Assembly: GCA_036374995.1 (NCBI GenBank)
Contig: DASUSS010000152.1
Span: 1,123 to 65,122, forward strand
Length of the DNA: 64,000 nucleotides
Source of the DNA: Longimicrobiales bacterium
Lineage (GTDB): Bacteria; Gemmatimonadota; Gemmatimonadetes; Longimicrobiales; RSA9
Direction: 5' to 3'
Shown here: positions 1 to 64,000 of the stretch, piece after piece
Layout: every line of letters begins with the position of its first letter
Numbering within the stretch: position 1 is the stretch's first letter
The notes under the pieces: generated by a model
Seen by the model: only the letters and a program-made list of their open reading frames with translations
Database searches by the model: none
What the model was told of the DNA's origin: nothing
Program-made: the position numbers and the translations under genes

Positions 1-1595
1 TCGAGCGGCTGCGGCCGCTGCTCCGCCTGACCGACGCGCAGATCCAGCGCGCGCGGCGGCGCTGGCAGCAGCAGACACACCTGCCGATGGTCCTTCTCCA
101 GGATGCGCCGCCGGAGGCGGTCGCCGCCATCGCCGAGCGCAGGGCGCAGTTCCCCGCCGTGGTCGTGCACGAATACGCGAAGCGTCGCTATCCCGCCGGC
201 GAGGCGATCGCGCACTTCATCGGGTACATCAGCGAGATCAGCGAGCAGGAGCTCGAGCTGCCCGAGTTCCAGAGCTACGAGCAGGGCCGCTGGATCGGCA
301 AGGCGGGCCTCGAGCGGCAGTACGAGAGGCACCTCGGCGGCATCCCCGGCTATCGCTATCTCGAGATCGACGCGCGCGGCCGCATCCAGCGCTGGCTGCC
401 CGAGGAGATGGGGCTCCCGCCCGTGCCCGGCCGGGACCTGCACCTCTACCTCGATCTCGACCTCCAGGAGTACATCGCCAAGATCTTCCCACGCGAGTGG
501 GAGGGGTCGATCGTCGCGCTCGACCCCCAGACCGGCGGTGTGCTCGCCTACTACAGCCACCCGTCGTACGACCCGAACCTGTTCATCGGCGGGATCTCGA
601 CGGAGAACTACCAGAAGCTGAGAGAGGACCCGGGCATTCCGTTGCTCGACCGCGTCGTCGCGTCCGGACAGCCGGCGGCGTCGACGTGGAAGCTCGCAGT
701 CGCGGGCATGGCGCTCGACCTCGGCGTGCTCGATCCCGAAGCGTACATGCCCGTGCCGTGCACCGGCGGGCTCAGCTTCCAGGGTCGTTATGCCCGCTGC
801 CATGGCGTGCATGGCCGGCAGAACCTGATCGAGGGCATCAAGAACTCGTGCAACGTCTACTTCTATCAGGTCGGCATCAAGATCGGGCTGCGCCGCATGC
901 TCGAGCATGGTGCGCGGCTCGGCTTCGGCGAAAAGACCGGCATCGACGTCCCGCACGAGCTCGCGCCGAACTGGCCGGACATCGACTGGTGGCAGCGTAA
1001 TCGCAACTACACGCCCGCGGAAAACGAGGTGATGTCCCTCGCCATCGGTCAGGGCCCGATGACGATGACCATCATGAAGCTCGCGCACATCTACGCCGCG
1101 CTCACCGCGCCCGAAGGCAAGGTCCCCGCACCCCGCCTCGCCATCGAGAGCGGTGCGCCGCCCGACACCGTGGAGTTCCACACCTCGCCCCAGGACCGCT
1201 GGTATCTCGCGGCGGGCATGCGTCGCGTCGTCGCGCCGGGCGGCACCGCCGGACGCAGCCGTCTGCCCGAGTGGGATTTCATCGGCAAGACCGGCACCGC
1301 CCAGGCACCCAGCGGACCCGACCACGGATGGTTCGTCGGCATGGGCGCGCGCGAACCCGGCGCACCCCCCGAGATCGCCGTCACGATGTTCCTCGCGCAC
1401 TCGCTGCACGGCTACACCGCGTCCGGCTACGTCGCCGAAGCCATCAACTTCTATCTCAGCCGCAAGTACGGCCGGCCGTTCAAGATGTTCGCAACCGAGC
1501 GCATGCGGACGCAGAACGGACTGCCCGTCGACTGGCGCGCGTTCCAGACGCCCGTCGTCGATCCGCCCATGCCCGGCGGGAGCGGGCAGCGATAG
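1..1595 (+). CDS. mrdA: Penicillin-binding protein 2 (class B transpeptidase), 5'-truncated by window edge
   Basis: Frame of ORF 87..1595 stays open back to base 3. Translation carries STWK (SxxK), SCN (SxN) and KTGTA (KTG) in canonical order. Confidence 0.85.
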   Translation, partial: ERLRPLLRLTDAQIQRARRRWQQQTHLPMVLLQDAPPEAVAAIAERRAQFPAVVVHEYAKRRYPAGEAIAHFIGYISEISEQELELPEFQSYEQGRWIGKAGLERQYERHLGGIPGYRYLEIDARGRIQRWLPEEMGLPPVPGRDLHLYLDLDLQEYIAKIFPREWEGSIVALDPQTGGVLAYYSHPSYDPNLFIGGISTENYQKLREDPGIPLLDRVVASGQPAASTWKLAVAGMALDLGVLDPEAYMPVPCTGGLSFQGRYARCHGVHGRQNLIEGIKNSCNVYFYQVGIKIGLRRMLEHGARLGFGEKTGIDVPHELAPNWPDIDWWQRNRNYTPAENEVMSLAIGQGPMTMTIMKLAHIYAALTAPEGKVPAPRLAIESGAPPDTVEFHTSPQDRWYLAAGMRRVVAPGGTAGRSRLPEWDFIGKTGTAQAPSGPDHGWFVGMGAREPGAPPEIAVTMFLAHSLHGYTASGYVAEAINFYLSRKYGRPFKMFATERMRTQNGLPVDWRAFQTPVVDPPMPGGSGQR

Positions 1596-1890
1596 ACGAC
1601 ACGCCGCGAACGGACGTACAGCCGGAGCGCGCGCGACACTCACGGATCGCTGTTCGACGCAGATCCGTCCGGCCGATCGCCGTTTGATGCACGATCCCTC
1701 GGCGCGCGCCTCTGCCTCATCCGATCCTCTCCAGCGAGAGCGAGCCCGCCGTACTCCTCCCCGCGGCGCGCGCTTCCCGATCCACAACATATGGGGGTAG
1801 CAGAGCATCATCACCCCCATTACATTGTGGTCGAGTCCCTCTCCCTCTATCGATCCCAACCGGGAACGCGTCGGAAACAGGAGGCGATGA

Positions 1891-2958
1891 ATGGCCACTC
1901 CCTTCCTCAGCTCCGAGGAATACGACGAACGCGCACACCGCTATTACGACGACGGCAACTACGAGGCAGCGCTGGAGACGCTGAAGGAGGGACTGCGACT
2001 GTATCCGCATTCGGTCGAACTGTATGTAGGACTGGGCTATACGAGGCTGGCACGGGAGGAGTACGTCTGGGCGAAGCAGGCGTTCGAGCGGGGGCTGGTG
2101 CTGGATCCGGAGCACGAGGACGGGCTGGTGGGGCTGGGCGAGGCGCTGCTGCGGTTCGGGCAGGCGCAGGAGGCGCTGCATCTGTTCGCGCGGGCGCGCG
2201 AGACGGCGTGCGGCGAGGACCTCGAGCTGTTGCTGACGATGGGGCGCGCGCTGTATCGGGAGCGCATGTACATCGAGGCGCGCGAGGTGTTCGCGGAAGC
2301 GGTCGAGCTGCACGCGGGCAGTGCGGAGGCGGCGGCCGCGTATGGCTACACGCTGCACCGGCTGGAAGAGGAGACGGCGGCGCGGCGGCAGCTGCGGCGA
2401 GCGCTCCACCTGGACAGCGAGTATCACGAGGCGCGGATCTATCTGGGCCACCTGTTGTACGATCGCGGGGACTGGGTCGGTGCGGCGCGGGAGTTCGAGC
2501 GGGTGTCGCCATCGGAGCACTGGGACACGCTGGCGCTGTGGCGTCTGATCGAGCTGAAGCGTGCGCTGGAAGGGCTGCAGCCGGGTGCGCCGGAGCTGGC
2601 GGTGTGGGAGCGTCGGCTGGCGGAGGTGGACGGCCAGGAGGATGCGATCGACGAGCTGCTGGCGGAGGTCGAGTCGGAGGCGCAGACGACGGCGCCGGAG
2701 GCGGTGGTGGCGGTGGCGGACACGGACGTGGGTGCGCATCGGGTGCATCTGCCGGATGGCGTGGTGGTGGCGGGGACGTGGCAGGACATCGTGGAGCAGC
2801 TGAGGCAGGTGCGCTCGCCGGGCGAGACGATCGCACAGTTCATGCGTAGGATGGCGGACGAGGCGCAGGCGCGTGCGGGTGTGGCGGTGCCTGCAGAGGA
2901 TGCGCGGAGCGTCGTACTGGCGGGCGCTCGCGCGGGATTCTGGCAGATCGAGTACTGA
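1891..2958 (+). CDS. TPR-repeat protein
   Basis: Repeated 34-aa-like A/L/Y/G patterns (YYDDGNYEAALETLKEGLRLYP, WAKQAFERGLVLDP). GGAGG 7 nt upstream of the ATG. Confidence 0.7.
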   Translation: MATPFLSSEEYDERAHRYYDDGNYEAALETLKEGLRLYPHSVELYVGLGYTRLAREEYVWAKQAFERGLVLDPEHEDGLVGLGEALLRFGQAQEALHLFARARETACGEDLELLLTMGRALYRERMYIEAREVFAEAVELHAGSAEAAAAYGYTLHRLEEETAARRQLRRALHLDSEYHEARIYLGHLLYDRGDWVGAAREFERVSPSEHWDTLALWRLIELKRALEGLQPGAPELAVWERRLAEVDGQEDAIDELLAEVESEAQTTAPEAVVAVADTDVGAHRVHLPDGVVVAGTWQDIVEQLRQVRSPGETIAQFMRRMADEAQARAGVAVPAEDARSVVLAGARAGFWQIEY

Positions 2959-2962
2959 CGAA

Positions 2963-3985
2963 ATGATCGATGCGGATCGCGTGCTCCGGCCTCTGCGCGA
3001 GGCGGAGCCGGCGATCGACAGGCTGGACAGCTACGAGTCGCCCGCAGTGCTGACGGAAGCGCTGCGGGCGACGTGGCAAGCCGTGGAGCGGACGCTGCGC
3101 ACGCTGCTGCGCAGCGACGCCACTGCCCCCGATGACATCCGATTGACGGCGATGTCGCCGGACCAGATGAGCACGGACACGGTGCTGACGGAGCTGCGTC
3201 GTCGGGAGCTGATCTCGCTGGCGCTGGCCGGGCGGGTGCACGAGCTGCGGCAGGCACTGCAGCGTGCCGACCGGGGCGAGGTGCGCGCGTCGGATGCGGA
3301 CATCGCCGAGGACATCGTGCGCACGCTTACCGCGGAGGTGCACGGCATCGCGCGCCGCTCGGTGTCACCGCCGAAGCAGGCGGCGGCGAAGGCGGCACCG
3401 GCCGCCGGTGACGAGACGGACTGGGACGAGGCGGACGTGGTGGGGTACCGCGGCGGCCTGTCGCTGCCGCGCCGTCCGCTCGTGCTGGCCGCGCTCGCGG
3501 TGGTGCTGCTCGCGATCGCGATCGTCGCCGTGCTGCTGCTCGGCGGCGAGTCGGAGATGGAGCGGGGCGTCGCGGCGTTCCGCGAGGACCGGCACGCGGC
3601 CGCCGAGCAGCATTTCCGGGCGACGCTCGCGGACGATGAGGACAACAACACGGCGCGCCTCTACCTCGCGCGGATCCTGCGCGAGGATGGCCGCACCGAG
3701 GAAGCGGCGCAGCTGCTGCGCGCGGCGGCGACCACGGCGCCGGACGATGCGGCCGTGCGGAGGGAGCTCGGTTACCTGCTGCTCGATCAGAACCTCCCCG
3801 AGCGTGCGGCCGAGCAGTTCCGTCGCGCCGTGGAGCTGGACGCGGAGGAGCCGCTCAACTGGGTCGGCCTGGTCGAGGCGCTGAGTCGCAGCGGCGACCC
3901 GCTCGCCGAGGAGTGGCTGCGGCGTGCACCCGCGGAGGCGCAGGAGATGGTGCGGCAGCGCCGTTCGGGCAGTAGCCTGCCCTGA
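2963..3985 (+). CDS. Membrane-anchored TPR-repeat protein
   Basis: In-frame ATG 5 nt after the upstream stop. One hydrophobic helix (LVLAALAVVLLAIAIVAVLLLGG) followed by TPR-like repeats. Start chosen inside ORF 2873..3985. Confidence 0.6.
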   Translation: MIDADRVLRPLREAEPAIDRLDSYESPAVLTEALRATWQAVERTLRTLLRSDATAPDDIRLTAMSPDQMSTDTVLTELRRRELISLALAGRVHELRQALQRADRGEVRASDADIAEDIVRTLTAEVHGIARRSVSPPKQAAAKAAPAAGDETDWDEADVVGYRGGLSLPRRPLVLAALAVVLLAIAIVAVLLLGGESEMERGVAAFREDRHAAAEQHFRATLADDEDNNTARLYLARILREDGRTEEAAQLLRAAATTAPDDAAVRRELGYLLLDQNLPERAAEQFRRAVELDAEEPLNWVGLVEALSRSGDPLAEEWLRRAPAEAQEMVRQRRSGSSLP

Positions 3986-4108
3986 TCATGCCGTTTTCAT
4001 GGCCGTGGCCCGGACCTTGACGCAGTGTGGTGATTTCCGGATAATGGCGCGGCGACGGTGGCCTGTGCGAACCGCCAGGCCGCGTACCCGAGCAAGGAGA
4101 GGGATGTG

Positions 4109-4576
4109 ATGGGACAGAGGCGGAGCAGCGCGTTCACAATGGCGGCGGTTCTCGTGCTCGCGGCGTGCGGCGGCGGTGACGCGGGCGACCAGACGGAGCC
4201 GGCGGATGACATGGGTCCGGACACGTCGGCGGCCGCGCCGACGACGCCGTCATCGACGGTCGGTGCGAATGTCGAGTTGCCGGAGGGCGTGACGCAGGCG
4301 ATGGTCGCGGAGGGCGAACAGATCTTCAACCAGCAGATCTGCTTCACGTGTCATGGCGCGAACGGTGTCGGCACGACGCTCGGCCCGCCGATGACGGATC
4401 AGGAGTGGCTGAACATCGACGGCTCGTACGAGGCGATCATCGAGGTCGTGCGCACGGGCGTGGTGCAACCCGTACAGTACCCCTCGCCGATGCCGGCGAT
4501 GGGCGGGATCCAGCTCAGCGAGGACCAGATCCGCGCGGTGGCCGCGTACGTCTACGCGCTCAGTCGCGGCGGCTGA
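4109..4576 (+). CDS. Monohaem c-type cytochrome, lipoprotein
   Basis: CFTCH haem-binding motif, distal MPAM, lipobox-like LAAC. aaggagagg Shine-Dalgarno (SD) sequence before the ATG at 4109. Confidence 0.75.
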   Translation: MGQRRSSAFTMAAVLVLAACGGGDAGDQTEPADDMGPDTSAAAPTTPSSTVGANVELPEGVTQAMVAEGEQIFNQQICFTCHGANGVGTTLGPPMTDQEWLNIDGSYEAIIEVVRTGVVQPVQYPSPMPAMGGIQLSEDQIRAVAAYVYALSRGG

Positions 4577-4577
4577 T

Positions 4578-5051
4578 TTGGACCACAGGGGCAGCAGCGG
4601 GGCGCCGGCACGCCGACTTGCGCGTGCCGGCGCTCTCGTGTTGTTGGCATTCGTCGGCGCGTGCGATGAGGTGCCGGGCGACGCGGGGCCGCGGGTCCTG
4701 GAGCTGGCGAGTGACACGATCCAGCTCGAGCCGGGCACGGAGCTCGTGGAAGTGACGGTGCGACGCTCCGCATCGGGTGACTTCGACCCGGGCCGCGCGG
4801 AGGCGCGCACGGGCGATGTGGTTCGCTTCAGCGCTGCCGACAACGGTGGTCATGCGATCGTGTTCGAGGGAGCAGCGCTGTCGGACAGCGCGCGCGCGTG
4901 GCTCGAGCGTACCGCACAGCTGCGCGGGCCGCCGCTCATCGAGAGCGGCGCGGCGTGGGTCATCACGCTCGCGGGCGCACCGCCCGGCGACTATCCGTTC
5001 CATTGCACGACGCACAATCGGAGCGGGCACCTGGTCGTGGCGCCGCGCTGA
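4578..5051 (+). CDS. Cupredoxin-fold (plastocyanin/azurin-like) blue copper protein, lipoprotein
   Basis: C-terminal YPFHCTTHNRSGHLVV matches the cupredoxin C-x2-H-x4-(M) loop. Upstream GGHAIVF supplies a His. Lipobox FVGAC. TTG start 2 nt after the cytochrome c stop. Confidence 0.6.
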   Translation: MDHRGSSGAPARRLARAGALVLLAFVGACDEVPGDAGPRVLELASDTIQLEPGTELVEVTVRRSASGDFDPGRAEARTGDVVRFSAADNGGHAIVFEGAALSDSARAWLERTAQLRGPPLIESGAAWVITLAGAPPGDYPFHCTTHNRSGHLVVAPR

Positions 5052-5088
5052 CTGGCCGCATCATCCCGTCAGACCTATACTCCCGCCC

Positions 5089-6150
5089 ATGTCGAGGATA
5101 GCGATCATCCCCGGTGACGGTATCGGTGTCGACGTCACGCAGGAGGCCGTGAAGGTACTCGGCTGCATCCGGGAGGAGACGGGCATCGGGCTGGAGCTGG
5201 TGGAATGGGACCTCGGTGCGCAGCGCTACCTAGACACCGGCATGACCATCACGGCCGAGGAGATGACGGAGCTCGGTCGCGATTACGATGCGATCTTTCT
5301 CGGCGCCATGGGCGACCCGCGGGTGCCGGACAATGTCCACGCGCGCGACATCCTGCTCGGGATGCGCTTCCAGCTCGATCTCTACATCAACCTCCGTCCG
5401 GTCCGCCTGTTCGACAGCCGGTTGTCACCGCTGCGCGATGTGAAGCCCGAAGATGTCGACATGATCATCTTCCGCGAGAACACGGAAGGCGTGTATGTCG
5501 GGATGGGCGGCAACTTCAAGAGGGGCACGCCGGACGAGGTTGCGATCGAGGAGGATGTCAACACTTGGAAGGGTGCCGAGCGGATCATACGTGCGGCGTT
5601 CGAGCACGCGCGGGCACACGGCCGCCGTCGCGTCACGCTCTCCGACAAGGCGAACGCGATGCCGCATGCCGGCGGACTGTACCGCCGCGTGTTTGCGGAG
5701 GTGGGCGCGGAGTATTCCGATGTGGAGCGGAACGCGGTATATGCGGATGCGCTCGCGCTCGACCTCGTGCTTCACCCCTCGCGCTACGACGTCATCGTCG
5801 CACCGAATCTGTTCGGCGATATCCTGAGCGACCTGGCTGCGGCGCTCGTCGGCGGGCTGGGTCTCGCGCCGTCGGCGAGCCTGCATCCGGGCCGTATCGG
5901 GCTGTTCGAGCCGGTGCACGGATCGGCGCCGGACATCGCGGGGACGAACCGCGCGAATCCGCTGGCCGCGATCATGACGGCAGCGCTCATGCTGCGTCAG
6001 CTCGGTCACGGCGCCGTGGGCGCCGCGGTGGAGCAGAGCGTGCAGCGCGCGGTACGCGGCGGTCATACGACGGAGGATCTGGGCGGCACTCTCGGGACGG
6101 ATGAGGTGGGTGACTGGGTGTGTCGTGATCTACGGGAGGCGGGCTGGTGA
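5089..6150 (+). CDS. 3-isopropylmalate / tartrate dehydrogenase family (beta-decarboxylating dehydrogenase)
   Basis: N-terminus MSRIAIIPGDGIGVDV and NLFGDILSD motif typical of the family. Start chosen inside ORF 4777..6150. Confidence 0.8.
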   Translation: MSRIAIIPGDGIGVDVTQEAVKVLGCIREETGIGLELVEWDLGAQRYLDTGMTITAEEMTELGRDYDAIFLGAMGDPRVPDNVHARDILLGMRFQLDLYINLRPVRLFDSRLSPLRDVKPEDVDMIIFRENTEGVYVGMGGNFKRGTPDEVAIEEDVNTWKGAERIIRAAFEHARAHGRRRVTLSDKANAMPHAGGLYRRVFAEVGAEYSDVERNAVYADALALDLVLHPSRYDVIVAPNLFGDILSDLAAALVGGLGLAPSASLHPGRIGLFEPVHGSAPDIAGTNRANPLAAIMTAALMLRQLGHGAVGAAVEQSVQRAVRGGHTTEDLGGTLGTDEVGDWVCRDLREAGW

Positions 6151-7400
6151 CGGCCGGCGAGACGCACCGGCGGCCGCTCGGCGCGATTCTGCTGGAGTCC
6201 GGCCGGATCACGGAAGCCGATGTCGATCGGGCGCTCGCCCATCAGCGCGTGCACGGCGGGTTCTTCGGCCAGGCGCTCGTCTCGCTCGGCATTCTGTCAC
6301 GCGAGGAGACGGACTGGGCCCTCGCGAACCACTTCGATCTGCCGTTCATCTTCCCGAACGCCGAAGCCGTCGATCGCGACGCGGCGCAGCTGGTGCGGGC
6401 GGACTGGGCTCTGGCGCACATGGCCGTGCCGATCGTGCGAGCGGGCCGGGTCGTGACGCTCGTGGTGACGGAGCCGCTCGCGCGCGATGTGATCGAGGAG
6501 CTCCAGTCGCGCACGGGCCATCAGGTCGAGATGGCGCTGGCCTCGGCACCGCGCATCCGCGAGCTGATCCACTCCGTCTACGATACCGGCGATGCACGGC
6601 CGGCGCACGGCGAGCAGCAGCTGACGCTCGAGGAGTTCATCGGCCGCGTGCTGGCGCACGGCGCGGATCGATTCGGCATCTCCGTGCGCGGCACGGCGGC
6701 GCTGTGCTGGTGGCACGCGCGGTCGGAGACGCGCCGCGCGCAGCTGACCGAGGGCTGGGAGGCGACACTCGACCGGGTGATCCGGCCCGCACCGCTCGAG
6801 CACATGCGCCGTGCCCACGACGAGAACGTACAGTGGGAGGCAGTGCTGGAGCGCGGTGGTGCCGAGCTGGCGCTGGAGGCCCAGGCGCTGCTCGGAGTCG
6901 GCGGGGCGGAGCTGCTGTTCCGTCCGCTTCAGAACCTCCCCGTCGCGGCTGCGGCCGCAGAGATCCTGCTCCCGGCCACGCTCATGACGGAGCTGCGACT
7001 GCTGTGGCGCAGCGGTGCGGCACGGATCGCCGTCGAGGCCGAACGGACCGAGGCGGCACGCGCACTGCTGCCACTGATCCCGTCGCTCGCGGTCGGCGAG
7101 CAGGTGCGCGCCGTGCATGTGAACGAGACGGGCGAGGGCGGATCGGCCTACACGCTGCGGGCCGGCCCCGATGACGCGTTTGCCGAGCTGCTCGCCGGCT
7201 ACGAGCTGGATGCCATCACGATCGATCTGCCGGCCGAGGGGTACCCGGTGCGCGGGCTGCTGCGGGCCGCCCCGCTCAGCCTGCTCCTGCTGCACACGCC
7301 GGAGGCGCGGCTTCCGGCGGAGTGGGACGTGAACTGGCTGCTCACGATCACCGGCGAGCCCGGCGGCTTCGTCTGGCATCTGCGCGCGCTTCACCGCTGA
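6147..7400 (+). CDS. GspE/PilB-like protein with T2SSE N-terminal (MshEN-type) domain and apparently degenerate ATPase core
   Basis: N-terminus LGAILLESGRITEADVDRALAHQ...LVSLGILSREE resembles the GspE N-terminal domain. No GxxGxGKS/T anywhere. GTGA overlap with the upstream stop. Confidence 0.7.
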   Translation: MTAGETHRRPLGAILLESGRITEADVDRALAHQRVHGGFFGQALVSLGILSREETDWALANHFDLPFIFPNAEAVDRDAAQLVRADWALAHMAVPIVRAGRVVTLVVTEPLARDVIEELQSRTGHQVEMALASAPRIRELIHSVYDTGDARPAHGEQQLTLEEFIGRVLAHGADRFGISVRGTAALCWWHARSETRRAQLTEGWEATLDRVIRPAPLEHMRRAHDENVQWEAVLERGGAELALEAQALLGVGGAELLFRPLQNLPVAAAAAEILLPATLMTELRLLWRSGAARIAVEAERTEAARALLPLIPSLAVGEQVRAVHVNETGEGGSAYTLRAGPDDAFAELLAGYELDAITIDLPAEGYPVRGLLRAAPLSLLLLHTPEARLPAEWDVNWLLTITGEPGGFVWHLRALHR

Positions 7401-7410
7401 ACCGGTAGTC

Positions 7411-8490
7411 ATGGCTCAGATCGATCAGTTCCTGCGCCTCATGGTGCAGCAGAAGGGCTCGGACCTGCATCTCACCGTCGGTTCACCGCCGATCGTGCGG
7501 CAGCACGGTCATCTCACGCGCATCAAGTTTCGCGACCTCGCGCCGGCCGACCTCCAGGCGCTCCTCTTCGAGATCATGCCGCCGACACAGAAGGCGGAGT
7601 TCGAGAAGACGAGTGATGTCGACTTCGCGTACGAGATCGCCGATGTCGCCCGCTTCCGCGTGAACGTGTTCCGCCAGCGCAAGGGGATGGGCTGCGTGCT
7701 GCGCACGATTCCGAGCACGGTCCTGTCCGCGGACGACCTGAACCTGCCGGAGGGTGTGCGTCGGTTCTGCAAGCTCACGAAGGGACTCGTGCTCGTCACC
7801 GGCCCCACCGGCTCGGGCAAGAGCACCACGCTCGCCGCCATGGTCGACCTCATCAACGAGACGCGGGCCGACCACATCCTGACGATCGAGGATCCGATCG
7901 AGTTCGTGCACACGAACAAGATGGGACTCGTCAATCAGCGCGAGATCGGCAATCACACGGTCTCGTTCGCGTCCGCACTGCGTGCCGCGCTGCGCGAGGA
8001 CCCCGACGTAATCCTCGTCGGCGAGATGCGGGATCTCGAGACGATCTCGCTCGGCCTCACCGCAGCGGAGACCGGCCACCTCGTGTTCGGCACCCTGCAC
8101 ACGAGCTCCGCCGCGAAGACGGTCGACCGCATCATCAACGTCTTCCCGGCCGAGGAACAGGAGCAGGTCCGCGCCATGCTCGCCGAGACGCTGCGCGGCG
8201 TGGTCGCCCAGCAGCTCCTGCGGAAGGCGGACGGCTCCGGCCGCGTCGCCGCACTCGAGATCATGGTCGGCACGCCCGCCATCGGCAACATGATCCGCGA
8301 GGCGAAGACACATCAGATCACGAGCATGATCCAGACGGGGAAGAAGGACGGCATGCAGCTCATGGATCAGGCCATCCTCGACTATCTGATGCGCAAGGTG
8401 ATCGCCCCGGAGGAGGCGTACGCGAAGGCGCACAGCAAGGCGGAGTTCCTCCCCTATCTGGACGGGAAGACGGCGGGGGCGCAGCAGTGA
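7411..8490 (+). CDS. pilT: Twitching-motility (type IV pilus retraction) ATPase PilT
   Basis: About 359 aa. Contains SDLHL, Walker A GPTGSGKSTT, ILTIEDPIEF, ILVGEMRD and GHLVFGTLHT. Confidence 0.9.
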   Translation: MAQIDQFLRLMVQQKGSDLHLTVGSPPIVRQHGHLTRIKFRDLAPADLQALLFEIMPPTQKAEFEKTSDVDFAYEIADVARFRVNVFRQRKGMGCVLRTIPSTVLSADDLNLPEGVRRFCKLTKGLVLVTGPTGSGKSTTLAAMVDLINETRADHILTIEDPIEFVHTNKMGLVNQREIGNHTVSFASALRAALREDPDVILVGEMRDLETISLGLTAAETGHLVFGTLHTSSAAKTVDRIINVFPAEEQEQVRAMLAETLRGVVAQQLLRKADGSGRVAALEIMVGTPAIGNMIREAKTHQITSMIQTGKKDGMQLMDQAILDYLMRKVIAPEEAYAKAHSKAEFLPYLDGKTAGAQQ

Positions 8491-8613
8491 GGCTCGCAGC
8501 GCCGTGGCGCCGTGGTCCGGAGCGCGGCCGTCTGGCGAAGTGCAGGGTATCAGTGCGATGATGGCGCCGGAGCCCGGAGCTCCCGGAGCCACGAATTCTC
8601 GAGGAATCAGACA

Positions 8614-9804
8614 ATGAGCAAGGAAGTCGTTTTCCTGTCGGGCCGGCGGACGCCGTTCGGGACGTTCGGCGGCTCGCTGAAGGGATTCAGCGCGACGGAT
8701 CTCGGCGCGCATGCGGCGGCCTCCGCGTTGAAGGCGGCGGGTGTGGATCCGGCGGCGGTCGGTCACGTCATCTTCGGCAATGCGCTGCAGACATCGTCGG
8801 ACGCGATCTATCTCGCGCGACACGTCGGACTGCGTGCAGGTCTGCCGGTGGAGGTTCCCGCGCTGACGGTGAACCGCCTGTGCGGTTCGGGTTTCCAGGC
8901 GATCGTGAGCGGCGCGGAGCAGATCCTGCTCGGTGAGACGGAGGTCGCACTGTGCGGCGGAGCCGAGAGCATGAGCCAGGCGCCGCACGTGGTGCGCGGC
9001 GCGCGGTGGGGTGAACTGCGACTGGGCGAGGCGGGCGGCTCCTTCGAGGATCTGCTGTGGGCGGCACTGACGGACTCGCAGTGCGGCCTGTCGATGGCGC
9101 AGACGGCGGAGAAGCTGGCGGAGAAGTACGGCATCACGCGGACCGAGGCGGACGAGGTGGCGGTCCGCTCGCAGCAGCGCGCGAAGCAGGCGTGGGATGA
9201 GGGGCGCATGGCGGCGGAGGTCGAACCGATCGCGGTCCGGACGCGCAAGGGCGAGGTGTCGTTCAACGCGGATGAGCACATGCGTCCCGACACGACGCTC
9301 GAGTCGCTCGCAGGCCTGCGACCGTACTTCAAGAAGGACGGACTGGTGACGGCGGGCAATGCGAGCGGCATCGGCGATGGTGCGGCGGCCGTCGTGATTG
9401 CGGACGCGAAGTGGGCCGAGCGCGAGGGTCTCGCGCCGATCGGTCGGCTGGTCGCGTGGGGCGTGGCCGGCGTGGAGCCGGACATCATGGGGATCGGACC
9501 CGCACCGTCGGCGCGCAAGGCGCTCGAGAAGGCCGGAATGAAGCTGGACAGGATGGATCTCGTCGATGTCAATGAAGCGTTCGCCCCGCAATTCGCCGCC
9601 GTCGCCCGGGAGCTCGAGCTGGATCCCGCGAAGACGAACGTGAACGGCGGCGCGATCGCGATCACTCACCCGCTCGCCGCATCCGGCGCGCGCATCACCG
9701 TCAACCTGCTGCACGAGCTGCGTCGTCGCGGCGGCCGCTACGGGCTCGGCGCTGCCTGCATCGGCGGCGGACAGGGGATGGCGGTCGTGGTCGAGGCGCT
9801 GTAG
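8614..9804 (+). CDS. Acetyl-CoA C-acetyltransferase (thiolase II)
   Basis: MSKEVVFLSGRRTPFG start, NRLCGSG active-site Cys region, C-terminal GLGAACIGGGQG. Confidence 0.9.
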   Translation: MSKEVVFLSGRRTPFGTFGGSLKGFSATDLGAHAAASALKAAGVDPAAVGHVIFGNALQTSSDAIYLARHVGLRAGLPVEVPALTVNRLCGSGFQAIVSGAEQILLGETEVALCGGAESMSQAPHVVRGARWGELRLGEAGGSFEDLLWAALTDSQCGLSMAQTAEKLAEKYGITRTEADEVAVRSQQRAKQAWDEGRMAAEVEPIAVRTRKGEVSFNADEHMRPDTTLESLAGLRPYFKKDGLVTAGNASGIGDGAAAVVIADAKWAEREGLAPIGRLVAWGVAGVEPDIMGIGPAPSARKALEKAGMKLDRMDLVDVNEAFAPQFAAVARELELDPAKTNVNGGAIAITHPLAASGARITVNLLHELRRRGGRYGLGAACIGGGQGMAVVVEAL

Positions 9805-9852
9805 TCGAGACGGCGGTCGGGAGCCGTCCGCCGGGAACGGAGCCGCTGATCC

Positions 9853-10746
9853 ATGTCGGACGCTGGAGCGGATCGCACGCGCGGAAAGGCCGTGCAGGAG
9901 TCGGCGGAGGCGGACGGCGCCGATGCGCGGCGCGCCATTGCGCGCCGTGACTTCGAGCAGGTGATCCGGCGCGCGGCCGAGCTGTCGCTGAGCGACACGG
10001 ATCCCGACGACAACCTCTCCGAGGAAGAGGTCTTCCGGATCGCGACGGAGCTGGGGCTGCCCGCGCATCACGTGCGCCAGGCGCTGTTCGAGCTGCCGGA
10101 GCTGCGCGTGAAGCCGCGCTGGTACGATGGCTGGTTCGGTCCTGCCGTCTTCTCCATCAGCCGCGTCGTTCCCGCGCACAAGGACCCGGTGCTGCGCCGG
10201 CTGGAGGACTACCTCGTCACGCGCGAATACCTCCAGATCGTACGCAGGCGTAGCGATACGATCGCGTTCGTGCCTGCGGACGACACGATCTCGAGTCTTG
10301 CCCGCGCGCTCGCGCGGCCGGGCAGACGCCACATCATCTCGCGCGCATCGCGCATGATGGTCGGCGTGCATGGCGTGCCCGAAGACGCCGCGCACGTGCG
10401 CTTCGACATCGATCTCAGTGAGGCCCGCAAGGACGCCGTGCGCAGCGGCGCACTGATCGGCGGGTCGCTCGGGCTCGCTACGGGCGCGGTCGCGGCCGTG
10501 CTGACGGGGCCCATCGCCCCCGACGTGCTCGGCATCGTTCCGCAGATCATCGTCTTCGGCGGCGCCATGGCCGGAACGATGGCGGCCGGACTGCGCATCG
10601 CCGCGGGCCGTTTCCGCGAGCGCGTCTTCTCCGCGAAGATGGAGCTCACCGGACTGCTCGACCGGCTCGAGCACGGCGGTCGCCTGGATCCGCCGCCCGC
10701 GCCCTGGCGCCGCAGTCTGCACCGGCTCTTCGGCGAGAGGCCCTGA
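9853..10746 (+). CDS. Hypothetical membrane protein
   Basis: Coding-like ORF between the thiolase and dehydrogenase genes. Gly/Ala-rich hydrophobic C-terminal segments. No recognisable motif. Confidence 0.5.
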   Translation: MSDAGADRTRGKAVQESAEADGADARRAIARRDFEQVIRRAAELSLSDTDPDDNLSEEEVFRIATELGLPAHHVRQALFELPELRVKPRWYDGWFGPAVFSISRVVPAHKDPVLRRLEDYLVTREYLQIVRRRSDTIAFVPADDTISSLARALARPGRRHIISRASRMMVGVHGVPEDAAHVRFDIDLSEARKDAVRSGALIGGSLGLATGAVAAVLTGPIAPDVLGIVPQIIVFGGAMAGTMAAGLRIAAGRFRERVFSAKMELTGLLDRLEHGGRLDPPPAPWRRSLHRLFGERP

Positions 10747-10824
10747 CGCACCCCACTCCGACTTTCACTTTCACATCCGCTCTCCCATATTGACCGCCCG
10801 ATAAACCCGGGAGGAGAAACCCGT

Positions 10825-11712
10825 ATGGCAGAAATCCGCAGAGTCGCCGTGCTCGGCTGCGGCCTGATGGGGAGCGGCATCGCCGAGGTCGCGGCGAAGG
10901 CCGGTTACGAGACGTGGGTCCGTGAGCTGAACGATGAGCTGGTCGAGCGCGGGCGCGGCAGCATCACGAAGAGCCTTGCTCGCGCCGTGGACAAGGGGAA
11001 GCTGGAAGCGGGCGTGCGTGATGAGATCCTCGGGCGCCTCCGGTTCACCACATCGCTCGAAGCGCTGAAGGATGCGGACATCGTCATCGAGGCCGTGACC
11101 GAGGACAGCGAGTTGAAGAACGAGATGTTCCGCACGCTGGACAAGGTCTGCGGTGAGCACACGATCTTCGCGAGCAACACCAGCTCGCTGACGATCGCGG
11201 CCATGGCCGCCGCGACGAGCCGGCCGCACCGGTTCGTCGGCCTGCACTTCTTCAATCCGGTGCCGGTGATGAAGCTCGTCGAAGTCGTGCGCACGATCGC
11301 GGTCGACCAGACTGCCTATCGCACGGCGTTCGAGTTCGCGAAGACGCTCGGCAAGGAGCCGGTCGAGGCGAAGGACACGTCCGGCTTCATCGTGAACCGG
11401 CTGCTCGTGCCCTACATGCTGGACGCGATCCGCTGCCTGGAGCAGGGTCTCGCCGGCATGGAGGACATCGACAAGAGCATGACGCTCGGGACGGGTTACC
11501 CCATGGGGCCGTTCACGCTGAGCGATTTCGTCGGCATCGACACCCTGTATTTCATCGCGGAGATCATGTTCGACGAGTTCCGCGAGCCGCGCTTCGCACC
11601 ACCCCCGCTCCTCAAGCGGATGGTCACGCTCGGCTACTACGGCCGCAAGACGAAACGCGGCTTCTACGACTACACCGGCGAGCGGCCCGTCGCGGTCGAT
11701 CTGGGCCTCTGA
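10825..11712 (+). CDS. hbd: 3-hydroxybutyryl/3-hydroxyacyl-CoA dehydrogenase
   Basis: Rossmann VAVLGCGLMGSGIA, HFFNPVPVMKLVEV, GFIVNRLL. Confidence 0.9.
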   Translation: MAEIRRVAVLGCGLMGSGIAEVAAKAGYETWVRELNDELVERGRGSITKSLARAVDKGKLEAGVRDEILGRLRFTTSLEALKDADIVIEAVTEDSELKNEMFRTLDKVCGEHTIFASNTSSLTIAAMAAATSRPHRFVGLHFFNPVPVMKLVEVVRTIAVDQTAYRTAFEFAKTLGKEPVEAKDTSGFIVNRLLVPYMLDAIRCLEQGLAGMEDIDKSMTLGTGYPMGPFTLSDFVGIDTLYFIAEIMFDEFREPRFAPPPLLKRMVTLGYYGRKTKRGFYDYTGERPVAVDLGL

Positions 11713-11799
11713 CGACAAGGTTGCTCCGGCGCCGCCGCACGCTCAGATTCGGTGCGGCGACTCGCCGATCCTGCGACAACCTCATCCGGGAATGACGCC

Positions 11800-13182
11800 G
11801 TGAGCCATCAGCCAACCGCGAGCAGCACCGGGACGACGGGGACTGCAACGTCCGGCCGGGAGATGTGGGGCAGCCGCTTCGGCTTCCTCATGGCAGCGAT
11901 CGGGTCCGCCGTCGGACTCGGCAACATGTGGCGCTTCCCGTACTCCACCGCGGAGCACGGCGGCGCCGCATTCGTCCTGCTCTACCTCATCATCACGTTC
12001 GTCGTCGGCGTGCCGATCATGATCGCGGAGTTCGGCATCGGCCGGAGCACGCGGCTGAGTCCGATCGGTGCGTTGCGCAAGGCGGGCGGATCCGGCTGGG
12101 TCCCGGCCGGATACCTGTTCGTCGCCGCCGGATTCCTCATCCTCGCGTATTACGCGGTCATTGCAGGCTGGGTGTCGCGCTACGCGATCGAAGCGATCCT
12201 CACGCCCTGGCCCGCCGACGCCGGTGCTTACTTCGATGATGTGAGCGGCAGCGTCGCCGCGATCCTCTACCATCTCGGATTCATGACGCTCACGATCCTG
12301 ATCGTGGCGGGTGGCGTGAAGAGCGGCATCGAGCGGATGAGCTCGATCGCCATGCCGATCCTCGCCGTGATCCTGATCGGCATCGCCGTGTGGGCAACGA
12401 CGCTGACCGGCGCAGAGGAAGGATACAGCTACTACCTGACGCCGCGTTTCGAGGAGCTGATGTCGCTCGATACGCTCGCGGCCGCGGCCAGCCAGGCGTT
12501 CTTCTCGCTGTCGCTCGGCATGGGCGCCATGCTCACGTTCGCGAGCTACCTGCCGCGCGACACGAACCTGCCCCGCGAGTCGACTGTCGTGTCCCTGTCC
12601 GACTTTTCGGTGGCATTCACGGCAGGACTCGTCGTGTTCCCCGTCATCTTCGCACTCGGCCTCCAGGGCGCCGTCAGCGACAGCACGATCGGTGCGCTCT
12701 TCATCGCGATTCCCGGCGCCTTCGCCGCAATGGGTGCCGTTGGCCGCTTCGTCGGCATCCTGTTCTTCGTCGCGCTGTTCATCGGCGCCATCACATCCGC
12801 CATCGCGCTGCTCGAGGTCGTCGTTTCCTCGATCATCGACGAGTGGAAGTTCGATCGTCGGAAGGCGTCGATCATTGCCGGCGTCATCATCGCGCTCGTC
12901 GGCATCCTGCCTGCGAGCGACATCAACATTCTCGGCGCCATGGATGCGATCGCGTCCGAAGTGTTCCTCCCGTTCGGCGGACTGCTTCTCGCAATGCTCG
13001 TCGGCTGGGGCCCTGCGGGGAAGAAGCTCGAGGTGTATGCCGAAGGTGCCTCGCCCGGCGTCCGCGCGCTCATGGGAGGCTGGCTCTGGACGCTGCGCGT
13101 CGCCGTACCGCCGCTCCTCGTCGTCGTGCTGTACAAGACGATCCCGGCAGGCATCGCGGCAGTGCGCGCGATCGGGGGCTAA
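11800..13182 (+). CDS. Sodium-dependent transporter, SNF (neurotransmitter:sodium symporter) family
   Basis: WGSRFGFLMAAIGSAVGLGNMWRFPY signature and multiple TM segments. Start uncertain: GTG 11800 preferred, because GTG 11752 lies inside a hairpin; ATG 11865 is also possible. Confidence 0.85.
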   Translation: MSHQPTASSTGTTGTATSGREMWGSRFGFLMAAIGSAVGLGNMWRFPYSTAEHGGAAFVLLYLIITFVVGVPIMIAEFGIGRSTRLSPIGALRKAGGSGWVPAGYLFVAAGFLILAYYAVIAGWVSRYAIEAILTPWPADAGAYFDDVSGSVAAILYHLGFMTLTILIVAGGVKSGIERMSSIAMPILAVILIGIAVWATTLTGAEEGYSYYLTPRFEELMSLDTLAAAASQAFFSLSLGMGAMLTFASYLPRDTNLPRESTVVSLSDFSVAFTAGLVVFPVIFALGLQGAVSDSTIGALFIAIPGAFAAMGAVGRFVGILFFVALFIGAITSAIALLEVVVSSIIDEWKFDRRKASIIAGVIIALVGILPASDINILGAMDAIASEVFLPFGGLLLAMLVGWGPAGKKLEVYAEGASPGVRALMGGWLWTLRVAVPPLLVVVLYKTIPAGIAAVRAIGG

Positions 13183-13211
13183 CGTGCTTGTCGGCGGGTG
13201 CGCCAGCGAGA

Positions 13212-13883
13212 CTACGGCAGCTCCTCGCCGCGGTGCAGCTCGAGCGAGTACCGGCGGTACTCGTCGGGACGCGAGAGGTAGTCGGTGACCCAGACCTCGA
13301 ACGGCGGCAGCGGGAGACGGCGCTCCAGCTCCTGAACGACACTCATCGACAGCTGGAAACGGTCGCTCTCGCGGAAATCGATGCGCCGGCCGGCCAGCAG
13401 CACCTCGACCAGGTCGCGGAAATCCTCGGGATCGAGCAACGCAACGAGGTGCGCGACCTGATCGAGACGATACGAGTCGTACAGCGAACGCAGCTGCTCC
13501 AGCGTGGGCGCTTCGCGGGCATGCCAGGCGCTCTCCCGCTGCGCCGCGCTGCGCGTCAGCTCCTGGCGCAGCCAGCGGTGCAGCTGCGGCGAGCCGCCCC
13601 GGCGACGCTCGTACGTCGACAGCGCGGAATCGAGCAGCGCCAGCAGCAGCGGCTTACCCAGACCCCGCGCACGCTGGTCCACCGTCGCCTCGTCACGCTC
13701 CAGGAACAGATCCGCCGTGCGGATCTCGCTCGGCCCCGCCGTCATCACTGCCGAGCGGAACGTGAAATAGCCGCGCCACTGGCCGTCCGGCCGTGGGTAC
13801 GTGATCAGGAACGCCGTCCAGCGCTCACCACCCCGCTCCAGAAAGCAGAACGAACGGCAGCGCAGGCGGTCGGCATCGCTCAC
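13212..13883 (-). CDS. Hypothetical protein
   Basis: Long ORF with coding-like composition. GTG at 13883 is preceded by GGAG. Alternative starts at 13943 and 14063. No motif recognised. Confidence 0.45.
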   Translation of the reverse strand: MSDADRLRCRSFCFLERGGERWTAFLITYPRPDGQWRGYFTFRSAVMTAGPSEIRTADLFLERDEATVDQRARGLGKPLLLALLDSALSTYERRRGGSPQLHRWLRQELTRSAAQRESAWHAREAPTLEQLRSLYDSYRLDQVAHLVALLDPEDFRDLVEVLLAGRRIDFRESDRFQLSMSVVQELERRLPLPPFEVWVTDYLSRPDEYRRYSLELHRGEELP

Positions 13884-14297
13884 GTGCTCCGCCTTTCTCC
13901 GCTGCGGCCGCCCAACTCCATCATCTTGTACCTGGAAGGACATGCTTCGCTGACGCGCGCCGATGCACGCGGATCGGTCGGGATCGCCGCGCCGTGCCGC
14001 GGCCGCTTCCACGCTAATCGGACCGCATCCACCGGTCAAGCGATCCCGCTCACCCGCACGCACTCCTCACCCCTCCGCAGTTTTCCAAATTCTGCAACTT
14101 TCGCACGCTCCGCTTTTTCGGATCGAGCAATGGCGAATCCCGCGTTACACAATCCATTCCGTCCATGGAACGCAGCAATTCGATGATGACACAATGGTCC
14201 GATTCGGTGTTGGCGCCTCGCTGGTGCGACGTCACAACATCTTTATTTGCAACAACATACATCTAAGCGCTTGTGGCACGGGCAATTACGAGAATGC

Positions 14298-14326
14298 TTG
14301 ACGCGTGCGCGGTGCGCGTCTATCTT
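14298..14326 (+). promoter_or_regulatory. Sigma70-like promoter (TTGACG - 17 nt - TATCTT)
   Basis: Hexamers at 14298..14303 and 14321..14326 with a 17-nt spacer, in a conspicuously lower-GC intergenic region upstream of the small ORF at 14432. Confidence 0.4.
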
Positions 14327-14431
14327 GGGCGACACTCGCGACAGCAATCCCGCGGCGCCGGTCCGCGCAGTGCAGAGGGTGCCGTCATTTCGAAAAAAGC
14401 CGAAAAATCGATAGGCGACGAGGCGACCAGA

Positions 14432-14620
14432 ATGTGGGAAACGTGTGCGGTCGATCTGCGCGTGAGTCTGCCGAAGGGCGTTGCGGCGGAAGTGGAAAAG
14501 GTGCAGAAGACGGATCCCGAGATGTTGAGCAGGATGGTGTTTTATGCAGTTACTCGCCGCACGATTTTCGACCACCTGGCCACCCGCACGGCGTTTGGCG
14601 CGAAGCGCGAAGGAACTTGA
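14432..14620 (+). CDS. Small protein with ribbon-helix-helix-like pattern
   Basis: 62 aa. VDLRVSLPKGVAAEVEKV...MLSRMVFYAVTRR fits a strand-helix-helix layout. GAGG about 10 nt upstream of the ATG. Confidence 0.4.
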   Translation: MWETCAVDLRVSLPKGVAAEVEKVQKTDPEMLSRMVFYAVTRRTIFDHLATRTAFGAKREGT

Positions 14621-14825
14621 CGGGCGCGCGCGTCGTGACGTAGCGTAGCAGGCGTACTGTCGGGCGTACCGGAGGAAATCGGCCCTCTCGCGTGGAGGCC
14701 TCCGGTGCGATCAGCAGCAGCAGGCCAACGCCATTCCTGAATCCGGCAAGCGATCGGAGACGACACGGCCCGCGGAGAGCGAGCGGGTTCTGCGATCGAA
14801 GTACCTCGACTGGTGCTCGGCGCAG

Positions 14826-15098
14826 GTGGCCGACCATTTCCTGGCGCTGAGTCCGGACGAGATCTTCGAGCTGGCAGAGCGGGCGTCGCGGGAGGAGGTG
14901 GCGGGCGAGGCGCGTCCGCGCGGGTCAGCGGAGGCGGACGAGGACCTCTCGTCGTGGCGGTCGCTGGTGCAACGCGTGACGGAAGTGCTGACTGATCAGT
15001 TGGAGCTGCCGACGTTCGAGGCGTGGCTGGAGCTGTACCGACGCGATCCGGAATCCGTGGAATCCCGCCTGCTGGGCTTGTGGCGCGAACGCAGCTGA
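14826..15098 (+). CDS. Hypothetical acidic small protein
   Basis: ORF track only. GTG start without a clear SD. No earlier in-frame start back to the stop at 14646. Confidence 0.3.
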   Translation: MADHFLALSPDEIFELAERASREEVAGEARPRGSAEADEDLSSWRSLVQRVTEVLTDQLELPTFEAWLELYRRDPESVESRLLGLWRERS

Positions 15099-15129
15099 GC
15101 GTTGCGCCTCTGACCGCCCGCCCTGCCGA

Positions 15130-15369
15130 CTAGTGATCGTGGACGCGTGAGAGGTGCCACCAGGTGCCGACCATCGCGGCGGTGCCGGCGGCGGCGAGCA
15201 GCAGTCCGACGAGTCCCCACAGCAGTCCCCAGTCGAAGCGACCGTGGTCGTAGCCGCGCCAGGCACTCCACAGGCAGATCACGGCCATGAACCACCAGAA
15301 CACACCGATGCCGAAGCCGCTCAGGAGCGCGACCGTGTTCTGTGGCGGACCGCTGGATTCCGTAGCCAT
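15130..15369 (-). CDS. Small two-TM membrane protein
   Basis: 79 aa with two Trp/Gly-rich hydrophobic helices. GGAG 7 nt upstream of the ATG. Confidence 0.5.
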   Translation of the reverse strand: MATESSGPPQNTVALLSGFGIGVFWWFMAVICLWSAWRGYDHGRFDWGLLWGLVGLLLAAAGTAAMVGTWWHLSRVHDH

Positions 15370-15510
15370 TCCGATCTCCGAAAGCTGAACGCGACGGCCG
15401 GCAAGATATTGGCGGACCGGAGCAGCGGCAAGCGCGGTTGCGTCGTGCGCGGCGGTCCATTGCGCCCGACGTCCGGGAGCTGCATCCTGTCGCGCACCAA
15501 AGGAGGCGGG

Positions 15511-15768
15511 ATGTCGGTTCCGATCGCAGTACTGCCGGAGGGCACGAGAGTGAAGGTGCGCCGCGGATCGCTGCCGCAGGACCCGGGCGTGACGGACCGG
15601 ACGGGCACGGTCGTGCTCGCGTCAGAATACCGCGACAATGCGCTGGGCGTAGTGCTGGATGGCGAGTCGGCCATGCGGTGGTTCACGCCGGGCGAGCTGG
15701 AGGTCGTCACGAGCGTGCCGTTGCCGCCGGAGCGCGAATCCGCCAAGGCCCGGAGGGCGCTGCCGTAG
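15511..15768 (+). CDS. Hypothetical small protein
   Basis: AGGAGG 4 nt upstream of ATG 15511. 85 aa. Start chosen inside ORF 15154..15768. Confidence 0.5.
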   Translation: MSVPIAVLPEGTRVKVRRGSLPQDPGVTDRTGTVVLASEYRDNALGVVLDGESAMRWFTPGELEVVTSVPLPPERESAKARRALP

Positions 15769-15895
15769 GGGTACCACACGTCTCGAGATCCACCGCTCCA
15801 CCGCTCCGCCGCGCGAAACACCCCGGAACGAATGATGCATTGCTGGTCCGGGTGTTCGAGACCGGAAGCGGGACGGCGGACGGACGGAGGCGGTC

Positions 15896-16414
15896 ATGAG
15901 CAGCAGGACGGAAGTGTCCGTGGCGGAGCCGCGGACCGTGGACGAAGCGAAGCACGCGGTGGAGCGGTCACGTCAGCGCATCTCGAGCACGCTGGACGCG
16001 CTGGAGGACCGGATCGTGGAGAAGAAGCACGCGCTGCAGGACAGGGTGGCCGTACTCCGGCCGGTGCGTGAGCAGGTGACGCAGCGGCCGTTCGCGGCCG
16101 TCGCGATCGCGCTCGGCGTCGGAGCGCTGCTCGGCAGTCTGGGCGGCGGTGAGGATGAGGAGGCGCGCAGTACGGGCGGACGTCACGAGGCCCGCCACGC
16201 GCAGCTGTCGGAGCGGGATCGGGCCGAGCTGAGGGCGTGGCGGCGGCTGCGGCGGGAGCGGTTGCGCGCGCGGCGGGACGAACGGGATCACGCTGCGGGT
16301 GATTCGCGGCTCGCATCACTGCGCCATCAGCTCACCGGTGCGATCACATCGGCGATCGGAGCGGCCGTGACCGCGCGCGTCAAGGAGATGACGCGGGGTG
16401 GAAGACAGCGGTGA
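15896..16414 (+). CDS. Hypothetical membrane-anchored protein (DUF883/DUF3618-like layout)
   Basis: GGAGG before the ATG. N-terminal helical region, one central TM (FAAVAIALGVGALLGSLGG), basic C-terminus. Confidence 0.5.
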   Translation: MSSRTEVSVAEPRTVDEAKHAVERSRQRISSTLDALEDRIVEKKHALQDRVAVLRPVREQVTQRPFAAVAIALGVGALLGSLGGGEDEEARSTGGRHEARHAQLSERDRAELRAWRRLRRERLRARRDERDHAAGDSRLASLRHQLTGAITSAIGAAVTARVKEMTRGGRQR

Positions 16415-16475
16415 CGGCAGCTCGGCAGTGCCGGGAAAGCGAAGGGCGGCCCGTCCAGGGCCGCCCTCGTGTCAT

Positions 16476-16925
16476 CTAGAAGGGCAGGTCGTCGTCGTCG
16501 GCATCGAACGGCGACGGCGACGGGCGCCCGCTCTGCGCCGGCTGCCGGCGCCGCGGCGCCGACTCGTAGCCACCGCCGCCACCGCCGCCCGGACCGCTGC
16601 TCCCGAGCATCACCATCTCGCGCACGACGATGTCCGTGTAATAGCGAGTGACGCCGTCCTGCTCGCTCTGCGAGTATTCGATCCGCCCCTCGATGTACAG
16701 CCGGTCGCCCTTCTTCACGTACTGCTCGACCAGATCGGCGAGCTTGTCCCAGAACGTCAGGCGGTGCCACTCCGTCTTTTCCTGCTGCTGTCCGCTCCGG
16801 TCGGTGAACGCGCGGTTCGTCGCGAGCGAGATCTTGGCGATCTTCGTTCCGCCGCCGGTCGTCTTGATCTCCGGGTCGTTGCCGACGTTCCCGATCAGCA
16901 TCACCTTGTTGAGCGAGCGACTCAT
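16476..16925 (-). CDS. ssb: Single-stranded DNA-binding protein
   Basis: MSRSLNKVMLIGNVGNDPE OB-fold start, TEWHRL, Gly-rich linker and acidic tail DADDDDLPF. Confidence 0.9.
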   Translation of the reverse strand: MSRSLNKVMLIGNVGNDPEIKTTGGGTKIAKISLATNRAFTDRSGQQQEKTEWHRLTFWDKLADLVEQYVKKGDRLYIEGRIEYSQSEQDGVTRYYTDIVVREMVMLGSSGPGGGGGGGYESAPRRRQPAQSGRPSPSPFDADDDDLPF

Positions 16926-17059
16926 GCCTGCCACCTTGCCTGGAGTATCGGGGGTAAGGGCAGGAAGGTAAGCGGAGCGAGGCGGTCCGTCCATGCCGGA
17001 CGGGGTCGACGGGCATGCCCTCTCGGCCGTGCGTGGCGGGTACGCGGAGAGGAGGCGGG

Positions 17060-18124
17060 ATGGCGGACATGCCGGCGAACGGCACGCCACGAGTGGTGAC
17101 TCTCGGGGTGGTGGCGAAGTCCACACTCATCATCATCGGCCTGTGGGCGCTCGCGAACGGGATCTGGCTGGCCCGCGACGTCCTCTTCATCACGTTCTTC
17201 GCGCTCCTCGTCGCCTCGTTCCTGTCGATCTTCGTCGAGCCGCTGCAGAAGCGTGGCATCAGCCGGGCGGTATCCGCCCCACTCGTGCTGATACTGCTGG
17301 TGGGCGTGTTCGTTCTGTTCTTCCTGCTCACCTGGCCGACGCTGCGCGCGCAGTTCGCGATGATCCAGCAGCAGCTGCCGCCTGCGATCGATGCCATCCA
17401 GGCGTGGATCGAGCGGCAGCTGGCGGGCATCCTGACGACGGTCGGCGCGACGGAGGAAATCGAGCGCGCACTGCGCAGCCGCATGTCGACGGAGCTCGGC
17501 GGACTGATCGGCGGAACGCTGCCGCTGCTGAACACGGCGCTCGGCGCAGTGACGGGCTTCGCGCTCGTGGTGGTGGCCGGGATGTTCATCGCGATCGATC
17601 CGCGGACGTACATGCACGGGCTGATCGTGCTGCTGCCACGGAGCCATCGCCATCGTGCGGGCGAGGTGCTGCCCGAGGCGGGGCGCACGATGGTGCAATG
17701 GATGAAGGGAACGGCGATCGGGATGGTCGTGGTGGGATCGGTGAGCGCGATCGGGCTCACGCTCATCGGCGTTCCCGCTGCCCTCGCGCTGGGGATGATC
17801 GCGGGCCTGCTCGAGTTCATCCCCTACATCGGTCCCGCCCTGAGCTTCGTGCCGGCGACGATCGTCGCTCTCGCAGTCTCACCCGAGAAGGCGCTCTGGG
17901 TGATCGGGCTGTACGCGCTCGTGCAGGGGATCGAGTCCAACGTGCTGATGCCGCTGCTCATGAAGCAGATGGTGAAGCTGCCGCCGGCACTCACACTGCT
18001 GTTCCAGACGGTGATGGCGACGCTCTTCGGCTTCCTCGGCCTGCTCCTGGCCGTACCCATCCTCGCCGCGGCGCGGGTGCTGGTGCAGGAATTCTACATC
18101 GAGGGCGTCGCGGACGAGCACTAG
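17060..18124 (+). CDS. AI-2E family transporter (UPF0118/PerM-like)
   Basis: Multi-TM protein with the LLEFIPYIGP motif. GGAGAGGAGG SD before ATG 17060. Confidence 0.8.
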   Translation: MADMPANGTPRVVTLGVVAKSTLIIIGLWALANGIWLARDVLFITFFALLVASFLSIFVEPLQKRGISRAVSAPLVLILLVGVFVLFFLLTWPTLRAQFAMIQQQLPPAIDAIQAWIERQLAGILTTVGATEEIERALRSRMSTELGGLIGGTLPLLNTALGAVTGFALVVVAGMFIAIDPRTYMHGLIVLLPRSHRHRAGEVLPEAGRTMVQWMKGTAIGMVVVGSVSAIGLTLIGVPAALALGMIAGLLEFIPYIGPALSFVPATIVALAVSPEKALWVIGLYALVQGIESNVLMPLLMKQMVKLPPALTLLFQTVMATLFGFLGLLLAVPILAAARVLVQEFYIEGVADEH

Positions 18125-18135
18125 ACGAGTGCGGA

Positions 18136-18999
18136 TCACGCCGCCGTCGGCACCCCCGTGAGCTCCGCGACGCGCGAGCGGTAGGCTTCCTGGAGGCGAG
18201 CCGTGACCGGGCCGCGCGTACCGCCTCCGATCACGTGGGCGTCGACCTGCCGAACCGGCATCACCTCGGTCGTCGTGCCGGACAGGAACAGCTCCTCGAC
18301 CTCACCGATGCGGTCCCAGGGAATGGGCGCTTCCGCGACGGCGATGCCCAGCTCGCGAGCGAGCTCGATCACGAGCGCGCGCGTAATGCCGGACAGGATG
18401 TAGTTGCAGGACGGATAGGTCATGAGCGTGCCGTCCAGCACACCGAACAGGTTGGAGTGCGAGCCCTCGATGAGGATGCCGTCTTTGACGAACAGCGCCT
18501 CGAACGCGCCGGCCTGGTGCGCCTGCTGATTCGCCAGCACGTTCGGCAGCAGCGCTATGGATTTTATGTCACAGCGGCTCCAGCGCGTATCCGGAACGCT
18601 GATCGCCGCGACGCCCCGATCGAAGTACTCCGCCGCGTACTGGGCGAACGGCTTCGCCAGCACGTACACGCTGGGCGACACGGCCGGGTCGGGGAACGCG
18701 TGGCGGCGCGGCGCCACACCGCGCGTCACCTGGATGTAGATGGTGCCATCACCCGTCACGTCGTTGCTGCGGATCAGCCGCTCGGCGATCCCGACGAGGT
18801 CACCCGTGCCGGTGTCGTCGATGTGCAGCGCCGCGAGCCCTGCCCGGAGCCGGCGCATGTGCGGCTCCGCGAGGAACGGCTGTCCGCCGTAGATGCGGAT
18901 CACCTCATAGACGCCATCGGCGAACAGGAAGCCGCGGTCATCGACGGGGACCGTGGCCCGGGTGTGTTCGATGTACTTCCCGTTGAGATAGACTTCCAT
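18136..18999 (-). CDS. Class IV aminotransferase (D-amino-acid aminotransferase-like)
   Basis: MEVYLNGKYI...DRGFLFADGVYEVIRIY...HMRRL resembles the Dat N-terminus. GGAGG before the ATG. Confidence 0.85.
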   Translation of the reverse strand: MEVYLNGKYIEHTRATVPVDDRGFLFADGVYEVIRIYGGQPFLAEPHMRRLRAGLAALHIDDTGTGDLVGIAERLIRSNDVTGDGTIYIQVTRGVAPRRHAFPDPAVSPSVYVLAKPFAQYAAEYFDRGVAAISVPDTRWSRCDIKSIALLPNVLANQQAHQAGAFEALFVKDGILIEGSHSNLFGVLDGTLMTYPSCNYILSGITRALVIELARELGIAVAEAPIPWDRIGEVEELFLSGTTTEVMPVRQVDAHVIGGGTRGPVTARLQEAYRSRVAELTGVPTAA

Positions 19000-19130
19000 C
19001 CGCACCTCCGCGGCGGGTTCGAGTGCTGGAGAATGACACCGGCCGGATGCAGCGTCAATACGGCGTGCCGATTGCACGCGCAGGGCGGCGTCCGCATTAT
19101 GCCGCCGCCCGTCCGAACCCGAAGGGTGCA

Positions 19131-21776
19131 ATGACCGAACCGACGTTCGTGCAGCGCCTGCCGACGTACGAGCGGCGGCTCTCCAATGGGCTGACCGTGA
19201 TCGTGCGCGAGGACCACAGCGCACCCGTAGTGGCGGTGGTCACCCACGTGAAGGCCGGTTACTTCGACGAGCCGGACGCGCTCATCGGGATCAGCCACGT
19301 GCTCGAGCACATGTACTTCAAGGGGACGGAGCGGCGCGGTCCGGGCGAGATCGCGCGCGAGACGAAGGAGGCGGGCGGGTATCTGAATGCGGGCACGATC
19401 TACGACCACACGTCCTACTACACCGTTCTGCCGTCGTCGTCGCTCGAGCAGGCGCTCGACATCCAGGCGGACGCGCTCCAGCGCTCGGCGATCGACGACG
19501 AGGAGCTGCGCCGCGAGCTGCTGGTGATCATCCAGGAGGCGAAGCGGAAGCTCGACAACCCCGGCGCCGTGGCGCAGGAGACGCTGTTCGAGACGATGTT
19601 CGACGTGCATCGGATCCGGCGCTGGCGCATCGGGACGGAGGATGTGCTGCGCGGCCTCACACGCACGCACGTGGTCGACTACTACCGCAACCTGTATCGC
19701 GCGGCGAATACGATCCTGGTGATTGCGGGTGATGTCGATCCCGCCCGCGCGTTCGAGCTCGCGGCCCTGCATTACGGTGATATGGAGGCGGGCGATCCGG
19801 TGCGGGACACCGGCGCGGCCGAGCCGGAGCGGCGTGGCTTCCGGTACCGCGAGATGGCGGGCGACATCATGCAGTCGCACGTCGAGTGGGGCTGGCGGAC
19901 GCCCGGTCCGCTGCACGAGGACACGCCGGCGCTCGATGTGCTCGCGGTCGCGCTCGGTCACGGGCGGGCCTCGCGCCTGTACCGCGACGTGCGCGATGCG
20001 GGCCATGTCGCCGCGGTGTCCGCGTACAACTACACGCCGGCGGAGCTGGGTGTGTTCGGCATCGGCGCCGAACTGGATCCGGCCGACACCGAAGCCGCCG
20101 TGAGCGGGATCGCGGCCGTGATCCGCGATGCGCGCGCGCACGGCTTCGGCGAGGCGGAGGCGGCGCGTGCGCGGAACATCCTGGAGGCGCGCGTGCTGCG
20201 GCGTCTGGAGACAGCCGAAGGCCAGGCGAACATCATTGCCGAGTGGCAGGCCCTGGGTGACTGGCGCCTCGCCGACCGCTATCTCGGAGACGCGCTCGCG
20301 GTGTCCGCTCGGCGGCTCCATGACGTCGCGCGCCGCTACCTCGACCCCGAGCTCCTCACGCTGCTGCTCTACCGGCCACAGCGCGCGACGCCGTACGTGC
20401 AGGACCCGACAGCGCTCTTCGATCGGCTGTTCGGCACGACCGTGCGGAAGCGCGCCGCCCCCGCGGCCGAAGCCATTCGTGCGGAGACACCCGCACGCGG
20501 AATGACGAAGCTGAAGCCGCAACGAGTCGAGGATGGCGTACACTTCTACCCGCTCGCCGAGGCGGGCGTGCACATCGTGATCAAGCCGCGCCGCACGACG
20601 CCGCTGGTCTCGCTCGCACTGCACTGCCGCGGTGGCCTGCTCCAGGAGTCGGCCGCGATCGCGGGCATGACGGGGCTGATGACGCGGACATCGGTCAAGG
20701 GAACGCGCACGCGGACGGGCGTTCGCCTCGCGGAGGAGACGGAGGCGCTCGGCGGCAGCATCGCGGCGAGCGCTACGGCGGACACGATGGAATGGTCGCT
20801 CTCGGTGCCGAGCCGACACTTCGACCGTGCGCTCGACCTGCTCGTCGATGCGGCGCTCGAGCCGGCGTTCCGCGAGGAGGATGCGGAACGCGAGCGGAAG
20901 ATCACGTTGAGCGATCTCGAGCACATGCGCGACGACATGCACCAGTACCCGCTTCGTCTCGCGCTGGCCGCGGCGTTCGCCGGTCATCCGTACGGATTCG
21001 GACCCGCGCAGCTGGAGCAGGCACTGCGCACTGCGGATCTGGGGATGCTGGGCGAGTGGCACGCGGCACGCGTGCTGCGCGGCGCACCGCACGTGCTCGT
21101 CGTCGGCGATGTCGAGGATCCCGATGGCGCGGCTGCGCTGGTGGCGGACCGGCTGACGGGGAGGGTGCGTGAGCCGGTCGATCTCGATGCGCAGACGCCG
21201 CACTGGCCTACCCGTGCCGTGCAGTGCGTCGAGCAGCGGGACAAGGCGCAGACGGCGCTCGTGCTGCTGTTCCCCGGACCGCCGCGCAACCATCCGGACG
21301 TGTATGCGCTCCAGCTGCTGTCCGCGGCGATATCCGGCCTCGGCGGGCGGCTGTTCGAGGAGCTGCGCAGCCGACGCTCGCTCGCCTATGCCGTCTCGGC
21401 TTCCCCCATGCCACGCTGGCTCGGCGGCGCGTTCGCCGCCTACATCGGGATGGCGCCGGAGCGGGAGCTGGAGGCGCGCGAGGCGATGCTGCGCGAGCTG
21501 CTGCGTACGACGACCGAGCCGCTCGCTGCGCCGGAGCTCGAGCGCGCCCGCCGCTATCTCATCGGTGCCTGGCAGATCCGCCAGCAGACGCAATCGCGCC
21601 AGCTCGCCGATCTGTCGGGCGCGCTCCTGCTGGGCGAGGGTCTGGCGGAGCTGCGCGAGTACGTGCACCGGATCGACTCCCTCACTGCGGAGCAGGTTCG
21701 TGCGGCCGCGCAACGCTGGATCCGCCCGGATCTCATGGTCGAGAGCGTCGTGCGCGGTGCGGGTGCAGCGCGCTGA
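19131..21776 (+). CDS. M16 (pitrilysin) family zinc peptidase, two fused M16 units
   Basis: HVLEH inverted zinc motif (HxxEH) near the N-terminus. About 880 aa, with a second non-catalytic repeat. Confidence 0.85.
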   Translation: MTEPTFVQRLPTYERRLSNGLTVIVREDHSAPVVAVVTHVKAGYFDEPDALIGISHVLEHMYFKGTERRGPGEIARETKEAGGYLNAGTIYDHTSYYTVLPSSSLEQALDIQADALQRSAIDDEELRRELLVIIQEAKRKLDNPGAVAQETLFETMFDVHRIRRWRIGTEDVLRGLTRTHVVDYYRNLYRAANTILVIAGDVDPARAFELAALHYGDMEAGDPVRDTGAAEPERRGFRYREMAGDIMQSHVEWGWRTPGPLHEDTPALDVLAVALGHGRASRLYRDVRDAGHVAAVSAYNYTPAELGVFGIGAELDPADTEAAVSGIAAVIRDARAHGFGEAEAARARNILEARVLRRLETAEGQANIIAEWQALGDWRLADRYLGDALAVSARRLHDVARRYLDPELLTLLLYRPQRATPYVQDPTALFDRLFGTTVRKRAAPAAEAIRAETPARGMTKLKPQRVEDGVHFYPLAEAGVHIVIKPRRTTPLVSLALHCRGGLLQESAAIAGMTGLMTRTSVKGTRTRTGVRLAEETEALGGSIAASATADTMEWSLSVPSRHFDRALDLLVDAALEPAFREEDAERERKITLSDLEHMRDDMHQYPLRLALAAAFAGHPYGFGPAQLEQALRTADLGMLGEWHAARVLRGAPHVLVVGDVEDPDGAAALVADRLTGRVREPVDLDAQTPHWPTRAVQCVEQRDKAQTALVLLFPGPPRNHPDVYALQLLSAAISGLGGRLFEELRSRRSLAYAVSASPMPRWLGGAFAAYIGMAPERELEAREAMLRELLRTTTEPLAAPELERARRYLIGAWQIRQQTQSRQLADLSGALLLGEGLAELREYVHRIDSLTAEQVRAAAQRWIRPDLMVESVVRGAGAAR

Positions 21777-21846
21777 CCGCCGTGCCGCTTTTGCGCACGA
21801 CCTCGACGAACGTCATATTTCGCGACCATTCTGAAGCGGAGAACGC

Positions 21847-22635
21847 ATGGCGGAGGAGAGCACGATCCGACTCGATCGCGAGACCGATGGCATCGCGATC
21901 ATCACGGTCAACCGGCCCGACAAGCTGAACGCACTGAACGCCGAAACGGTGCGTCAGCTGGACGGGGTCCTGCGCGAGGCTCGCGGTGACGAGACGGTTC
22001 GCGCCCTCATCCTGACGGGTGCCGGCGAGAAGGCGTTCGTCGCGGGGGCGGACATAGCCGAGCTCGCGCGGATGGGGCCGCTCGATGGTGTCCGGGTCTC
22101 GCGCGATGGCCAGGCCACGTTCCGCCTGCTCGAGACGATGCCGAAGCCGGTCATCGGCGCGATCAACGGCTTTGCGCTCGGCGGCGGTCTCGAGCTGGCG
22201 CTCGCGTGTCACATGCGGATTGCATCGGACCGCGCGAAGTTCGGTCTGCCCGAAGTGAAGCTCGGCATCATTCCCGGCTACGGCGGCACGATCCGCCTGC
22301 CCCGGCTCGTCGGCCGCGGTCGCGCACTCGAGCTGATGCTGACCGGCGAGATGATCGGCGCGGAGGAGGCGTATCGGATCGGCCTCGTGAACCGCGTGGT
22401 GGAGCCCGGTGCACTGCTGGATGCCGCCCGCGACCTCGCCCGCAGGATCATCGCGAACGGGCCGGTCGCGATCGCACTCGCACTGGAGTCCGTCGACCGC
22501 GGCATGAGCACCACGATCGACGACGCGCTCGTCCTGGAATCGAACCTCTTCGGCCTGCTCGCAGCGACGCAGGACATGCGCGAGGGCATGAGCGCGTTCC
22601 TGGAGAAGAGGAAGGCCGAGTTCAGAGGGCACTGA
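21847..22635 (+). CDS. Enoyl-CoA hydratase (crotonase family)
   Basis: ITVNRPDKLNAL, FVAGADI, NGFALGGGLELALACH. Confidence 0.9.
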   Translation: MAEESTIRLDRETDGIAIITVNRPDKLNALNAETVRQLDGVLREARGDETVRALILTGAGEKAFVAGADIAELARMGPLDGVRVSRDGQATFRLLETMPKPVIGAINGFALGGGLELALACHMRIASDRAKFGLPEVKLGIIPGYGGTIRLPRLVGRGRALELMLTGEMIGAEEAYRIGLVNRVVEPGALLDAARDLARRIIANGPVAIALALESVDRGMSTTIDDALVLESNLFGLLAATQDMREGMSAFLEKRKAEFRGH

Positions 22636-22650
22636 GTCTGACGGAGTTTT

Positions 22651-22820
22651 TTCACCGCGGAGGCGCGGGGGGCGCTGAGAAACGGATTGGGACGGCGGCG
22701 ATCCTTGCGGTTCTGCTGCAGCCGATTCTCATGATCCGTTGCGGAATGATTCATGGTAAACGAAAGCGCCGCACCGGCGCCCCCGGCGCAACTCCGCGCC
22801 CCCCGCGACTCCGCGGTGAA
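22651..22820. repeat. Intergenic inverted repeat element (25-bp arms, 24/25 complementary, 120-nt spacer)
   Basis: TTCACCGCGGAGGCGCGGGGGGCGC at 22651..22675 pairs with GCGCCCCCCGCGACTCCGCGGTGAA at 22796..22820. Confidence 0.7.
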
Positions 22821-22865
22821 TGAATCCGTTCTCCGCCCCCCTCTCTCCGTTGAACTCGAACGGGC

Positions 22866-24008
22866 ATGACGCTGATCGCCCGTGAGCTCCGCCTCCGGCA
22901 CTTCCGGAACTTCGCGAGCCTGGAGCTGCGGTTCCCGGCGGCGGGGGCGGCGATCATCGGGGACAACGGGTCGGGCAAGACGAACCTGCTCGAGGCGATC
23001 CACTACCTCGAGATCCTGCGCTCGTTCCGCGGTGCCGCGGATGAGCAGCTGGTGCGGTTCGGTGCGGAGGCGTTCCACGTGCGTGGTGTATTCGAGCAGC
23101 CGGAGAGCGGGCGGGCCGTCGAGATCACAGCGGCGTACGAGCCGCGCACGCGTCGGAAGAAGGTCACGGTGGACGGCGCGGAGGTCGAGCGGCTCGGTGA
23201 CGCGATCGGTCGGATCGGGACGGTCATCTTCTCGCCATCGGACGTGGAGATCGTTGCCGGGGCGCCGGGCGAGCGGCGCCGGTTCCTCGACATCGTGCTG
23301 TCGCTCAACGTGCGCGGCTACCTGGATGCGCTCCAGCGCTATCGCCACGTGCTGCGCCAGCGCAATGCGCTGTTGCGCGACGGCCGTTCGGGCGATGCAC
23401 TCGCTGCGTGGGACACGGGCCTCATCGACAGTGGCACGACCCTGATGCTGGAACGGCGGGCGTGGGTGCAGGCCCATGCCGACCGCTATGCCGCGATCTG
23501 CTCCGCCATCGGCGGCGGCGCCGGCGCAATCGCATACGACGGCGATGTCGATGTGGTCGGCGCGATGACGAGGCCGGAGGTCGCGGCCGCGTTCACCGCG
23601 CGGCTCGAGCGGGTGGCGCACCGCGAGCGCGAGCGCGGCGTCACGCTCGCCGGCCCGCACCGCGACGATCTGTCTCTGCACATGAGAACGGGGAATGGCG
23701 ATGTCGATCTGCGTCAGTTCGGCTCCGGCGGTCAGGTCCGTACGGGCGCCATCGCGCTGCGCGTGATCGAGGCCGAGACCGTGCGCGAGGCGCGCGGGTT
23801 CCAGCCGCTGCTGCTGCTCGACGACGTGTTCGCCGAGCTGGACGCCGGCCGTTCCCGCCGCATCCTGGCGCTGCTCGCAGGCGAGCGCCACGGGCAGGTC
23901 ATCCTGACGGCCCCGAAGGAGACCGACGTGCTGCTGGAGGAGGCCGGCGGCGACCTGGTCGCGCCGCTGGTCCGCTGGCGGATCTCGGCCGGCACGGTGT
24001 CGACATGA
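22866..24008 (+). CDS. recF: DNA replication/repair protein RecF
   Basis: LRLRHFRNF, Walker A GDNGSGKTNLLEAI, C-terminal LLLDDVFAELD. Confidence 0.9.
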   Translation: MTLIARELRLRHFRNFASLELRFPAAGAAIIGDNGSGKTNLLEAIHYLEILRSFRGAADEQLVRFGAEAFHVRGVFEQPESGRAVEITAAYEPRTRRKKVTVDGAEVERLGDAIGRIGTVIFSPSDVEIVAGAPGERRRFLDIVLSLNVRGYLDALQRYRHVLRQRNALLRDGRSGDALAAWDTGLIDSGTTLMLERRAWVQAHADRYAAICSAIGGGAGAIAYDGDVDVVGAMTRPEVAAAFTARLERVAHRERERGVTLAGPHRDDLSLHMRTGNGDVDLRQFGSGGQVRTGAIALRVIEAETVREARGFQPLLLLDDVFAELDAGRSRRILALLAGERHGQVILTAPKETDVLLEEAGGDLVAPLVRWRISAGTVST

Positions 24009-24334
24009 GCGGTCCGCGCAAGCCGACCCGCCTGAGCGATGCACTCCAGAACTACCTGCGGGAGAGCGGCCTGGACGAGCGCGTCGAGGAAGCCGCCATC
24101 CTGCCGGAGTGGCCGGCGCGCGTCGGCAGCGCGATCGCAGCCGTCACCGCCCCGCTGCGCGTCTCGCGCGGCACACTCTTCGTCGCCGTGCGGACCAGCG
24201 CCTGGCTCATGGAGCTCCGGCTCATGGAGCGCGACATCCTGCGGCGGCTGAACGAGGGTCGGGAGCGCGGCCGGATCGAGCGGATCCGGTTCCTCATGGC
24301 GGGCGAGGATGAGGGCCCGGGAGCAGCCGGCTGA
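24005..24334 (+). CDS. DUF721 (DciA-like) protein
   Basis: ATGA overlap with the recF stop. Sits between recF and gyrB, the usual place for DUF721. WP..VG...A..T.P....G.L.V pattern present. Confidence 0.7.
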   Translation: MSGPRKPTRLSDALQNYLRESGLDERVEEAAILPEWPARVGSAIAAVTAPLRVSRGTLFVAVRTSAWLMELRLMERDILRRLNEGRERGRIERIRFLMAGEDEGPGAAG

Positions 24335-24400
24335 ACGGGGGATCCCGGGCCCGAAAAACCCGCAACCGACGCCCGTTTCCGGGGTATCAACAATGTCTGA

Positions 24401-26422
<2,022 letters not shown>

Positions 26423-26430
26423 TTCCCGTG

Positions 26431-26480
26431 TGTCGTGTCGGATAAGTCTTGGGGCGAATCTTTGATAAGTTTTGGGTGGG
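26431..26480 (+). repeat. Left terminal inverted repeat
   Basis: TGTCGTGTCGGATAAGTCTTGGGGCGAATCTTTGATAAGTTTTGGGTGGG, with two GATAAGT sites 23 bp apart. Confidence 0.7.
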
Positions 26481-26921
26481 TCAGTGTCGGCTCCACATAG
26501 CCCGGCCGCACGGCCTTGGCCGGGCTCGCCGCTGCAAACTCGCTATGCGGGGGCGGGCCACGCTGCCGACGCAGTTGTGTGGTCCCCCCCTTGGCGCAGA
26601 CGCACAACGCCAGCTCGGCAAGCGAGGTCCAGAGGTGTTGGCAACAGCACCCCATGGTAGCTAGTGAGCCACCCGGACGCTTCGTCGCGCCCGTCGAGAA
26701 CATGAGCGGCGAGTTCCGCCACGCACGTGCGGGATTCATGCGCGAGTTCGGAAATCCGTCCGTTTCTAATTGAAAAGTGGGCGGCGCTCCGGATGTGTAC
26801 GCTTCGGCCCACGACGCGACAACCGTCGGGCACGTTACATGCTGCCCACGCGAACGGCCCCGAACCGACGTGCGCTCCCCGGCTGAGCCTGACATTGACA
26901 ACCTCAAACCGGAGGACACGG

Positions 26922-27746
26922 ATGAGAGTCCGATCGCTCACCAGCATTGCGGCGGCGGCGTTCGCCCTCGCAACCGTCGCCGCCTGCGACACGCCTACCG
27001 GAACCGACGGAGCCATCGGCCCGACAACCCCCTTCCTCAGTCGATTTACGCTCGACCTGCCGCAGGATCCGGTGTTCCTCAACCCGGCCGACGCGGCCGC
27101 CGACCCCAACCCGTGGTTCCCGCTCGTACCGGGTACGAGCTGGACCTACGAGGCCGAGACAGAGGACGGAGTGGAGACCACGGTGGACGCCGTCACGGGT
27201 GACACCCGCGAGGTTGATGGCGTCGAGGCAACGGTCGTTCGCGACGAGGTGTACCTGGAGGGCGAACTGATCGAGCTGACATTCGATTGGTACGCGCAGG
27301 ACACCGACGGCAACGTCTGGTACATGGGTGAGGCGTCGTGCGAATGGGAGCCGGGAGACTACCAGGAGGGCGACGAATACGAAGAGGGTTGCGGCGAAGC
27401 CGGCGATCCCGCCGGTTCGTGGGAAGCCGGTGTGGATGGCGCGGAAGCGGGGATCATCATGTGGGCGAACCCGCTCGACCATAAGGGCAAGGCGTACCGG
27501 CAGGAGTACTACGAGGGCGAAGCCGAGGACATGGCCAAGGTCCTGCACGCCGGCCTCACCGTCTCCGTCCCGGCCGGTACCTTCGCGAACTGCATTGAGA
27601 CCATGGACTGGACGCCGCTTGAGCCGGGCTCGCGGGAGCACAAGTTCTACTGCGCGGGGTACGGAATGGTCCTCGAGGTGCAGTCGCAGGGCGGCCGCAT
27701 CCGCAACGAGCTCGTGGGGTACGCCGGACTCCCCGTGGAGTTCTGA
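26922..27746 (+). CDS. Hypothetical acidic lipoprotein (only convincing ORF inside the element)
   Basis: GGAGG 6 nt before the ATG. Signal peptide with lipobox (FALATVAAC). No recognisable domain. Confidence 0.65.
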   Translation: MRVRSLTSIAAAAFALATVAACDTPTGTDGAIGPTTPFLSRFTLDLPQDPVFLNPADAAADPNPWFPLVPGTSWTYEAETEDGVETTVDAVTGDTREVDGVEATVVRDEVYLEGELIELTFDWYAQDTDGNVWYMGEASCEWEPGDYQEGDEYEEGCGEAGDPAGSWEAGVDGAEAGIIMWANPLDHKGKAYRQEYYEGEAEDMAKVLHAGLTVSVPAGTFANCIETMDWTPLEPGSREHKFYCAGYGMVLEVQSQGGRIRNELVGYAGLPVEF

Positions 27747-28124
27747 GCGCCGGTATTCACGTCTGTTAGCGGGTCTGGGTTCGTGGTCCACGATTGTGCG
27801 GAGTCGGCGGAGCGCAGGTATCCGCCACGAGAGTGGCCCACGAGTCCTGCGACGAGGGCGGCGGTGCGTCGTTGTTCTGCCGAGACCGAGTGCCCTGGGC
27901 GGCCCAGACCCGACCTGTGTACCTACCACTTTAATCCTAGAACCAGTTTATTCTCGTATGTTCGACAAATGGATTTTCCGCCACGACACTCGACCTGTGC
28001 GATAAGGGCCCGACAACCTCTTCGTGGTTGACAGGCCCTCTGTATTCATTTCTTTGAACTTATCTGAAACCGCCTGGCCGGACTTTTCTAAAACGGTTCG
28101 TCGGACTTATCTGCGGCCACCCCT

Positions 28125-28174
28125 ATCCCCCAAAACTTATCAAAAATTCGCCCCAAAACTTATCTGACACGACA
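28125..28174 (-). repeat. Right terminal inverted repeat
   Basis: Reverse complement reads TGTCGTGTCAGATAAGTTTTGGGGCGAATTTTTGATAAGTTTTGGGGGAT, mirroring the left end. Confidence 0.7.
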
Positions 28175-28255
28175 CCCGTGTTGTTGGAGCGTGCGGTCGA
28201 GGACCCTGCTCCGACGCGACGATCCCGGTCGGCGTCGTTCCGGAGGATATTGATC

Positions 28256-29935
28256 ATGCGCCCGAATACCCGTTGCGCGATGGCGATCGTGGGCCTGCTC
28301 TGCATGCTCGTGCCGGGCATGCTGCAGGCGCAGTCGACGCGTTCGGCCACGCCGCCGGCAATCCTCCTGCGACATGCGACACTGCTCGACGGCCAGAGCG
28401 CGAATCCGCAGGTGGACGTAGCGATCATGATCCGCGGCGGACGGATCGAGAATATCCAGGCCGATCACGATGGAGCTGCACCGATCGGCAGCGCGTCGGA
28501 TTCGGTGATCGACCTTCGCGGAGCGTGGGTCATGCCCGGCCTGATCGACGCACACGCGCACCTCGGCGTCTCCCGGATGTGGGGTGAGCCTGACAGCATC
28601 GCGGCGCAACGTGCGCTCGACGGGGGCGTGACGACGGTGCGTTCCATGGGCAACGTCCCCGGATTCGGTGACGTGGCGCTCAGGCATCTCTTTCTCGAAG
28701 GCGGTGCCCGCCTTCCACGCGTGCTTGCCGCCGGGGAATGGGTCATCCCCGTCGTGAGCGAGGACTGGATTCACGATTTCCCGACGATACGATCGCTTCT
28801 CGCTCCCGCCACCCCGGCGGATAGTGCGCAGCGTCTGTTTCCCGGCCCGGGCTGGCGGCTGGGCGGGAACGCCGCCGCGATCGACAGCACCGTCGCGTTG
28901 CTGGCGGCGCGAGGGGCGGACTGGGTGAAAGTGTTCGCCACGGGTCGAGCGGGCACCGCCAGATCCGACCCGCAGACTTCCCTCCTCGGCGAGAGCGACC
29001 TGCGCGCAGCTGTGGTCGCGGCTCGACGGCGGGGCCTGCGCGTCGCCGCGCACGCATACACCGACGAGGGCATCCGGGCCGCGGTACTCGCGGGCGCCCG
29101 CACCATCGAGCACGGCGCGTTCGTGTCGGAAGAGACGCTCCGTGTGATGCGCGAACATGGCACCTGCCTCGTGCCGACGCTCAGCGCCTTCGACGAGCCG
29201 TCGCCGGACTCCGTGGTTCGTGCCCGTGCGGGGGAGATGCGTTCCGCCGCGCAGCGCGCGGTCCGTCAGGCCCACGACCTCGGCGTGCCGGTCATCGCGG
29301 GTACGGACATGCCGTACGCACCTGGCGGACGGGGAGTGGTCGCGGAGTTGCTCGCGTTGACGGAAGCCGGACTCGGCCCGGACGAGGCGCTCCGCGCCGC
29401 GACCTCGCACGCCGCGGCCTGTCTCGGCATCGCCGACCGGACTGGCACCGTGACGGCCGGCCTCGACGCCGACCTGCTCGTGCTCGACGGCGATCCACGC
29501 TCGGACCTGTCTCTTCTCGATCGGCCGAAATTCGTGATCCTGCGCGGGCGGCTCGTCCGCCGCGTGCCGGTCGCGGAAATCATCCGGGCGGTGCTCGAAA
29601 GCGAGGGGATCGAGGCCGCCCGCGAGCGCGTCCGCGCGCTGCACGGGTCGCGCGACGACTCGCTCCGCTATGGGGAATTCGAGCTGATCGGTCTCGCTGT
29701 CCAACTGGCGACAGTCCGGCGCGTACCCGAAGCCCTCGCGATGTTCGAGATCAACGTCGAGGTGTATCCCGAGTCCCCGAATGCGTGGGACGCCCTCGGC
29801 CAGGCTTTTCTCATGGTTCGACGACCCGAGGATGCGCGACGGGCATTCGTGCGGGCCGTCGAGCTTGCCGAGGAACAAGGCCATCCGCGACTACCGGAGT
29901 TTCGTGCGAAACTGGACCGCCTGCCACGCCAATAG
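28256..29935 (+). CDS. Amidohydrolase-family metallohydrolase with C-terminal helical (TPR-like) extension, secreted
   Basis: Signal-like N-terminus. GLIDAHAHLG metal-binding motif, later AAHAY and GTD. Start chosen inside ORF 28178..29935. Confidence 0.8.
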   Translation: MRPNTRCAMAIVGLLCMLVPGMLQAQSTRSATPPAILLRHATLLDGQSANPQVDVAIMIRGGRIENIQADHDGAAPIGSASDSVIDLRGAWVMPGLIDAHAHLGVSRMWGEPDSIAAQRALDGGVTTVRSMGNVPGFGDVALRHLFLEGGARLPRVLAAGEWVIPVVSEDWIHDFPTIRSLLAPATPADSAQRLFPGPGWRLGGNAAAIDSTVALLAARGADWVKVFATGRAGTARSDPQTSLLGESDLRAAVVAARRRGLRVAAHAYTDEGIRAAVLAGARTIEHGAFVSEETLRVMREHGTCLVPTLSAFDEPSPDSVVRARAGEMRSAAQRAVRQAHDLGVPVIAGTDMPYAPGGRGVVAELLALTEAGLGPDEALRAATSHAAACLGIADRTGTVTAGLDADLLVLDGDPRSDLSLLDRPKFVILRGRLVRRVPVAEIIRAVLESEGIEAARERVRALHGSRDDSLRYGEFELIGLAVQLATVRRVPEALAMFEINVEVYPESPNAWDALGQAFLMVRRPEDARRAFVRAVELAEEQGHPRLPEFRAKLDRLPRQ

Positions 29936-29978
29936 CGAGCGGTAGAGCGACAAGGTCCGGGAACCTCAGCCGCTCCGC

Positions 29979-31709
29979 TCACGCGGTCCGCGCCCTCCGT
30001 TTCAGCCACTCCCGCCGCACGAGCCACGCCGCCGCGAGCACGGCGAGCACCATCAGCGGTCCGGTCACCAGCATGAAGATCGCCCAGCGCCTGGTGCGAT
30101 CGAAAGCGCGGATGTCCTCGGCCTCGTCGCGGATCCGCGCGAGGTGACCGAGCACATCGGCGTAGCCGTACCACCAGGCGTAGTCCGGGCTCATGTGGAA
30201 CGCGCCCTTGTACGACTTGAGGTTCGAGAAGAAGAACATGTCGAAGTAATCGCGCTCGATGGCCGAGACGTTGAAGTACAGGCCTGCCGGCCAGTGCTGC
30301 GCGAAGCCGGTCGGCAGCTCGATCGCGCTGAAGCGCGGGCCGGGCAGCAGCCCGGCGGCGAGCTGGCCGTGCCCCGCCTCGATGAGGCCGTCATCGTAGA
30401 GCCGGCCGAGGATCGCGCGCGCGTCCACGACCAGTGCATCACCGGCGAGCTTGTGCGCGTCCGCCGAGCGCAGGTAGTCGCGCGCCTTCACCTCGGAGTG
30501 GCAGGTGATGCAGACCTTCACCATCTCGTTGCGCCTGGCCTGATTTTCCTCGAGCGTGAGCAGGTCGGTCAGCTCGCCCGCTGCCGCCTGCGTGCCCATG
30601 CCCCAGATGATCTTGCGCGTCATGTTGTGACTCGACGCGCGACCGCCCTGCTCGTCGACGTAGAGCATGTGGCAGTACGCGCACGTCGGTGTCTCCCATT
30701 CCGCCTCGGCGAGCGGAACTGTCCAGTCCCAGGAATCGCCACGCGCGGCATAGATCGATCCGTGCTTCGAGCTCATGTACGCCTCGTAGTTCGGATGGTC
30801 CGGGCCCATGTGACACGTGTAGCACGCCTCCGGCTTGCGCGCTTCGTCGAGGCTGAACGCATGGCGCGTATGACAGGCGATGCAGCCATTGCGGTACTGG
30901 AGACTGCTGGTATCGATGTATCGCATCAGCGAGTCGCTCCACAGCGTGTCCGCCGTGGCGCCGGCCTGGGCGTGACAGGGGTCGCAACCCATCTCCATGA
31001 CCTTACGCGGCATCTGCAGGTAGTTCGGCACGGCAATGTTGCGATCCCAGTTGATCCCGATGTCGCCCGGACCGGGGCCGTAGGAGTGACCCGCATCGAG
31101 CACGTGCTCCTGATAGATCGCGGGGTGGCAGGCCGCACAGCGCGTCTCCGACACGCGGCCCTTGCTGGCGGTGATCACGCTGTGATCGGTGCCGTGGCAG
31201 TCGGCGCACGTGAGCTGCGGCTGCGGGAAGTCCACGCGCGGGTTCTGGATGCCCCCCTGGCCCATGGCGCTGCCGGCGAACTGGCGCACGATCACGGGAT
31301 TGAGTGTGGCGTGGCACTCCGCGCACGAGGCCGCGGGCTGCTCGCCCGTGGGGACGTCGCGCCGGAGCGGGGGCGGTGCCGCGCCCAGCGCGCTGACGTA
31401 ATCGTAGATCGATCTGAGCTCGGCGTCGGAGACTACGGCGGCGGGGAATGCGGGCATGATCCCGCGTGGCTCACGCACCTGCGCCGTGAACTGATCGAAC
31501 GCGAGCGCAGTCCGCGCAAGTGTGGGACCCACGCCGCCCTGTGCGCTCGCGCCGTGGCAGCCGAGGCAGCCTCTGGCCGTGTAGAGCCACTCGCCGGACC
31601 CCGGTTCCTGACCGCGGAGATCCGCAGCGGTGGACGCAACGAGGACCGGTACCACGGTGATCGCCGTCCTTGCCGAAACCGCTCGGGAGACAATCCGTCG
31701 CATCTGCAT
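29979..31709 (-). CDS. Multihaem cytochrome c, hydroxylamine-oxidoreductase (HAO) family, fused to an N-terminal monohaem cytochrome c and a C-terminal TM anchor
   Basis: Nine CxxCH motifs (CLGCH, CAECH, CADCH, CAACH, CDPCH, CIACH, CYTCH, CAYCH, CITCH). HAO-type block CIACHTRHAFSLDEARKPEACYTCHMGPDHPNYEAYMSSKHG. GGAGG before ATG 31709. Confidence 0.85.
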   Translation of the reverse strand: MQMRRIVSRAVSARTAITVVPVLVASTAADLRGQEPGSGEWLYTARGCLGCHGASAQGGVGPTLARTALAFDQFTAQVREPRGIMPAFPAAVVSDAELRSIYDYVSALGAAPPPLRRDVPTGEQPAASCAECHATLNPVIVRQFAGSAMGQGGIQNPRVDFPQPQLTCADCHGTDHSVITASKGRVSETRCAACHPAIYQEHVLDAGHSYGPGPGDIGINWDRNIAVPNYLQMPRKVMEMGCDPCHAQAGATADTLWSDSLMRYIDTSSLQYRNGCIACHTRHAFSLDEARKPEACYTCHMGPDHPNYEAYMSSKHGSIYAARGDSWDWTVPLAEAEWETPTCAYCHMLYVDEQGGRASSHNMTRKIIWGMGTQAAAGELTDLLTLEENQARRNEMVKVCITCHSEVKARDYLRSADAHKLAGDALVVDARAILGRLYDDGLIEAGHGQLAAGLLPGPRFSAIELPTGFAQHWPAGLYFNVSAIERDYFDMFFFSNLKSYKGAFHMSPDYAWWYGYADVLGHLARIRDEAEDIRAFDRTRRWAIFMLVTGPLMVLAVLAAAWLVRREWLKRRARTA

Positions 31710-31800
31710 CCACCCCTCCATGCATGAAACGTCCACGTGGTCGGCCGCAGGTCAGCAGGCGCATGTACGGTCGAGGCAGCTCCGTCGCGGGATCCGTCGA

Positions 31801-33174
31801 TCAGAGCGGCGCGAACCGGGCGGTGAAGTGCCGCAGTACGGGCGCCTGGTGCACGATGCGGAAGCCGCGGATGCTCGCGCGGTTCCGCCACACTTCGCAG
31901 ATCACCTCGATCACGTAGTCGATGTGGCTCTGCGTATAGACGCGCCGCGGGATCGCCAGCCGGACCAGCTCGACGGGCGCCGTGGTCTCCGTGCCGGTGA
32001 CGGGATCGCGGCGCCCGAACATCACGGTGCCGATCTCGACGGCGCGGATACCGCCGGCGCGGTACAGCTCGGCGACGAGCGCCTGCCCGGGCAGCTCCGG
32101 CGGCGGCACGTGCGGCAGGAAGCCGGCGGCATCGATGTAGATCGCATGGCCACCCGGCGGCTGGATGATGGGAACGCCCGCCGCCGCGATGTGCTCACCC
32201 AGATAACGCACGGAGGCCAGGCGGTAGTTCAGGTAGTCCTCGTCCACGACCTCCTGGAGTCCGACTGCGATCGCGTCCAGGTCGCGGCCGGCGAGTCCGC
32301 CGTACGTCGGGAACCCCTCGGTCAGGATCAGCAGATTCGTCTCCTGCTCCGCGTGCCGGTCGTTGTTCGTGCTGAGGAGTCCGCCGATGTTCGCGAGACC
32401 GTCCTTCTTCGCCGAGAACGTGCAGCCATCGGCGTGTGAGAAGATCTCGCGCGCGATGTCGCGGACGGTCCGACCGGCATAGCCGCTCTCGCGCTCGCGG
32501 ATCAGGTACGCGTTCTCGGCGAAGCGGCACGCATCGATGTAGAACGGGATGCCGTGCGTGCGGCACACGTCGCGCACCGCACGGATGTTCGCCATGGATG
32601 CGGGCTGCCCGCCGCCCGAGTTGTTCGTCAGCGTAATCATGCAGAGCGGGATGCGCTCGGCGCCCACCTCACCGATCAGCGACTCGAGCGCCGCGACATC
32701 CATGTTGCCCTTGAACGGAAACTGCGACTGCATGTCGCGCGACTCCGTACACGGCAGGTCGACCGCGCGCGCGCCGACCGCCTCCACGTTCGCGCGCGTC
32801 GTGTCGAAGTGCGTGTTGTTCGGCACGACATCGCCCGGCCGGCACACCGTGCTGAACAGGATGCGCTCGGCCGCGCGACCCTGGTGGGTGGGTATGACGT
32901 GGCGGAACCCGAACAGATCGCGGACGGCCTGCTCGAACCGGTACCAGGACCGGCTGCCGGCGTACGCCTCGTCGCCGCGCATCACCGCGGCCCACTGCTC
33001 GCCGCTCATCGCGGACGTGCCGCTGTCGGTGAGCAGATCGATCAGCACATCCTCCGAGCGTAGCAGGAAGACGTTGTAGCCCGCAGTGCGCAGGAACTCC
33101 CCGCGTTCCGATTGCGTAGTCATGCGGATGGGCTCGACGGCCTTGATGCGGAACGGCTCGATGATCGTTTTCAT
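31801..33174 (-). CDS. tnaA: Tryptophanase (beta-eliminating lyase family)
   Basis: EPFRIK, DLLTDSGT, IPTHQGR, PLP-Lys SAKKD, EGFPTYGGL, VLRHFTARF. Closer by eye to TnaA than to tyrosine phenol-lyase. Confidence 0.85.
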   Translation of the reverse strand: MKTIIEPFRIKAVEPIRMTTQSERGEFLRTAGYNVFLLRSEDVLIDLLTDSGTSAMSGEQWAAVMRGDEAYAGSRSWYRFEQAVRDLFGFRHVIPTHQGRAAERILFSTVCRPGDVVPNNTHFDTTRANVEAVGARAVDLPCTESRDMQSQFPFKGNMDVAALESLIGEVGAERIPLCMITLTNNSGGGQPASMANIRAVRDVCRTHGIPFYIDACRFAENAYLIRERESGYAGRTVRDIAREIFSHADGCTFSAKKDGLANIGGLLSTNNDRHAEQETNLLILTEGFPTYGGLAGRDLDAIAVGLQEVVDEDYLNYRLASVRYLGEHIAAAGVPIIQPPGGHAIYIDAAGFLPHVPPPELPGQALVAELYRAGGIRAVEIGTVMFGRRDPVTGTETTAPVELVRLAIPRRVYTQSHIDYVIEVICEVWRNRASIRGFRIVHQAPVLRHFTARFAPL

Positions 33175-33268
33175 GAACGCGCTGCCTGTCCCGGTTGAGG
33201 GTGACGTATTCTATCGCCCGGGCGCGGGACATGCATCACGGCTCTGCGACGTCAACCGGGGAGCGGGC

Positions 33269-33760
33269 ATGGAGCGGGAGGATTCGCTGGTGCTCACGCT
33301 GATGCGTGAGCTGGATGACATCACCGTCGCCGACCGGATTCGGCAGGCGACGGACCTGCGCGTTCAGAGCCGGATCGATGCGGACATCATCGAGCGTGTC
33401 GCGTGCTACGTCGGGGCGCCTCGCCAATTGCTCACGGACCGACTCGCCGCGCTCGAGCAGGAGTGGAACATCGAGCGCGTGCTCACGCTCCAGTCTTCGG
33501 CCACGGCGATCGCCGGCGTCCTGCTGGCGGCACGGGGCAGCCGGCGCTGGACGCTCCTCACTCTGGTGACGTCCGGGTTCCTCATGCAGCACGCGCTCCG
33601 GGGGTGGTGTCCGCCGCTCGCACTGCACCGGCGCCTTGGGTTCCGCACCCAGCGCGAGATCGATCTCGAGATCCACATGCTGAAGCTGCTGCGCGGCGAC
33701 TACGAAGGCCTGCCGGCGAACGTCGCGCCAACCTCGTTCCGGGAGTGGCGCGTACTCTGA
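33269..33760 (+). CDS. Hypothetical membrane protein (DUF2892/YgaP-like C-terminal part)
   Basis: ATG chosen inside ORF 33086..33760. Two hydrophobic segments followed by GWCP. Confidence 0.5.
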   Translation: MEREDSLVLTLMRELDDITVADRIRQATDLRVQSRIDADIIERVACYVGAPRQLLTDRLAALEQEWNIERVLTLQSSATAIAGVLLAARGSRRWTLLTLVTSGFLMQHALRGWCPPLALHRRLGFRTQREIDLEIHMLKLLRGDYEGLPANVAPTSFREWRVL

Positions 33761-33865
33761 AGCGCTGCCGCACGCTCGCTGACTCGTCCCCTTGTGCCGG
33801 TCGGGCGGCGGTCGGATACTGTCGCGGCAACAATGGTCCTTTTCCCGACGACGCGGCCCGCCGGA

Positions 33866-35590
33866 ATGTCCGATCTCGAGAGACTGCTGCGCGAGCGGCT
33901 CGCGCCCGCGTTCGCGGAGGTTGCGGGCGAATCCGCAGACCCCGCGCTGCGGCGCTCGCAGCATGCCGACTTCCAGGCGGACGGCGCGCTCGCTCTCGCC
34001 CGCCGGCTGCGCGCGAAGCCGCGCGAGGTCGCGGAACGGGTCGTCGCAGCCGCACGGCTCGACGATGTCTGTGCCGCGGTCGACATCGCGGGACCCGGAT
34101 TCATCAACCTGACCGTCCGTGATGAGGTGCTCGGCCGGGGCGTGGCCGCGCTGCTGGGCGATGCGCGTCTGGGCGTTCCCGGGGCGGCCGAATCCGACAC
34201 GATCGTCGTCGACTACTCCGCGCCGAACGTCGCGAAGGAGATGCACGTCGGTCACCTCCGCTCGACCGTCATCGGCGATGCTGCCGTTCGACTGCTGGAG
34301 TGGCTCGGCCACCGTGTGGTGAAGGCGAACCACATCGGCGACTGGGGCACGCCGTTCGGCATGCTGATCGAGCACCTCCTCGACATCGGCGAGGCCGAGG
34401 CGACGCACGAGCTCTCGGTCGGCGACCTCGACGCGTTCTACAAGGCGGCGCGCCGCAAGTTCGATGCGGATCCGGACTTCGCGGAGCGTGCCCGGCGCCG
34501 GGTCGTCGCGCTACAGGCCGGAGACACGCAGACGCGGCAGGCATGGCAGCTCCTCGTCGGGCAGTCCGAAACGTATTTCCTGTCCGTGTACGAGCGGCTG
34601 CACGTGCGGCTCGGCCCGGACGACTTCGCCGGCGAGAGCATGTACAATGACCTGCTCCAGCCGGTGGTCGATGAGCTGACGCGACTGGGCCTGCTGCGCG
34701 AGAGCGAAGGAGCGCTCTGCGCGTTTCCGGAGGGATTCGTGAACCGCGACGGCGAGCCGCTGCCGCTGATCGTGCAGAAGAGCGACGGCGGCTTCGGTTA
34801 TGCTGCCACGGATCTGGCCGCGATCCGATACCGCGTGCAGCAGCTGGGCGCCGCGCGCATCCTGTACGTCGTCGGGCTGCCGCAGCGGCAGCACCTGGCG
34901 ATGATCTACGAGACCGCGCGCGAGGCCGGCTGGCTGTCCGGCCGTGCGCGCGCGGAGCACATCGGGTTCGGCTCCGTGCTCGGCGCGGACGGCCGCATGC
35001 TGCGCAGCCGTGCGGGTGGATCGGTCAAGCTGATCGAGCTGATCGACGAGGCGGTCGCGCGCGCGGCGGTGGTCGTTGCGGAGAAGAATCCCGCGCTGGA
35101 CGAGACGACGCAGCGGCAGGTCGCGGACATCGTGGGTGTCGGCGCCATCAAGTATGCCGACCTGTCGACGGATCGCACGCGCGACTACGTGTTCGACTTC
35201 GACCGCATGCTCTCGTTCGATGGCAACACGGGGCCGTATCTCCAGTATGCCCACGCACGCATCAGCTCGATCACCCGCAGATCGGACACGCCACCGCCGC
35301 GCGCGCTGGATGCGGTGGCGCTCGGCCATGCGGCGGAGCGGGACCTGGCGCTGGAGCTGCTCGGGTTCCATGGCGTGCTCGATGACGCCGCCGCGTCGCT
35401 CGAGTTCCACCGCCTCGCCGCGTACCTCTACGGTCTGGCGACCCGCTTCAGCAGCTTCTACGAGCAGTGTCCGGTGCTGCGTGCGGACGCCGGCACGCGC
35501 GCGAGTCGTCTCGTGCTCTGCGACGTGACCGCGCGCACGCTCGCGCTCGGACTCGGCCTGCTCGGCATCGACGTGCCCGAGCAGATGTAG
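33866..35590 (+). CDS. argS: Arginine--tRNA ligase
   Basis: Class I HIGH variant VAKEMHVGHLRS. Length and C-terminal anticodon-binding region ending in M are typical of ArgS. Confidence 0.9.
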   Translation: MSDLERLLRERLAPAFAEVAGESADPALRRSQHADFQADGALALARRLRAKPREVAERVVAAARLDDVCAAVDIAGPGFINLTVRDEVLGRGVAALLGDARLGVPGAAESDTIVVDYSAPNVAKEMHVGHLRSTVIGDAAVRLLEWLGHRVVKANHIGDWGTPFGMLIEHLLDIGEAEATHELSVGDLDAFYKAARRKFDADPDFAERARRRVVALQAGDTQTRQAWQLLVGQSETYFLSVYERLHVRLGPDDFAGESMYNDLLQPVVDELTRLGLLRESEGALCAFPEGFVNRDGEPLPLIVQKSDGGFGYAATDLAAIRYRVQQLGAARILYVVGLPQRQHLAMIYETAREAGWLSGRARAEHIGFGSVLGADGRMLRSRAGGSVKLIELIDEAVARAAVVVAEKNPALDETTQRQVADIVGVGAIKYADLSTDRTRDYVFDFDRMLSFDGNTGPYLQYAHARISSITRRSDTPPPRALDAVALGHAAERDLALELLGFHGVLDDAAASLEFHRLAAYLYGLATRFSSFYEQCPVLRADAGTRASRLVLCDVTARTLALGLGLLGIDVPEQM

Positions 35591-35595
35591 GCGGA

Positions 35596-36633
35596 TCAGC
35601 GGGACAGCCGGTCGAGCAGCCGGTCGAGTGCGATGCTGCCCGGAAGTGCATCCGCGATCGCGGCGATCTCCTCCGCCTCGCGCCACGCGGCCTCCAGCGC
35701 CGCGAGCTCACCCTCCAGTGCACGGCGCTCCGACTCCTCGTTCAACGCCATCTCGAAGACGAGTGACTCGGGACCCTTGAGCACTCGCGGATCGCTGCCC
35801 GCGTGCCGTCCCAGCGCGGCGCCGCCCGCCGCGGCCCTGCGCAGCACCTCTTCCGCCGAGCCCATCTGCGCGAGCAGGCGGTCTGCCTCGTTCAGTTTCG
35901 CACGTGTTGCACCGGACTTGTTGACGTGCACCATCGCGCGCGCGAGCAGCCCGCGAGCAGACGCGCCGGCCACCACCGCGATGTCCGTCGAAGCCTTCCG
36001 CACGTTGCCACTCCACGCGGACGGCTTGTCGCGATGGGCATCACGGATGTGGACTTCCAGGTTGCCCGTCCAGCCGGCGTCCAGATGCATTCCATCGACA
36101 TGGAAACGGCGGATGACGAGACCGGCGCCCGAGTCTGCACGATCCGGAATGCGGTAGACGATCCTGCGCTGGCGCCGGTTCTCCCACCAGCGGCTGACAC
36201 CCATGAGCCCCGCAATGCCGACACCGGTGGCCTGGAGACCACCCCAGAAGGCGACCGTCGCACCGGCGCTCAGCGCACCGGTGATGAGGTATCGCTTGCG
36301 TCGACGGAGCAGCTGGGTCCCGTAGCGCCACGCCGCGAGCTCGCCGGGCACCGCGCCGCCGACGCGGACGAAGCGCGTGCCGTCGGGGAGCCGGGCGAGG
36401 CCGACGTTCTCCGACTGCACGCGGAGCCGCGCGTCGCGGTAGAGCTTCTCGGCGGCCTCCACGGTCTCCCACCGCTCCTCGATCGGAGCGAGGTTCCACC
36501 GCCCACACACGGGACACACGGCCCAGAGCCGGCCCTTCCACGCGTCGAACGCGATCTGCCGGCCGACCGGGAACGACTCGAGCGCCTCGTTCGCGCCGAG
36601 CTCCGCGGAGCAGAAGATGCAGCTGCGGTACAT
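35596..36633 (-). CDS. Hypothetical protein with N-terminal CxxC...CxxC zinc-ribbon and two TM helices
   Basis: CIFC...CPVC within the first 45 aa. Central hydrophobic pair. Helical acidic C-terminus. Confidence 0.55.
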   Translation of the reverse strand: MYRSCIFCSAELGANEALESFPVGRQIAFDAWKGRLWAVCPVCGRWNLAPIEERWETVEAAEKLYRDARLRVQSENVGLARLPDGTRFVRVGGAVPGELAAWRYGTQLLRRRKRYLITGALSAGATVAFWGGLQATGVGIAGLMGVSRWWENRRQRRIVYRIPDRADSGAGLVIRRFHVDGMHLDAGWTGNLEVHIRDAHRDKPSAWSGNVRKASTDIAVVAGASARGLLARAMVHVNKSGATRAKLNEADRLLAQMGSAEEVLRRAAAGGAALGRHAGSDPRVLKGPESLVFEMALNEESERRALEGELAALEAAWREAEEIAAIADALPGSIALDRLLDRLSR

Positions 36634-36673
36634 GCATCGAATATAATGATGCCGACCGCAGCAGTGCCCGGCT

Positions 36674-37348
36674 CTACTGCATCAGCATCTCGCCCGTATC
36701 CTCCCAGCGCCAGTGCCGCAGGATCGTGTGCAGGCGTGGCGGCAGCCCGTCGCCATACTCGACAGGATAGTTGCGGACCACATGGAAGTACGTGTCGCCG
36801 TGCTGCGCGACCGTGACGCTGCCGGTGAAGTTCGTGCGGTCTGCCGCGATGTAGCGGAATGCGGTCGTCTCGAGTGCCCATGCCGGTCGCTCCGCCGGCA
36901 CGACCTCGTGCTCCTCGGCGGCGCTGCTCCGCATCAGCTCGTCCAGGATGTCCGCGGCGGCCGGGCGGTCGGCGGCCGACGGATGCACGTGCACGAGCAT
37001 GTATGCATGCGGATTCACGGTGCCGCCGAACGCTGCTACGAACCGCACGCTCCCCGCCTCGTCGAACTCCGAGCGCATGCCCGGCGGCACGTACGTCGAG
37101 AACGGGACGGCAAACCCGGCGGGTGCGGTCACGAGCTGCAACGTCTCGATGACCGGCATGCCCTCGACCATGACCGTGTCCTGGCGCGTGGCCGATCGCG
37201 CAGGCGGCCTCGCATCGGCCGGCGGTGCCGGCGCGGGGGCGCGGTCATCACCCGGCGGCGTCACGTCCGGCGCCGGGGGAGCCGCTCCATTCTCGGTCGT
37301 ACCGCACGCGGCGGAGAGCAGGAGAGCAGTCATCAGGAATGTCCGCAC
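36674..37348 (-). CDS. Hypothetical lipoprotein
   Basis: MRTFLMTALLLSAACG lipobox followed by a Pro/Ala-rich linker. Confidence 0.55.
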   Translation of the reverse strand: MRTFLMTALLLSAACGTTENGAAPPAPDVTPPGDDRAPAPAPPADARPPARSATRQDTVMVEGMPVIETLQLVTAPAGFAVPFSTYVPPGMRSEFDEAGSVRFVAAFGGTVNPHAYMLVHVHPSAADRPAAADILDELMRSSAAEEHEVVPAERPAWALETTAFRYIAADRTNFTGSVTVAQHGDTYFHVVRNYPVEYGDGLPPRLHTILRHWRWEDTGEMLMQ

Positions 37349-37461
37349 GCCGACACCTCCATGGATCGCGGAATTCTGTGAGTCCGGTGTCCAATGCGAG
37401 ATCCGGGCCGCGTGGTACGACTGATGCGACCTGCCGGTCGTACCCGAGCGAGGAGGACAGG

Positions 37462-37743
37462 ATGCGGGAGCTGTTTCACGCCGATGGCGACACGTGGCGC
37501 GTGTCGAGCGACACGCATGACACGCACCGGGCGGTGCACACCGTGGTGTTCCACTGCGTCAGCAACAGCCAGCGGCCGTATCGCGTCGTCGAGTTTCCCG
37601 ATGCGGCACTCGAGGGGCGGGACGTCGAGGAGATGGGCGAGCATGAGCTCACCGAGCTGTTCGGCCGCTCGCACACCATGGACTACAGCCACGACACTGC
37701 GGCCGAGCCCGAGAGTCACGGATACGGGGATCCGCCGTTGTAA
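37462..37743 (+). CDS. Hypothetical small protein
   Basis: GAGGAGG 5 nt upstream of ATG 37462. 93 aa. Confidence 0.4.
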   Translation: MRELFHADGDTWRVSSDTHDTHRAVHTVVFHCVSNSQRPYRVVEFPDAALEGRDVEEMGEHELTELFGRSHTMDYSHDTAAEPESHGYGDPPL

Positions 37744-37771
37744 GCGGTCGTGTCCCGCTACCGTCCCTGGA

Positions 37772-38314
37772 TCAGAGCAGTCCCTCGTAGACCGGATTGG
37801 TCACGATCTCGCCAGTCTCGTCGAGGACGTGGCGGTCCCACGGGAACACGACGGTGGCGCTGGTCTCGAGCGCGTGGTAGTCGGGCTTGTAGCCGCCGAC
37901 CTTCACGAGACTCGTGGCCGTGCGGATCTCGGCGGGCGAGACCTGGCGCAGCGCGTTGAGCGCGAGGCGCATCGTGTCGCCGGACGTGCAGATCTCGTCG
38001 ACGATGAGCACGCGGCGGCCGGCGGCCTCCTTCGGCGCGGCCGACAGGATCTTCGGCCGGACGCGGGAACGGAGGCCGCCGGTGTCGCGGCTGATCTTGA
38101 GCGAGTAGAAGTCGCAGCGGAGAATCGAGGCGACCACGGCGCCCGGGATCACGCCCGCCTTCGCGATTCCCACGACGATCTCCGGCTGGTACCGATCGGT
38201 GGCGACCTTCACGGCGAGCACGCGGCAGAGCTCGCCGAAGAACTCCCACGACAGCTCGAGGAACTCCGTTTCCGGCATTCCACGGGCACGCTTGGCGTTC
38301 ATCGGCAGGGGCAT
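37772..38314 (-). CDS. Phosphoribosyltransferase (type I PRTase fold)
   Basis: PRPP-binding loop RRVLIVDEICTSGDT. Confidence 0.75.
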   Translation of the reverse strand: MPLPMNAKRARGMPETEFLELSWEFFGELCRVLAVKVATDRYQPEIVVGIAKAGVIPGAVVASILRCDFYSLKISRDTGGLRSRVRPKILSAAPKEAAGRRVLIVDEICTSGDTMRLALNALRQVSPAEIRTATSLVKVGGYKPDYHALETSATVVFPWDRHVLDETGEIVTNPVYEGLL

Positions 38315-38401
38315 GGCGACCTTCCTCCGCAGGCTGGGCCCGCCAACTTAGCCGATGGGCCGACCGGACGAAAGCGGCGGGCCGCGAGTTGACACGGTGC
38401 G

Positions 38402-38860
38402 GTGCCGCGGGCATTCTGCCGCGCCATGGATTCCGACCTCCGGTCCCGCGCGGAGGCCCGTCTCGCCGATGCCGCCCGCGCCCGCGGCCTCGCCGATCCG
38501 AGGCCGCCCTTCCGGGAACGGCTGCGGCTGCTGAAGCAGGCGCACCCGGCCGCGTTCGATCGCGCCATCGAGCATTACGAGCAGCGCGTCCTCCCGGCGC
38601 TGGTCGAGGAAGAGCCGCTACCCGTGTGGATCGAGTACGGCCGCTTCCTCGGATCGCTCACGGCCGCAGGCGCGGTCACGGCCATAGACGAGTCCGGCCG
38701 GGCCACGCAGTGGGCACCGGCCGCTCGAGCCTCGCTCGTCCTGTTCATCCCGGAAGACACGGCTTCGGACGTGATGATCCTGGCGCAGCCCGCCGAGCCG
38801 AGTCCCGCCCAGAGCGCGACTGCCGCCCTGCTCGTGCAGCGCGCCCTGAAGCTGGAGTGA
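38402..38860 (+). CDS. Hypothetical protein
   Basis: ORF track only. Coding-like composition. Start uncertain (38402 or 38426). Confidence 0.4.
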   Translation: MPRAFCRAMDSDLRSRAEARLADAARARGLADPRPPFRERLRLLKQAHPAAFDRAIEHYEQRVLPALVEEEPLPVWIEYGRFLGSLTAAGAVTAIDESGRATQWAPAARASLVLFIPEDTASDVMILAQPAEPSPAQSATAALLVQRALKLE

Positions 38861-38904
38861 CACGGAGCCGACGTGCTCGTCGCACGCTCACTCCGCTTCT
38901 CCCG

Positions 38905-40155
38905 CTATCCTCGCGCCATGCTGTCGAGGAACTCCTTGTTCGTCTTCGTGCGGCGCATGCGATCGAGCAGGAACTCGAGCGCTTCGGCGGGTGGCATGTC
39001 GGCGAGGAAGTTCCGCAGCAGGTAGACGCGGTTCAGCTCGACCTCGTCCATGAGCAGCTCTTCCTTGCGCGTGCCGGACCGGTTGATGTCGACGGCGGGG
39101 AAGATGCGCTTGTCGGCAATGTGGCGGTCGAGGACGACCTCCATGTTGCCCGTGCCCTTGAACTCCTCGAAGATCACCTCGTCCATGCGCGAGCCCGTCT
39201 CGATCAGGGCCGTCGCAATGATCGTGAGCGAGCCGCCCTGGTCGATGTTGCGCGCGGCGCCGAAGAAGCGCTTCGGCTTGTGCAGTGCGTGAGCGTCGAC
39301 ACCGCCGGACAGGATCTTGCCCGAGTGCGGCACCGTCACGTTGTAGGCGCGGGCGAGACGCGTGATCGAGTCGAGCAGGATGACGACGTCGCGGCCGTGC
39401 TCCGTCAGGCGCTTCGCCTTCTCGATCACCATCTCGGCGACCTGCGTGTGGCGGTCGGCCGGCTCATCGAACGTCGACGAGATCACTTCGGCGCTGACGT
39501 GCTCCTCCATGTCCGTTACCTCCTCGGGCCGCTCGTCGATGAGCAGCACAATGAGGTGGACCTCCGGGTGGTTCTCGATGATGGAGTTGGCGATCTGCTG
39601 CATGAGCATCGTCTTGCCCGCCTTAGGCGGCGAGACGATCAGCCCCCGCTGTCCCTTGCCGATCGGCGTCATCAGATCCATGAGCCGCATCGACAGACTG
39701 CCCGTCGAGTTCTCCAGCTTCAGCCGCTCCTCCGGATAGCGCGGCCGCAGGTTGTCGAATGCGATCCGATGCTTCGCCTTCTCCGGATCGTCACCGTTGA
39801 CCTGCTCGACCTTCAGCAGCGCCAGGTACCGCTCACCCTCCTTCGGCGGTCGCACCTGGCCCATGACCGTGTCACCCGTGCGCAGGTCGAAACGCTTGAT
39901 CTGCGACGGACTCACGTAGATGTCGTCGGGGCCGTACAGGTAGTTCCAGTCCTGCGATCGCAGGAAGCCGTATCCCTCGGGTAGGATCTCGAGCACACCC
40001 TCGCCGCGCAGCACGACGTCGCTGTCGAGGAGGTTCTGTTCGATACGGAAGATCAGGTCCTGCTTACGCAGTCCGGAATAGTTCGAGATATTGAGCTCCT
40101 CCGCCATCTCGTGCAGCTCGGCTATGGATTTGCTCTTCAGTTCGGCGATGTCCAC
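38905..40155 (-). CDS. rho: Transcription termination factor Rho
   Basis: N-terminal [21 protein letters not shown]-binding [14 protein letters not shown], Walker A PPKAGKT. Confidence 0.95.
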
Positions 40156-40408
40156 GGATCACTCCGATTGTGCATGGTATGAACGACAGGCGAGCGACGC
40201 CGTCCTCGGGATTGCGCAGATTGCTGTCGGGACGGAACTCTACAATCGACCAGGAAAAGGTCGGCGCGTGGCTCGCGCCTCCGTGCTGCGGGAGGTTCTC
40301 GTCGCGGGTTATGCGATCAGTCTACCACGGCGGAAATCGGGGGTCAAGAGTCGCGTTGCCGTATGAATCGCAAGGATCGTACTTGATCCCGAACGGTGGC
40401 GCGGGAGC

Positions 40409-40438
40409 TTGACAGGTCTCGGGCGGCTCCAGAAATAT
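40409..40438 (+). promoter_or_regulatory. Candidate sigma70-like promoter (TTGACA - 18 nt - AAATAT)
   Basis: Perfect -35 hexamer at 40409..40414. The -10 is weaker. Lies about 40 nt upstream of the ATG at 40477. Confidence 0.3.
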
Positions 40439-40476
40439 ACGGCCCCTTTCGGACGGGCACCCAGGCAGGAGGCGGC

Positions 40477-40824
40477 ATGGCGCGTCACAACCGCGACGCT
40501 CGTGGCTCGGATCAGCGAGGCGAGAGCTACGAGCTGAGCTATCAGCCGGACTGGCTGCGGCTGATCAAGGTGACGCGCATGCTGGAGAGCGGGCGCCAGT
40601 CGACCAAGACGCTGTTCAAGAACATGGCCAGGCGGGAGCAGCCGCCCGGGGCACGCGTCCGGACCCGCGTCTCGTCGCGCGATCAGCGGGTCGAGTTCGA
40701 GATCGAGGTGGACGACCCGCAGGGCGTCGTGCGCAGGATCATTGTCGAGACGGAGCCGCCGGCGGGCGGCGAGCGTCTCGTCTTCACGATCGACGGACAT
40801 CCCCCCCAGAAACGGCGCTCCTGA
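40477..40824 (+). CDS. Hypothetical basic protein
   Basis: AGGAGG before ATG 40477. 115 aa. Confidence 0.45.
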   Translation: MARHNRDARGSDQRGESYELSYQPDWLRLIKVTRMLESGRQSTKTLFKNMARREQPPGARVRTRVSSRDQRVEFEIEVDDPQGVVRRIIVETEPPAGGERLVFTIDGHPPQKRRS

Positions 40825-40842
40825 CGCGCGGGTGTCGCCACG

Positions 40843-41805
40843 TCAGAAAACGTACCGCAGCGGATTGCGGCGCACATCGGCGAGCAGCGAGTCCAGCTCC
40901 GCCCGCGCCGCGCCGATCGCGCGCATGAGCGCGCTGTCCTGCTGCATGCGCGCGAGCGTGCCGTTCGGATCGCCGAGCGACTCGCTCGCCGCTGCGAGCC
41001 GCACGTTCAGCGAATCCACGCGCTGCTGCACTCGAGCAAGCGCCACGCGAAGCTCCGAGCTCCGGCCCGCCCGCTCGCGCAGCGCCGCAACCAGCGCGGG
41101 CAGTGCGGCTGCGTGTGCGCGGGTATTCTCGAGCGCTGCCCTGAACGCCGGATCGCGCAGCAGCGCGTAGCCCGGATTCGCGTCGAGATCCGCCTGCATC
41201 ACGCGCGCCTCGTCGACGGCTGCACCCAGTCCCTCGAACGCCCGCTCCGTCTGCACGAGCCGCGCCCGTATCGCGGGCGTATACGCGCTCAGGTCGGCGA
41301 GCACGGCATCCAGCTCGCGCTTCACCGCCTCCGCCCGGTTCGTCAGCTGTCGCGGCGTCAGCTGCATCACCTCGCGCAGCGTGTCGCCCGGCGTGAGTAC
41401 GGGAGCGGCGGCACTGCCCGCCGTGATGTTGACCGCACGCTCACTCATGATGTTGATCGATGTGAGATGGACGCGACTGTCGGCGCGCACCTGGGATTGC
41501 ACGCTGCGGGGCAGCTCGATGCGAAGGAGGACGCGCTCGAGGGTGTCGCGGCCGGCGGGGAGCAGGCCGACGGCCGTGACGGTGCCGATCGGGCGGCCAC
41601 TGACCCAGACGGGGGAGCCATCCACCAGACCCGCTCCGCCCGCGATGACGGCGAAGATGGCATAATCCTCACGGAACGCGCCGCGCAGGTCATCGAGGAA
41701 GAAGATGAGCAGGGCGGATGTCAGGAGCAGTGCGATGATGAGCGTGCCGGCGACGATGCGGCGGCTCTGGCGCGCTCCTGCGGCGGTGCTATCTTCGCCC
41801 GCCAT
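40843..41805 (-). CDS. MCE/MlaD-family protein
   Basis: N-terminal TM followed by the MCE core (VDGSPVWVSGRPIGTVTAV) and a long helical C-terminus. Start at 41805 or 41823. Confidence 0.7.
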   Translation of the reverse strand: MAGEDSTAAGARQSRRIVAGTLIIALLLTSALLIFFLDDLRGAFREDYAIFAVIAGGAGLVDGSPVWVSGRPIGTVTAVGLLPAGRDTLERVLLRIELPRSVQSQVRADSRVHLTSINIMSERAVNITAGSAAAPVLTPGDTLREVMQLTPRQLTNRAEAVKRELDAVLADLSAYTPAIRARLVQTERAFEGLGAAVDEARVMQADLDANPGYALLRDPAFRAALENTRAHAAALPALVAALRERAGRSSELRVALARVQQRVDSLNVRLAAASESLGDPNGTLARMQQDSALMRAIGAARAELDSLLADVRRNPLRYVF

Positions 41806-42616
41806 GATTCGTCTCGGCCACATCGACTACAGCAATTGCGTTCCCGTTCATGCGCTGATCCTGGAGCGTGGTGCACGCGAGGTGGAGGTCGTGCGGGACA
41901 TCCCGTCGCGGCTGAATGCAGCACTGGCGGCGGGCGAGATCGACGTGGCTCCGTGCTCGAGCATCGAGTATGCGCGCCATGCCGACGAGTATGTGATCCT
42001 GCCGCACCACGCGATCGGCTCGGCGGGTCCGGTGCAGAGCATCCTGCTGGAGAGCTCCGTTGCGCTGGAGCGGCTGCACGGCGCGGTCGTGGCGCTGCCG
42101 ACGGCGTCGGCGACATCGGTCGTCCTGCTGCGTGTGCTGCTCGAGCTGCGGCTCGGCATCCGGCCGCGGTACGAGTGGTACGTGCAGGGCGACGCGGAGG
42201 AGGCGGGGGTGGACGGAGCGAGCGCGACGCTCCGCATCGGGGATGTCGCGTTGCGGCGGCACGCGGCACCGGGCAGCACCGTTCATGATCTGGGCGCGGA
42301 ATGGTGGACGTGGACCGGCCTGCCGTTCGCGTTCGCGGTCTGGCAGGTGCGCCGCGCGACGGACCGGGCCGAGGTCCGGCGCCTCGCGGGGCTGCTGGCC
42401 GAGTCGCGCGCGTGGTTCTGCGCGAACGACCGGCGGCTCGCGCGCGAGTATGCGGCCGGCTTCGGTCTCACGCCGGATCGCCTGCTGCGCTACTGGCACT
42501 CGCTGCGTTTCGATCTCGATCCCCCCATGCAGCAGGGTCTGCTGCGTTTCTATCGTCATGCCGCCGAGCTGGGTGAGGCGCCGCCGGTGTCGTCACTCGC
42601 GATCCTGGATCCGTAG
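41804..42616 (+). CDS. mqnA: Chorismate dehydratase MqnA (futalosine menaquinone pathway)
   Basis: MIRLGHIDYSNCVPV N-terminus and a length of about 270 aa are typical of MqnA/DUF178. Confidence 0.75.
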   Translation: MIRLGHIDYSNCVPVHALILERGAREVEVVRDIPSRLNAALAAGEIDVAPCSSIEYARHADEYVILPHHAIGSAGPVQSILLESSVALERLHGAVVALPTASATSVVLLRVLLELRLGIRPRYEWYVQGDAEEAGVDGASATLRIGDVALRRHAAPGSTVHDLGAEWWTWTGLPFAFAVWQVRRATDRAEVRRLAGLLAESRAWFCANDRRLAREYAAGFGLTPDRLLRYWHSLRFDLDPPMQQGLLRFYRHAAELGEAPPVSSLAILDP

Positions 42617-42687
42617 CGCCACCGGGGTCAGTGCAAGCGGCGGGCCGAGGGTGGACATTCGCGCGCGCCGCTGACTACCTTTCGAGC

Positions 42688-43470
42688 ATGAACGCCTCCT
42701 GGACGTCACCCGTCGCCTGGGTCGGCCGCTCCGCGCTCGGCACGGCGGCAGGGTTCGGCCGCTTCGGCGCGTTCGCGTCCAGCGTCGCACGCGGCGGGCG
42801 CGATGCCGGCACGTGGAGCCGGCTCCTGGTATCGCACATGGCCCGCCTGGGCGTGGAGTCGCTGCCCATCGCGCTCTTCATTGCCGCGTTCACCGGCATC
42901 GTCCTCGCGCTCCAGGCATCGTACACGTTCACGGGCGCGATCCCGCTGTACTTCGTGGGCGTGCTCGTCGGCAAGACCATGATCCTCGAGCTGGGCCCGG
43001 TGCTGACGGGGCTCGCGCTCGCCGGCCGGGTCGGCGCGAACATCGCCGCCGAGATCGGCACGATGCGTGTCACCGAGCAGATCGATGCGCTCGAGACGCT
43101 CGGCTACGATCCGCTCGCCTATCTGGTCGTGCCGCGCGTCATTGCGGGCGTGCTGATGTTCCCGGTAGTGGTCGCGTTCGCGAATGCGATCGGCATCCTC
43201 GGCGGCTGGATCACTGCGCTCAATCTGCTGGACATGTCGACGCCGCAGTTCGTGCGGGGTCTGCGGCTGTTCTTCCAGCCGTTCGATGTCCAGTTCTCGC
43301 TCATCAAGGCCGCATCGTTCGGGCTGTCGGTCACGTCGATCGGTGCGTTCTACGGCTACAACACGATGGGCGGCGCGGCGGCGGTCGGGCAGTCGACGAC
43401 GCAGGCGGTGGTGGTCAGCAGCATGCTGATCCTGGTGCTCGATGCGTTCTGGGCGGTGGTGCTGCTGTGA
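42688..43470 (+). CDS. mlaE: ABC transporter permease, MlaE family
   Basis: Multi-TM protein with the EIGTMRVTEQIDALE signature. Confidence 0.8.
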   Translation: MNASWTSPVAWVGRSALGTAAGFGRFGAFASSVARGGRDAGTWSRLLVSHMARLGVESLPIALFIAAFTGIVLALQASYTFTGAIPLYFVGVLVGKTMILELGPVLTGLALAGRVGANIAAEIGTMRVTEQIDALETLGYDPLAYLVVPRVIAGVLMFPVVVAFANAIGILGGWITALNLLDMSTPQFVRGLRLFFQPFDVQFSLIKAASFGLSVTSIGAFYGYNTMGGAAAVGQSTTQAVVVSSMLILVLDAFWAVVLL

Positions 43471-44216
43471 GCATCGAGCTGCGCCATGTCCGGAAGGCGT
43501 TCGGCAGCCGCGTCATCCTCGATGACGTGTCGCTGACCGTGCAGGAGGGCGAGACGCTCGCCGTGATCGGCTACTCCGGTGTCGGCAAGTCCGTCCTGCT
43601 GAAGAGCATCGTGCGGCTGCTCGAGCCGGATGCCGGCGATGTGTTCGTGGACGGGGAGGATGTCCGGGCGATGGCGCGTGACCAGCTGTACGAGCTGCGC
43701 CGCCGCGTCGGCTATGTCTTCCAGTTCGCCGCACTCTTCGACTCGATGACGGTATTCGACAACGTGGCCATGGGGCTGCGCCGCATGCGCATGCCGGAGC
43801 CGGAGATCGCCGGGCGCGTCGAGGAGTCGCTCGGCCTCGTCGAGATGAGCGGATACGATGACCGGCTGCCGGCGCAGCTCTCCGGCGGACAGCGCAAGCG
43901 CGTCGGCCTCGCGCGCGCACTCGCGACCCGGCCCAAGTACGTCCTGTACGACGAGCCGACCACCGGGCTCGACCCGGTCACGACCTCGGTCATTGACGGG
44001 TTGATCATGAAGACGGCCCGCGAGCTGAGGGTCACCGGTGTGGTCGTGACGCACGACATGAAGAGTGCCTACCGCATCGCGGATCGCATCGCGATGCTCA
44101 ACGAGGGCGGCATCCGGTTCGTCGGTACGCCCACGGAAATCCAGCATACGGAGGACCGCGTGGTCCGTGGCTTCATCGAGGGCAGGCCGGAGCTCGCGCA
44201 GGAGGCGGTCGCGTGA
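43467..44216 (+). CDS. mlaF: ABC transporter ATP-binding protein, MlaF family
   Basis: GTGA overlap with mlaE. Walker A GYSGVGKS, signature LSGGQRKR, Walker B VLYDEPT. Confidence 0.85.
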   Translation: MSIELRHVRKAFGSRVILDDVSLTVQEGETLAVIGYSGVGKSVLLKSIVRLLEPDAGDVFVDGEDVRAMARDQLYELRRRVGYVFQFAALFDSMTVFDNVAMGLRRMRMPEPEIAGRVEESLGLVEMSGYDDRLPAQLSGGQRKRVGLARALATRPKYVLYDEPTTGLDPVTTSVIDGLIMKTARELRVTGVVVTHDMKSAYRIADRIAMLNEGGIRFVGTPTEIQHTEDRVVRGFIEGRPELAQEAVA

Positions 44217-45202
44217 GCCGGCGCAACGAGGTCGTGGTAGGTGCCGTCGTCATCCTGGCCATCCTGCTCATCGTGATCGGCACCATCTGGATGCAGGGTC
44301 TCGCGTTCGGCAGCGAGGAGCGCATCGTGCAGGCGCGCTTCCGCGAAGTGGCCCAGCTGCTCGTCGGCGGCAAGGTGAAGTACCGCGGCGTGCCGATCGG
44401 GCGCGTGGAGTCGATCGAGTTCGAGCCGGGCGGTGCGGCCGTGATCGTGTCGCTGGCGGTCGACTCGGACGTCACGCTGCCGGAGGATGCGGCAGTGATG
44501 CTCTCCCCGGAGTCGTTCTTCGGCGACTGGCAGGCGGAGGTCATCTCGCGGCGGATGTTCGCGACGTACGAGTATACGGAGCCGGTCGAGAGCGGCATGC
44601 TGCCCGGCTACACGTTGCCCGAGATCTCGCGGCTCACGGCCGTCGCCGACGAGATCGCCGGCAACCTGGCCACGATCAGCACCCGCATCGAGCTCGCGTT
44701 CACCGAGGAGACGGCACTGAACGTGCGCGAGGCGATCGAGAACATCCAGCGCGCGAGCGGCGAGCTCGCTGGACTGATGAACTCGCAGCAGGCGGCGATC
44801 GAGGAAGTCGCGTCCAACCTGGAGCGCACCTCGGAGGCGGCGGGCCAGGCGGCGCTGACGCTGCAGCGTTCGTTCGCAGAGGTCGAGGCGGCGATCGCGG
44901 GCGGCCGGCTGGTGAACATCGTGACGAACGTGGATCGCGCGACGTCGCGCACCGACTCGCTCGTGTCGCTGCTGGTGCAGACGAGCCGCGACCTCAGCAA
45001 CACGGCGGTATCCGCCGACAGCACGTTCCGGATGGTGAGCAGCATTGCGAGTGACATCCAGCGCGGCGAGGGGTCGCTCGGGCGGCTGATCCAGGACACG
45101 ACCCTGTACATGAGCCTCGTGCAGACGAACGTCGAGATGCAGACGCTGCTGCGTGACATCCGGCGGAATCCGAGGCGGTACATCAATCTCACCATCTTCT
45201 AG
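44213..45202 (+). CDS. MCE/MlaD-family substrate-binding protein
   Basis: GTGA overlap with mlaF. N-terminal TM, MCE core ([17 protein letters not shown]), helical C-terminus. Confidence 0.75.
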
Positions 45203-45219
45203 CGAGCTCCCGATCCCTC

Positions 45220-46461
45220 GTGAGCCTCATCGTACAGAAATACGGCGGCACGTCGGTCGGCACGCCGGAGCGGGTCAGGGCGGTCGCGCGGCGGGTCGCG
45301 GCGGAGCGGCGGACGGGTGCGGCGGTCGTGGTGGTCGTATCCGCGATGGGACACACGACGGACGAGCTGACGGCGCTGGCGGCACAGGTGACGCCCGATG
45401 CGCGGCGCCGCCACCCGCGCGAGCTCGACATGCTGCTGACCGCGGGTGAGCGGATCGCAATGGCGCTCGTCGCGATGGCGATCGGCGACTGCGGCATCGA
45501 CGCGATCAGTCTCACCGGCTCCCAGGCGGCGATCATAACGGACAATACGCACACCGGTGCGCGGATCGAGGAAGTGCGCGCCGAGCGGGTGCGCGAGGAG
45601 GTCGCCCGCGGGCGGGTCGTCATCGTGGCGGGCTTCCAGGGCGTGAGCCGGGCCCGCGAGGTGACTACGCTCGGGCGCGGCGGCTCGGATACGACGGCCG
45701 TTGCGCTCGCGGCCGCGCTGCACGCCGACCGGTGCGATATCTTCACGGACGTCGACGGCGTCTACACCGCAGACCCGCGGCGCGTCCCGGACGCGCGGAT
45801 CCTGCGCGAGGTGGATTACGACGACATGGTCGAGCTGGCGGCCTCGGGCGCGCAGGTGCTGCACCCGCGCGCCGTCGAGATCGCAGCGCGCTTCGGCGTG
45901 CCGGTCCGGGTGCTGTCGTCGTTCCGGGACCCGGACGCCGCGGGCGGCACGCTCATCACGAGGAGAAGGAACCGCATGGAAGGGCTGGTCCTGACGGGGC
46001 TCGCGAGCGAGGGCGCTCAGGCGAAGCTGACGGTGCGGGGGTTGCCGCCGTCGATGGAGGCCATGACGCGGATCATGTCCGCGCTCGCCGCCGAACGCAT
46101 CTCCGTCGACACGCTCACGCCGGCGGATCGGCAGGACGGGCGGCGACAGCTCCAGATCACGATCGATGACGCCGACCTGGCGCGTGCACTCGAGGTCTGC
46201 CGCGGGCTGGTGCAGAGTCTCGGCGGCGAAGCCGTCGACGTGCAGCGCGGCCTGAGCAAGGTCACGCTCGTCGGCAGCGGCATGACCGGCATGCCGGGCG
46301 TCTATGCGCGTGCGCTCGAGGCGCTGCTCGCTGCCGGCGTCGACGTGCACGCACTCGGTACCTCCTCCGTCTCCATCTCCTTCCTCGTCGATTCCGCCGC
46401 GGAGGAGCGGACCTTGCAAGCGCTCCACACCGTGTTCGATCTGGCGAAGGTGACCGGATGA
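45220..46461 (+). CDS. lysC: Aspartate kinase
   Basis: [20 protein letters not shown]-terminal ACT repeats. Confidence 0.9.
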
Positions 46462-47453
46462 AGGTTGCGGTTCTGGGTGCGACGGGCGCGGTCGGCCGCA
46501 CCATGCTGCGAGTGATGGAGGAACGGCAGTTCCCGGCAGAGGCGATCGTGCCGCTCGCCTCGGAGCGGTCCGCCGGCATCGCCGTGCCCTGGAACGGCCG
46601 CGAGTGGCCCGTACTGCCGCCCTCACGCGAAGCGTTCGACGGCTGCGACATCGCGCTGTTCTCGGCGGGTGCGGCCCGCAGCCGGCAATGGGCGCCGATC
46701 GCCGCCGAAACGGGTGCAGTCGTGATCGACAACTCGTCGGCGTGGCGCATGCATCCGCGCGTTCCGCTCGTCGTACCCGAGATCAATGCGGCCGCCGCCG
46801 CGGACCGGCCGCTCGGCATCATTGCGAACCCGAATTGTGCGACGATCCAGCTGGTGATCGTGCTCGCGGCGCTGCACCGTCGCTCGCCGCTTCGGCGGGT
46901 GGTCGTCACCACGCTCCAGGCGGTCTCGGGCGCGGGCCAGCAGGGTCTGGCTGCGCTGCGGGCCGAGCTGGCCGGCGGTACGGCGGACGACTCGCCGTTC
47001 GTGGCGCCGATCGCCGGGAACGTGATTCCGTGGATCGGCCCGCGTCTCGATGACGGCTGGAACGAGGAAGAGGAGAAGATCCGCGGCGAGACACGCAAGA
47101 TCCTCGACCTCGCGGATCTGCCGGTGGCGGCCACGTGCGTGCGCGTGCCGGTGGAGACGGGTCACTCGATCTCGGCGACCGTGGAGCTGTCGGAGCCGCT
47201 CTCGCCGCGCGAGCTGCGGAGCGCGCTCGCCGCGATGGACGGGCTGGTCGTGGCCGACGCCATGCGCGATCCGCTGCCCCGCGATGCCGCGGGCACCGAT
47301 GAGGTGCGGGTCGGGCACGTGCGCAGCGACCGTGACCTGCCCCACGTCGTGCACCTGTGGATCGTCGCGGACAACCTGCGCAAGGGTGCCGCGACGAACG
47401 CCGTCCAGATCGCCGAGTCGCTGGTGCGCGCCGCGACGGTGCCGCATGGGTGA
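46458..47453 (+). CDS. asd: Aspartate-semialdehyde dehydrogenase
   Basis: ATGA overlap with lys[12 protein letters not shown], active-site NPNCATI. Confidence 0.9.
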
Positions 47454-47973
47454 CGCGCCGCGTTCCTCCCGGCGCTCCGCTCGCGGGCGCCGTGCACGCC
47501 GGGCGCGGGTGGAGACGAGCTCCGGCGGTGTGGTGTTCCGCCGCGGTGCGGACGCGTTCGATTTCCTGCTGATCCGCGACCCGTACGACAACTGGGGCCT
47601 GCCGAAGGGTCACATCGAGGGCGGCGAGTCAGCCGCGGAGGCGGCGCTCCGCGAGGTCGAGGAGGAGACGGGGCTGCGCGCGCTCAGCATGGTGACCCAG
47701 CTGCCGACGATCGACTGGTTCTTCCGCGACCGCGGCCGGCTCGTCCACAAGTTCTGTCATTTCTTTCTCGTCGAATGCACGGCCGGCGACCCCGCGCCGC
47801 AGCTCGCGGAGGGGATAACCGAATGCATCTGGCGTTCGGCCGACGCCGCGATCGAGACCATCAGCTACTCGAACGCGCGCGAGGTCATGCGCGCTGCGGC
47901 CCGCTGGCTCGCAGCGCCGGAGCCGCAGAGCCCCGCCGTGACGATGCTCCGGCTCGAGAACCGGATGCGCTGA
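47446..47973 (+). CDS. NUDIX hydrolase
   Basis: Nudix box GLPKGHIEGGESAAEAALREVEEETG. 8-nt overlap with the asd end. Confidence 0.7.
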   Translation: MGDAPRSSRRSARGRRARRARVETSSGGVVFRRGADAFDFLLIRDPYDNWGLPKGHIEGGESAAEAALREVEEETGLRALSMVTQLPTIDWFFRDRGRLVHKFCHFFLVECTAGDPAPQLAEGITECIWRSADAAIETISYSNAREVMRAAARWLAAPEPQSPAVTMLRLENRMR

Positions 47974-47995
47974 CCAACTCACCAGACCGGGTGCG

Positions 47996-49246
47996 ATGGA
48001 GCAGAAGACGATTCCGACGGAGCTGCGGTACATCTACGGCGCACTCGTGCTCGCGGTCGCTGCCGTGTTCCTGTTCAGCATCCACTCGGTGCTCTCGCCG
48101 TTCATCGCGTACATCGTGCTGCTGCTCCTGCTCGTCCCGTACGCGGGCACCGACCGGCACACGACAATCGTCATAGCGGCGACACTCGCGCTGCTGATCT
48201 GGCTGCTGGAAACGCTCGGCAGTCTGCTCGCACCGTTCATCCTGGCGTTCGTGCTCGCCTACATCCTCGATCCCGCCGTGGATGTGCTCGAGCGGCGGCG
48301 CATCGCGCGCGGTCCGGCAGTCGCCCTGCTCGTCGTGCCCGTGCTGCTGCTCATTGCGGTCGCGATCGCGTTCGCAATCCCCGCACTGGTGAACCAGATC
48401 GAAGCGCTCATCAGCCGGCTGCCGGCCGCCGCGGCGCGCGTGCTCGAGTGGCTCGAGCAGCTGCGCGCCAACGCGCAGCGCTGGAGACTGCCGTTCATCT
48501 CCGAAGAAGTTCTCGCGCGCTGGCTCGACGAGGAGCGGATCACGGCGTACATCGAGTCGCGGCAGCAGGCGATCGCCGAGGGCGCGTGGGGCACGCTGAC
48601 CGGCGTCGGCCGCGGACTCGGGTTCGCACTCTCCATCCTCGGATTCCTCGTGCTCACGCCCGTACTGATCGTCTACCTGCTCCGCGACTTCGACAACATC
48701 ACGCTGCGCGTGGCCGACCTCGTGCCGCAGGAGCGCAGGGAGGGCTGGCTCGCTTTCGCGCGCGAGTACGACGCGCTCCTGTCCCGCTTCCTGAGAGGTC
48801 AGGTGCTGCAGGCCACACTCGTCGGACTCATGACCTGGATCGGCCTGTGGATCGCCGGAGTCCCCTACGCCGGCCTCGTCGGCGCCATCGCCGGCGTGTT
48901 CAACCTCGTGCCCTATCTCGGACTCGTCGTCAGCATCGTGCCGGTGCTGATCATTGCACTCCTGAGCGGCAGCTTCCTCTCCATCATCCTGCGCGCCGGC
49001 ATCGTGTTCGCCATCGTGCAGACGATCGATTCGACGATCGCGGGACCGCGCATCGTCGGTACATCCGTCGGCCTGCATCCCGTCTGGGTCATTCTCGCAC
49101 TCGCCGTCGGCGGAGCGTTCTTCGGGTTCGTCGGCCTGCTCATCGCCGTGCCCGGCGCAGTGCTCATCAAACTGCTGCTGCGCGAGGGGCTCTCCCGATA
49201 TCGCCGCTCGGCGACGTTCCTGGGCGCGCGCAACCTGCCGGAGTGA
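47996..49246 (+). CDS. AI-2E family transporter (second copy)
   Basis: Multi-TM protein with FNLVPYLG. Paralogous layout to 17060..18124. Confidence 0.8.
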   Translation: MEQKTIPTELRYIYGALVLAVAAVFLFSIHSVLSPFIAYIVLLLLLVPYAGTDRHTTIVIAATLALLIWLLETLGSLLAPFILAFVLAYILDPAVDVLERRRIARGPAVALLVVPVLLLIAVAIAFAIPALVNQIEALISRLPAAAARVLEWLEQLRANAQRWRLPFISEEVLARWLDEERITAYIESRQQAIAEGAWGTLTGVGRGLGFALSILGFLVLTPVLIVYLLRDFDNITLRVADLVPQERREGWLAFAREYDALLSRFLRGQVLQATLVGLMTWIGLWIAGVPYAGLVGAIAGVFNLVPYLGLVVSIVPVLIIALLSGSFLSIILRAGIVFAIVQTIDSTIAGPRIVGTSVGLHPVWVILALAVGGAFFGFVGLLIAVPGAVLIKLLLREGLSRYRRSATFLGARNLPE

Positions 49247-49317
49247 GCGCTGCCTTGCGTGGCGCGCGCCACGAGCGCTAGCATCCCGCCGCCTCACTGC
49301 CTCACGGATCGGAGCAC

Positions 49318-50361
49318 ATGCACGTCGACTCGAGAGACCTGACCATCATCGGCGGCGGGCCGACCGGCCTGTTCGCTGCATTCTATGCCGGCCTGCGCGG
49401 CGTCTCCTGCCGCATCATCGATTCGCTGCCCGAGCTCGGCGGCCAGCTCACCGCGCTCTACCCGGAGAAGTACATCTACGATGTCGGCGGATTCCCGCGC
49501 ATCCTCGCGCGCGACCTCGCCGCCAACCTCGCCGAGCAGGGCACGCAGTTCGGTGCGGATGTGCGACTCGAAGAGCAGGTGCAGCAGCTGATCCATGACG
49601 GCGACGGCTACATCGTCACCACCGACCGCAACCGGTATCCCACGAAGGCCGTCCTGATCGCAGGCGGCAAGGGCGCCTTCGCGCCCCGCGTCCTCGAGTG
49701 CCCCGGCTACGACGCCCTGCTCGGCCGCGGCGTCGACTACCACGTGAAGGATCCCGCCCGCTACGCCGGCAAGCGCGTCCTCATCGTGGGTGGCGGCGAC
49801 TCCGCCGTCGACTGGGTGCTCAATCTCAAGGATGCGGCCACGCGCCTCATCATCATCCACCGGCGCGAGGGATTCCGCGCACACGCGCACTCCATGCGAC
49901 TCATGCACGAGGCCGTCGCGTCCGGCAGGGTCGAGCTGCTCACGCACCGCGAGGTCCGCGAGATCCACGGCGACGCCTGCGTCACCGCCGTCACCATCTT
50001 CGACAACCGCACCAACGAGGACACGACCTACGAGGTCGATGCCGTGCTCGCGCTCATCGGCTTCAAGCCCGACCTCGGACCCATCGGCACCTGGGGGCTC
50101 GAGCTCCAGCGCAACACCATCAGGGTGAACCAGCGCCTCGAAACCAATCTCCCCCGCGTCTACGCCGCCGGCGACATCGCGCACTACGAGGGTAAGCTCG
50201 AGCTCATCGCCACCGGCTTCAGCGAGGCCGCCATGGCCGTCAACCACGCCGTGCACGAGATCGATCCGAAAGCACGCTACAGCCCCGGACACTCCACGAA
50301 CCTCAAGCTGTTCAAGGACCGGGAGGCCGCCGAGGAAGCCGCGCTTTCCCGCGGCGATTGA
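49318..50361 (+). CDS. Ferredoxin--NADP+ reductase, thioredoxin-reductase-like (YumC type)
   Basis: IIGGGPTGLFAAFY, GGQL, second Rossmann IVGGGDSAVD. No CxxC redox pair. Confidence 0.85.
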   Translation: MHVDSRDLTIIGGGPTGLFAAFYAGLRGVSCRIIDSLPELGGQLTALYPEKYIYDVGGFPRILARDLAANLAEQGTQFGADVRLEEQVQQLIHDGDGYIVTTDRNRYPTKAVLIAGGKGAFAPRVLECPGYDALLGRGVDYHVKDPARYAGKRVLIVGGGDSAVDWVLNLKDAATRLIIIHRREGFRAHAHSMRLMHEAVASGRVELLTHREVREIHGDACVTAVTIFDNRTNEDTTYEVDAVLALIGFKPDLGPIGTWGLELQRNTIRVNQRLETNLPRVYAAGDIAHYEGKLELIATGFSEAAMAVNHAVHEIDPKARYSPGHSTNLKLFKDREAAEEAALSRGD

Positions 50362-50431
50362 CCCGCGGCTGGCATGTTTCCTGTATCCCGTCTCGCGTCG
50401 CCACACCACGTCATCCGGGCCGCGCGCCATC

Positions 50432-50830
50432 ATGAGTAACGCACAGAAGACCGTTCTGCTCGTCGAAGACAACGAGGACAATCTCGTCGTCTACCGCACC
50501 ATACTCGAGCACGTGGGTTACCGCGTCGTCGAGGCCCGCGATGGCGAGGAGGGCGTTCTGCGCGCTCGCGAGCAGATGCCCGACCTCATCCTCATGGACA
50601 TTTCCATCCCCAAGATGGACGGCTGGGAGGCGACACAGCGCCTCAAGGCCGATGACGGGACCCGCAACATCCCCATCATCGCCCTCACCGCCCACGCCCT
50701 CGAGGAGGACCGGCAGAAGGCCGTCCAGGCCGGCTGCGACGGATACCTCGCCAAGCCCGTCGAGCCCCGCCGCGTCGTCCAGGAGGTCGAGCGCTTCGTC
50801 GGCCCCGCGCGGGTGACCGGGCCGGCCTAG
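50432..50830 (+). CDS. Single-domain response regulator (CheY-like receiver)
   Basis: VLLVEDNEDN, phospho-acceptor LILMDISIP, conserved LTA and KP. Confidence 0.85.
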   Translation: MSNAQKTVLLVEDNEDNLVVYRTILEHVGYRVVEARDGEEGVLRAREQMPDLILMDISIPKMDGWEATQRLKADDGTRNIPIIALTAHALEEDRQKAVQAGCDGYLAKPVEPRRVVQEVERFVGPARVTGPA

Positions 50831-50864
50831 GAGGGGCGATCGGCCCGGGGCGTCTTGCGGCTCC

Positions 50865-50890
50865 ATTATCAATAATTATTATTGTTATAG
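50865..50890 (+). promoter_or_regulatory. AT-rich promoter / Fur-box-like operator
   Basis: ATTATCAATAATTATTATTGTTATAG is an isolated AT island holding an ATTATCA half-site and ATAAT hexamers, 31 nt upstream of the ferritin-like gene. Confidence 0.3.
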
Positions 50891-50920
50891 ACTGGAACTC
50901 GTAACCACGCAGGAGTCAAC

Positions 50921-51355
50921 ATGGCGGACAAGGGCAGGGCAGCGCTGATCGAGGGACTGAACGAGGATCTGGCCAACGAGTACACGGCGATCATCTCGTA
51001 CATGCTGTATTCGCGGCTGGCGAACGGGGCCGCGCGGCTGGAGCTGGCGGCGTTCTTCGAGGCGGAGATCGCGGACGAGCTGGAGCATGCGAAGTTCCTG
51101 TCGCACAAGATCGTGGCGCTGGGCGGCACGCCGGCGACGGCGCCCGCCCCGGTGGCGCTGACGCAGGACAACCAGGAGATGCTGCAGCTGGCGCTGAAGG
51201 CGGAGAAGGATACGATCCGGAGGTACTCGAAGCGGATCGAGCAGGCGGAAGCGGCGGGCGACATTGCGCTCAAGGTGGAGCTGGAGAACCTGGTCGCGGA
51301 GGAGACGCGTCACAAGGAGGATCTGGAGCGGGTGCTGCACGGCTGGCGGGACTAG
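50921..51355 (+). CDS. Ferritin-like di-iron protein (bacterioferritin/Dps-like four-helix bundle)
   Basis: Two E...ExxH sets (NEYTA...DELEH; EKDT...EETRH). AGGAG before the ATG. Confidence 0.75.
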   Translation: MADKGRAALIEGLNEDLANEYTAIISYMLYSRLANGAARLELAAFFEAEIADELEHAKFLSHKIVALGGTPATAPAPVALTQDNQEMLQLALKAEKDTIRRYSKRIEQAEAAGDIALKVELENLVAEETRHKEDLERVLHGWRD

Positions 51356-51375
51356 CGCGAGGCGACCGGCAGAGG

Positions 51376-51410
51376 AACGGCCCGTGGCGGTTTGTCACGG
51401 GCCGTTTTTT
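51376..51410 (+). terminator. Rho-independent terminator
   Basis: 11-bp GC-rich stem AACGGCCCGTG/CACGGGCCGTT with a 9-nt loop. The two terminal T of the stem open an 8-nt U-tract. Lies 21 nt after the ferritin-like stop. Confidence 0.75.
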
Positions 51411-51450
51411 CATTTGCCGGAGTGCGGCTCCGCGCGCAGAACACCGACCC

Positions 51451-51627
51451 GTGTGCGTGTGGCAAGGGAGCGTGTGCGTGAGCGGTCACACGGCCCACGG
51501 ACTCACGCACACGCACACGCACGCACACGCACACGCGCACAGCACACGCACACAGCACACGCACACAGCACACGCACACGCACACGGCACACGGCACAAG
51601 GACACACGCACACAGCACAGGCACACG
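51451..51627. repeat. Imperfect CA/CG simple-sequence tract (CACACG / CAGCACACGCACA units)
   Basis: About 130 nt of near-continuous alternating pyrimidine-purine (51503..51627), preceded by complementary GTGTGCGTGTG / CGTGTGCGTG blocks at 51451 and 51471. Confidence 0.75.
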
Positions 51628-51697
51628 GGAATTTCGGCATCGTCAGGCTGCACGATCAGCGGAACGACGATATCTCAGTGTCTCTGTGCCTCTGTGA

Positions 51698-52375
51698 TCA
51701 GATCGCGATCCAGCGGTCGATGGCGCGGAGTGTGGCGAGGCAGACGGCCTCTTCGACGGCGCGGGCGGGGTCGACGGGGACGATGCCGGAGAGGGTAGCG
51801 ACGCGGCGGCCGATGGAGGCCTCGACGGATACGATGGCGTAGTTGCGGCCGAACATGGATGTGACGACGGCGGCCTCGAGTCCGAGCGCGAGGCCCTCGG
51901 TGGCGTTTTCGGCGGCGCGCAGGGTGGCCTTGGCGGCGGCGCGGGCGCGGCCTCCGCTGGTATCGAGCTCACTGGCCTCGCCGGCGGCGATGCTGGAGTC
52001 GCGGGCGAGCTGGATGCGGCAGGTGATGTGCGATCCGGACCGGGTGAGGGTGAGGTCCTGGAGCAGGAGGAAGCGGGCGGTCGTGTGGGTCGGGATCGCA
52101 CCGCTGATCTCGTCGGGCAGCGCGACGGGGCAGGTGCGTACGGCCCGTGCGTCGTAGGGGATGCCGAGTGCGTGGAGGATGCGGGAGGCGGCGTTGACGA
52201 CGATGGTGGACGCGGCGCCGGGAACGACGTGGAGGCGGGCGTCGCGGAGGTGTCCGTCGTGATCGAGCCAGACGGCGGCGGCGGCGACGCCGGGCAGTCG
52301 TTCGAGCTCGCCCACGGCCCGCAGCTCGAGCTGGTGGAGGTCGGCCGTCGGGAACGGGGAGAACGCCTCAGCCAT
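51698..52375 (-). CDS. Hypothetical protein, paralogue A of a tandem pair
   Basis: ATG 52375 overlaps the upstream gene's stop (ATGGCTGA). C-terminal half aligns by eye with 52368..53090 (CR....R, GRA.AAA.A, LGLE, GR, AS.GRR, L.G, EA..LA.L.A..RW). Confidence 0.55.
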   Translation of the reverse strand: MAEAFSPFPTADLHQLELRAVGELERLPGVAAAAVWLDHDGHLRDARLHVVPGAASTIVVNAASRILHALGIPYDARAVRTCPVALPDEISGAIPTHTTARFLLLQDLTLTRSGSHITCRIQLARDSSIAAGEASELDTSGGRARAAAKATLRAAENATEGLALGLEAAVVTSMFGRNYAIVSVEASIGRRVATLSGIVPVDPARAVEEAVCLATLRAIDRWIAI

Positions 52376-53090
52376 CGAGGCCGGACCAGCGATTCGTCGC
52401 CTGGAGCGCCGCGAGGATCGCGGCCTCCTCGGGCGAGCGGTGGAGAGCGGCGGCGCCGGTGAGCGGGTGCTCGCGCCGTCCGACGGAGGCGCTCGCGGCG
52501 ACGAGCACGAAGGCCCGGCCATGACTCTCGACGAGGGTCACGCCCTCGAGGCCGAGCCGCTCGTCGTCGCGGGCGACGGCGAGGGCGGCGAAGATGGCAC
52601 GAGCGGCGGCCTGGGCGCGGCCGAGCGGGGTGCTCGGGCCGGTGCCGGAGCCGCTGATCGCCTCGTTGCCGCGCCGGATCGTCACCCGGCAGGCCGCCTC
52701 CAGATCGGGGCGGGTGCGGGCATCATAGCCGACGAATACGTACCGCCCAGCAATATTTTCCTCCCTCGCCTCGACCCGGTCCGGCCCCGCCGCCTGCGGC
52801 ACCTGTGGCGCATGTGCATCGGGTGTCAGGAACGCCGCCGGCTCGTCCGAGCGGACCTGCGCCACGCTGATCACGCGCCGATCCACCACGAGGCCGAGGC
52901 CTGCGCCGAGAGCGGATTCCACGTTTCGCACGATCTGCTTCGGGTGCAGCTCTTCGCTCGCCAGCACATGGATTTCCTCGACCGCGCCGGCTTCATCGAG
53001 CGAGACGCGGGCCGCCAGGACGCCGCGGAGCGCGGCGATGAGACCCTCGATCTCGCTCTCGGGCCAGGTCGGCGAAACGGGTTCAGGCAT
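52368..53090 (-). CDS. Hypothetical protein, paralogue B of a tandem pair
   Basis: Start chosen at MPEPVSPTW. N-terminal beta-alpha-beta-like module (LRGVLAARVSLDEAGAVEEIHVLA), low-complexity linker, repeated C-terminal module. Confidence 0.55.
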   Translation of the reverse strand: MPEPVSPTWPESEIEGLIAALRGVLAARVSLDEAGAVEEIHVLASEELHPKQIVRNVESALGAGLGLVVDRRVISVAQVRSDEPAAFLTPDAHAPQVPQAAGPDRVEAREENIAGRYVFVGYDARTRPDLEAACRVTIRRGNEAISGSGTGPSTPLGRAQAAARAIFAALAVARDDERLGLEGVTLVESHGRAFVLVAASASVGRREHPLTGAAALHRSPEEAAILAALQATNRWSGLDG

Positions 53091-53265
53091 CGGTGCCGGT
53101 TTCCTGATGAATGGGGTCGACGGGTGCCGGTAAGAGGCAAGCGGCGCGCCATCTGTTGTGCGCGTTGCCCGGGTCACGGGTGCGAAATATGTTGCCGGGA
53201 ACCGACGCCGCGGCACGGGAGTTCCTACAGCAGTCCACGACGCAGTAGAGCGGAATCAGGTGAAC

Positions 53266-54270
53266 ATGCCCACGACCGAGACAGTGATCATCATCGGCTC
53301 CGGACCGGCGGCCTGGACGGCGGCGGTGTACGCGGCCCGTGCGAACCTGGACCCGGTAGTATACGAGGGCGAGCCGAGCCGCACGATGCTGCCTGGCGGC
53401 CAGCTCATGTTCACCACGGAGGTCGAAAACTACCCCGGCTTCCCGGACGGCGTGACCGGTCCGGAGATGATGGAGCGGTTCAAGGAGCAGGCGCTGCGGT
53501 TCGGTACGCGGGTCGTGTCCGAGGATATCGCGAGCGTGGATCTGGGGCGTTACCCGTTCGTGGTCAGGCCGAATTACGGCGAGCCGGTGGAGGCGCTGTC
53601 GCTGGTCGTGGCGACCGGGGCGCGCGCGAACTGGCTGGGGCTGCCGAACGAGGAGCGGCTCGCGCAGAGCGGCGGTGGTGTCTCGGCCTGTGCGGTGTGC
53701 GACGGCGCGCTTCCGGTGTACCGGGACAAGGTGCTCGCGGTGGTAGGCGGCGGGGACACCGCGATGGAGGAGGCGCTGTACCTGACGAAATTCGGGAGCG
53801 AGGTCCTGATCATTCACCGGCGCGACCAGCTCCGGGCGTCACCGATCATGGCGGAGCGGGTGTTGAAGCATCCGAAGGTCCGGGTGCTGTGGAACACGAA
53901 GGTGACGGAGGTCCTGGGGTACGACCACGTGACGGGTCTGCGGATCGAGGACACGGTGACGGGCGAGTCGCGGGAGCTCGAGGTGGGCGGGCTGTTCATT
54001 GCGATCGGCCACACGCCGAACACGGCGTTCCTCGGCGGTCAGCTGGATCTGCACCCGAGCGGCTACATCCGCACGCCGGAGCCGTGGCGCACGATCACGA
54101 GCGTGCCGGGCGTATTTGCCGCGGGCGACGTCATGGACAGCTATTACCGACAGGCGGTGACGGCCGCGGGAACGGGCTGCATGGCGGCGCTGGAGGCCGA
54201 GCGCTGGCTCGCCCACCACGGCCACGGCGAGAGCCCGGTTCTCGAGACGGCCGAGGCGCCGGCGTCCTGA
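53266..54270 (+). CDS. trxB: Thioredoxin-disulfide reductase
   Basis: [17 protein letters not shown], redox CAVCDG, second [10 protein letters not shown]. Confidence 0.9.
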
Positions 54271-54307
54271 TCGCCCGCCCGTCCCGCACGCCCGCCCGGG
54301 CGTCCGT

Positions 54308-56359
54308 CTAGCGGCGGATGCCGATCCCGCGCAGCAGCCGGTCCATGAACCCCCGGGGATGCGCGGGACAGTGGTCGGTCGGCTCGGTGCCGGGCACGAA
54401 GTACTCGACCCGAACATCGGCCGGCGGGCAGTTCGGCGTCGCGAGCCGGCCGGTGACCTCGTCGATGTGTGCGCCCGTCAGCGAGGGCGGGGGCGACCAG
54501 TCGACCGGTGCTTCCCGGTCGGCGTACACCGCCTTCATCGTGGCCGCCCAGATCGGCGCGGCGAGCGTACCGCCGAACGCGCCCGGCAGGATCTGTTTCG
54601 GCTGATCGAATCCGATCCACACTCCGGCCGCGACGTCCGGCGTCATCCCCACGAACCAGACATCCTTCGCATCGTTCGTCGTGCCGGTCTTGCCGGCGGC
54701 CGGCAGCCAGAACCCGCTGCTGCGCACGGCGAGTCCGGTCCCCCGGTCGATCACATCCTCCATGAGCGACGTCGTGAGGAACGCGGTCCCGCTGTCGAGC
54801 ACGTGCGGCCCGCCGTCGGGTGCGCTCCACAGGACGCGGCCGTGGGCGTCCTCGACGCGCGCGATCAGCTGCGGCGTGACGCGGTAGCCGCCGTTGGCGA
54901 GCGTGGCATAGGCGGCGGTGAGCTCGGCCGGAATCACCTCGGCCGAGCCGAGGAGGATGGACGGATAGTCCGGTATGGCGGTCGTGAGGCCGAGCGTACG
55001 CGCCATCGCCGCGACGCGGTCGATGCCGGCCCACTGGCCGACACGGACGGCCGCGTTGTTGGACGAGAGCACGAGCGCCTCGCGCACCGTGAGCATCGTC
55101 ACGCTGTCCGGCACGTGGTCGTCCGGGCGCCACGCGACGCCGCTCACCGCCACGTCCACGGGCGTCGTCTCGATCAGCGCAGCGGGCGACAGGCCGTTCT
55201 GGAGTGCCGCGGCGTAGACGATCGGCTTGAACGTCGAGCCCGGCTGGCGCCGCGCATGGAACACGCGGTCGTACGCCGAGTGCTGGAAGTCCCGGCCGCC
55301 GACGAGGGCCCGCACGGCGCCCGTGTGCACATCCAGCACGATCACCATCCCCTGGAGGTAGGGTGATCCGCTGCCCTGCGCGGCATCGAGCCGGTCGCTT
55401 TCCGGTCTCTCGTGACGCCACTTCCCGTACTTCCCGCTCTCGATGTTGCGGAGCTGTCTCACGAGCGCATCGTGCGCGGCCTTCTGGATGGCCGGGTCGA
55501 GTCCCGTATACACGCGCAGTCCCTGCACGTCCGCATCCTCGCCGAACCGCTCGCGCAGCTCGCGCCGCACCGCGGCGACGTAGTACGGCGCAGCGCCCGC
55601 AGCCTCGGGCGGCGGCGCGAGCGCGAGCTGCTCCGACTTCGCCTCCTGCGCATCGGCAGCACTGACCACCGTCTCGCGCACCAGCACATCCAGCACAACG
55701 TTCCGCCGGGCGAGCGCGCGCTCCGGATGCTTGCGCGGATTGTAGCCCTCGGGGTTCTTGACCAGACCAATCAGTACCGCCGCCTCGGACAGCGTCAGGC
55801 TGCGCGCCGGCTTGCCGAAGTATCCGCGCGAGGCCTCCTCGACGCCGTACTTGCCGTCGCCGAAGTAGACCTGGTTGATGTACATGCGGAGGATCTCGCG
55901 CTTCGTGAACGCGTCCTCGATCCGGCCGGCCAGCCGGACCTCGCAGAGCTTGCGGCGCAGCTTGTCGGAGCGCGGTAGCTCCTCGGGGAAGACGTTGCGC
56001 GCAAGCTGCATCGTGATCGTCGAGAACCCCTCGGAGAACGAGAGCGACGTGATGTTGCGCCACATGGCGCGGCCCGCGCCGCGCACGTCCACACCGCCGT
56101 GCTGCCAGAACCGGCGATCCTCCACGGCGACGAACCCGTTCGACAGCATCGGCGGTACGTCGGCGAGCTCGACCAGGACGCGGCGCTCGGGCGAGAGGTC
56201 GGCGATGAGCGAGCCATCACCTGCATACAGGCGGGTCGCTTCGGGCGGACGATAGTCGCGCAGCGCAGCCACGGTCGGGCAGCCCTGCGCGCTCGCCGCC
56301 GCCGGAGCCGCGGCCGGAAGGGCGCCACACAGCGCCGAAAGTATCAGGAATCTCCTCAT
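54308..56359 (-). CDS. mrcA: Penicillin-binding protein 1A (bifunctional glycosyltransferase/transpeptidase)
   Basis: GT51 motifs EDRRFWQHGG and GFSTITMQLARN. Transpeptidase STFK, SSN and KTGTT. Confidence 0.9.
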   Translation of the reverse strand: MRRFLILSALCGALPAAAPAAASAQGCPTVAALRDYRPPEATRLYAGDGSLIADLSPERRVLVELADVPPMLSNGFVAVEDRRFWQHGGVDVRGAGRAMWRNITSLSFSEGFSTITMQLARNVFPEELPRSDKLRRKLCEVRLAGRIEDAFTKREILRMYINQVYFGDGKYGVEEASRGYFGKPARSLTLSEAAVLIGLVKNPEGYNPRKHPERALARRNVVLDVLVRETVVSAADAQEAKSEQLALAPPPEAAGAAPYYVAAVRRELRERFGEDADVQGLRVYTGLDPAIQKAAHDALVRQLRNIESGKYGKWRHERPESDRLDAAQGSGSPYLQGMVIVLDVHTGAVRALVGGRDFQHSAYDRVFHARRQPGSTFKPIVYAAALQNGLSPAALIETTPVDVAVSGVAWRPDDHVPDSVTMLTVREALVLSSNNAAVRVGQWAGIDRVAAMARTLGLTTAIPDYPSILLGSAEVIPAELTAAYATLANGGYRVTPQLIARVEDAHGRVLWSAPDGGPHVLDSGTAFLTTSLMEDVIDRGTGLAVRSSGFWLPAAGKTGTTNDAKDVWFVGMTPDVAAGVWIGFDQPKQILPGAFGGTLAAPIWAATMKAVYADREAPVDWSPPPSLTGAHIDEVTGRLATPNCPPADVRVEYFVPGTEPTDHCPAHPRGFMDRLLRGIGIRR

Positions 56360-56376
56360 GGCCGGCTTCTACACCG

Positions 56377-57099
56377 TCAGAGCAGCATCCTTCCACCGTC
56401 GACCACCAGGTTCTGCCCGGTCACGAAATCGGACCGGACGAGATAGAGCAGGGCGCGCGTGGCGTCCGCCGTCTCGCCGCTGCGAGCGACCAGCCTCCGC
56501 TCGCTGCCCTCCTCGCCCTCGTGGTGCTCGGGCGGGAGGATGGTGCCGGGCGCGATGGCATTGACGCGGACGTCGGGCGCGAGAGCGCGGGCGAGCACGC
56601 GGGTCAGATGCAGCAGTGCCGCCTTCGATGTCGCATGGTGCGCGAACGATGGCCACGGCTGGAGCGCCGACAGGTCCACGATGTTGACGATGACGCCACC
56701 GCCGTCGCGCCGCAGCAGCGGTGCGGCCGCCTGCGACAGGAAGAACGGGCCCTTGAGGTTGACGCCGAGCACGCGGTCCCACGCGGCCTCATCGATGTCC
56801 GCGAGCGGAGCGCGCTCGAAGAGGGATGCGCTGTTGACGAGGATGTCGAGCCGCCCGTACGCGCGCTCCGTCTCGCTCACGAGGCGGTGAATGTCGTCCA
56901 GGCGCGAGATGTCCGCCCGTACGGCGATCGCGCGGCGGCCGAGCCGCGCGATGTCGTCGACGGTCGCGGCCGCGTCCGTCGCGGACGTGTTGTAGTTGAT
57001 GACGATGTCGCAGCCGGCCTCGGCGAGCGCCAGGCCGAACGCGCGGCCGACGCGGCGTGCGCCGCCCGTTACGAGCGCGACTCTGCCTTCCGTTTCCAT
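56377..57099 (-). CDS. SDR-family oxidoreductase (pteridine-reductase-like)
   Basis: TGGARRVG, NSAS, catalytic H(Y-position)xxxK region. Start at METEGRVALVTG. Confidence 0.75.
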   Translation of the reverse strand: METEGRVALVTGGARRVGRAFGLALAEAGCDIVINYNTSATDAAATVDDIARLGRRAIAVRADISRLDDIHRLVSETERAYGRLDILVNSASLFERAPLADIDEAAWDRVLGVNLKGPFFLSQAAAPLLRRDGGGVIVNIVDLSALQPWPSFAHHATSKAALLHLTRVLARALAPDVRVNAIAPGTILPPEHHEGEEGSERRLVARSGETADATRALLYLVRSDFVTGQNLVVDGGRMLL

Positions 57100-57180
57100 G
57101 CGCGGAAGGATAGTGGCGAGGCGGAAGCCCGGCAATTAAACTCCCGGTCCGCTTTCGTTCGCAGTGTCGGGGAGGGCAGG

Positions 57181-57909
57181 ATGTCGGTGGATCTGTCGGG
57201 ACGGGTGGCCGTGGTGACGGGTGGCAGTCGCGGCATCGGTTATGCCATTGCCGATGCGCTGGCGGCCGCGGGCGCAAGCGTCGCGATCGGCGCGCGCACC
57301 GCCCGCGATGTCGAGCATGCGGCGCGCCAGCTGACGAACGCCCACGCGGGAGCCCGCTGCATCGGCGTGCCGTGCGATGTCCGCTCGCAGCAGGACTGCG
57401 AGCGGCTGGTCGACGCCGCCGTGAAGCAGCTCGGCCGGCTCGACATCCTGGTGAACAACGCCGGCATCGGCCGCTTCGCTGCCGTCGCCGAGATGGACCC
57501 GGACGACTGGCGTGCCGTGATCGAGACGAACCTCAACAGCCTGTTCTACTGCACGCACGCCGCGCTGCCGCACCTCACGCGCGCCGGCACGGGCTGGGTG
57601 ATCAACATCGGCAGTCTCGCCGGGAAGAACGCGTTCCCCCGCGGCGCCGCATACAACGCGAGCAAGTTCGGCCTGATCGGGTTCAGCGAGGCACTGATGC
57701 AGGAGGTCCGTCACGACGGCGTGCGCGTCAGCTACATCATGCCGGGCAGCGTCGCGACCGAATTCTCGCATCCGTCCGGCGGCAGCAGCGGCGAGGAATG
57801 GAAGGTCCAGGCGGCGGACATCGCGCAGATCGTGATGGACCTGCTGGGCACGCCGGAGCGGACGCTGCCGAGTCGCATCGAGGTGCGCCCGTCGCGGCCG
57901 CCGAAGTAG
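57181..57909 (+). CDS. SDR-family oxidoreductase
   Basis: TGGSRGIG, NNAG, YNASK catalytic motif. Confidence 0.85.
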   Translation: MSVDLSGRVAVVTGGSRGIGYAIADALAAAGASVAIGARTARDVEHAARQLTNAHAGARCIGVPCDVRSQQDCERLVDAAVKQLGRLDILVNNAGIGRFAAVAEMDPDDWRAVIETNLNSLFYCTHAALPHLTRAGTGWVINIGSLAGKNAFPRGAAYNASKFGLIGFSEALMQEVRHDGVRVSYIMPGSVATEFSHPSGGSSGEEWKVQAADIAQIVMDLLGTPERTLPSRIEVRPSRPPK

Positions 57910-57995
57910 ACGCTCGACGCAGCCGGACGGGATCCGGCGCGAATCAGGACACAGCCGCCGCGTGCGATTGCGGTGGAGCACGAGGGATACGGCAG

Positions 57996-59405
57996 ATGGC
58001 GACACATCGGATCGAGAAGGACTCGCTCGGCGAGATGAAGGTGCCGGCGGCTGCACTGTGGGGCGCACAGACGCAGCGCGCCGTGGAGAACTTCCCCATC
58101 AGCGATCTGCGCTTCCCGCGCTCGTTCATAGCAGCGCTCGGCGTGATCAAGAAGGCGTCGGCCGAGACGAACGCCGCGCTCGGCGTGATCGATACCGAGA
58201 CGGCCGACGCGATCATCGCGGCGACCGACGAGGTGATCCGCGGTGACCACGATGCCCACTTCGTGCTCGACATCTTCCAGACGGGCAGCGGCACGTCGAC
58301 GAACATGAACGCGAACGAGGTGATCGCGCATCGCGCCGCGCAGATCCGCAGCGGTGCGCGCATTCACCCGAACGATCACGTCAACGCGGGACAGTCCTCG
58401 AACGATGTGATCCCGACGGCGATGCAGGTCGCGGCGTGTGTCAGCATCGAGCGTGACCTGATCCCGGCACTGGAGCGGCTGCGCGACTCGCTGGCGGCGA
58501 AGGCGCGCGAGTTCGACCACATCGTGAAGTCCGGTCGCACCCATCTGATGGATGCCACGCCGGTGCGACTCGGTCAGGAGTTCGGCGGATACGCGGCGCA
58601 GATCGAGCTCGGCATCCGCCGCCTGCGCGAGGCGGAGCGCGACCTGCGCGATCTGCCGCTGGGCGGGACCGCCGTCGGCACCGGCATCAACACGCCGCCG
58701 GAGTTCGCACCGGCCACGATCGCACGGATCGCGGAGAGCACGGGCATCCAGTTCCGGGAGGCGGAGAACCACTTCGAGCGACAGGGTACGCGCGACACGA
58801 TCGTCTACGCGCACGGCGCGCTGAACACGCTCGCCGTTTCGCTCATGCGGATCGCGAACGACATCCGCCTGCTCGGCAGCGGCCCACGCGCCGGTCTGAA
58901 CGAGATCACGCTCCCCGCGGTCCAGCCGGGGTCGAGCATCATGCCCGGCAAGGTAAACCCCGTGATCGCCGAAGCAGTGACGATGGTGGCGGCGCAGGTG
59001 ATGGGGAACCACACGACGATCACGGTCGGCGGGCAGGGCAGCTTCTTCGAGCTGAACGTCATGATGCCGGTCATGACGCACGCGATGCTCCAGTCGATCT
59101 CCCTGCTGTCCAGCGCCGCACGCGTGTTCGCGGACAAGTGTGTGGCTGGCATCGTCGCCAACGAGGACCGCTGCCGCGAGCTGCTCGAGGGCAATCTGTC
59201 CCTCGCGACCGCACTCGCGCCGAAGATCGGCTACGACGAGGCCGCGTCGATCGCGAAGCAGGCGTTCAAGGAAGGGAAGACCGCGCGGGCCGTAGCGCGC
59301 GAGCGCGGCGTGCTGCCGGAACAGGAGCTGGACGCGGTGCTCGATGCGAGGGCGATGACGGAGCCGGGGATTCCCGGCGGCAAGCCGATGCCGGGCGGCG
59401 GGTGA
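57996..59405 (+). CDS. fumC: Class II fumarate hydratase
   Basis: HRIEKDSLGEMKVP start, GSSIMPGKVNP signature. Confidence 0.9.
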   Translation: MATHRIEKDSLGEMKVPAAALWGAQTQRAVENFPISDLRFPRSFIAALGVIKKASAETNAALGVIDTETADAIIAATDEVIRGDHDAHFVLDIFQTGSGTSTNMNANEVIAHRAAQIRSGARIHPNDHVNAGQSSNDVIPTAMQVAACVSIERDLIPALERLRDSLAAKAREFDHIVKSGRTHLMDATPVRLGQEFGGYAAQIELGIRRLREAERDLRDLPLGGTAVGTGINTPPEFAPATIARIAESTGIQFREAENHFERQGTRDTIVYAHGALNTLAVSLMRIANDIRLLGSGPRAGLNEITLPAVQPGSSIMPGKVNPVIAEAVTMVAAQVMGNHTTITVGGQGSFFELNVMMPVMTHAMLQSISLLSSAARVFADKCVAGIVANEDRCRELLEGNLSLATALAPKIGYDEAASIAKQAFKEGKTARAVARERGVLPEQELDAVLDARAMTEPGIPGGKPMPGGG

Positions 59406-59435
59406 GCTCGGTGCTCAGCTCGCATTGAACAGAAT

Positions 59436-59554
59436 CAACCGCGGAGGGCGCGGAGCGACGGCGAGGTTCGGGAGGCGCGCCGGCAGTGCAGCAACTTTGC
59501 CTCACTGCCCGTGTGACCTCCCTGTCTCGCCCTGCTCCGCGCCCTCCGCGATTG
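59436..59554. repeat. Second copy of the CCGCGGAGG-type intergenic inverted repeat (21-bp arms, 20/21, 77-nt spacer)
   Basis: CAACCGCGGAGGGCGCGGAGC at 59436..59456 pairs with GCTCCGCGCCCTCCGCGATTG at 59534..59554. Lies between convergent fumC and the symporter gene. Confidence 0.65.
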
Positions 59555-59602
59555 ACTCTGTCGTGTTCTACCCTGCGGACCCGGCTGACGAACGGCAACG
59601 GA

Positions 59603-60973
59603 TCAGGCCGTGACCTTCTCGGCCGCGTGGTCGTGCTCGAGCGCCTCGACGGCGGCCTCGGTCGAGAAGTCGGGCGCGGTCGCAGGCACCAGGTCGTACC
59701 CCTCGCTCCGCGCGACGACGATCGAGCCGAGCAGGTCCGCGGTCACGTTCGGGACCGTGCGCGACATGTCGAGGATGCGGTCCACGCCGAGGATGAGCGC
59801 GATCCCCTCCCCGGGCACTCCCACCATCACGAGCACCATGACGAGCAGCGGAATCGAGCCGCCGGGCACGCCCGCGGCGCCGATTGCCGTGATGATCGAC
59901 ATGATCACGACGATCAGCTGGGAGCCGAGCGAGAGGTCGATGCCGAAGACCTGCGCGAGGAACAGCACGGTCATGCCCTCGAAGAGCGCCGTCCCGTTCA
60001 TGTTCATGGTCGCACCGAGCGGGATCACGAAGCCGGCGATCTGACGAGGCACGCCGAATTCCTCCTCGGCCGTGCGCAGCGTGGTGGGCATGGTGGCGTT
60101 GGAGCTCGAGGTCGAGAACGCCGTGACCATCATGAAGCGCGCGCGCCGGAACAGCACGCGCGGGCTGATGCCCGCGAGGAATTTGCCGATCAGCGCGAGC
60201 GTGCCGAACTGATGGATGATCAGGCCCGTCAGCACCATGATCACGTACAGACCGAGGGAACGGAGCACGTCGAACCCGAACTGCGCGGTGACGGCATAGA
60301 TCAGGCCGGCGACGCCGTACGGTGCGAGCTTCATCGCGAAGCCGATGATCTCGATGATCGCCTGGGCAATGCCTTCCAGTCCGCGGATCACCGGCGCCGA
60401 CAGCTCCTTCGGGATTCGTGTCAGCGCGATGCCGAACAGCAGCGTGAAGAAGATCACGCCGAGCATGTTGCCATCGACCGCTGCCTTGATCGGGTTGCGC
60501 GGTACGATGGCGATGAACGTCTGGATGCCGAAGCCGTTCGTCTCGGACATGGACACCCGCTCCGCGGCCTGGCCGGAGTATTCGGCGAGGAGGGCCGCAC
60601 GGACGGCGGGATCGATCGCACCGCCCGGCTCGATCAGGTTCGCGAGCACGAGGCCGAGCGCAACGGCGAGGAACGTGGTGAACAGGAAGAAGCCGATGGT
60701 CTTGCCGCCGACGCGACCGAGCTTGCTCAGGTCGCCCAGGCCGGCGACGCCGAGTGCAAGCGTGGTGAACACGAGCGGCATCACGACCATGAACAGCATG
60801 CCGAGGAAGATCTGGCCGACGGGCTGGGCGACGTACGTCACGACGGCGTCGACCCAGGGTTGGCCCTGTGCGAAGACATTGGTGAGGATGCCGGCGATCG
60901 CGCCGAGCGCGAGGCCGAGCAGGATCTTCGTGTGGAGCGGCAGACCGCGACGCTCTCCGGCCTCAGCAGGCAT
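59603..60973 (-). CDS. Dicarboxylate/amino acid:cation symporter (DAACS family)
   Basis: Multi-TM protein with the AFSTSSSNATMP and GVPGGS reentrant-loop motifs. Confidence 0.9.
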   Translation of the reverse strand: MPAEAGERRGLPLHTKILLGLALGAIAGILTNVFAQGQPWVDAVVTYVAQPVGQIFLGMLFMVVMPLVFTTLALGVAGLGDLSKLGRVGGKTIGFFLFTTFLAVALGLVLANLIEPGGAIDPAVRAALLAEYSGQAAERVSMSETNGFGIQTFIAIVPRNPIKAAVDGNMLGVIFFTLLFGIALTRIPKELSAPVIRGLEGIAQAIIEIIGFAMKLAPYGVAGLIYAVTAQFGFDVLRSLGLYVIMVLTGLIIHQFGTLALIGKFLAGISPRVLFRRARFMMVTAFSTSSSNATMPTTLRTAEEEFGVPRQIAGFVIPLGATMNMNGTALFEGMTVLFLAQVFGIDLSLGSQLIVVIMSIITAIGAAGVPGGSIPLLVMVLVMVGVPGEGIALILGVDRILDMSRTVPNVTADLLGSIVVARSEGYDLVPATAPDFSTEAAVEALEHDHAAEKVTA

Positions 60974-61041
60974 GGACGGACTCCGTGAAGTGCGAGATTG
61001 CGGACTCGAAAACGCCGCGTCGGGACGACGCGGCGTGAGGG

Positions 61042-61353
61042 TTACTGCTCTTTCGCTACGATGCGCTGGAGGCCGGAGAGCCGGCGCGCGAGCTCATCGC
61101 GGCGCAGTCGGTTGAGTGTCCAGAGGCCGTCCTTGCGGCGCTCTATGACGCAGGCTGCCTCGAGCACGGAGAGGTGGTGCGAGACCAGCGATGGCGACAG
61201 TCCGAGCGCGCCGCCGATCGCGCCGCACGACAACTCGCCCGACGTGGCGAGCAGCTCCACGATCCGGTACCGGTTCACATCCGACAGCGCCGCCAGCACG
61301 CGCACCACGTCCTGCGTGTCCCGCGTGTCCTGCGTCTGTACCCGAGCTTCCAC
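61042..61353 (-). CDS. ArsR/SmtB-family transcriptional regulator
   Basis: LSDVNRYRIVELL...LSPSLVSHHLSVL winged-HTH pattern. Confidence 0.8.
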   Translation of the reverse strand: MEARVQTQDTRDTQDVVRVLAALSDVNRYRIVELLATSGELSCGAIGGALGLSPSLVSHHLSVLEAACVIERRKDGLWTLNRLRRDELARRLSGLQRIVAKEQ

Positions 61354-61412
61354 AGAGCCTCCAGACTTCCCGATTGGGGCGGATCATACCCGCACCCGCG
61401 GTCCGGGGTCCG

Positions 61413-61814
61413 TCAGGAAGCGGGCACCTCGCCCACGAACAGGGAGCACGCGTCGGCGACATCACCGCCCGCGAGCAGCTCGAAGCGATAGCGGCCGGGC
61501 TTCGGGAATACCACCTTCTCGAGCGGCATGATCAATCGTGTCTGCGCCGGCGCACGGTCGGATCCGCGCGGGTCCACACGCGTGTGACCCTGAATCGTCA
61601 GGAGCTTCCGCCCGCTCGCGTCGATCATGTCGGCACGGAGCGGCAGCTCGCCGCTGTCGTCCGGTCCCCACTCCACGATGAACACGACCATCATACGGTC
61701 CTGCATTGCGGGGAAACCGGGGGCCGTGAGCTCATTGAACAGCCCGATGAGGTCCACCCGGCCATCGGGCCGCTCCCGTGCGTCCTCGCACAGCGCTGCC
61801 AGTCTGAGAATCAT
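61413..61814 (-). CDS. Hypothetical protein (predicted beta-rich)
   Basis: 133-aa ORF with coding-like composition. No motif recognised. Confidence 0.5.
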   Translation of the reverse strand: MILRLAALCEDARERPDGRVDLIGLFNELTAPGFPAMQDRMMVVFIVEWGPDDSGELPLRADMIDASGRKLLTIQGHTRVDPRGSDRAPAQTRLIMPLEKVVFPKPGRYRFELLAGGDVADACSLFVGEVPAS

Positions 61815-61848
61815 GAGGCGGGCAAGATGCCGGAGGCGAGTCGGCCTG

Positions 61849-62766
61849 TCAAACGCCGGCGCGGAAGTCGGGCAGGAGGTATCGGCGGCGACCGGAGAAG
61901 ATGCGGCGCAGTGCCGCGCTCACCCGCTCCTCGAACTCGCGGGTCACCCCGCCGCCCGCGTACGCCGGCAGTTCCACGACGTCATCGGCGGTGAAGCCGT
62001 CGGCGATCACCTCGTTCATGTCATCCTCGACACGCAGGAACCCGATCGGGACGAGGCGTGCTCCGCGCTCGTCGGGGGTAGGCACCACGATGTAGCGCAC
62101 GCGCGCGGCGTCCGCGTCCACGATCAGGTCTTTCACTTCCAGCCGCGCGCCATCGCCGGTCAGCACCAGCGGCCAGCCGCGGATGTCGTGCTCTCCCGAC
62201 GCCACCTTCCACCCCGGCAGGTACGACAGCCGGTGCAGCGGCTCCGTGTCGTCGCGGCGCGAACCGTCGGAGACGACCGGGTGGTCGCCCACGTAGATGC
62301 CGCTGTGGTCGTACGAAGGATGCGCGTAGTAGCGCTCGCCATGGAACGTGCGGCCGTACGCCTCCAGCAGCGCACGCTCGAACGGATCATCGATGTGCGA
62401 CACGTCCGCCGGGAACGGCGGAACCTGCTCCAGCTGCTCGAGCAGCGCGGCGCGCAGGCGGATGCACGGCTCGTCGCCCTCCTCGCGCACGCGCGCGTGC
62501 CCGATCGGAACGAGCACGTGCCGATCCAGCGTGTCCAGCGCGAGATCGACGTACCGCAGCAATCCCGTCTCCGCCTCCGCAAGCGCGCCGTACACCGACC
62601 CGGCCGGGATCCCGCTGGCGTCCTCCACCCGGATGCCGCGCAGGTCCGGAACCGGACGCAGCATCGTATCGTCGGCCGTCGCCGCTTCCTGTCGAAGCGT
62701 CGCGATCTCACGCGCGGACGCCTCGCCCGCCGCATCGCTTTCCTGCTGGATTCTCGAATCACGCAT
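61849..62766 (-). CDS. PRC-barrel domain protein (two PRC-like modules)
   Basis: Two G..V.D..G..iG.V..l..d......yv.v segments (RGIRVEDASGIPAGSVYG...RYVDL; IRGWPLV...VKDLIVDADAARVRYIVV). Start at 62766. Confidence 0.6.
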   Translation of the reverse strand: MRDSRIQQESDAAGEASAREIATLRQEAATADDTMLRPVPDLRGIRVEDASGIPAGSVYGALAEAETGLLRYVDLALDTLDRHVLVPIGHARVREEGDEPCIRLRAALLEQLEQVPPFPADVSHIDDPFERALLEAYGRTFHGERYYAHPSYDHSGIYVGDHPVVSDGSRRDDTEPLHRLSYLPGWKVASGEHDIRGWPLVLTGDGARLEVKDLIVDADAARVRYIVVPTPDERGARLVPIGFLRVEDDMNEVIADGFTADDVVELPAYAGGGVTREFEERVSAALRRIFSGRRRYLLPDFRAGV

Positions 62767-62890
62767 GGCGCCCTGCGGCTGCAATGCCCGTTCCTTGACA
62801 CTCCGTCGCGACGGCATCCAGTATGCCCGCCAGCACGACCCGGTCGCGCCCGAGTGCACCGCAGTCCCCGATGAACGAGCCTGCGCACCC

Positions 62891-63355
62891 ATGCGATATA
62901 GAAAAGACAAGTCCGCAGGCGTCATCGTCTTTCATCGGAGTGACACCGGCTGTCGTTTCCTGCTCCTCCTCTCGCGCCTCACGAAACGACCGCTCTGGGA
63001 GTTCCCCAAGGGCGGCGTCGACCCGGGCGAGACCCTGGAGCAGGCGGCACTGCGCGAGCTGCGCGAGGAGACCGGACTCGATGCCGCCAGCATTCGCATC
63101 ATCGACTCGTTCGAGCATCGCGAGGAGTATCGCTTCACGTCCGGGAAGGGAGAGGGCCGCACGCTCGTCCGCAAGGAAGTCACCTATTTCCTCGCCGAGT
63201 CGCTCAGCACCGATGTCATTCTGTCCGCTCATGAGGCGAGCCAGTTCGCATGGCTGCCTCTCCAGGACGCCATCCGCAAACTGAAATACAAGGCGCGCCG
63301 CGAGATGCTCCGCGACGCCGCGCGCGCCGCCGGCTGCGCCCCGCCCGAGGACTGA
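62891..63355 (+). CDS. NUDIX hydrolase
   Basis: Nudix box EFPKGGVDPGETLEQAALRELREETG. Confidence 0.75.
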   Translation: MRYRKDKSAGVIVFHRSDTGCRFLLLLSRLTKRPLWEFPKGGVDPGETLEQAALRELREETGLDAASIRIIDSFEHREEYRFTSGKGEGRTLVRKEVTYFLAESLSTDVILSAHEASQFAWLPLQDAIRKLKYKARREMLRDAARAAGCAPPED

Positions 63356-63362
63356 GCGCCGT

Positions 63363-63908
63363 TCAGCGCTCGGTCACCAGCCGCCTCAGCCGATTCTCCA
63401 GCAGCCCTTCCGGCAGCGACAGCGCCTGGCCGAGCACCTCGTGCTCGTCCGCACCCCGGAACGACTGCACGGCATCCAGCCACAGACGCCCCGTCGGCGC
63501 GACGAACACCAGGCGCCCGTAGAATACCCCCGTATTGCCCCAGCACTGGAGCATGACGCGCCATGCGGCACCATCGACGTGGAGCGAGCGTACGTCAAGT
63601 GTTTGCGTCGCGCGCGGCAGCGACGATACCGCCGGTCGCGGTACGATCGACGGACTGATCGGCCGCACGCGCGCAATGCCATCCCAGCCACAGCCGAGAC
63701 ACCAGCGTTTCTCGAGGCGCGTGCGGCGACGCACAGCGGACAGGATCCGGAGCGGACGGGAGACGATGCGAATCGTGTCGGAGTCGCAATGGGGACAGCG
63801 CCGTCCGAGAGGCAGCGCGCGATAGCTGACGACCGCGCTCAGCGCGACCGGCAGCACGAAGACCAGAAGTAGATACGACCCAATGAGAACGACCACGCGA
63901 ATACTCAT
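63363..63908 (-). CDS. Hypothetical membrane protein with CxxC...CxxC zinc-ribbon
   Basis: N-terminal TM followed by CPHC...CLGC. Start uncertain (63908 or 63995). Confidence 0.45.
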   Translation of the reverse strand: MSIRVVVLIGSYLLLVFVLPVALSAVVSYRALPLGRRCPHCDSDTIRIVSRPLRILSAVRRRTRLEKRWCLGCGWDGIARVRPISPSIVPRPAVSSLPRATQTLDVRSLHVDGAAWRVMLQCWGNTGVFYGRLVFVAPTGRLWLDAVQSFRGADEHEVLGQALSLPEGLLENRLRRLVTER

Positions 63909-64000
63909 CTCGGGGTTGCACTTACGGCGCTGGAAGGCAAGAAGCATACCCGGTGGCACCGTTCTCGCATCAGCGGTGCGCGGCCTGATTTTCATGGGGA

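Follow-up and report, generated by a model that had tools for sequence, protein, structure and literature searches.

A candidate transposase-less cargo cassette adjoining gyrB in a Longimicrobiales bacterium

In a 64-kb stretch of Longimicrobiales DNA (64,000 nucleotides, referred to here as the window), a 1.74-kb segment at positions 26431–28174 follows gyrB almost immediately, is enclosed by inverted repeats and carries a single gene for a lipoprotein. This raises the question of whether the segment is a transposable element and, if so, to which kind it belongs, how it came to lie beside gyrB and what might have moved it. The host is an uncultured soil-type bacterium and, to our knowledge, the mobile elements of the mostly uncultured Gemmatimonadota have been little described. 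The features of the locus are collected in Table 1.

Table 1. Features of the gyrB-proximal element and its flanking genes (window coordinates)
Feature	Position	Strand	Description
gyrB	24470..26422	+	650-aa ORF; four GyrB Pfam domains; 100% identical to an NCBI Longimicrobiales MAG GyrB
Left flanking direct repeat	26425..26430	.	CCCGTG, read directly; putative 6-bp target-site duplication
Left terminal inverted repeat	26431..26476	+	TGTCGT tip; two GATAAGTYTTGGG sites, 23 bp apart, cores at 26441 and 26464
Left internal spacer	26477..26921	+	Non-coding; no GC3 coding signal and no Pfam match in any frame
Cargo gene	26922..27746	+	274-aa lipoprotein; signal peptide, lipobox VAAC, Cys22; strong GC3 signal
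Right internal spacer	27747..28049	.	Non-coding; GC drops to ~0.50; RNA fold z = -0.5
Inner right-end site array	28050..28128	-	GATAAGT at 28105 and 28058, GAAAAGT at 28082, all inward
Right terminal inverted repeat	28129..28174	-	TGTCGT tip; two GATAAGTTTTGGG sites, cores at 28158 and 28135
Right flanking direct repeat	28175..28180	.	CCCGTG, read directly
Amidohydrolase	28256..29935	+	C-terminal TPR region; Pfam Amidohydro_1, 2.6e-34

Terminal repeats, flanking repeats and site arrays

Comparison of the left and right 46-nt arms reveals identity at 43 of 46 positions. The initial annotation had described the same inverted repeat with 44/47 identity, a figure obtained when one flanking base (G26430/C28175) is counted in. 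The element ends are the sole long high-identity inverted repeat within the 64 kb, the remaining long-range pairs being 71–87% complementary, and a 29-nt end pattern matches in the window at these two ends only, with no match in 100 shuffles.

The CCCGTG on both flanks, first taken as a target-site duplication of 5–6 bp, is present and reads as 6 bp; in a 5-bp reading the left and right flanks are not identical. Identical 6-mers at the same spacing occur by chance at an empirical frequency of 4.5e-4, so that a 6/6 flank match has a chance probability of ~5e-4. The boundary is ambiguous between 6 and 4 bp owing to the partial self-complementarity of CCCGTG, and the element can alternatively be read with GTGT tips and a 4-bp CCGT duplication. 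As reconstructed, the empty site before insertion would read GACGTGTGATTCCCGTGTTGTTGGAGCG.

Inside the tips, all six exact copies of GATAAGT found in the 64-kb window lie within the element ends, and all six point inward. The numbers at the two ends are unequal, with two sites on the left versus five on the right, where four exact copies are accompanied by the near-copy GAAAAGT. The strongest self-periodicity of the left terminal inverted repeat is 23 bp, the right-end sites follow one another, starting at the tip site, at 23, 30, 23 and 24 bp, and site spacing across the ends is ~23 bp. Near-sites occur at 5.4 per kb within the element versus 0.37 per kb elsewhere. A 47-aa ORF running across the right-end array matched only translated tandem-repeat junk among 1.84 billion representative proteins. 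The hallmarks that had suggested a DDE transposon, namely TG..CA tips, a short flanking duplication and arrays of subterminal sites, all hold.

These hallmarks are shared in part by other DDE families. Elements of the IS21 family have TG..CA tips, multiple terminal repeats and duplications of 4–8 bp, and ends of the IS481 type are not known to carry site arrays. A derivative of either type, with GTGT tips and a 4-bp duplication or with TGT tips and 6 bp, is an unlikely source of the segment: the tips and multiple terminal repeats are also IS21-family traits and the ambiguous boundary permits the 4-bp duplication, but in IS100, the sole IS21-family member examined, the sites behind the TGT tip start further in and are ~39 bp apart, as against the 23-bp two-site layout common to the element, Tn552 and Tn402. 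The site arrays themselves would separate the element from IS481-type ends.

Interior of the element and the cargo lipoprotein

The coding GC3 signature within the element is confined to the cargo gene. No transposase or transposase relic was detected inside the element by GC3 profile and Pfam searches, which upholds the initial view of the lipoprotein as single cargo. Among the ~50 genes of the window there is likewise no transposase gene, and no recombinase or resolvase gene. A Pfam search of all open frames of the spacers and an Rfam search of the element gave no match, and scans for sigma-70 promoters and intrinsic terminators found none. The left spacer is unusually well folded (RNA fold z = -3.6) and, up to position 26878, resembles neither the relatives nor any of the loci fetched for comparison.

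The cargo lipoprotein gene is intact and under purifying selection, with a dN/dS of 0.13–0.21 (~0.18), and its codon usage is host-like. Orthologues in other Longimicrobiales are 57–83% identical. In these relatives the orthologue is found at another chromosomal locus, after an ECF sigma/anti-sigma pair or a DoxX gene, and without the repeats described above; homology to the relatives is limited to 26879–27746, starting just upstream of the cargo ORF. The AlphaFold model of the protein (pLDDT 88) has its closest folds in the YmcC-like lipoproteins 3fzx and 4fvs, with RseB/MucB weaker. No Pfam or NCBIfam family includes the lipoprotein, and exact-protein look-up returned no record for it or for the GyrB of the window.

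The gyrB junction and searches for further copies

As first noted, the element begins 8 bp past the gyrB stop codon (26420–26422), and gyrB is left intact by the insertion. Downstream, the ATG of the amidohydrolase gene at 28256 is preceded by a GGAGGA ribosome-binding site. Four relatives whose gyrB is 92–93% identical each have different genes after gyrB, and in all available relatives the synteny break falls exactly at the gyrB stop. The gyrB–amidohydrolase junction is retained in none of them, and they yielded no empty site, each of them being rearranged on both flanks. When the amidohydrolase was used as query, JGI metagenomes contained only relatives of 25–32% identity, while a set of 5.8 billion proteins contained a 99% relative, whose contig has its start within the gene, and an 83% relative, upstream of which lie unrelated genes. 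A recF-anchored scan of GTDB (best match 57% identical) was saturated by a universal motif and therefore missed close relatives. A genomic island after gyrB was considered and ruled out: the 10 kb missing in one relative (L012) holds argS and other housekeeping genes, and the variability of this region therefore reflects rearrangement.

The location of the element exactly at this synteny breakpoint would suit a reading in which it is no transposon at all, and its repeats either serve recombination of a segment that inverts or otherwise rearranges, or arose as a side effect of the reshuffling after gyrB. The element is also single-copy. For invertons or illegitimate recombination, however, one would not expect phased inward arrays, TG..CA tips or a flanking direct repeat of 6 bp, and the window is devoid of recombinase and resolvase genes. 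Such an origin is accordingly rather improbable, and the inverton form of it was rejected on the lack of a recombinase in the window and on the flanking duplication.

An assembly artefact, in the form of a chimeric join at repeats, is extremely improbable. The sequence comes from a MAG contig assembled from short reads, and a second, independent contig from this species (L095, 99.35% identical) stops short of the junction; yet the structure is coherent, in that the two ends match, the two copies of the duplication match and the gene is intact with host-like codon usage, and chimeric joins do not produce 46-nt inverted repeats together with flanking direct repeats.

The position of the element had also called to mind the attachment-site targeting of Tn7. 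Under such a scheme the segment would be a Tn7-like miniature element, and a TnsD/TniQ-type protein would recognize the conserved 3' end of gyrB as its attachment site. Tn7 generates a 5-bp target duplication and its four-site right end faces glmS, whereas in this element the duplication is 6 bp and the many-site end is gyrB-distal, an orientation reversed relative to the Tn7/glmS rule. Unlike Tn7, the element contains neither tnsABC nor tniQ, and it does not recur at gyrB: a comparable inverted-repeat-bounded insertion past the stop was found at 0 of ~29 other Gemmatimonadota gyrB loci, 4 close and ~25 distant. In common with Tn7-like elements, it has TGT tips and unequal site arrays and is inserted just downstream of a conserved, indeed universal, gene that stays intact, although the likeness of the arrays (two left and five right, compared with three left and four right transposase sites in Tn7; PMC8649781) is one of architecture alone. 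The DNA that follows gyrB varies strongly from relative to relative, a point in favour of this scheme, but the presence there of argS and other such genes points to rearrangement, and a survey of 6,549 Tn7-like elements makes no mention of gyrB or gyrase (PMC8649781). The proposed targeting of gyrB is thus not borne out, and a Tn7-like miniature element placed in this way is very unlikely.

Further copies of the ends were also sought. The query pattern TGT-N7-GATAAGT-N-TTGG-N11-GATAAGT, in which most positions were left free, had no match in 185,579 GTDB species-representative genomes and none in JGI metagenomes. In IMG/VR, a 17-mer tip pattern gave five matches, which stop at the edge of the pattern and are therefore attributed to chance. 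Neither both ends against PLSDB plasmids nor the right end against phages returned anything at E < 1, and a BLAST comparison in which the ends and spacers were queried against the remaining window and fetched loci totalling 2 Mb returned nothing. Other copies of the ends, put forward initially as a check on the element, were accordingly not found in GTDB representatives, JGI metagenomes, IMG/VR, PLSDB and phages; an autonomous element with matching ends was found neither in these sources nor in the window.

Proposed origin and comparison with known elements

Taken together, the segment at 26431–28174 is probably a single-copy, non-autonomous transposable cargo cassette, which can be likened to a mobile insertion cassette (MIC) or to a tni-defective Tn402 derivative. 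The initial annotation had already proposed a non-autonomous cargo derivative mobilized in trans; the end structure, the absence of a transposase and the relocated cargo favour this, while a partner or second copy was not found. Mobilization would require a DDE transposase of the TnsB/TniA/p480 type, encoded elsewhere, that binds the arrayed, binding-site-like GATAAGTYTTGGG sites and pairs the ends. An AAA+ partner is probable, as in Tn552, Tn5053/Tn402 and Tn7. Cleavage at the CA-3' tips would be followed by joining to target positions staggered by 6 bp, and repair of the staggered joints would generate the CCCGTG duplication. The five-site right end and the AT-richer spacer may correspond to the end at which an autonomous ancestor had its transposition genes. 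The cargo itself would be a native Longimicrobiales gene, moved out of an ECF-sigma-linked locus. The element may still be mobile or may be a fossil copy.

Elements of this kind are already known, and the present one is a single copy for which no partner was found. That it is the first trace of an undescribed, Gemmatimonadota-native lineage of the Tn552/Tn5053/Tn7 superfamily, which makes 6-bp duplications, uses the gyrB 3' flank as a safe landing site and shuttles single envelope genes between chromosomal loci, is a long shot. If the cassette reading is correct, multi-site-end transposition of the Tn552/Tn402/Tn7 kind operates in Gemmatimonadota, and such systems can move individual envelope genes of the chromosome in cassettes that lack a transposase. 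For the autonomous partner in soil metagenomes, a concrete probe is available in the 46-nt end and the GATAAGTYTTGGG site.

MICs that carry passenger genes are documented, and include the IS231-derived MIC231, Tn3-family MICs with TALE genes in Xanthomonas and a qnrS2 cassette in Aeromonas. Like these, the element has terminal inverted repeats, a flanking duplication and one passenger gene, and has no transposase. MICs differ in having a recognized parent IS or transposon with matching ends, and usually several copies, whereas a single copy and no parent were found here. Its ends are also unlike those of IS231 or Tn3, in that they bear the multi-site arrays typical of Tn552, Tn402 and Tn7. No significant sequence is shared with the ends of known elements past the TGTCGT tip.

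Tn552 of Staphylococcus encodes the p480 DDE transposase, the p271 ATPase and the BinL resolvase, and its target duplications are of 6–7 bp. Its ends, taken here from pMW2, show a TGTCAC tip and, within an inverted repeat of ~50 nt, two sites at an interval of exactly 23 bp; the duplication there, TAATTGT, is 7 bp long. The element resembles it in the TGTC tip, in the 23-bp spacing of two sites, in an inverted repeat of comparable length (~46–50 nt) and in a duplication of 6 bp against 7 bp in pMW2. The Tn552 site, TATATGAGAA, has no sequence similarity to GATAAGT, however, and the element differs further in its three extra sites at one end, in the lack of p480, p271 and binL genes both within it and in the window, and in belonging to another phylum with another GC content.

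In the Tn5053/Tn402 group, the IRi of Tn402/In2 has the same TGTCGT tip and two direct sites 23 bp apart, and the IRt has a tip site and at least two further sites, an inequality that recalls that of the element. Derivatives that bear cargo but lack a complete tni module are mobilized in trans, as documented for the tni-defective In0 and In2 (PMC7765201). Common features stop at the TGTCGT tip and the 23-bp phasing, and the 25-bp terminal repeats of this group (TGTCRTTTTCAGAAGACG...) are not present in the element. Tn402 and Tn5053 make a 5-bp duplication (PMC7765201), compared with 6 bp (or 4 bp) here, and they target res sites; the target of the element is the gyrB 3' flank, and no resolvase gene was found in the window. 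At the level of sequence layout, the ends, with their TGTC tip, sites 23 bp apart and unequal site numbers, match those of Tn552 and Tn402/In2, and a duplication of 6 bp is closer to that of Tn552 than to the 5 bp made by Tn402 and Tn7.

Terminal repeats and phased site arrays

The element lies in a metagenome-assembled Longimicrobiales (Gemmatimonadota) genome, on a contig of 67,330 nt. Its arms are inverted copies with 43/46 identical positions; the inverted repeat described in the initial annotation stands, and the 44/47 identity given there counts one flanking base. A scan of all 64 kb reveals no second long, high-identity inverted repeat, other long-range inverted pairs being only 71–87% complementary. 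Within the window, a 29-nt end pattern matches at the two element ends alone (0 matches in 100 shuffles).

Coordinates of the element and its flanks in the window
Feature	Position	Detail
gyrB stop codon (TGA)	26420-26422	followed by TT
Left CCCGTG	26425-26430	direct repeat
Element	26431-28174	
Left arm	26431-26476	inverted copy of right arm
Left-end cores	26441, 26464	spacing 23 bp
Left spacer	26477-26921	
Cargo gene	26922-27746	274-aa lipoprotein; signal peptide, VAAC lipobox, conserved Cys22
Right spacer	27747-28128	
Right arm	28129-28174	inverted copy of left arm
Right-end cores	28158, 28135, 28105, 28082 (GAAAAGT), 28058	spacings 23, 30, 23, 24 bp
Right CCCGTG	28175-28180	direct repeat

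The flanking CCCGTG, previously read as a short duplication, is present on both sides and is 6 bp long; the chance of identical hexamers at this spacing, measured in the window, is 4.5e-4. Because CCCGTG is partly self-complementary, the boundary may instead be read with GTGT as the tips and CCGT as a duplication of 4 bp. A 5-bp duplication was rejected, as the flanks would then not be identical. All six exact GATAAGT heptamers in the 64-kb window lie within the element ends, every one facing inward. The outer two sites of either end read GATAAGTYTTGGG and together constitute the inverted repeat itself, so that each end is a phased array, with two sites on the left and an unequal five on the right (one a near-copy), in line with the several subterminal sites first noticed. 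GC content at the right end is ~0.50, as against 0.62–0.70 across most of the surrounding region.

Elsewhere in the window, hairpin-forming repeats at 22651-22820 and 59429-59561 have arms 93% complementary and 77–112 nt apart, with a common core, CCGCGGAGG(G)CGCGG; they resemble an intergenic repeat family of REP or MITE type. A GT-rich/CA-rich imperfect palindrome at 51452-51554 (TGTGCGTGTGG... / ...CACACGCACACA) sits just downstream of a ferritin-like gene.

The cargo gene and its location in relatives

The lipoprotein gene gives the only codon-position GC signature of a gene inside the element, and no open frame of either spacer has a Pfam match, in agreement with the initial view that this is the sole convincing gene and that no transposase-like ORF lies inside. 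The spacers also lack Rfam matches, a sigma-70-type promoter and an intrinsic terminator, and resemble no other fetched sequence, save that relatives remain homologous from the cargo gene back to 26879, 43 bp 5' of its start codon. The left spacer, for which neither a homologue nor an Rfam match was found, folds better than shuffled controls (z = -3.6). It contains a 28-nt imperfect inverted repeat (26506-26533/26705-26732).

The lipoprotein matches no Pfam or NCBIfam family; its homologues number in thousands, and the aligned ones, which come from Longimicrobiales and from metagenome contigs without a label, share 57–83% identity with it. The ORF is intact, with dN/dS of 0.13–0.21 against four orthologues, similar to the 0.20 between two chromosomal orthologues, so the gene is functional. 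In relatives L002-L011 the orthologue comes immediately after an ECF sigma factor gene and a 203-aa gene, beside a CarboxypepD_reg/TonB-receptor-like gene; in the closest relative (L001) it is preceded by a DoxX gene instead. The DNA similarity of these loci to the window is confined to 26879-27746, the element repeats are absent from all of them, and the ECF cluster is absent from the window. The cargo gene therefore occurs in three contexts, and only the window copy has transposon-like ends.

The structure model of the lipoprotein is confident (pLDDT 88) and resembles the YmcC-like beta-barrel lipoproteins 3fzx and 4fvs; likeness to the anti-sigma-binding RseB/MucB is weaker, with low TM-scores. 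The latter likeness, together with the orthologues' position after an ECF sigma factor gene and beside the receptor gene, suggests that the protein takes part in envelope-stress or trans-envelope signalling.

The region downstream of gyrB

Gene order 5' of gyrB is kept in the four closest relatives (L012, L013, L015 and L016; GyrB 92–93% identical), and in each of them it is lost precisely at the stop codon of gyrB. Compared with L012, the window has ~10 kb extra after gyrB, with synteny back near 36650; this stretch includes genes for an amidohydrolase, a multi-haem cytochrome, a beta-eliminating lyase, argS and others. An island was rejected, since the presence of argS, the cytochrome and the lyase points to rearrangement. 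In L016 the lyase gene has the opposite orientation.

For the amidohydrolase, which is the element's right-hand neighbour, an independent sequencing run contains a 99.35%-identical counterpart on a contig beginning inside the gene (L095, Logan SRR26663081, equivalent to window 28492-30189); this species has thus also been sampled at another place. In the next relative (83%, L096) the upstream genes are unrelated to those of the window. With relatives rearranged after gyrB and the amidohydrolase flanks cut or unrelated, no empty site is reconstructable among them. The longest amidohydrolase ORF would begin at a GTG (28178-28180) inside the right CCCGTG; the likely start is instead the ATG at 28256, which has a ribosome-binding site (GGAGGA) and opens a frame that begins with a signal peptide.

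Targeting of gyrB as an attachment site, raised speculatively at first, is not supported and seems very improbable: of the other gyrB loci examined in Gemmatimonadota, about 29 in number, 0 had an inverted-repeat-bounded insertion after the stop; the window gave E = 1e-15 in this test. In L015 (GyrB 93% identical), arrays of a GGGGCT[CT][CT]GGAGCT unit occupy 9958-10000, 12214-12259 and 12388-12421. They begin right after the gyrB stop and reappear in inverted orientation ~2.4 kb further on, enclosing genes whose order is shared in part with other relatives.

Possible mobility and comparison with known transposons

Pfam analysis of about 50 window genes revealed no transposase, integrase, resolvase or transposition ATPase. 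Further copies of the ends, a check suggested in the initial annotation, did not emerge: a loose pattern in which only the tip (TGT), both GATAAGT cores, TTGG and the distances between them were fixed had 0 matches in 185,579 species-representative genomes and JGI metagenomes, a 17-mer gave only chance matches in IMG/VR, plasmids and phages yielded nothing, and a protein probe spanning the right end returned only repeat junk.

The terminal repeats, the flanking duplication, the phased sites, the lack of an internal transposase, a functional cargo and its other location in relatives are established. On balance we favour, with some reserve, a non-autonomous transposable cassette lacking its own transposase. 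A TnsB/TniA/p480-type DDE transposase encoded elsewhere would bind the site arrays, pair the ends, cleave at the CA-3' tips and insert them with a 6-bp stagger. The element would then have arisen by deletion from a larger transposon, with the transposition genes formerly next to its five-site end. Counting against a cassette are the single copy, the lack of a partner or empty site, and the orphan end sequences.

Such elements are already known, and this would be a new example: the tni-defective In0 and In2 move with tni genes supplied in trans (PMC7765201), and passenger genes also travel in mobile insertion cassettes that lack a transposase. The element is chiefly of use for probing Gemmatimonadota for an undescribed lineage of transposons.

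In the element, each inverted repeat has a TGTCGT tip and a pair of sites spaced by 23 bp, and the duplication is 6 bp. Tn552 in pMW2 has a TGTCAC tip, two related sites 23 bp apart within a roughly 50-nt inverted repeat, and a 7-bp duplication (TAATTGT). The Tn402/class 1 integron IRi, exact in >5000 plasmids, has a TGTCGT tip and two sites 23 bp apart, and the In2 IRt end has a tip site and at least two more. IS100 (IS21 family) has a TGT tip with sites ~39 bp apart. The duplication generated by Tn7 is 5 bp. That of Tn402 is also 5 bp (PMC7765201), and Tn7 has three sites on the left and four on the right (PMC8649781). Beyond the tip, the element ends show no sequence likeness to any of these, which indicates resemblance in design to Tn552, Tn402 and Tn7 and not membership; any particular superfamily is proposed with less confidence than the cassette itself. 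The tip and 23-bp two-site layout are common to Tn552 and Tn402, the duplication length agrees only with Tn552, which makes duplications of 6–7 bp (6 bp here, 7 bp in pMW2), and the unequal numbers of sites at the two ends are as in Tn402 and Tn7.
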